A stretch of DNA of 24,803 nt, taken from the IMG/VR virus record IMGVR_UViG_3300006226_000014, positions 1 through 24,803 of that record; one strand, 5' to 3'. The position numbers and the translations under genes are program-made. Positions 1 to 24,803 of this stretch are shown here, in pieces; positions within the stretch are counted from its first letter, which is position 1, and the number at the start of each line of letters is the position of its first letter. Source of the stretch: a virus (lineage: Duplodnaviria; Heunggongvirae; Uroviricota; Caudoviricetes). A model generated the notes under the pieces. It was not told where the DNA came from, did not search any database, and worked only from the letters and a program-made list of their open reading frames with translations.

Positions 1-342
1 TAATACATAAATACTAATAATACTGATATAAAAATAGAATTTTTTACTAAAAATATTTAAAAATAATTTATGATACTTAGAGAAAAATAAAGCTAAATAT
101 AAAAATATTATAAAAGACAAATAAATAATTAAATATTGATAATGTTGTAATTGATAGAAAAAAACATCAAAATATAATGAAACTACATATAAAACTATAG
201 CAAACAGATATGAAGTTATTAGCCAATTAAATTGAATAGCTAATGTTCTGCTTTTTACATTTAAGTAAATTGAATAGCTACATATAAATACTGCCTCTAT
301 TAAGAGGGCATAAAGTAGAATTGTACTGATAATATAAGTCAT
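1..342 (-). CDS. Polytopic membrane protein, partial (runs off window start); absent from the ORF track
   Basis: Manual translation: ATG at 342-340 overlaps the upstream TAA (TAATG), preceded by GGAGAG; open for 114 codons to position 1: MTYIISTILLYALLIEAVFICSYSIYLNVKSRTLAIQFNWLITSYLFAIVLYVVSLYFDVFFYQLQHYQYLIIYLSFIIFLYLALFFSKYHKLFLNIFSKKFYFYISIISIYVL; at least 3-4 hydrophobic segments. Confidence 0.75.
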   Translation of the reverse strand, partial: MTYIISTILLYALLIEAVFICSYSIYLNVKSRTLAIQFNWLITSYLFAIVLYVVSLYFDVFFYQLQHYQYLIIYLSFIIFLYLALFFSKYHKLFLNIFSKKFYFYISIISIYVL

Positions 343-1142
343 TACTTCTCTCCAAGTTTTTCTTCTTCAACAGTCCCTATTAAATTTGCTAATTTTTCTT
401 CAATAGCTTGTGTTCTTTTCTTTGTTAAATCTATAAGTTTGTTTTGCTGGTCTCTAGATAACTTAATAAAGTTGATAATAGCTTCATCGACAGTTTCTTT
501 TATCTTCTCAGTTGACACATCAAACAATTTATATAATAACTTAGAATCAGAAATTAAGACATAAGCCTTAATTTTAAGTTTCATTGATCTTATGCAATCT
601 TCTGTAATTGCTTGAACTTCATTATTGATTTCTAAATCTGTTTTGTCTAAGAAAGATGAAGATTCCTTTAACATATCAAATCTATGTAATAATACGTTAG
701 TGAAATCTCTGTGCAAATAAAGTTCTAAGATTTGTCCCATTTTAGACAATGAACATTCTGCTGTTTCTTCATATATGTTGGTAAACTCTAAACAAACATG
801 TTCTATTGCCCGTGTTAGTGCTAATTGTTGAATATTTTGAATTTCAACATTAATCCGTGTATTTAACTCTTCTTTCGATATCAAATACTTTTCATATTCA
901 TCACCTATAATTCCTTTAATGATTAAGATGTTAGCATCGTGTCGCTCTTTATTGCATGGTATTAACTTAACATCAACACCATCAATTTTGTCTAATATGA
1001 TCTTTCCCTTTTCAAAAGATCTAATTCTCGGGATAACTTTAACACATAACCAAACAATTAAGCTAACTAACCCAGCTGCTACAATAAATAGGAATACAGT
1101 TCCTTGCGTTGTTGATAATAACATCTCTAAAAGTTCTTTCAT
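342..1142 (-). CDS. Hypothetical membrane-anchored protein (single N-terminal TM helix plus helical soluble domain)
   Basis: 266-aa ORF; hydrophobic stretch VFLFIVAAGLVSLIVWLCVKVI followed by basic PRIRSFEKGK; AAGGG SD-like site upstream. Function (holin/antiholin-like or other) not established. Confidence 0.75.
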   Translation of the reverse strand: MKELLEMLLSTTQGTVFLFIVAAGLVSLIVWLCVKVIPRIRSFEKGKIILDKIDGVDVKLIPCNKERHDANILIIKGIIGDEYEKYLISKEELNTRINVEIQNIQQLALTRAIEHVCLEFTNIYEETAECSLSKMGQILELYLHRDFTNVLLHRFDMLKESSSFLDKTDLEINNEVQAITEDCIRSMKLKIKAYVLISDSKLLYKLFDVSTEKIKETVDEAIINFIKLSRDQQNKLIDLTKKRTQAIEEKLANLIGTVEEEKLGEK

Positions 1143-1170
1143 GTATAACCCTTCTGTTTTCTATAAAGCC

Positions 1171-1200
1171 AAAAAAAGCCGCCTAGTAAGAGAGGCGGCT
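1171..1200 (-). terminator. Rho-independent terminator after tail sheath gene
   Basis: Perfect 8-bp stem AGCCGCCT (1177-1184) / AGGCGGCT (1193-1200), 8-nt loop, A-run at 1171-1177 giving a U-tract on the minus strand; begins 12 nt after the sheath stop. Confidence 0.85.
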
Positions 1201-1212
1201 GTTTCCGCTTAA

Positions 1213-3939
1213 TTAAGCTTGTGGTAAGTTCTCTAAGATTAGTGTTACTGTCTCGGAGAAGGTGTATACTCTAACCTCTACTCTAATAACAAAGTTTCGT
1301 TGTGCTTTTGTTAATGGAGTATTTTGTCCCATTATATCACAAGTTGCCAATGCCCAAATTGGCGAAGAACCTCCTGTGCGTTTTGCCAAGATATTCTCGA
1401 CTTGAGTTTGTCGCAAGCCCATCCAATATTCATTGATTGGCTTCATTATCTGTTGTCTCATTACATTGTCTCGAATTTCTCGTTTGACAAGTTGGAAAGA
1501 AAGTGAATGGCCTAAGAATGACCAGTCAGATACAAAGTTAGGATCTTGAGTTGTCTTTTGAGAGACTATCATTAAACCATCATCTGAAGTAAAGACTATT
1601 GGATTGACACCCTTAGTATCAAGCGTCTTAGTTGCTTCGTCTTCGAACTGATATTTTGATCTTAATACGCTGCGCTTTAATTGTCCGCCTAAATCTCCAG
1701 CAATGTTGTACCAAGCTGGTGCCCATCCGCCGTATTTGCGTTCAACTATTCTCATTAAGTTACATCCAACATCACCGATTGGTTGACACCAGAATTTCTT
1801 AAATGTGATTGGATCATACATCTCAAACTCACCAGCATACTGTGCATTAGAAGTTGTAGACACACGACCAGTTACTATAACGCGTTGTGCTATTTGGTCT
1901 GTTACAACACCCTTGTTATTAGGTACTAAAATCTTAGGAGATATAACAGCTGCTAATTCTTGATTTTTGTTGATAGCTACTAAAGCTGATTTGAAATCTT
2001 CTTGACCAGTTGGCTCCATAAAGAGGAACACATCATCATATTCAGGAAGAATAGCTTCTTGCAAACCATCTAAAATGATTTGATAGTATTCTTGACGATA
2101 GACGCCGCCAGTCTTTTGTTCTATTTGATTCATAGTGGCAACTAATGTACAATATCTATCACCTTCAATAGTAAAGGCTTTCTCTGAAAGAGTTTCGCCA
2201 TCTCTATCTAAGTCAAATGGATCAATGATTCGTTTGTGAGTCCAGAATCCCATTTCGTCTAAGTCTTCAGGATCATCACCGAACTTCTTAAGTACACGTA
2301 CTTCTAAGAATGATACATCGTCATCTTGTAGAATTTCTGGGAAGTAGATTTTGCCACCAAAGTTGTCTTTACCTTGTTCGTCTAATGAACCAGTGAATTC
2401 ACCACCAGATGTCACTTTGCCAACATAAACTTCTTCTGAGCAAGATACTGTAAGCGCGTTGAACCAAGTGTTCTTTGGTGCACTATCACCAGATGCCATA
2501 CCCTTGATATAAGCATTTGGTCCATCAATACCATAAAGTGCGATGTTCTCTTCTTCAGTCAAGAGGTGCTTAATGTTAGATGCAGATTCTACATAGAAAA
2601 TCTTATGGAATAAGTCAGTGTTCATTCCGCCATAAAGTGATTCTTGACAAGTAACATATTGAGTAACAAAATTGCCAGTTATGTCTCTATAGTATGCAGC
2701 GCCATCATCTGAATCAGCTGCGTCAACATATTGTCCAATGCGGAATATTCGGTCAGATTGTGTTGGGTTATAGAAAGCAACATATTCATTATCTTCCATA
2801 GCTGCATTTAATGCATTTTGTTCTGTTGGTGTTAAGCTACCAGTAATTCGTATTCTAAGTTTTCTGTCAGCATTCCAAATGTTTTGATCATAAGGAGCAT
2901 ATGCCAGTAATCGTTGATAGTGATATTTGTCATATCCGATCATTGAGATACGAACTGTTGTCACCTTTTCTGTTGGAGATTTTTGCATGAAATAAGCATA
3001 TGTATCATTACGAATTGAAACGAGATAATAGATGTTGTCTTGGATGCCGAAAGCTACTGAGTATGTGTCAATGCCGTCTGTCCACCAACCATCTATCAAG
3101 AGCTTCATAAGGCCTTCAGCATTAGTGAGCTTAATGTCAGTTGGATCAGAAGAATCAAAGAAAGCATCATAGTTCTTTTCGCCAATCCAGTCTTTAAGAG
3201 GGGTTGGGATATCACCAGAACCATACTTCATACCGAAGTTGTCCATCGTTGCAGTTTGTCCAGCAAATGTCCAAAGTTCGCTATCATTATCGCCCCAGTA
3301 TGTCTTAACTGAGCTAACACCAGAGACTAATCCATTTCTCATTGGATCATATTCTATTTCAGTAACGTTAAGCCTGCGATCTTTTGTCATAATGAGAGCA
3401 GCATTTGCGTCTTTCTTAAACTCAAAGACACCATAGCCAGGTTCGTTAATGTCAGGTACATAATCTTCTAATTCAGGTGCTTGTATGATAATGCTAGTTT
3501 TTCGATTAGTAAAGTCACCATTGAACATCTGTTCTCTACCAGGTTGAACCTTTACTTTGAAAGCGTTTCCTGCTCCGTCTTGTAATTCATACTTATCAGA
3601 TACGCCGTAGAACTTATAGACGCCATTCTTCGTAATATAGAAACCACCTAATTCAGATGGATATGCTTCACTTGTTCCAGGAGGAGCTGATATGTAGATT
3701 GGGTACTCATCGTTAAATGCCTTAGCCTCAATTAAGTCGGGCCAATGAGCTGAACCAACACCCATAAGTGCGTCAATAGCTTGAGCACTTCCACGTGGGA
3801 AATACGTTGCTCTTTGAGTTCCTTTTGGTGCACGAGCTACGATGTACCCGTTAATTGGACTTTCATTTGATACCAACACAAATGAACTGTCGATATCTAT
3901 AAACTTGAGTCTCCATGATCTGCGATTATTGAATGCCAT
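1213..3939 (-). CDS. Contractile tail sheath protein (T4 gp18-like, enlarged, 908 aa)
   Basis: N-terminus (KFIDIDSS...GYIVARAPKG) and C-terminus (LDTKGVNPIV, QKT, FLGHSLSFQLVKREI, NTPLTKAQRNFVIRVEVRVYTFSETVTL) follow the sheath-family pattern; strong SD AAGGAG; dedicated terminator; phage structural context. Confidence 0.82.
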   Translation of the reverse strand: MAFNNRRSWRLKFIDIDSSFVLVSNESPINGYIVARAPKGTQRATYFPRGSAQAIDALMGVGSAHWPDLIEAKAFNDEYPIYISAPPGTSEAYPSELGGFYITKNGVYKFYGVSDKYELQDGAGNAFKVKVQPGREQMFNGDFTNRKTSIIIQAPELEDYVPDINEPGYGVFEFKKDANAALIMTKDRRLNVTEIEYDPMRNGLVSGVSSVKTYWGDNDSELWTFAGQTATMDNFGMKYGSGDIPTPLKDWIGEKNYDAFFDSSDPTDIKLTNAEGLMKLLIDGWWTDGIDTYSVAFGIQDNIYYLVSIRNDTYAYFMQKSPTEKVTTVRISMIGYDKYHYQRLLAYAPYDQNIWNADRKLRIRITGSLTPTEQNALNAAMEDNEYVAFYNPTQSDRIFRIGQYVDAADSDDGAAYYRDITGNFVTQYVTCQESLYGGMNTDLFHKIFYVESASNIKHLLTEEENIALYGIDGPNAYIKGMASGDSAPKNTWFNALTVSCSEEVYVGKVTSGGEFTGSLDEQGKDNFGGKIYFPEILQDDDVSFLEVRVLKKFGDDPEDLDEMGFWTHKRIIDPFDLDRDGETLSEKAFTIEGDRYCTLVATMNQIEQKTGGVYRQEYYQIILDGLQEAILPEYDDVFLFMEPTGQEDFKSALVAINKNQELAAVISPKILVPNNKGVVTDQIAQRVIVTGRVSTTSNAQYAGEFEMYDPITFKKFWCQPIGDVGCNLMRIVERKYGGWAPAWYNIAGDLGGQLKRSVLRSKYQFEDEATKTLDTKGVNPIVFTSDDGLMIVSQKTTQDPNFVSDWSFLGHSLSFQLVKREIRDNVMRQQIMKPINEYWMGLRQTQVENILAKRTGGSSPIWALATCDIMGQNTPLTKAQRNFVIRVEVRVYTFSETVTLILENLPQA

Positions 3940-3959
3940 GTAATTTTCTCCTTAAATTC

Positions 3960-3973
3960 ATTTATATATAAAT
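3960..3973 (-). promoter_or_regulatory. 14-bp palindrome ATTTATATATAAAT containing a T4-late-promoter-like TATAAAT just upstream of the sheath SD
   Basis: Perfect palindrome in the 40-nt intergenic gap; minus strand reads TATAAATG-aattt-AAGGAG. AT-rich background makes chance occurrence plausible. Confidence 0.3.
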
Positions 3974-3979
3974 AGTAAG

Positions 3980-4528
3980 TTACTTACCAATATCTTTCAT
4001 TTTCTTCTTATACCATTTAGGCACATAATACTCATATTTTGGGCCCATCGTCATAAGAACCTTATTCACATCATCTTCATCAAACATGTGTCTGGCGTCT
4101 ACAGTTCCATTTGATCTAATAACTTCTTCAATGTCTGAGTCAGATGGCTTTTGTCGTTGTCTTTTCATATCACCAAAAGGCAATAGTTGTTGGCCATTTT
4201 CACCATCTCCTGGTCCCCAATCACCACTTAGAAGTTTTTGTTCTCTTCTAAATATGTATGTTGATAAGTCTTTAATTGTCATATCCTTATGAAAGCTTTT
4301 TCCCCATTCTTTACTGTTCCAGATTTGGTCAGCTATTTCTTGGGGTGATGAACCTTCTTCTAATGATTCATCAATATAACTATCAAGTCGATTATCATAT
4401 CCGCCCAAGCCAACAGTAAATGTGCTATCTTCATTATTAATGTAATTTTGAGTAAGCAGCTTATCTAAAAATGGCCGCTTTGGCATCGTAGCTTCATTAA
4501 GCTTATAGATATCTTCAAAAGTTTTCAT
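3980..4528 (-). CDS. Hypothetical protein, candidate internal head protein with capsid-targeting-like N-terminus (182 aa)
   Basis: Start reassigned to ATG 4528 (AAAGGAGA-GAAC-ATG) rather than 4543; N-terminus MKTFEDIYKLNEA resembles T4 internal-protein capsid targeting sequences (MKTF/MKTY...E). Confidence 0.7.
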   Translation of the reverse strand: MKTFEDIYKLNEATMPKRPFLDKLLTQNYINNEDSTFTVGLGGYDNRLDSYIDESLEEGSSPQEIADQIWNSKEWGKSFHKDMTIKDLSTYIFRREQKLLSGDWGPGDGENGQQLLPFGDMKRQRQKPSDSDIEEVIRSNGTVDARHMFDEDDVNKVLMTMGPKYEYYVPKWYKKKMKDIGK

Positions 4529-5903
4529 GTTCTCTCCTTTCATCTTTTCTTTTTATTTCCTGAATATTTTTGATATATTCTGCTATATCTTTATTATTTT
4601 TACACACTTCTTTATAGATATTATCATTATATTTTGTAAAATTAATCTTAAAAGTTTCTTTTTTTAGAAAATCTAAATCATCTGAGATTTTTGATTCTTT
4701 TTTCAAATTTTCATATAATTCTGTACTAGGAATTAAACTTAATACTCTAGCCTGTAATCTAATATATTTATTAGAGTTTCTTAATACATATTCTAAAGTT
4801 TGTAGTAATTCATCATAAGTTTCATTAGGAACACCAGTTAAAAAATTCCCAATACATTCTAATTTTAAATTATTATGATAATTAATAACTTTTTCAATAT
4901 TTAAGAAATTAATATTCTTTTTAAAACTTTTTAATTTTTGGTTAAAAATAGATTCTAATCCATAAAAAATTCTAAGACAATAATGTTCTTTAAAAAACTT
5001 AAGATTTTCATAATTAATAACATTACAGGATAAATATGATTCCCAAGAAATAGTCATTTGGTTCTGTTTGTTTTTTAATGATATATAAGAACTTATTTTT
5101 TTTAACAAATCAATACTGGGATTTTCTCCAATTATATGTATAAATTTATGTTTATTAGTATATTTTTTTGAAAAATATGAATAGATATAGTCAAGTTCTT
5201 TTTTTATCAATTCAAAATCTCTTTCTCTATAGTTATAAGCTAAACTACAAAAAGTACAAGAATTTACGCACCCACGAGAAACTATTATAGGAATTCGTAT
5301 AGACGTGTTAGTGGTCGAATCTACTCTAAAATATTTTAAAAAATCTGATTTATAAAGATCATAATTTATAGATAATTTAATTTTATTTATGTCATAAAAT
5401 TTTGTATTTAATTCATTTTTTATAAAGCCAGAATCTGTTAAATATAATAAATTCTTTATAGTGCTTAAATCTGTATTATTCTCTATAGCCATCATTAATT
5501 GTACTAAACTTTCTTCTGCTTCTCCAATAATTGCAAAATCTGGTTTAACATATTCCATAATTAACTCTGGATGATGTGTAACTAAAGGACCACCTAAAAT
5601 AGTCTTTATATTTAATTCTTTCATTCTTTTAACAAAATCTATAAAAAAATTAAATTCTGTAGATAAACCAGCTAACATAATAAAATCAATTTTTACAGTT
5701 TTTAATACGTTTTCTATCTCTTTCAAAAAATTTATTTTATCATTTTTGTTTCTAGGATTAAAACTTGTTTGATATATTTCTAAATCAAAATTATGTTCTT
5801 TAATTTTATTTATTAAAATATGAGGACCTATAATTATATCATAATAAATTGAACCATTTTTTTGTTTAGTATATTCTGGTACTAATATAAATAAGTATTT
5901 AAT
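4515..5903 (-). CDS. Cobalamin-binding radical SAM enzyme (class B radical SAM methyltransferase-like), about 462 aa with proposed ATT start
   Basis: CxxxCxxC motif SRGCVNSCTFC (about 5249-5281); B12-binding-domain motifs ILGGPLVT and DFAIIGEAE; FYGLES and FLTGVPNET C-terminal motifs. Frame stays open 59 codons upstream of the track start (5726) to ATT 5903, 7 nt after GGAGA. Confidence 0.88.
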   Translation of the reverse strand: MKYLFILVPEYTKQKNGSIYYDIIIGPHILINKIKEHNFDLEIYQTSFNPRNKNDKINFLKEIENVLKTVKIDFIMLAGLSTEFNFFIDFVKRMKELNIKTILGGPLVTHHPELIMEYVKPDFAIIGEAEESLVQLMMAIENNTDLSTIKNLLYLTDSGFIKNELNTKFYDINKIKLSINYDLYKSDFLKYFRVDSTTNTSIRIPIIVSRGCVNSCTFCSLAYNYRERDFELIKKELDYIYSYFSKKYTNKHKFIHIIGENPSIDLLKKISSYISLKNKQNQMTISWESYLSCNVINYENLKFFKEHYCLRIFYGLESIFNQKLKSFKKNINFLNIEKVINYHNNLKLECIGNFLTGVPNETYDELLQTLEYVLRNSNKYIRLQARVLSLIPSTELYENLKKESKISDDLDFLKKETFKINFTKYNDNIYKEVCKNNKDIAEYIKNIQEIKRKDERREHENF

Positions 5904-5919
5904 TTTAATCTCTCCTCAT

Positions 5920-6972
5920 TTATAAAGATTGTTTTGGTAAACTAGCCTCAGTTAATTGATAGATATTTTCAAATATTTTATTTTTCATTAAGTTATCTTC
6001 TTTGGGAAAATCTTCTTCTCCAAAAGTTGGATTATATTGTCTTTTCTTTTCATCCCACGCATAATTTTTGTTCTCTGATCTAAATCTTTGTCTATCAGCA
6101 TGGTCTCCACAAACATATTTAATGTAATCTAATGGACCAAGAGATCGATGATCAAAAAACTTTTTCCATCGTTTTTTGTAATCTGGATCACTAGACAATA
6201 TCTCTAAAATTTCTTCTGGTGTATGATGAGCATTAAAGAGCCATCTAATATCTTGTTCTAAATCTTCTGCTTTCATCCAATGAGGTTGAAATTTCCACTT
6301 CCATCCCTTATCTTTTTCATATTTGTCTGAAGTTGCAGTCTCTTTAAGTGTGCTCTCTCCTAAAAAGTCTAGTTCACCTGGCTTAGCATCGGCGAAACTT
6401 AATCCGCCCATATCGGCAACAGTTGGCTTTCCATAAGCTTCCATTCTAGCAGTATAACCATCAGCTATTGGTCGTCTAACTCTTTCACCGTTTGATCTAA
6501 TCCAAAATGCTTCATCATCTGGATCAACACGTCCTTCGTCTAATCGTTTACCAACACAATGGAAGATAGTGCCTTTTGGAAACATACGATAATCTTCTAA
6601 CAACTTAACATCAGTGCCCATAGATCGGCTCTCACTTAGTATCTGTACAAATGGTGATTGCAAATCTTCTGGTTCAGTAACTGGCGGTAAGATATTAGGA
6701 GTTGGTTGTCGTCTTCCTAATTCAGGCGGATCAAATGTAGAATATTCAGCTGGTGTCACACCCTGATCTTGCTTTTGAACTGGTGGCTTTTGTACATACA
6801 CCTGTGATTCATCTGGTGGTATATCAAGCAATTTAGGTTGATATCCAGTTTCAGCAGGTATTCCAATATCTCGTGGAGTTATGAAATAGGCAACAGTTGT
6901 ACCTTTTGGCGCTATAAATGATAATGACGTTAAGAAGTCATCTAAATTATATTCCTTATTTGTTAAAAACAT
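5920..6972 (-). CDS. Hypothetical protein (Pro/Gln-rich N-terminal part, several L-x-E motifs), candidate processed head/core protein
   Basis: 350-aa ORF, SD AAAGGAG; motifs ILSES, LLEDY, RLDEG, FLGES, TLKET, QLTEA; last 22 aa resemble the N-terminus of the 3980-4528 product. Confidence 0.7.
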   Translation of the reverse strand: MFLTNKEYNLDDFLTSLSFIAPKGTTVAYFITPRDIGIPAETGYQPKLLDIPPDESQVYVQKPPVQKQDQGVTPAEYSTFDPPELGRRQPTPNILPPVTEPEDLQSPFVQILSESRSMGTDVKLLEDYRMFPKGTIFHCVGKRLDEGRVDPDDEAFWIRSNGERVRRPIADGYTARMEAYGKPTVADMGGLSFADAKPGELDFLGESTLKETATSDKYEKDKGWKWKFQPHWMKAEDLEQDIRWLFNAHHTPEEILEILSSDPDYKKRWKKFFDHRSLGPLDYIKYVCGDHADRQRFRSENKNYAWDEKKRQYNPTFGEEDFPKEDNLMKNKIFENIYQLTEASLPKQSL

Positions 6973-6985
6973 TGATTAATCTCCT

Positions 6986-7513
6986 TTAATTTCCTGCCCA
7001 ACCAATATTAGCTTTAGCTCCTAAAGCATTGCCAACTGAGGCTGCTACATCAGAGCCCCAACTTTTTCCATATTTTTGTTGAACTTCGGCTTGTGCTGAT
7101 TTCCATTGTGAATCATTGTATCCTTTGCCATTTGAAGTAGACATAAGTTTATATTTTGAAAATAAATTTCTAGCAGAAGGTAGATCTAATGACTTAATTA
7201 AATAATGAGATACATTATTTTCATCAACTTTATCTTCATCTTTAGGAGTTAATTTTAAATCAAAAAAAGACACTGGTTCATTATTTTGTTTTCCAGTTAC
7301 ATAAATATCTGTTTTACCATTTCCAATATTAAGATAAACTTGATTTATTGCATTTGTTGTTTTTTGTACATAAAATAAAGCCCAACCTGCTTGAGATGCT
7401 GTTGGATCTTTTAATTGTTGTAATAATGTTGCAACATCTTTAGCTTCTCTTAATTTAATTCCACCAAAAGGTTCACTTTCTTGTAGTTGTTGTAAATAAG
7501 TATCATTCCACAT
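6986..7513 (-). CDS. Hypothetical protein, candidate internal head protein
   Basis: 175-aa ORF, GGAGG SD, TAATG-coupled to upstream gene; N-terminal QLQES and KLREA motifs. Confidence 0.72.
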   Translation of the reverse strand: MWNDTYLQQLQESEPFGGIKLREAKDVATLLQQLKDPTASQAGWALFYVQKTTNAINQVYLNIGNGKTDIYVTGKQNNEPVSFFDLKLTPKDEDKVDENNVSHYLIKSLDLPSARNLFSKYKLMSTSNGKGYNDSQWKSAQAEVQQKYGKSWGSDVAASVGNALGAKANIGWAGN

Positions 7514-8715
7514 TATTCACTTGCCTCCACATAATCAGTTTCTTTGTCAAAACAATTAGCAAAGTTTTCCCATTCTTTATGAGAAATTAAAGGTGCTGTT
7601 TTAGAATCTTTTTTGTCTTTCTTTTCACCCACTTTATCTGCTATCAATTTTGCAGCATCAACTAATAAGGCCATACCACCATTTTGTAAATTCTTAGACA
7701 TAGTTGCTATATCTTCATAAAAACCAAATTGTTGAAGAGCTTGGTCTACAAAACTTTTTCCATCTGCAGTTGCTTCATCTTTTCCTTTGTTTTGAACAGC
7801 CCATTGAATATCAGCTAAGCATTTGATTAAGAATCCAGTTTTATGAGCATAGGGATCTTGTGTCCATTGTTGAACTTTAGAATCATCAACTTTAGTAGAT
7901 TTTTGATCAGCAACTATTTTAGCGCCAATATTAAAAGCATTTAAAGCATTTTGGCCTGGATCAAAATTAACTTCTGGTGGTACATGCTTATATGTTACAT
8001 TTTGTCTAGTTTGAGGATTCATTACTGTTCCATTTGGACAACCTATTGATTTTAGTAAATTAGGGGGTCCTTGAATTGTAGTAACACTAGGAAATAAACG
8101 TTGTATTCCGCCCCATGACCTAGCAAAAGCATATTTCTTTCCACCAATTTTTCCACCTTTAATAAGTGAACTATTTTCAATAGCAGACATGCCCCAAAAA
8201 CCATCTGATTCGCATTTTATTGATGAGATATTAGCTACAACAATGCTTTCATCTGTAGGTAAGTTAACTCCACCTATTTGACTAACTGCCCCCATTACTA
8301 ATGGATTTATTGGAAATATCCAAAGCGTTGTTGCTTGTTCTTTCTGATCTCCACGTTGTGCTGTTCCTCCTTGTTGTCCTTGTTGTACACCTTCTCCAGT
8401 AGTAACGGTTCCTCCGCCCCCAGCTTCGTATAATCGTCGTTCTTCTTTACTGAAATCTATTCCAATTTCAACTTCAAATAGATGATTATATTCAGCATGA
8501 GCAGCTCTTTCAAATCTATCTATATTGTGATCTTCATGTAACAAGACGAGTTTTTTAACTTTCATTTCTCGTAACACTGGGATAAGTCTATCTAATTCGT
8601 CATAGTTTTTACATTGAATTCCGTATTGTTCTCTTTCTTCTCTTAAGACATTGGCGATTTGTTTCTGTTTTAAGTACTCATTACCGCCTGAGAAGCATAT
8701 TATTGCAGTGTTCAT
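7513..8715 (-). CDS. Hypothetical protein with putative propeptide-linker-mature domain layout
   Basis: 400-aa ORF without SD; about 97-aa N-terminal segment ending RLYEA, then a G/Q/T low-complexity linker (GGGGTVTTGEGVQQGQQGG), then a globular region. Confidence 0.75.
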   Translation of the reverse strand: MNTAIICFSGGNEYLKQKQIANVLREEREQYGIQCKNYDELDRLIPVLREMKVKKLVLLHEDHNIDRFERAAHAEYNHLFEVEIGIDFSKEERRLYEAGGGGTVTTGEGVQQGQQGGTAQRGDQKEQATTLWIFPINPLVMGAVSQIGGVNLPTDESIVVANISSIKCESDGFWGMSAIENSSLIKGGKIGGKKYAFARSWGGIQRLFPSVTTIQGPPNLLKSIGCPNGTVMNPQTRQNVTYKHVPPEVNFDPGQNALNAFNIGAKIVADQKSTKVDDSKVQQWTQDPYAHKTGFLIKCLADIQWAVQNKGKDEATADGKSFVDQALQQFGFYEDIATMSKNLQNGGMALLVDAAKLIADKVGEKKDKKDSKTAPLISHKEWENFANCFDKETDYVEASE

Positions 8716-8724
8716 ATTATTTAG

Positions 8725-8904
8725 TTATGAGTTCTTAACTATATGTGATGTTTTCAGTGCATTAAAGAATTGCTTAATATAGACCAAGATAAGTGCAGAT
8801 ATTTGAATAGGTTGTCGTTTTGGTGTTGTTTCTAAATCTTCATATAATTGTAAAAGTTCTTGATATCCTTTGTCATTATTGTCCAACTTTTGCTCCCATT
8901 TCAT
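8725..8904 (-). CDS. Possible small ORF (59 aa) filling the gap between the Mor-like gene and 7513-8715
   Basis: Second half of the 8725-8964 track ORF (MKWEQKLDNN...); overlaps the 3' end of 8876-9298; no SD. May be non-coding. Confidence 0.25.
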   Translation of the reverse strand: MKWEQKLDNNDKGYQELLQLYEDLETTPKRQPIQISALILVYIKQFFNALKTSHIVKNS

Positions 8905-9298
8905 TGATGAATTGGTTAAGCTTATTACAATTAATTCCATATTTAATAGAAGACACTTCGTCATCTTGAAGAATGTCTTTTATCTCGTCCCATTTTTTGT
9001 GTTTGAGATATTTGAAGTAATAGCACAAAGCAATTTGCACCGATTCTTTAAATGATTCACGATCAGGGAACTGGACAGTTCTTCCATTGACTGTCTCAAT
9101 TAACTCTGCAAATAACTCTGATCCCAACAACTCATATATTTCAACTAACACAGTTTGTTCTTCATTCTTTGAAGCTAAACGTAGATAATGAAGTTTTATT
9201 AGATCCTTAATTACCTCTTCAATGGGGTTTTCTTTTAAGATTTTATTGATCTTTTTTTGAAATAAAGACTTCTCTTCTACTATTAAAGTATCACTCAT
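8876..9298 (-). CDS. Mor/C-like transcription activator family protein
   Basis: 140 aa; segment EIYELLGSELFAELIETVNGRTVQFPDRESF fits the Mor-family dimerisation pattern (E-L-I/L-G...G-G/R-x-x-I/V-Y/F-P) followed by a short helical C-terminus (KWDEIKDIL). Recognised by eye only. Confidence 0.55.
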   Translation of the reverse strand: MSDTLIVEEKSLFQKKINKILKENPIEEVIKDLIKLHYLRLASKNEEQTVLVEIYELLGSELFAELIETVNGRTVQFPDRESFKESVQIALCYYFKYLKHKKWDEIKDILQDDEVSSIKYGINCNKLNQFINEMGAKVGQ

Positions 9299-9312
9299 AT
9301 TAAATAGTTAAT

Positions 9313-9333
9313 GAGTCTATTTTTGAACGACTC
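9313..9333. promoter_or_regulatory. Inverted repeat GAGTC-N11-GACTC bracketing the -35 box in the divergent intergenic region (candidate operator)
   Basis: GAGTC 9313-9317 and GACTC 9329-9333 in an otherwise very AT-rich 73-nt gap. Confidence 0.4.
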
Positions 9334-9351
9334 TTTTAGTAATCTTATATT
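9323..9351 (+). promoter_or_regulatory. Sigma70-type promoter for the plus-strand gene
   Basis: TTGAAC (9323-9328), 17-nt spacer, TATATT (9346-9351); followed by SD AAGGGAG and ATG 9372. Confidence 0.68.
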
Positions 9352-9371
9352 ATATATGTAAGGGAGATAAT

Positions 9372-9695
9372 ATGCAAAAACTTATAGATTATCTAAAAAC
9401 GCGTGGCTTAAAAGAATCTGATTATTCTTACACCCGTGCGGGAAATCTGAACTTCGCCATTGATGGTAGACAGTTTCAGTTTTCAAAAACCGGTTATTTC
9501 AGAGCTAAGGCTGACCGTAGCAAGCCTCGCGGAGCTTGGAAAGTTCGTCCCTTCCGCAATTCACCCTGGTCTCGTCATTCATTGTGCGGTTATCAGTGGT
9601 ACCTGGTTTTCAAGGTGACAGAAAATGGTTGGGGCCGGTGCCCTACATTTACTGAAGATACTCTTATTGAGCGTCTGAAGCATTACAATTTCTAA
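9372..9695 (+). CDS. Small basic, aromatic-rich hypothetical protein; only credible plus-strand gene
   Basis: 107-aa ORF occupying a gap between minus-strand genes, with its own promoter, SD and terminator; visibly more GC-rich with frequent CGT/CGC Arg codons. Confidence 0.85.
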   Translation: MQKLIDYLKTRGLKESDYSYTRAGNLNFAIDGRQFQFSKTGYFRAKADRSKPRGAWKVRPFRNSPWSRHSLCGYQWYLVFKVTENGWGRCPTFTEDTLIERLKHYNF

Positions 9696-9703
9696 CTCAT
9701 CCC

Positions 9704-9737
9704 GTCGACGGCAGCTCCTCCGGCCGTCGACTTTTTT
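9704..9737 (+). terminator. Rho-independent terminator of the plus-strand gene
   Basis: 9-bp stem GTCGACGGC (9704-9712) / GCCGTCGAC (9723-9731) followed by TTTTTT (9732-9737), abutting the convergent baseplate stop. Confidence 0.85.
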
Positions 9738-12387
9738 AATTAACAGACTTTAAGTAATTTTTTTGAATTAAGATATTATTGCGATTAGAATAGATAATGT
9801 CAAAAGGTTCATTACATTCGAACTTTTCTTCCATCGGAATTGCATACACATTTATTACAAATTGTTCATTCAATAATTGTCCCATTTCATAAGCCATTCT
9901 ATTATCATCTAAAGTATGCTCAAAACTATCATACAAATTATCTCTTTGTTCTTTTTCAAATACGTAATTTAATGGAAGAATCAAATATCCATTAGCATAT
10001 AACGCAGAATTTGGATCTTCGTAATTTTCGTTAAAGATAAGTTTGCATTGATTAATGTATTGTAAGTTCTTTCTAAAACATTGTTGGCCAACAACATTAT
10101 CACTAAAATTTAAAGAGACTTTTTCAGATTCTGGAACTTCTGCAACATTAAAGATTTTGTTACGACCTAATTCATCAACATATAATGGACGAATCTCATA
10201 AGGTTCAATATTGAATTGTTTCATTTGATGGAAATATGACCTTGATGTAATTCGGTCAATATAGTTGAACTGTGCAGTACGTACTTGTCTATTATAAAAG
10301 AACTCAGATATTTCATCATAAAATGTTACTTTTTCAAATTCTGCATAAGTGAATGTGGCTTTAGTATCTAATAGTGGAACTTGAATAGTACCATCAATAG
10401 CATTCTCTTCTGATTCTAGAAGTGTCTTAGTATTTTGTAATTCAGTTCTTTCATCTAATAAGAAAAGACTACGATTTTTAGTTGGGTCTTCTCTGAACAA
10501 AATATCAGCTCGTATGACATAAGGCGCTTTAACTTTGAAGTTTCTAAATCCAGCATTTAGTTGGTTCTGTGCAAAGATCTTATCGAATTGAAAACTGAAA
10601 GCTAATAATGTCTCTGGTTGTAGAATAGCTTTTCTGGGATCACTTTCTCTACGTAACATAATTGGAGTGTTGCTAGCCTTCACCTTAGCTTCTAAGAATA
10701 CTTCACTGTACTTATTGAAAGAGAAATCCTGTGCTATATCTATTATGTCTGACTTATAGTAGGGCTGCTCAAACTTAGTATTGAAGATACTATATTTAGA
10801 CAAGACAGATGGCATGATGTTGTTTTGTATCTCATTCTCGGTCAGCGTCTCATTAGTGTTGATAATGATGTTAGGCCTGATCTCTATCATGTTAGGTTCA
10901 ATATAGTCAAAACTATCGTTAGGTGACTTAACATCTTGGAATGCCTTGATTAGTGGTTCAACAAGTTCGTTATAGGGGTCAGTCAACTTTTCGCCATTGG
11001 ATCTAATAGCAGTGATCAGTAAGGCGTTCTTGTTCATACTTATCTCTTGTAGCACACTGCCTTCAATGTTAGACACATACATATTGCTGCCATCTGCATC
11101 TAATCGTTGACTGTTGCCGTATGACTGCGTACTGTAAACTCCACTTTGGAATAGTCGACAATGCAATAGACTAACTGGGCTGTTCTTCATAATCTGTTCG
11201 TAATAGCTACCCTTAGTAGCTATGGCATATGATTGTAAGTAAGTAGGAGGAGCATTTAGTCGGATGTCTTCTTCTTCCTCGATGTTTCGTCCACCCATGA
11301 TAGGCGCAATGTTAGTACAGCCCAAGAATTGTGTCTGCACATTGAAGCGAGGATCTACTTGGTTGAAGCCAGGAGGCAGGACCATCTGTGTGATCTGGAA
11401 TCTCTCCGGAACATTTCCACTTTCACCCTTAGTTTCGAGATACTCCACATTGACTTTAGCGTTCACTGGAAGCATTTGGCCCGTTATGCCATCACCAAAC
11501 TTAAGGAGTACTCTGTCTTCATCATTGAGAATCTTAGCTTCGAACACTTTGTCGTATGGTCCAGCTAATCGAATGTTGGCTATCTTCTCCCAGATTTCAG
11601 TTGGTTGGTCAGTTGACAAACCATTGATGATAAGTTCAGGAGTGACTTTCACTTTGAAGAACTTCTCGCTAATTATGTTGCTAGCGTTCTCTACGTCTAT
11701 TGCCTCTATTGCGAATGACTCAAAGCGTCTACCCTTAGCTCTGCCGAATTCTACTTCTACTTTCTCGCCCTGAATAACCGGCACTTTGAGATACTTAATG
11801 CCGTTCCAACCACCAGCACGAATGAAGTCGGCATACTTAACTGGATTAGTTTTGATAGCACTGAATGGTTCTTTCAAGGCTCGAGCTTCTACTGTTTCAA
11901 TAGCAAAGAATGATGTGCCTTTTGGTGTCTTAAAGATGCTGCCTTGTGGAATGACATAGTTGACATCACTTGTCCATGGTACTAATGCTTGTCGTTCAGT
12001 GAATGTGGCAGTAAGATTTTGACTTAATTCATCAAAATCAGAAGCTTGGTCTAAATCAAAAAAGGTGACGCCAAAATTGAGAAGGCGTTCTATATTGTTC
12101 AGGTCAGTATGAGATACTATTACATATCCAATAGCTGACTTTGGTAACTGTCGTTTGTATGATATAAGATCAGCTTGATGAGTAAGTGATGACATGTTGC
12201 GAGCATTGCGCCATTTCTTTTCATTATATAGATACTCAAGATAACGTGCTATTTCAGAATTACCTTCAGCAATAACATTGATTAGATTTCCGATGGTTCC
12301 CACACCGAGGATGTTCGACCAATCCTCCATTATTTGTAATCTTTGTGTCATTCGTTGGGTAATCGCCAACTGGTCAAAACGTTTCAG
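9736..12387 (-). CDS. Baseplate wedge protein (T4 gp6 / baseplate J-like), about 883 aa with proposed CTG start
   Basis: gp6-like N-terminus (LINVIAE...YLYNE...ARNMSSL...ADLISYKRQLPKSA), FGDGITG motif, V.YL.T.GE.GN, GGRNIEEEEDIRLNAP and AIAT..Y motifs. Frame open from CTG 12387, 6 nt after GGAGA; track start TTG 12369 is 25 nt from that SD. Confidence 0.85.
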   Translation of the reverse strand: MKRFDQLAITQRMTQRLQIMEDWSNILGVGTIGNLINVIAEGNSEIARYLEYLYNEKKWRNARNMSSLTHQADLISYKRQLPKSAIGYVIVSHTDLNNIERLLNFGVTFFDLDQASDFDELSQNLTATFTERQALVPWTSDVNYVIPQGSIFKTPKGTSFFAIETVEARALKEPFSAIKTNPVKYADFIRAGGWNGIKYLKVPVIQGEKVEVEFGRAKGRRFESFAIEAIDVENASNIISEKFFKVKVTPELIINGLSTDQPTEIWEKIANIRLAGPYDKVFEAKILNDEDRVLLKFGDGITGQMLPVNAKVNVEYLETKGESGNVPERFQITQMVLPPGFNQVDPRFNVQTQFLGCTNIAPIMGGRNIEEEEDIRLNAPPTYLQSYAIATKGSYYEQIMKNSPVSLLHCRLFQSGVYSTQSYGNSQRLDADGSNMYVSNIEGSVLQEISMNKNALLITAIRSNGEKLTDPYNELVEPLIKAFQDVKSPNDSFDYIEPNMIEIRPNIIINTNETLTENEIQNNIMPSVLSKYSIFNTKFEQPYYKSDIIDIAQDFSFNKYSEVFLEAKVKASNTPIMLRRESDPRKAILQPETLLAFSFQFDKIFAQNQLNAGFRNFKVKAPYVIRADILFREDPTKNRSLFLLDERTELQNTKTLLESEENAIDGTIQVPLLDTKATFTYAEFEKVTFYDEISEFFYNRQVRTAQFNYIDRITSRSYFHQMKQFNIEPYEIRPLYVDELGRNKIFNVAEVPESEKVSLNFSDNVVGQQCFRKNLQYINQCKLIFNENYEDPNSALYANGYLILPLNYVFEKEQRDNLYDSFEHTLDDNRMAYEMGQLLNEQFVINVYAIPMEEKFECNEPFDIIYSNRNNILIQKNYLKSVN

Positions 12388-12411
12388 ACTATTTCTCCTT
12401 ATTATAGTTAG

Positions 12412-13449
12412 TTAGTTGGACATAAAGTTAGCTAACGGAATGTCAAGAGCAGAGTAGTCAACTGCGTAACCTATATCTTCCATAGATGCAACTGTGAACT
12501 TACTAACAAAACTATTAGTAGTTGTAGTATAGTTCATGAGTTCATTATAGAATGGTCCATTAGGATCAGCTCCTGGTGCTCTGAAGCCCCAATGAGACAA
12601 CGCACTACCACCAGCATTTTGTACAGTTGCAACAGGATTAGTAGAAGGATGTATCGGTATGAACATCTGTAAATCATAAGTTGCTTCATCATAAGCAGCT
12701 AAACCTTGTGGACCTATATATTTTGGATCGATTGGTGAACCTATTCCGATATTATTAGAATTGGGATTAATTCCAGAACTTAAAACGGGACCAAATCCTA
12801 AAAGAGTAACTAATAAGTTCCATGGAAAAACATTAGCATTGGCTATTAAGTCAGGAAGAGAAGTTGTGCCCGCAGGCCCTGTTATTAATCGGAAGTTTCC
12901 ATTCCATAATGCACCAAAACCTAAGACATGAAATAGTTCATGAAGTGCAGTATAGAAAAAACGTTGTTGTGGGTTTCCTATAGGATGACATTGTGAACAA
13001 GAACAAAACTTAATAGAGCCAGACTTTACTGTGATATAATTTTCGTAAATATCTATCGCATCAAATGTTTGTAAAATTTCGCTTATATCTATATTGCCGT
13101 TAAAGTTAGTAGCCATATTTCCAGGACCACCCTGACCAGAAAAATGATTCTCACCAAAAATAAGCTGATCAAAAGTTACTTTAACTGGAATTGTTCGTTG
13201 TTCTGAAGAGTAATTAACGCCAGTAATAATCTGTTCTAAAAAATTTACAGCATCATAAAGCCAAGTTTCATATAACGATCCCTTATATTCATTTGGAATC
13301 TCAGTTATGTCTAAATCTATCTTAAAATTAGTTTGAGCTGGGCTTGTCTTATATATTTGATATGCTACATTTTTTGTTCCAGAGGCTAATAGTTCTAAAG
13401 TATGTCGCTTTAATCGTCCATTATTGTCTTTTTTGAATATAGAGTCCAT
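12412..13449 (-). CDS. Leishmanolysin-like (peptidase M8 / metzincin) zinc metalloprotease
   Basis: HELFH (HExxH, 12928-12942) in HELFHVLGFG, distal SHW third ligand (GGSALSHW), Met-turn NELM, C-terminal T.ASMEDIGY; no signal peptide visible. Confidence 0.85.
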   Translation of the reverse strand: MDSIFKKDNNGRLKRHTLELLASGTKNVAYQIYKTSPAQTNFKIDLDITEIPNEYKGSLYETWLYDAVNFLEQIITGVNYSSEQRTIPVKVTFDQLIFGENHFSGQGGPGNMATNFNGNIDISEILQTFDAIDIYENYITVKSGSIKFCSCSQCHPIGNPQQRFFYTALHELFHVLGFGALWNGNFRLITGPAGTTSLPDLIANANVFPWNLLVTLLGFGPVLSSGINPNSNNIGIGSPIDPKYIGPQGLAAYDEATYDLQMFIPIHPSTNPVATVQNAGGSALSHWGFRAPGADPNGPFYNELMNYTTTTNSFVSKFTVASMEDIGYAVDYSALDIPLANFMSN

Positions 13450-13466
13450 AAATAATTAGTGGTTTG

Positions 13467-13892
13467 CTAATTATATCTCCATACAAATTTGTCGACAACT
13501 GCTGTTCCAGGAAATTCTAGACGAGTAACCCTGACTACTAATGTTTCAGTTCCTTTGAAGAAAAGAGGAGGCAAAATAGTTCCTCTTTCATCATTTTGCT
13601 CAGTATAGGCTTGATGGATCCATCTAACTGAGTCATCTAACAGCTTAACACCTAAATGTAGATGATGAATAGCATATGCTCGTGTGCAGTTAGCCGTTAC
13701 AATACGATACCAGCCAGTTTGACTTAATGGAACTTCTAAATCATCAGTTGACTGAATGCTTTGAGATATCAACGTCATATCAGCAGTATAGTCAGGTGGA
13801 AATGAGATAAGAGAAATATCTTTTAATGTTAGGACTGAATCTCGTGTTAATTTGCGTGGGATAGAAATCTTTATATCTTTGTAAACTTCCAT
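13467..13892 (-). CDS. Hypothetical beta-rich protein (141 aa)
   Basis: Intact ORF between fibre array and protease; no SD, preceded by ACTAAATTATT; no recognisable family. Confidence 0.7.
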   Translation of the reverse strand: MEVYKDIKISIPRKLTRDSVLTLKDISLISFPPDYTADMTLISQSIQSTDDLEVPLSQTGWYRIVTANCTRAYAIHHLHLGVKLLDDSVRWIHQAYTEQNDERGTILPPLFFKGTETLVVRVTRLEFPGTAVVDKFVWRYN

Positions 13893-13986
13893 AATAATTT
13901 AGTCTACAAAGATATATGATTTGTTACTATTTTTGTTATATTTTCAATGATTTATAATATCATTTTAATAATCTTGATATTATTTT

Positions 13987-14964
13987 TTATGATCCTTGTA
14001 ATGGAGGTGAAATAGCCTGCATTAAATTAGAATCTGGATATGGATCATTACTAACCCACATTGTAAAAAAGCTTATAGTATTTGATTGATTAGATAAACC
14101 ATTAACACTGCTTGTACTAATAAGAGATGCTGTTTGATCACCTGGATTTCTAGCAGCAATTGATATATTAAGAGTTCCACCAGCACTTTGATTAACAATA
14201 GTCCCCATAAGACCTACTTGAAAATCCGGTCTGAATCCATAGGGTACTGAGCCTAGAGGTTGAAGTGTGCCACCACAAGTTCTAGAATGCATAAATACAC
14301 ATATGTTACCAAATCTTAATACTATAGCAGTACCATTCCACGTACCGCCACCTACAATTGGACCAACTGCAATTTTAGAAAGATCATTCATAAAACTTTC
14401 AATATCGGGTTTATTCTTAATATAACCAGGATCATTTACGTCTGTTTCATTCCAATCACTTTGAGTGCCAACAGGACCGCCTATAATTGGCTTATTTTTA
14501 ATAAAAGCTGGATGATTTAAATCTGCATTATTCCAATCAGATTGAACTTGTTCAGGTAATGCATGATAATGATCTGATCTAGCAAAAGTTGTGGCCGAGC
14601 CATCTTCTTTAACTTGTCCAAATTCTGCTTGTTGATCAGTTAAATTACCTGCTTCTGGAATAGCTGGTATATTTGGTAAAGCATGATAATGATCAGATCT
14701 AGCAAATGTTTCTAATGTACCATTTTGAGCTGATTGACCAAAATCAGCTGCTTGACTACTTAATACTGCCGGCTCAACAGCAGGGGGTATTGTTGGCTTA
14801 TTAGCAATGTAAGCCGGTCCAGAAGATGCATTCCAGTCAGATTGAACTTGAGTTGGTATGTCTTCTTGTGTTATAAAATTAGCAATTTCTTCTCTAGTTA
14901 CTACTTCTTGAGGATCATTATCTTTTACTTTTCTATGTATAGTTTCAAAATATTCTTTAGCCAC
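13987..14964 (-). CDS. Tail fibre/appendage-like protein with QSDWN...IxNKP and FARSDHYHALP repeats
   Basis: Three QSDWN...(Y/F)I(A/K)NKP units and two FARSDHYHALP units; GTG start with AGGAG SD overlapping the upstream stop; small beta-rich C-terminal domain. Confidence 0.75.
   Translation of the reverse strand: MAKEYFETIHRKVKDNDPQEVVTREEIANFITQEDIPTQVQSDWNASSGPAYIANKPTIPPAVEPAVLSSQAADFGQSAQNGTLETFARSDHYHALPNIPAIPEAGNLTDQQAEFGQVKEDGSATTFARSDHYHALPEQVQSDWNNADLNHPAFIKNKPIIGGPVGTQSDWNETDVNDPGYIKNKPDIESFMNDLSKIAVGPIVGGGTWNGTAIVLRFGNICVFMHSRTCGGTLQPLGSVPYGFRPDFQVGLMGTIVNQSAGGTLNISIAARNPGDQTASLISTSSVNGLSNQSNTISFFTMWVSNDPYPDSNLMQAISPPLQGS
14561..14706. repeat. Intragenic direct repeat (120-bp period) encoding FARSDHYHAL
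   Basis: gcatgataatgatc(t/a)gatctagcaaa at 14561-14586 and 14681-14706; 25 of 26 nt identical. Confidence 0.85.
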
Positions 14965-15430
14965 GTTCTTCTCCTACAACTATTATAGTATATGTTCCTG
15001 GAATTGGATTATTCGGAACTCCTAATGGATCAAGAGTTACCTCTCCAGCGTCTAAAGTAAAGCTGCTGCTTAGTCCATTAAATTCACCACCATCTTCTAA
15101 GTGTACAATTACTTTTGGAAATATCTCAGTTCTTTCATAAGTAGTTGGGTCATTATCTTCTCTATAAACATGTACTGAAAAGTATTTTTCAAAATAAATT
15201 TCATAATTCTCAATATCTTTAAATTCTAAATTTATTATCCAACGTAAATTGTCTTCAATAAAGGACTGACCTTCAAAAATTACTCTTTGGAGAGGTGTAA
15301 AGGCTTTCTTGAGAAATTTAGGCTTATTCTTAATAAATGCAAGACTTTTAGGATTATTTTCATTCCAATCAGATTTTACACTTACATCAGCAATTTTTAT
15401 TTTTTTACCATTTTTTACAGCAAAAATCAT
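14957..15430 (-). CDS. Small fibre-associated/adaptor-like protein
   Basis: 157 aa; N-terminus MIFAVKNGKKIKIADVS shared with the two upstream genes; one SDWNE...FIKNKP unit shared with the downstream gene; SD AAGGAG. Confidence 0.75.
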   Translation of the reverse strand: MIFAVKNGKKIKIADVSVKSDWNENNPKSLAFIKNKPKFLKKAFTPLQRVIFEGQSFIEDNLRWIINLEFKDIENYEIYFEKYFSVHVYREDNDPTTYERTEIFPKVIVHLEDGGEFNGLSSSFTLDAGEVTLDPLGVPNNPIPGTYTIIVVGEERG

Positions 15431-15453
15431 TTAAACTCCTTAGGTAATATTTA

Positions 15454-16257
15454 TTAACCATTTTCTTGATTTGAAGGTCCTAGTGATTCTATAACTGCAT
15501 CTTCTAAATCTATATAAAATCCTTCTTTCCAGTCAACTGTTGCATATTCATAATAAGATTTTGGCATATCAAATATAAGTCCTTCGGCCGGAGATACACT
15601 ATGTTTTAAGTTAGCGGGGTTAACTGTCGTATTAATTTTAACTGAAATTTCATTATTTTCAATTTTAATACTATCACCAGCAGTATAAACATCTATAAGG
15701 TCAGAGACATCACCAGCTGTTGAATTATATTGACCATGAGCATCTTTATGAACAACTACTAAAAATATTTTATTTACAGTACTACCTGGTTCCATCACAC
15801 CAGATAAAAGATGAGATACATCAGGTTCACCATACTCTGATTTATATTCAGTTGGCCATTGAAAACCATCACTTGGGTCAGTTGGATCAGTTTTTTTCCA
15901 AGATACTAATCCCATCCATTCAATCTGTGATTCTAAATCTAGTTCAATATAACTAATAGCTTTTGACTGTTCTTTTCCAAAAAGTCCTATTCTATTTTTT
16001 GAAGAATCATATTTTAAGCTTAATGTAGTAGATAATACATTTCCTGTCCAATCTAAAACTTTATCTTCACCAACACCAAATTGGAATTTATTATTATCAA
16101 TATAATCTTTAATTGTTGTTGTAGCACCTGGTTTTCCGCCAATTATAAGATTTTCACCATGAAGTTTTATCTCGCCAACTTCACCATTAACAGATTTAAC
16201 TTTGCTAACATCTGCTATTAATATTTTTTTTCCGTTATATACTTTAAAAATTGCCAT
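15454..16257 (-). CDS. Fibre/appendage protein, short paralogue of 16312-17907
   Basis: 267 aa; MAIFKVYNGKKILIAD N-terminus, EDKVLDW...LSLKY...LFGK block and DVYTAGDSIKIENNEISVKI block, all with counterparts in the 531-aa neighbour. Confidence 0.78.
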   Translation of the reverse strand: MAIFKVYNGKKILIADVSKVKSVNGEVGEIKLHGENLIIGGKPGATTTIKDYIDNNKFQFGVGEDKVLDWTGNVLSTTLSLKYDSSKNRIGLFGKEQSKAISYIELDLESQIEWMGLVSWKKTDPTDPSDGFQWPTEYKSEYGEPDVSHLLSGVMEPGSTVNKIFLVVVHKDAHGQYNSTAGDVSDLIDVYTAGDSIKIENNEISVKINTTVNPANLKHSVSPAEGLIFDMPKSYYEYATVDWKEGFYIDLEDAVIESLGPSNQENG

Positions 16258-16279
16258 TTATTTTCTCCTTATACTTTTA

Positions 16280-16304
16280 AGGGAGAAGAGGTTTTCTTCT
16301 CCCT
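16280..16304. other. Perfect 10-bp intergenic stem-loop lacking a clear minus-strand U-tract
   Basis: AGGGAGAAGA (16280-16289), 5-nt loop, TCTTCTCCCT (16295-16304); followed on the minus strand by TAAAAGT and then the next SD. Confidence 0.65.
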
Positions 16305-16311
16305 AATTATT

Positions 16312-17907
16312 TTAGTTTTCTACATCAAATGTAATTGAAGTTGTTGCAACTTTATTTGCACCTTCAGTTTTTCTATTACCACCAGCTTTCTTTATGTCCC
16401 AAAGTTCCCAAGTTATTTTGTATTGTCCAGCCTCTTGTGGTGTAAAGAATAAGAACACACTATCAAGTACTGGTCTATCTTCTGTATTGCTATAAGCAGC
16501 ATTTTGTCCGCCACCAACAGCGCCCCAATTATCATAGTCACCAGCATTATTAAGAACAGAATATTGATTTTTTGGATTTGGAGGGCCCATATTAGAGAAT
16601 AATGTTGCATTGAGTTCTTCTCCATATTTACCATCGTCTAATCTTTCACATTTAATAAATGTTTTAGCAAATTTATCTTTCATATAATCAGTATCATCTA
16701 AATTGATACGTGGGGTCATACGTGCCCAGATTGCACATTCATTACCAACAGTTGCTGGTTCAGTTGAAGTTGCTTTAGAAGTATCATAACCATACCAACC
16801 AGTTGCTTCTGAAGTATCATCTTGCGCCGCGAAAAACTTTGTAAAAGCAAAATGAAGAATATTGTATTCACTTCCGTCTTCTATAACGAAGTAAACTCCG
16901 TCATTAGCTTTATTGCTTCCAACACTATTAAATTCATTAGCAGTACCTGTCCAGAATTCTAAAAGAAGTCCATCTTCGCTTACTGAAATTCCTTTTTCTG
17001 AGTCTGGATCAATTTTTACACCAATTTCACGTTGAATAATTTCAATACCGTCACCAGCTGTATAATCTTCAATTATTTCAGAAAGATTAGCAAATGAATA
17101 TTGAACATCGTCATCTGCATCTTTAAAACCTAAGATAAGATATTGACCATCTGCATTGCCAGATCCGAAAGCAGTAATAATTTCGGCTTTCTTAATTATA
17201 TCAGTTTCTGTAATTTCGGATAAATCTAAATTGTTGCTAGTACTTTTTACTATTTCATTTAGAACAAGAGCTGAGCCCAATATTAAATCAAATTCACTTA
17301 CTACCTGTTTGTTTTTACCAAGTAATTGAACTTTATTATTTGCATAAACGAGACTTAAATGGGATTTAAGTTTTGGATCTCCGCCTTCTGTTTTTGCGGA
17401 CCATGTTAAAACTTTTTCATTTGCACTTAATTGTGTTTTAGCTAGTAATTCCGAGACATCTTCTGTAAGATCATTATTAATAACAAATTTACTTAATATT
17501 TTAGATCCAGGGTATCGAGGATCCTCTACTCTTTCAAAAGAAATTCCTTCTCCTGCTTCAATATCAAAAGTTTCTTGAGTAGGTCCTTTTTTTAGTCCGT
17601 CTAAATCACTAAAAAATTGTGCTACCCTTACTACGTCATCATTAGTAACATCAGTAATAGTAGGAACTATAGCTGTTACTAATCTTTTGACTCCGTCTGT
17701 ATCTGATGCTCTGATATCTTCATAATTTATTTTTCCATCAATTTCTGATTTTATAAAATAAGTTTTGTCAGTGCTGTCGTAATAAATATTACTAGCGTCC
17801 AAATCAATATTTTTGTCGCTTTCAGCTGATATCCCATTAATTGTTTCGAGCTTATTAATTTCTGCGAATAATCTCTTTTCACCATTAATAATTCTAAAAA
17901 TTGCCAT
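16312..17907 (-). CDS. Fibre/appendage protein (531 aa) with distinct C-terminal beta domain
   Basis: MAIFRIINGEKRLFAE N-terminus; YTAGDGIEI...GVKIDPDSEKGISVSEDGL fibre-type motif; FWTGTANEF...DGVYFV motif; acidic composition; SD AAGGAG. Confidence 0.78.
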   Translation of the reverse strand: MAIFRIINGEKRLFAEINKLETINGISAESDKNIDLDASNIYYDSTDKTYFIKSEIDGKINYEDIRASDTDGVKRLVTAIVPTITDVTNDDVVRVAQFFSDLDGLKKGPTQETFDIEAGEGISFERVEDPRYPGSKILSKFVINNDLTEDVSELLAKTQLSANEKVLTWSAKTEGGDPKLKSHLSLVYANNKVQLLGKNKQVVSEFDLILGSALVLNEIVKSTSNNLDLSEITETDIIKKAEIITAFGSGNADGQYLILGFKDADDDVQYSFANLSEIIEDYTAGDGIEIIQREIGVKIDPDSEKGISVSEDGLLLEFWTGTANEFNSVGSNKANDGVYFVIEDGSEYNILHFAFTKFFAAQDDTSEATGWYGYDTSKATSTEPATVGNECAIWARMTPRINLDDTDYMKDKFAKTFIKCERLDDGKYGEELNATLFSNMGPPNPKNQYSVLNNAGDYDNWGAVGGGQNAAYSNTEDRPVLDSVFLFFTPQEAGQYKITWELWDIKKAGGNRKTEGANKVATTSITFDVEN

Positions 17908-17933
17908 TTAAATCTCCTTATTTATTTAGTATT

Positions 17934-18530
17934 TTATTTCACATAATATGTCCCATCAAAAGAAGAGACACCCTTTTCTATGTTTTTAAGAATTTCGTCA
18001 TTAAATTTCTTATATGATCCAGTCCAAGCTTCTGGCTGTCTATCACCATATTGATTTATAGTCATTTTAGAGCCATCTGGATTTGTATATTTAAAACCAG
18101 GTGCATTCGAAGCAAAATGTGTATCACCAGCCACTTCTTGAATTTTCTGACGAATTGGACCATGAGCATTTTCATCTGCATTGTGTGCTGTTAGATCAAA
18201 TTCTGGAATTTCTGGTTGATATAGTACTGGCTGTGGAATAAAAGCTGGGGTTGTAATCATCCAAGGTGGCTCGGATAAGTATTCTGTTTTTGGTTCTTGA
18301 TAATCATCTATAAACCAATATTCAGCTGGCTCTCCATTACCGTTATCTCTTACTACAAATTTTAAGCCCTTAGCTCTTAAACCAGGAGAAAGATGACCTG
18401 CTATTCGTAAATCTTCGGGACTTGTTTCTGGTCCACAAGCTTCATCTAAGTTTTCAAAATATGTTTTAGTATCAAGAGGTTTTGGCTGTGTAATCCAATA
18501 ACCGCTATTTAATTCACTTCCTATTGCCAT
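17934..18530 (-). CDS. Short fibre/adaptor-like protein sharing its N-terminal module with the 1323-aa protein
   Basis: 198 aa; KPLDTKTYFENLDEA...GLKFVVRD...EYWF matches RPIDGKTIFENLEEA...GLKFTVKD...EYWF; AHNADENAH and WTGS...DGTYYV fibre-type motifs. Confidence 0.78.
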   Translation of the reverse strand: MAIGSELNSGYWITQPKPLDTKTYFENLDEACGPETSPEDLRIAGHLSPGLRAKGLKFVVRDNGNGEPAEYWFIDDYQEPKTEYLSEPPWMITTPAFIPQPVLYQPEIPEFDLTAHNADENAHGPIRQKIQEVAGDTHFASNAPGFKYTNPDGSKMTINQYGDRQPEAWTGSYKKFNDEILKNIEKGVSSFDGTYYVK

Positions 18531-18544
18531 TTATTTTTCTCCTA

Positions 18545-21500
18545 TTAATTAGTAAATTCAAACGTATATGCTATGTTTGGTAGTGGAGTTCCTATTGGTC
18601 TATCTTTTAATTTATAAATATAATAATTATCAACACCATTATTATCAATAGACGTTGAAAATTTATCCCATTCATGATTTTTTGGTACTCCACCAATATC
18701 TTTTATTTGAAATATATCCATACTCTGTGGACATACAAATATTAAATCACCTATTATATTTGTAAATAAGTGATTTTCAATATTATTAGCAACTGCAGGA
18801 TCGATTGTTACTTTTTGTTTTATATATCCATTTTCTAATAAATTAAGTGGCGATCCTACTGCTGTTGGTATAAACCCAGGACTAATACTACCTTCTAAAA
18901 GCCCCGCGATTCTATTAATATCTCGTAATGGATCAAATATTGCTCCAGTTACTTGATCTGGATTAGCAAAATCAATATTACCCGGCATATAAAGTGCGCC
19001 TTCTGGAATAAATTCACCATACCATATTTTTTCAGCTGGTTGTGGGAATACTAATGTAAATTGATCAGTGTCTTCTCCAAAATCATCATCAATATCATAA
19101 ACTTCAACTTTTACATTATAAGTTTTGCTCTGATTTAATCCATTAAATGTTGCAACAATATATAGTCCATCATCATTTAAGAACTGTGATACATTAATAG
19201 TTTCCATTTCTAAATCATCTAAATAAACTTTAGCTTCTTTTAAAGCGCAAGAACCTTTTGTTATATCAGCTTTTATGCTAACACTAAATGGTGCAATATG
19301 TTCTCCATTAACTTTCGCTGCCTCAATATCTGTAGTAACAGTAACTTCAACAGTTGGTAAAGTTATTACAGTATATGTGGCATATATATCCAAGTTACTT
19401 GTAACATTAGAATAGTCCTTATCCCAGCTATCAAAATGATAGCCATTTTTAGTTGGATCTTCAGGAGGAATTGCTGCACTACCATGATTGACTGTTTGAC
19501 CAGCTTTAATAACAGTAACTTTATCATCATCATAGAATGTTACAGTATATTTATTGATAACCCATTCAGCATATAAGTCTAAATTAGATGTAATTGGAGT
19601 AGTAGTAAAAGTAAATTGATTAGTAAAAGTTTCATCATCTAAATACCACCCATTAAGTGTATAACCAGTTTTATTTGGATTATGTGCTGTTGCAGTTTGT
19701 AAATATTCTACTGGTTCAGTATAAACTATTACACCTTCTATCCAGAAATTAACATTATATTCATTTATTTCCCAATCAGCAACTAATGTAATGTCTCCAG
19801 TAATAGGTGTAGAGAAATTAAATGAACTTTCATTTAAAGTCCATCCGCTATTCTGTAAATGATAACCAGTTTTTGTAGGAGCTGGATCAGGTATAGTTGC
19901 AGTTGCATTCCAATTTACAGTTTGAGATGGTGGAGTAATATTTCCACCATCTGAATTAAAAGTTACTGTAAATGTTTTTATAGCATATTGAGCCTTAATA
20001 ATTATATTTTCTTCAATATTATTATAAGATTTATCCCAACCATTTGGATCATATCCTTCTCTATTTGGATGAGATGGCGGAATTGCATTATTTCCATGAT
20101 CAATATATTGTATATCAATGGGTGGCGTATTTATATCATCTGTATAATCCCAACCAACAAATTTTACTTCATAATTATTTATTTCATATTCAGCATAAAT
20201 ATCATTTTCGGCGGGAAGTGGCTCTAATTGACTATAATCAAAATTACCAGATTCTATATAATCCCAATTATCTGTTTTATGCCAACCTTCTTTATCAGTT
20301 ATTGATGGAGGACTTGGTTCATCTCCGTATTCTACTGTTTCATCTCCAATTATTATATACTTATTAGTATCATTATCCCAGCCCCAATAATTTATTTTAT
20401 ATTGTAATTTAACATATTCACCATATAAAGTTATTTCACCTGCAATAGGTGTATTAAAATTAAATTTAGGAGGAGTTAGTCCGCTATTATCATACCAACC
20501 ATTAAAGTTATGGCCTTCAATATCTTCTGGATAGATTTCAGCTGCAGTAGAATTTTCAACTACACTTTGAGCTAAATCATTCTCTATTCCTTCGCCATAG
20601 TCAAAATAGACTTTATATCTAGGAGCACTAATTTCTTCTACCCAATAGAGTTGGCATCCGCTTATTGTATCTATTGTTTTGTTTGTTACAGAAAATTTAA
20701 GTGTGAATACACCATCATTTTCTGTCATATTACTGATTACATCAGCTGGATCTTGAACATTATATCCATATAATTTAAATATATCACCAATGGATTCCAT
20801 TGTGAGAGTTTTGAAATGTCCGCTTATAGCTAAGTTTGTTAATTTTTCTAATGAAATAAGTTTTTCATCATCATTAATGCTTAAACCAGACACGTGGCCG
20901 CTTACTATAATAGCGTCAATGTCTTCAAGATAATCATGTTCGTGGTTGCCCTCTGCAACAGTTCCAGCAATATCACCAAACTCTTTATTAAATGCGCTAT
21001 TCTTACTAAAAGCTTTCTCAGCACCAATAGCTTCTGGAGTTACTCTAATGTTTCCAGCATTGAAAGGAGCAGGATCTTCGCCTAATGCAACTTTAGTTCC
21101 AGCTGGAATAATATGCGTGTGTTGTGTTACTACATTTTCTTCACCTAAAGGCTCTTTAGCCCACTGTGGGACTGTTGGATCTTCTTCTTCTGTTAAATAT
21201 TCATGACTATGATTACCAGCTGCTGCAGTTGTTCCAGTTGTTCCAATTTGTAAAAATGCTGGCTTATTAGTAATTTCATCCCATGCATGATCATGATCTT
21301 CTAGTTCATAAGGATCAGGAGTATCTTCAATTTCTCCATAATTATATGTTGGCTTATTTTCTGCTTTTGCCCAAGGTGATACATCTTTAGCATTTCTATC
21401 ATCAGAAAGTCTAGAATCCCCTTCTTCTATATAGTTGCCTATTGGTTGATAATCATGTGTATGTTGTGACGCTTTAGTCCCATTTAAGCTTTCTTTTGCC

Positions 21501-22516
21501 CATGACGGCACAGTTGGATCTGTTTCTGTAAATGATTGTAGTGCTGTATCTGCTTTGCTTAAACTATTTTGAACAGATTCAGCTAAATCACCTTTTGGTA
21601 TGCCATCAGCTGGTTTATCATATTTTGCATCCCAATCAGATTTATTTTGTAAAGTAACATGTATATCATTATTTGTAAAATGATCATGAGTATGATTACT
21701 TAAAGCATAATTACCCAAATCTTCAATATCTGATTCAGTATGAGTATGAGGGCCTGTAACATGTGTATGACCAGCTGGAGAAGCACCTATATTTTCAGGA
21801 GTAATTAATATCGATTTATTTACTGAAGCATTAGCACTAAAAGTATCATTTAATGTTAAACCACTAATAGTTAATGTCGCATCATTTGGTATAGTATCAT
21901 TATCAACAAGGCCTGAAATAGCTTCTCTTAACTCACTATCATCATAAATAGTATCATTATCTATTATTCCTGAAATAGCTTCTCTTAATTCTGAATCATC
22001 ATATATTGTATCACTGTCTATTAAACCAGAAATAGCTTGCCGTAATTCGCTATCATCATATCGCATATTATCAGCACTAATTACATTATCAACTATAGAT
22101 ATATTATCGCCACCCGTATATGTTGTATCATTATCAGTTAATTTCGATATTTCAGTGTTAGTATAATCTTTAGCATCTTGTAAAGCTTGACTAATTTCAG
22201 GTTCCCAATCTTTTCCCTCTATAGCTTCTGGAAGATAAACTTGTGGTTCTGGTATAATTTCAGGACTAATAATTGTAACCCAGTCATCACCCAATTCTTC
22301 TGGCTTATAATCTTGTGTAAACCAATATTCACGAGGACCAGGATGATCATTTGCTGTATCATCTTTTACTGTAAATTTTAAACCAGTAAATCTTAAAGTT
22401 TTTATAATATCTGCTTTAGCTTCTTCTAAATTTTCAAAAATAGTTTTACCATCTATTGGTCTATTAGTTGTAGGCCAAAAACTATCTCCAAAATTTATTG
22501 ATCCTTGTTTTGCCAT
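18545..22516 (-). CDS. Large fibre/adhesin-like virion protein (1323 aa): N-terminal module, acidic repeats, HxH-rich shaft, about six Listeria-Bacteroides (InlB-B/Flg_new-type) repeats, Ig-like domain, C-terminal domain
   Basis: Repeats with YxVxF...P.K.GY.F.GW...F.F.TPI.....LYA.W pattern at about 19370-20620; eight HxH motifs at about 20931-21780; YDDSELREAISG repeats; C-terminal domain paralogous to 22529-24544. Confidence 0.85.
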   Translation of the reverse strand: MAKQGSINFGDSFWPTTNRPIDGKTIFENLEEAKADIIKTLRFTGLKFTVKDDTANDHPGPREYWFTQDYKPEELGDDWVTIISPEIIPEPQVYLPEAIEGKDWEPEISQALQDAKDYTNTEISKLTDNDTTYTGGDNISIVDNVISADNMRYDDSELRQAISGLIDSDTIYDDSELREAISGIIDNDTIYDDSELREAISGLVDNDTIPNDATLTISGLTLNDTFSANASVNKSILITPENIGASPAGHTHVTGPHTHTESDIEDLGNYALSNHTHDHFTNNDIHVTLQNKSDWDAKYDKPADGIPKGDLAESVQNSLSKADTALQSFTETDPTVPSWAKESLNGTKASQHTHDYQPIGNYIEEGDSRLSDDRNAKDVSPWAKAENKPTYNYGEIEDTPDPYELEDHDHAWDEITNKPAFLQIGTTGTTAAAGNHSHEYLTEEEDPTVPQWAKEPLGEENVVTQHTHIIPAGTKVALGEDPAPFNAGNIRVTPEAIGAEKAFSKNSAFNKEFGDIAGTVAEGNHEHDYLEDIDAIIVSGHVSGLSINDDEKLISLEKLTNLAISGHFKTLTMESIGDIFKLYGYNVQDPADVISNMTENDGVFTLKFSVTNKTIDTISGCQLYWVEEISAPRYKVYFDYGEGIENDLAQSVVENSTAAEIYPEDIEGHNFNGWYDNSGLTPPKFNFNTPIAGEITLYGEYVKLQYKINYWGWDNDTNKYIIIGDETVEYGDEPSPPSITDKEGWHKTDNWDYIESGNFDYSQLEPLPAENDIYAEYEINNYEVKFVGWDYTDDINTPPIDIQYIDHGNNAIPPSHPNREGYDPNGWDKSYNNIEENIIIKAQYAIKTFTVTFNSDGGNITPPSQTVNWNATATIPDPAPTKTGYHLQNSGWTLNESSFNFSTPITGDITLVADWEINEYNVNFWIEGVIVYTEPVEYLQTATAHNPNKTGYTLNGWYLDDETFTNQFTFTTTPITSNLDLYAEWVINKYTVTFYDDDKVTVIKAGQTVNHGSAAIPPEDPTKNGYHFDSWDKDYSNVTSNLDIYATYTVITLPTVEVTVTTDIEAAKVNGEHIAPFSVSIKADITKGSCALKEAKVYLDDLEMETINVSQFLNDDGLYIVATFNGLNQSKTYNVKVEVYDIDDDFGEDTDQFTLVFPQPAEKIWYGEFIPEGALYMPGNIDFANPDQVTGAIFDPLRDINRIAGLLEGSISPGFIPTAVGSPLNLLENGYIKQKVTIDPAVANNIENHLFTNIIGDLIFVCPQSMDIFQIKDIGGVPKNHEWDKFSTSIDNNGVDNYYIYKLKDRPIGTPLPNIAYTFEFTN
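21891..22062. repeat. Three tandem 57-bp (19-aa) coding repeats YDDSELR(E/Q)AISG(L/I)(I/V)D(S/N)DTI
   Basis: cc(t/a)gaaatagctt cores at 21912, 21969 and 22026 (57-nt period), in frame within the 1323-aa gene. Confidence 0.9.
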
Positions 22517-22528
22517 GCTTTATCTCCT

Positions 22529-24544
22529 TTATTTATAAAATACATTTAATGTATATTCTGGACTTGATTGAAATACACCGCCTGCATTTGAAAAAATGTA
22601 CATATAATAATTCATTCCATCTATATTAGTATTAAAAGATCTACTGTCAAAACTCATTGGAGTAGTACCAGCTTCAAAATGGTCAACTTCAAAAGGTGTA
22701 ATAAATACCACCCAAGATATTCCATCTAAATAAATTGGTGTTTTTTGAGTTGCTACGGACTCTTCTGTTAATTTTAAGTATCCATCAGGATATTGTTCAA
22801 ATTGGTTACCAACAGCACCTACTAAGTTCATTACTCCATTTTGACCATTTTTTATATAATCAATAAGTAAATCTTCAAGTTGTTGTGCATCATAAGTACC
22901 AAAATTTGTACCAACAAATGTACCTGGAGTAACATTAGGATTATAAACTGATCCAGGAAGAAAATATTCACCATAAAAAAGTTTTCCAACAACTACATTT
23001 GCCTCCATTTTTGCCCAGATTGTAATCGGACCAGTAATGGGTGTAGAAAAGCTCCATGCTGTAGTACAAGCTTTATCTGAATACCATCCACCAAAATCAT
23101 ACCCACTTGGAGGTGTTGGATTACCCGGATCAGATACTGTATTATTATAGTTAACTGAAGTTGATGAAATTGGTGTATCATCTTCCCAAGCAAATGTAAC
23201 TGTATAAGAATTAATGTTCCATCCAGCATAAATTGTAGTATTAGCTTTTATTTGAGTTCCAAAATTAAATGGAGTTGTTAATGCACTAGTTGTAAACCAG
23301 CCTTCAAAGGTATAACCTGTTTTTCCGCTTGCTGGGCCAGGATTAGTTACATTTCCATTATAGTTAACTGTTTGTGATCCAATAGCAGAGCCCCCATCAA
23401 CATCAAATGATACAGTAAATTGTTGTATATCAAATTTACCATATATTGTTGTGTCATTAGTAATGAAAGTATCAAAATCAAATAGAGTTGTAAATGCATT
23501 ATCTTCAAACCATCCGCCAAAATCATAGCCTTCTAATCCAAGATCACCTGGATCACTTACTGTATTTCCATTAGATACGAATATTGTCCAATTTTCTTGA
23601 GTAACCCAAGAACCAAAGGTGCCAACATCGAAGGTAATGCTTCTCATTGCAACACCTTTAGGAGCCCAATAGAGTAGATTATCTTTTACTTGTTTCTGTC
23701 CGCCAACTTCTTCTAATTCAAATTCTAATACATAAGGACCAACTGCTTCACCAAAAATCTCTTTTGGATCTTGCACTCTATATCCATAAAGTGTCATGTG
23801 ATCATTAACGCGTAAATTATCTATGCTTGCTCTTTCAAAGAAGCCACGAGTTGCAATTAAGCGTTCTTCTATATTTACATCACCATTAGTAACATTTATT
23901 CCATCTTGAGCAGTAAGTAATCCAGATATTGTAGCAATACCTTCTAAGGTAGTATTACCACCAACATTTAAGTCACTATCAATATCAACAATACCTCTAA
24001 AATTAGAATCACCAAGTACTAATACAGAACCAGTAATGTCTAATCCATCATTACTTGTTATTTTACCAGTAACAACAAGTGTTCCACCCATTGTAGTATT
24101 ATCATCTACATTTAATGTTCCGCTAATAGTTGCATTACCATTAACTTCTAATCTTTTAGTTATTACTGCAGTTATATATCTGATATCAACTGGCCATTGT
24201 ACACTATAAGTATTGGTATCAGCATTATAGCTATTTAATTCTCTAACAGTAAAGCTTTCAAGATAATTCTCTGAGTCCCTGTTTTCTATTACATCATATT
24301 TCCAACCAGCCTTAACTGCTATTGATGAAAATTGATATCGAGTATCTATAATTCTTAAATCATTTTGACTAAAATCATAGCCCAAAGAATATGATGGTAA
24401 TGGAACACTTAAGTCTAACTTATCGTCATCTTCTAATGACAGTATTAGTTGTCTATCATTTTTAGGATCAATGAAAATCTTAAATTGTAAATCCTCAATT
24501 ACTGCAACATGATTGCGGCCTGCTTCTGTTATCTTATAACTCAT
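22529..24544 (-). CDS. Fibre/adhesin-like virion protein (671 aa) with beta-repeat shaft and three Listeria-Bacteroides repeats
   Basis: Short beta repeats (LEVNGNATISGTLNVDDNTTMGGTLVVTG...), LYGYRVQDP linker, three xxTF...P.P..GY.F.GWF/Y repeats (about 23000-23650), C-terminal domain paralogous to the 1323-aa protein; SD AAGGAG. Confidence 0.85.
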   Translation of the reverse strand: MSYKITEAGRNHVAVIEDLQFKIFIDPKNDRQLILSLEDDDKLDLSVPLPSYSLGYDFSQNDLRIIDTRYQFSSIAVKAGWKYDVIENRDSENYLESFTVRELNSYNADTNTYSVQWPVDIRYITAVITKRLEVNGNATISGTLNVDDNTTMGGTLVVTGKITSNDGLDITGSVLVLGDSNFRGIVDIDSDLNVGGNTTLEGIATISGLLTAQDGINVTNGDVNIEERLIATRGFFERASIDNLRVNDHMTLYGYRVQDPKEIFGEAVGPYVLEFELEEVGGQKQVKDNLLYWAPKGVAMRSITFDVGTFGSWVTQENWTIFVSNGNTVSDPGDLGLEGYDFGGWFEDNAFTTLFDFDTFITNDTTIYGKFDIQQFTVSFDVDGGSAIGSQTVNYNGNVTNPGPASGKTGYTFEGWFTTSALTTPFNFGTQIKANTTIYAGWNINSYTVTFAWEDDTPISSTSVNYNNTVSDPGNPTPPSGYDFGGWYSDKACTTAWSFSTPITGPITIWAKMEANVVVGKLFYGEYFLPGSVYNPNVTPGTFVGTNFGTYDAQQLEDLLIDYIKNGQNGVMNLVGAVGNQFEQYPDGYLKLTEESVATQKTPIYLDGISWVVFITPFEVDHFEAGTTPMSFDSRSFNTNIDGMNYYMYIFSNAGGVFQSSPEYTLNVFYK

Positions 24545-24555
24545 TTACTTGCTCC

Positions 24556-24803
24556 TTATATCTTTTTAGATTTAACATCTATTTCTACATCATTATATGG
24601 CATGTTAAATGTAAATCTTGTAATGCCATCTGAAGGATCACCTGGCCACATAACGAAGTTTGGTAAATCTTGTATTTCAGCTAATGTCTCATCACTAATA
24701 GTATATCCATTTGTAAAGTTCAAATATGGTTGAAGAACTTTATCAGCTTGATGTCGTGATTCAAACGTTGAGTCTGTTCCACCAATTAGGCCTGGGATGT
24801 TAC
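24556..24803 (-). CDS. C-terminal fragment of an upstream structural gene (start outside window); absent from the ORF track
   Basis: Manual translation from 24801: NIPGLIGGTDSTFESRHQADKVLQPYLNFTNGYTISDETLAEIQDLPNFVMWPGDPSDGITRFTFNMPYNDVEIDVKSKKI-stop(24558-24556); FTFNMPYNDVEI resembles the end of divergent InlB-B repeats. Confidence 0.75.
   Translation of the reverse strand, partial: NIPGLIGGTDSTFESRHQADKVLQPYLNFTNGYTISDETLAEIQDLPNFVMWPGDPSDGITRFTFNMPYNDVEIDVKSKKI

Follow-up and report, generated by a model that had tools for sequence, protein, structure and literature searches.

A B12-binding radical SAM gene between two related leader sequences of a putative head-cargo polyprotein locus in an uncultured phage

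Two genes that flank a radical SAM gene in a 24,803-nt stretch of phage DNA (the window), here called U and D, are probably two pieces of one modular polyprotein gene, the product of which was probably packaged in the phage head. The explanation we consider the better one, with some reserve, is that U and D were once fused and that imperfectly homologous recombination at a leader inside this gene brought in the foreign gene, with a stub remaining on U and with a ribosome binding site (RBS) and leader restarting D.

The window comprises the first 24.8 kb of a 108-kb contig (G000) from an uncultured phage, which is about 33% complete. It represents a tail region on the minus strand, as indicated by matches to sheath and baseplate proteins, and U, the radical SAM gene and D are all encoded on this strand. 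The related genomes are those of giant phages (199-329 kb). Two genes served as synteny anchors: the tail sheath gene downstream (1213..3939, minus strand; PHROG 34521) and a 175-aa gene upstream (6986..7513, minus strand), a homologue of which precedes U in the loci L001, L003, L016 and L018. The sheath is 67-73% identical to those of relatives, the best being 73%, which means that no close relative was on hand, and the sheath tree did not settle the branching order; the ancestral state was therefore derived by parsimony only. An M8-like metalloprotease gene with a weak Pfam match is located at 12412-13449 of the window, and L001 has a similar gene after the sheath.

The initial annotation had noted that the last 22 residues of U, starting at ATG 5988, match the first residues of D at both the protein and DNA levels, and this was confirmed. 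The left copy (5920..5988, minus strand) is a 22-codon stub in frame at the end of U, made up of a leader, an L-T-E site, eight residues and the stop codon, and the right copy (4479..4532, minus strand) is the 5′ end of D. Positions 5933-5986 and 4479-4532 are 70% identical over 54 nt (repeat family D13), and a gapped alignment of the copies extends to the U stop codon. The proposed scoring against shuffled sequences gave a significant result: the protein alignment scored 57, with a mean of 16.5 and a maximum of 39 in shuffles (p = 0.0002), by which chance similarity of the U tail and the D head was rejected. A six-frame search of the 108-kb contig returned D as the top match of the U tail, with the runner-up at 39. 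The DNA match (36/54) was the best in four phage genomes and just 2 above the top background match.

The longest exact word common to both copies is 9 nt, and their identity of about 71% is at the level of orthologues between different phages here (65-71%). When the flanks were tested for the identical or near-identical direct repeats of target-site duplication or site-specific integration, none were seen (70-71% identity, 9-nt word). In addition, a non-syntenic gene of the related genome G003, with an unrelated body, matches the U tail with a score of 58 compared to 57 for D (31/42 and 30/42 nt, respectively), and matches D at 13/14 residues. Orthologue-level identity and an equally good third gene indicate that the U/D pair, although real, does not require local duplication as its explanation; the suggestion that insertion had duplicated a gene 5′ end lost ground on these same two observations.

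The gene between the copies (4515..5903, minus strand) encodes a 462-aa B12-binding radical SAM protein of the class B type. As the initial annotation had described, it stands alone between U and D, is AT-rich and overlaps the D start: its GC content is 0.20 and GC3 is 0.11, compared to a GC content of 0.35-0.39 in U, D and the sheath gene, its last codons run through the RBS and start of D, and its stop (4515-4517) lies inside the first D codons. PF02310 and PF04055 matched over their cut-offs (41.6 and 48.3 bits). The cysteines of the intact CxxxCxxC motif are invariant in the homologue alignment, and the nearest radical SAM relatives are 24-31% identical. The protein resembles class B cobalamin-dependent radical SAM enzymes in having an N-terminal B12-binding domain and a radical SAM core with CxxxCxxC, but differs in matching no characterised subfamily and in its probable ATT start. 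All 19 NCBIfam equivalog models remained below cut-off (best 87.5 bits, cut-off 360), and no relative of the gene was found in cultured phages.

The reading frame is open from 5915 and the homologues align from ATT 5903, which corresponds to their Met; with this probable start, either a working ATT or a lost ATG, the gene encodes 462 aa and is longer than called automatically. Two other assemblies have identical bases here. On the same grounds a start at TTG 5726 was rejected. An RBS-like sequence GAGGAGAG (5910..5917, minus strand; 6/8 match) is located 6 nt before ATT 5903. An ATG is present right after the U stop (5907-5919, minus strand), which opens an ORF of 4 codons containing tandem AGG-AGA; if shifted by one base, this ATG would be in the radical SAM frame, a third possible start route beside ATT 5909 and ATT 5903. 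Frameshift fusion of U into the enzyme was rejected because TGA 5916-5918 closes the frame just past the U stop. In homologues of the cellular type a cysteine-rich C-terminal part follows, which is absent from the window enzyme (near 4515-4560). Since the enzyme ends at the D RBS, the right junction may have truncated it; phage radical SAM relatives of 403-428 aa are also short. No mobile-element enzyme, recombinase or transposase was detected in the insert or in ten neighbours scanned within this 33% complete contig. Most probably the enzyme is a mere passenger, functionally unconnected with either U or D.

Gene U (5920..6972, minus strand; 350 aa) can be described as a putative head-cargo polyprotein of modular build, with a conserved N-domain, swappable modules and the leader stub. 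The N-domain (residues 1-146; 6535..6972, minus strand) ends at an L-x-E site and is the sole part common to all full homologues, with 58-69% identity in 12 of them. Module C (residues 147-206; 6355..6534, minus strand) is also present in the non-syntenic protein P0013 (56% identity, E 9e-16). Module B (residues 211-322; 6007..6342, minus strand) belongs to a helical family, is paralogous to the first D module, and stops, in the alignment, where the L001 homologue has its natural C-terminus. Gene D (3980..4528, minus strand; 182 aa) consists of the leader, a B-type module extending to about residue 120 and module A (residues 129-170). Both D modules occur in frame within U homologues of relatives (42% identity in P0004; 42% in L001, E 4e-7). 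Behind the N-domain, homologues have modules in common in varying order, and the L/I-X-E sites of U (146, 206, 211 and 342) coincide at the sequence level with module borders defined by homology. Cleavage at LTE/A and packaging in the head are predicted from these sequence features. Searches for gp21 and gp23 with the prohead protease and capsid profiles PF03420 and PF07068 gave no match anywhere, controls included.

Neither U nor D matched Pfam, PHROG or NCBIfam. Predicted structures of the U N-domain and a D module were weak models (pLDDT 63 in both cases) with no match above Z 3.7 and 5.3, respectively. Homologue searches with D only returned D itself and nothing in longer proteins; they also missed P0004, a clear fused relative, and are therefore insensitive. 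No relative of D was found in viral contigs. U homologues in other lineages (L009, L010, L012, L075; L071; L073) are located between an IMPDH-family gene and nrdD, or elsewhere, and not before the sheath.

The empty-site alleles predicted by the initial annotation were found in all four syntenic relatives. In each of these the interval from the 175-aa gene to the sheath gene is taken up by a single ORF (557 aa in L001, 536 in L003, 551 in L016 and 408 in L018), and the radical SAM gene is absent. The L016 protein, P0004, carries in one frame before the sheath the U N-domain, a B-type module, an internal Met with leader and a D-like module with 42% identity to D (E 3e-22, pairwise); its two B-type modules are paralogous and in tandem. 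Module A of D was located inside the L001 homologue. The distance from the U start to the sheath start is 1273-1786 nt in the relatives and 3033 nt in the window, or 1579 nt after subtraction of the 1454-nt unit. Wherever a crossover is placed within the aligned leaders, it yields an open frame of 512 aa, close to the 536-557 aa of three relatives. No free D-like gene was found in the relatives, at this site or elsewhere. Together, the four empty sites and the fused P0004 allele support the proposal of a split in-frame polyprotein. Because the relatives vary in which modules they have and in what order, P0004 demonstrates that fusion occurs, not that it occurred in the lineage of the window.

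The motif had been regarded as present in two copies, and this was too narrow: it heads nine further genes or internal starts in the contig, and leader-led genes number 33 across four genomes. In D, as at nine other starts in G000, the N-terminal leader is about 10-19 residues long and has L/I-X-E at its end. This resembles the T4 capsid targeting sequence (CTS), where packaging is steered by residues 4 and 7, and gp21 cleaves behind L/I-X-E (PMC9026906). Leader cores were also frequent inside ORFs (24, against 7.7 in shuffled ORFs). An internal leader is present in 6/15 U homologues, and for 9/33 leader-led genes from the four genomes a different genome has the gene fused into a longer ORF; in one such case the fused copy immediately follows the N-domain of the U homologue of G003. 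No enrichment was seen for ORFs ending in a leader core (3/821, with 1.8 expected at the internal rate). One G001 ORF (214295-214822), the last in a run of leader-led genes, stops right at the end of a leader, which no body follows.

A degenerate RBS (5995..6002, minus strand) is located 6 nt before ATG 5988 and matches the phage consensus AAGGAGAT at 7/8 positions. Only 3/509 internal in-frame ATGs reach such a match, and another of the three is a leader start. We infer that the U tail is a fossil gene start that has been fused into U. The RBS of D (4529..4540, minus strand) together with the first codons best matches a third leader of the genome, at G000:60647 (38/49, including 17 identical bases), and the later part of the D head best matches the U tail; this pattern fits a chimeric head, short of proof. 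Read in frame, the phage RBS encodes Leu-Gly-Glu, as at 6355-6363 (minus strand) of the window, at G000 60645-60657 and in G003 near 38990, and such RBS-encoded Leu-Gly-Glu was seen both where U module C ends and ahead of internal leaders. Consequently, fusion of a gene through its own RBS can itself create an L-x-E cut site. Two ORFs in G000 that lie beyond the window (60465-61175 and 82743-83585) have an internal in-frame RBS, ATG and leader (at 60657 and 83447) and probably represent dual starts or recent fusions.

These data suggest the following course of events. Polyprotein genes in this clade would grow by in-frame fusion of small genes, each with an RBS, an ATG and a T4-CTS-like leader ending in L-x-E, and because of this mode of growth fossil gene starts would remain inside them. 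The foreign AT-rich B12 radical SAM gene would have entered the fused U-D gene at an internal leader, through ordinary, imperfectly homologous (homeologous) recombination with a leader-bounded piece from elsewhere. The left leader would have stayed on U as the 22-codon stub, and the downstream module, thanks to the RBS and leader that precede it, would have survived as gene D. Both copies would then be diverged members of the leader family joined by the event, not a target duplication made by a recombinase. The direction of change, taken from parsimony, and the recombination route are both inferred. Evidence against this reading comes from the copies themselves, as about 70% identity over 54 nt with 9 exact bases makes a poor recombination substrate today.

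Among the alternatives, replacement without a split deserves most weight, although we consider it distinctly improbable. U would have had a fused leader-led module and D would already have been free, the enzyme then replacing all of the module except its first 22 codons. Paralogous B-type modules do stand in tandem in P0004, and the stub matches the head of the 61175-type gene family as well as it matches D (58 and 57); this family also begins with E-A-S-M-P in G000 and G002. Furthermore, leader-led genes often form arrays, and a free 25-codon ORF, almost a leader alone and in appearance a leader remnant, is found at the same site in L016 (1868-1945), where it overlaps the P0004 stop just before the sheath. 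However, relatives have no free D-like gene, both D modules are known just from U homologues, and the lengths suit a simple insertion.

Less credit still can be given to local duplication, in which the RBS and first 22 codons of the D module were copied by the insertion, or by an earlier tandem duplication, in the manner of a long target-site duplication, and the copies later diverged. D is the best match of the U tail in the contig and, at the DNA level, in four genomes, and the similarity spans the region from the ATG to the U stop, with the decayed RBS included. Yet the divergence of 30%, mostly conservative changes, equals that of orthologues across phages and stands beside an insert still at a GC content of 0.20; a third gene matches equally well, the stub and head of a comparable G003 locus are of different leader subtypes, and the insert has no mobile-element enzyme. 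It is very improbable that the copies still recombine, toggling between split and fused U-D alleles or releasing the enzyme as a mini-circle. They are in codon register, so that excision would restore the frame, and mini-circles between short repeats are known from T4-type phages (PMC2839356), but only 9 exact bases are in common, no recombinase is nearby, and three assemblies carry the same allele with 0 differences over the DNA compared. Insertion into a fused gene remains our preferred reading.

The G003 locus mentioned above (21239-24007; L026, L061) contains a 687-aa ORF ending in a cut-off leader, then a 125-aa gene and then a leader-led 126-aa gene. The 125-aa gene is unrelated and has a homologue in a leader-free context in G001. 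In G000 (77546-79300, 45%) and G002 (74009-75817, 35%) the orthologous ORF carries the 126-aa module in frame at its C-terminus. By its gene arrangement, which equals that in the window, this is a second, independent split into stub, cargo and leader-led gene. Its stub and head belong to different leader subtypes, and this unlikeness argues against duplication as the general cause.

The initial annotation had also raised the possibility that the motif is a recombination hotspot for cargo exchange. The G003 locus adds one independent example in its favour; against it, ORF-end leaders occur at about the expected number (3, against 1.8), and four other AT-rich B12 radical SAM genes, two each in G001 and G002 (GC 0.21-0.24), lie at unrelated sites with no leader flanks. 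With 4/4 of these genes lacking them, leader flanks were rejected as a general route by which B12 radical SAM genes are gained. The four genes are at G001 12397-13683 and 188738-189949 and G002 101645-104108, and a cluster of radical SAM-like genes was seen in G001 near 188.7-193.4 kb. Within the clade such an enzyme is nomadic cargo of an ordinary kind. A hotspot is therefore unproven: the same picture would arise if breaks at module borders were the ones that survive, with no preference in recombination. It is a tentative idea, which we put at well under even chances, that DNA containing an RBS, an ATG and a head-targeting leader serves these giant phages as an integrase-free coding exchange site, where a single crossover would gain or drop modules in frame, supply them with a packaging tag and a cut site, admit unrelated genes and always restart the downstream module.

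Individual parts of this arrangement are known in kind. The internal proteins IPI-III of T4 with their CTS (PMC9026906) likewise have a short N-terminal leader with aromatic or hydrophobic residues near positions 4 and 7-8 and a final L-x-E, placed before unrelated bodies at a hypervariable locus. In the clade studied here, however, leaders, the targeting role of which is predicted from sequence, also occur inside long ORFs as fossil starts, the bodies have no detectable family match, and the gene of a non-virion enzyme lies between two leaders. Short-repeat shuffling with mini-circles was shown for PeSL elements in RB49/phi1 (PMC2839356), and was proposed for T-even IP loci (Repoila et al. 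1994, as cited in PMC2839356). As outlined in PMC2839356, these systems similarly have short repeats at gene starts as proposed sites of ordinary recombination by which ORFans are inserted, deleted or swapped. PeSL elements are non-coding promoter and stem-loop sequences, whereas the sequence here is an RBS with a coding leader, is far more diverged, and its exchange alters reading-frame fusions; no terminator-like site was found near either junction, and promoter-like matches were near shuffle level.

Polyvalent proteins (PMC5512222) also combine unrelated domains in varying series, which presumably enter together with the DNA and are set free by proteolysis. In U and D, by contrast, no catalogued domain (MPTase, ART, ArdC, MuF and others) was detected with Pfam, PHROG or NCBIfam, and small orphan modules are joined at a leader motif. 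In the account given in PMC3045599, nrdA of Aeh1 is split by mobE, again a foreign ORF breaking one coding sequence into two translated genes; relative to what is described there, the insert in the window encodes a radical SAM enzyme rather than a homing endonuclease, and each half is a module in its own right, with no need to be reassembled. The addition made here is that fission was captured at two loci, for which fused alleles serve as controls.

The locus offers a snapshot of giant phages building and breaking virion-cargo polyproteins. Because fossil starts inside the protein let the downstream module restart, such a gene is tolerant of insertions. If leader DNA is indeed an exchange site, the packaging signal would be tied to gene acquisition, and this would provide a rule for deducing from sequence which cargo is injected and how it arose.

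Follow-up and report, generated by a model that had tools for sequence, protein, structure and literature searches.

A neighbour-linked array of seven putative fibre genes with conserved N-terminal modules in an uncultured jumbo myovirus

The gene array and its surroundings

The window analysed here (24,803 nucleotides) is the opening 24.8 kb of IMG/VR record IMGVR_UViG_3300006226_000014, a 108-kb record of ~33 % completeness from an uncultured jumbo (giant) myovirus. It contains seven consecutive minus-strand ORFs of 671, 1323, 198, 531, 267, 157 and 325 aa, the coordinates of which were confirmed and all of which are preceded by AGGAG-type ribosome sites. The array is flanked on one side by the gene heading the cluster, which encodes a 1682-aa protein (3' end at 24556..24803, minus strand, running to 29604 in the full record), and on the other by a baseplate wedge gene (phrog_219, 6e-14) and a sheath-like gene, both downstream of the array on the same strand. 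A scan for sigma-70 promoters and terminators returned no more sites than shuffled sequence did. The position of the seven genes, their repeats, weak PHROG tail-fibre matches and the presence of B-repeats suggest that all seven encode fibre proteins.

Three independent relatives of this phage (G000) were found and used for comparison, namely G001/L013, L008 and L009; the 1682-aa protein has a 2218-aa homologue in G001. In the cultured phage collection, neither the baseplate protein nor the 531-aa protein had a match.

Domain organization of the encoded proteins

The 671-aa fibre gene (22529..24544, minus strand; Pfam Flg_new, 5.8e-38) encodes an N-terminal region of its own of ~210 aa, an LYGYRVQDP linker at aa 252, three InlB B-repeats (Flg_new; aa 303-513, 23006..23638, delimited by Pfam and repeat analysis) and a C-terminal domain (aa 506-671, 22532..23005) defined by alignment and HMM (BLASTP 7e-4). 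This last domain also occurs in the 1323-aa protein and in the long fibre of L009, while the N-terminus is 28 % identical to that of an 805-aa protein of G001. The 1323-aa long fibre gene (18545..22516, minus strand), characterized by ORF, Pfam, motif and repeat analysis, begins with a domain designated A (aa 1-110, 22187..22516), followed by three 19-aa tandem repeats, an HxH shaft, an LYGYNVQDP linker, six InlB B-repeats (aa 632-1052, 19361..20623; Pfam and repeat delimitation) and the C-terminal domain common to the 671-aa protein (aa 1151-1323, 18548..19066; alignment and HMM). The Flg_new (PF09479) scores of 121.9 bits for the 1323-aa and 129.3 bits for the 671-aa protein, against a gathering score of 27 bits, place both in this family; the repeats are mutually 30-49 % identical, and comparison with the PDB also paired the 671-aa protein with an InlB B-repeat (E 1.8e-4). 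A 294-aa protein of G001 was considered as a further carrier of the C-terminal domain (Smith-Waterman p 0.0025) and was rejected, as the HMM of that domain did not confirm it.

The 198-aa short protein (17934..18530, minus strand) consists of domain A (aa 1-110) and a short C-terminal part ending in the T motif, W..F...DG.YYV. In two other phages, the genes of its homologues P0002 and P0003 immediately follow those of long B-repeat fibres. Domain A is retained in both the long and the short partner in three phages. The G001 proteins at the positions of the 1323- and 198-aa proteins are devoid of domain A, and the long/short pairing through this domain is thus not universal; the C-terminal half of the 198-aa protein weakly resembles its positional counterpart in G001, a protein of 179 aa (E 0.028). 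No new domain A proteins were recovered when the 198-aa protein was compared with longer proteins, when residues 1-120 of the 1323-aa protein were searched, or when viral contigs were scanned with alignment A3. The AlphaFold2 monomer of the 198-aa protein reached a pLDDT of 57, with domain A at ~70-84, and a Foldseek search of the PDB with this model had no hit below E 0.9, leaving domain A with no structural match there. A complex predicted from three copies of the 198-aa protein and three of the first 60 residues of the 267-aa protein scored 0.02 in a run that had no controls.

The next three genes encode proteins headed by a short N-terminal peptide, designated B. The 531-aa fibre gene (16312..17907, minus strand) combines peptide B (aa 1-28), an R unit (aa 164-300; KVL..LSL.Y..LLGK ... 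YTAGDGI.I) and the T motif (aa 319-341). Its extra C-terminal domain (aa 345-531) is missing from both of its orthologues, the 572-aa protein of G001 and the 553-aa protein of L008. The 267-aa fibre gene (15454..16257, minus strand) carries peptide B (aa 1-25), the R unit (aa 63-207) and a T-like C-terminal end; its product has 19 homologues among 1.8 billion representatives, and its AlphaFold2 monomer, in which an N-terminal hairpin was noted, was too poor for a structure search (pLDDT 50). The 157-aa protein (14957..15430, minus strand) is composed of peptide B (aa 1-17), an SDWN..IKNKP motif (aa 20-37) and a weakly beta-sandwich-like C-terminal domain, for which the Protein Atlas structure rows reach a TM of only ~0.4; the combination of peptide and SDWN motif recurs in L009 (P0023) and in the G001 294-aa protein. 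HMMs built exclusively from proteins of other phages recovered peptide B in the 531-aa (6e-17) and 267-aa (2e-12) proteins and weakly in the 157-aa protein (E 0.04), and the R unit in the first two (1e-26 and 1e-27, respectively). Eleven proteins, drawn from at least four phages, have peptide B starting at residue 1-2, and domain A likewise begins at residue 1. Peptide B heads the homologues P0005, P0006, P0010, P0011, P0014, P0017 and P0022; in all, homologues headed by it are known from at least three other phages. Most members of the peptide-B family have the T motif as their C-terminal end.

The 325-aa protein (13987..14964, minus strand) starts with GTG, and its gene overlaps the end of the 157-aa gene by 8 nt. 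It carries SDWN..I.NKP three times and SDHYHALP twice, together with a C-terminal domain. It matches the tail fiber family phrog_9729 (3e-4), its motif region has matches in cultured phages among genes for fibres or tail pins, and its HYHALP region is also found in the G001 895-aa protein. Pfam searches at E up to 10 returned nothing for this protein, the 157-aa protein or P0023. The Protein Atlas gave leads only (under or near 0.9), to PTR, Phage_fiber_rpt and Mtd_N.

Sharing of modules between neighbours

The earlier note on this DNA had proposed that each of the seven genes shares a module with the next. Pairwise similarity was assessed by Smith-Waterman comparison against 100 shuffles and profile similarity by hhalign of small family alignments. 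At p<0.01, five of the six adjacent pairs were related, compared with none of the 15 non-adjacent pairs (Fisher p 3e-4); the enrichment of sharing between neighbours is real. All five links were also significant in the profile comparison, at hhalign E 1.9e-4 or lower. Genome-wide BLASTP of 119 ORFs yielded fibre-gene matches at E<0.01 for only three pairs (671-1323, 1323-198 and 531-267), all adjacent.

The 671- and 1323-aa proteins (p 3e-15, E 2.7e-10) have in common the LYGY.VQDP linker, which is restricted to these two, the InlB B-repeats and the 165-aa C-terminal domain. The 1323-198 link (p 1e-11, E 7e-12; BLASTP 2e-13) consists of the ~100-aa domain A and spans residues 1-100 and 1-110. 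The 531- and 267-aa proteins align from the N-terminus, including 25 aa of peptide B, to slightly beyond the T motif (residues 1-345 against 1-254; p 6e-6, E 1.6e-33). The 267-157 similarity is limited to the first 17-20 residues (p 0.004, E 1.7e-5), and the 157-325 similarity lies in the SDWN..IKNKP motif, of which the two proteins carry one and three copies, respectively (p 2e-5, E 1.9e-4).

The exception is the pair of 198- and 531-aa proteins. Their proposed link through WTG(S/T)...F...DG(T/V)Y(Y/F)V was recovered as an in-register but marginal profile match (E 0.039 and 0.09), whereas the pairwise comparison was not significant (Smith-Waterman p 0.17; BLAST E 4) and T-motif HMMs built from family members missed the 198-aa protein (E at least 0.8) and hit no more than the C-termini of its homologues, with E values of 1-1.6. 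The chain of neighbour links is also not strictly linear: the 531- and 157-aa proteins have the N-terminal peptide in common (hhalign E 0.003), and the 1323-aa protein bears a YTGGD..I motif resembling that of the 531- and 267-aa proteins as well as degenerate W..NKP motifs. HxH motifs occur eight times in the 1323-aa and twice in the 325-aa protein. The proposed chain is confirmed in part. A similarity between the 1682- and 671-aa proteins (Smith-Waterman p 0.005) was rejected, since the profiles gave E 0.64.

Conservation and age of the array

In G001/L013, whose baseplate protein is 59 % identical to that of this phage, the array reads 1117 (with B-repeats), 179, 572, 345, 294, 68 and 895 aa. 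This order corresponds to the B-repeat region of the 671- and 1323-aa proteins, the C-terminal half of the 198-aa protein (weakly), and the 531-, 267-, 157- and 325-aa proteins. L008 has a long fibre followed by homologues of the 198- and 531-aa proteins, and L009 a long fibre followed by a 198 homologue and a 157-like protein. With three independent relatives, this conservation rests on few genomes.

The tree of the 531/267 family contains two clades (support 96/98), each with one gene of G000 and one of G001, which indicates that the duplication predates the split of the two phages; the 267-aa protein belongs to clade II. The modules common to array genes are only ~70 % identical at the DNA level, over at most 77 nt. 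Homology between adjacent genes together with paralogue clades spanning both phages marks the array as a set of tandem paralogues from an ancient duplication, and the serial duplication that had been proposed is borne out by the two clades, the equal gene order and the low DNA identity, though as an old event. Shuffling of the outer parts, proposed alongside it, is supported qualitatively: orthologues keep their N-terminal modules while distal domains differ or are absent. The 157-aa protein and the G001 294-aa protein, for instance, have only ~30 aa in common, and the 671-aa protein shares only its first 210 aa with the 805-aa protein.

Comparison with known systems

Like the long tail fibre cluster of T4 (genes 34-37), the array comprises adjacent same-strand late genes for fibre parts with repeated shaft motifs, and its HxH motifs are similar to the metal-binding HxH motifs of T4 gp37 and gp12. 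No sequence homology to the T4 cluster was detected, however, and the parts in common are N-terminal here, whereas T4 fibre segments join end to end via non-homologous ends. The repeats of the 671- and 1323-aa proteins lie far above the Pfam threshold for the Listeria-Bacteroides repeat (InlB B-repeat, PF09479 Flg_new); unlike those of internalin B, they are located within a putative phage fibre, where a shaft precedes them and a novel C-terminal domain follows.

Conserved N-terminal domains or peptides organize the multi-fibre complexes of CBA120, RaK2/phiK64-1, G7C and KP32 (PMC6872550, PMC10253068). The branched adsorption complexes of large myoviruses include CBA120 TSP1-4, RaK2/phiK64-1 gp526-534 and that of phiKp24 (PMC10253068; PMC9700779). 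As in these, a large or jumbo myovirus carries a row of fibre or spike genes, and N-terminal domains that are conserved between related phages are joined to variable outer parts. The array differs from them in showing no beta-helix depolymerase domains and, by sequence, no detectable D1-type or T4 gp10-like (XD) head domain. Neither domain A nor peptide B has known relatives, the outer parts use InlB B-repeats, and any assembly of the proteins into a complex is putative. The XD branching domain, which is usually found by structure comparison, was searched for by sequence in Pfam, PHROG and the PDB with the seven proteins and the 1682-aa protein, with no match; these searches brought up no docking partner either. 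G7C gp63.1/gp66, KP32 and K1-5/SP6 are anchor-branch systems with a conserved N-terminal docking peptide (PMC6872550; PMC13352976). Likewise, one short N-terminal peptide (here 20-28 aa) is found on the 531-, 267- and 157-aa proteins and is retained in related phages, in contrast to the variable remainder, although its sequence is unrelated and three paralogues bear it in a single phage of a different morphotype. By these likenesses, the array appears to extend the known branched or multi-fibre principle of conserved attachment ends and swappable outer ends.

Interpretation and alternative explanations

We consider it probable, by analogy with known multi-fibre phages, that the region is an ancient, tandem-duplicated host-recognition gene set in which the N-terminal modules act as docking adaptors and the outer parts are swappable. 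Several different fibre proteins would be produced from one late same-strand cluster beside the baseplate genes. Ancient tandem duplications, including partial ones, presumably gave rise to the genes, with the order fixed since, and it is because of these duplications that similarity would sit between neighbours. The parts kept across paralogues and phages are mainly N-terminal: domain A (100 aa) on the 1323- and 198-aa proteins, and peptide B, a putative 20-28-aa beta-hairpin, on the 531-, 267- and 157-aa proteins. Such adaptors would allow different outer parts to use one site, or equivalent ones, on either the baseplate or a further fibre, the proteins presumably being trimers located in the virion. 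The outer parts (B-repeats with the C-terminal domain, the extra domain of the 531-aa protein, and the C-terminal domains of the 157- and 325-aa proteins) differ among paralogues and relatives and would set receptor specificity.

A physical chain, in which matched modules bind mutually or end to end and gene order mirrors assembly in a segmented or branched fibre, is an unlikely alternative. It draws on the short T-ending protein, which separates the long B-repeat fibre from the peptide-B fibres at each of four loci, on the T motif at the end of most peptide-B family members, and on the precedent of T4 genes 34-37, where adjoining fibre segments are encoded by adjacent genes. However, the T-motif link is statistically not significant, any protein combining peptide B with the T motif in a single chain would self-polymerise on this model, and in characterized branched systems homologous N-terminal modules dock on a separate, shared partner domain and not on each other (PMC6872550, PMC10253068). 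One version of it, in which the 198-aa protein is anchored in the socket of the long fibre by domain A and carries the interchangeable 531-, 267- and 157-aa fibres on its T motif, appears rather improbable; if true, such an adaptor would be an undescribed modular joint system, with several fibre types per anchor and unrelated to gp10-like domains. It is similarly doubtful that the shared modules are only generic fibre-shaft material left over from tandem duplication, with no common docking role and each protein attaching, or not, by itself. The R unit, YTAGD, SDWN..NKP and HxH motifs do occur in many unrelated long fibre proteins, some in tandem, and B-repeats are widespread surface modules, but the best-conserved parts of the array are exactly the N-terminal ones, retained while the remainder is replaced, which is the signature of attachment modules.

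That the 198-aa protein serves the 1323-aa fibre as its assembly chaperone or cap, and is not a structural fibre, seems very unlikely. In its favour, the small gene immediately follows the long fibre gene in three phages, where genes for tail-fibre assembly are usually found. Chaperone-cap fibre partners have also been described (PMC10579305). Against it, the protein matches no family in Pfam or PHROG, chaperone families included, and it copies the N-terminus of the fibre, whereas known fibre chaperones act on C-terminal parts. The least probable reading, already disfavoured, is that of a fast-evolving diversification cassette generating host-range variants by recent gene conversion or shuffling between neighbours. 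Array content does vary among relatives and distal domains are replaced; against it stand the low DNA identity of the common modules, the paralogue split that is older than the divergence of the phages, and the gene order conserved in a phage whose baseplate protein is as distant as 59 % identity, and the earlier suggestion that the array actively diversifies adsorption is therefore not upheld. Also against the cassette, and consistent with the further suggestion that no DGR or invertase is involved, searches of the 108-kb record for RVT_1 and Resolvase gave no match, although its ~33 % completeness makes this weak support; inverted repeats were short only, with at most 82 % complementarity.

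Implications

The preferred reading, an ancient multi-fibre set with probable docking adaptors, reveals no new diversification mechanism. Many fibre genes of obscure organization are common in giant uncultured phages, and the array offers domain A and peptide B as new N-terminal modules, along with the recurrent R unit and T motif. These four modules may be used as sequence handles for finding and sorting the receptor-binding genes of jumbo phages from metagenomes. The design in which a conserved attachment end is joined to a swappable outer end would thereby extend to a lineage without detectable gp10-like domains or depolymerases.

Module sharing between neighbouring fibre genes

The seven putative fibre genes of the minus strand (13987–24544), named here by the length of their products, are those of 671, 1323, 198, 531, 267, 157 and 325 aa; their coordinates and protein lengths had been given exactly in the earlier note, which also proposed that each shares a module with its neighbour. 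All pairs among eleven cluster proteins were compared by Smith–Waterman alignment against 100 shuffles and by profile-to-profile hhalign of small family alignments. The pattern of neighbour sharing is clearly non-random, and five of the six proposed links were recovered. The 671 and 1323 proteins have a linker, B-repeats and a C-terminal domain in common (shuffle p 3e-15; hhalign E 2.7e-10), 1323 and 198 their N-terminal 100–110 residues (p 1e-11; E 7e-12), and 531 and 267 a stretch from the N-terminus (residues 1–345 versus 1–254; p 6e-6; E 1.6e-33). Of the remaining two links, that of 267 and 157 is confined to the first 17–20 residues (p 0.004; E 1.7e-5), and that of 157 and 325 consists of the SDWN..IKNKP motif (p 2e-5; E 1.9e-4). 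The sixth link, between 198 and 531 via the short C-terminal motif WTG..F...DG.Y.V, is however only marginal by profiles (E 0.039, and also E 0.09, in register); it is not significant in the pairwise shuffle test (p 0.17), and HMMs of the motif fail to retrieve 198.

Sharing is not equally distributed among non-neighbours: no non-adjacent pair reached p<0.01 in the shuffle test, and significant links among the seven genes are enriched between neighbours (Fisher p 3e-4). Likewise, in a BLASTP comparison of the 119 ORFs of the record, the only fibre gene pairs with E<0.01 were 671–1323, 1323–198 and 531–267, all adjacent. The sole non-adjacent profile link, 531–157 (E 0.003), is due to an N-terminal peptide. 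The chain nevertheless departs from strict linearity, since 1323 has further motifs: a YTGGD..I..N.I motif resembling the one in 531 and 267, degenerate W..NKP motifs and HxH motifs.

Modules of the fibre proteins

The LYGY.VQDP linker is found only in 671 and 1323, which contain three (129 bits) and six (122 bits) InlB B-repeats (Pfam Flg_new), respectively, with mutual identities of 30–49 %. Their common C-terminal domain of roughly 165 aa is also present in the long fibre of a relative. The N-terminal module of 1323 and 198 (domain A) extends for ~100 aa from residue 1, is followed by W...P..IP.P..Y.P, and yielded no match in a structure search; monomer structure models of 198 and 267 were of poor quality. 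In 1323, domain A is closely followed by three tandem 57-nt (19-aa) repeats, DDSELREAISG(L/I)(I/V)DNDTIY (21871–22060), which look like a coiled or spacer segment whose copy number could vary. HxH motifs occur eight times in 1323 (aa 250–530; 20900–21780) and within two SDHYHALP sequences in 325 (14555–14710), recalling the metal-binding HxH motifs of the T4 gp37 and gp12 fibre shafts.

The 531 and 267 proteins constitute one family, composed of an N-terminal peptide (peptide B; MAIFRI.NG.K.L.A.V.K...NG), predicted to be a beta-hairpin, a variable stretch, an R unit (KVL...LSL.Y...LLGK ... DVYTAGDGI.I..N.ISVKID) and a T motif (..EF......DG.Y.V) at or near the C-terminus. HMMs built solely from proteins of other phages and run against the genome detected peptide B in 531 (6e-17), 267 (2e-12) and 157 (0.04), and the R unit in 531 (1e-26) and 267 (1e-27). 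As the R unit also occurs in tandem copies in unrelated long fibre-like proteins (P0007 and P0009), and several cultured phages have fibre or tail-pin genes that match 325 in its SDWN/HYH region, both are generic shaft material.

Genome setting

The IMG/VR source record (108,437 bp), of which positions 1–24803 make up the window, is ~33 % complete according to CheckV, so that the full genome would be that of a jumbo phage, at about 300 kb. Every gene of at least 80 codons between 342 and 29604 lies on the minus strand, except for a 107-codon plus-strand ORF (9372–9695) and a few overlapping ones. Transcription order begins with a 1682-aa gene (24556–29604, minus strand; L010:57–5105), of which the window holds the 3′ end only and whose product matched nothing in Pfam, PHROGs or the PDB. 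The seven fibre genes, all with AGGAG-type ribosome sites (7/7), are followed by a 141-aa gene, a 345-aa HExxH protein gene (12412–13449), the gene of an 877-aa baseplate wedge protein (phrog_219, 6e-14) and more tail genes, among them one encoding a 908-aa sheath-like protein. The HExxH protein, encoded between the fibre and baseplate wedge genes, matches Peptidase_M8 (leishmanolysin) below threshold (E 0.008, 15 bits versus a cut-off of 21).

Late-promoter-like ACTAAnTAwT boxes are located on the minus strand at 18553, 13460 and 8725, and at 29635 in the full record. One precedes the 1682-aa gene and another, inside the end of 1323, the 198 gene, while others directly abut the start codons (ATG) of the genes for the 345-aa and 400-aa proteins. 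Between the 531 and 267 genes, a 54-nt spacer contains an 11-bp GC-rich hairpin, AGGGAGAAGAGG/TTT/CTTCTCCCT (16280–16304). Only the plus strand, on which no gene terminates, carries its T-run; in the minus-strand transcript the hairpin may act in RNA stability or attenuation.

Relatives and the age of the duplications

Independent relatives numbered only three (G001, L008 and L009). The 198-kb viral record G001 is labelled a provirus in IMG/VR, yet the phage also occurs on a 296-kb metagenome contig (295,676 bp); its baseplate and sheath-like proteins are 59 % and 67 % identical to those of the source phage. Adjoining its baseplate genes are a 2218-aa homologue of the 1682-aa protein and an 805-aa protein homologous to the N-terminal 210 residues of 671. 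Together with a small divergent gene they form a block inverted relative to the baseplate genes and followed by three unrelated genes; an unrelated 223-aa gene takes the position of the HExxH protein. A second cluster (L011/L013), ~100 kb away and adjoining nucleotide-metabolism-like genes, encodes proteins of 1117 (with B-repeats), 179, 572, 345, 294, 68 and 895 aa. Their counterparts stand in the same order as in the window: 1117 corresponds to 671 and 1323 (via the B-repeat region), 179 to 198 (C-terminal half only, E 0.028), 572 to 531, 345 to 267, 294 to 157 (via peptide B and then an ANW...ILNKP motif) and 895 to 325 (via the HYHALP region). Given this separation from the baseplate genes, the phage group has at least two arrangements, the contiguous array being one of them. 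In L008, a 1538-aa B-repeat fibre is followed, in this order, by homologues of 198 (226 aa) and 531 (553 aa) and by an unrelated gene. In L009, a long fibre with a 1323-type C-terminus is followed by a 154-aa homologue of 198 and then by a 157-like protein, in which peptide B at the start precedes the SDWN motif.

In a maximum-likelihood tree, the 531/267 family forms two clades (96/98 support), one comprising 531 and its G001 (572 aa) and L008 (553 aa) homologues, the other 267 and the 345-aa G001 protein. Since each clade has members from different phages, the duplication predates their split. Growth of the array by serial duplication, as earlier proposed, is thus borne out, but as an old process. 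DNA identity of the shared modules is ~70 % and extends over no more than 77 nt, which rules out recent gene conversion; together with the gene order kept in G001, this speaks against an actively shuffling array. The outer parts do vary among relatives, as anticipated: orthologues keep their N-terminal modules but have lost their outer parts or carry others instead. The orthologues of 531 lack its 190-aa C-terminal domain, 157 and the 294-aa G001 protein share ~30 residues only, and 671 and the 805-aa protein only the N-terminal 210. In agreement with the suggestion that the array operates without a DGR or invertase, neither a reverse transcriptase nor an invertase was found in the 108-kb fragment, which represents ~33 % of the genome.

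Conclusions

These genes are best read as a conserved multi-fibre set for host recognition that arose by ancient tandem duplications, an origin that accounts for the similarity between neighbours. The shared N-terminal modules (domain A and peptide B) probably serve as attachment adaptors, with specificity presumably carried by the outer parts. Physical assembly of the fibres through matched modules, the other proposal of the earlier note, is unsupported; no gp10-like branching domain or depolymerase was recognized in the fibre cluster by Pfam, PHROGs and PDB sequence searches.

A conserved attachment end with a variable outer end is a multi-fibre principle already described for CBA120, RaK2/phiK64-1, G7C and Klebsiella phages, including conserved N-terminal domains on nine fibre proteins in RaK2/phiK64-1 and secondary receptor-binding proteins with a conserved N-terminal docking peptide in Klebsiella phages (PMC6872550, PMC10253068). 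The modules described here are, however, unrelated to the known ones of those phages, the outer parts include InlB B-repeats, and a short protein (198) carries a copy of the N-terminal domain of the long fibre, whose gene lies immediately upstream of its own, a pairing conserved in three phages. What these observations chiefly offer is a set of new sequence handles on the fibre genes that uncultured jumbo phages carry.
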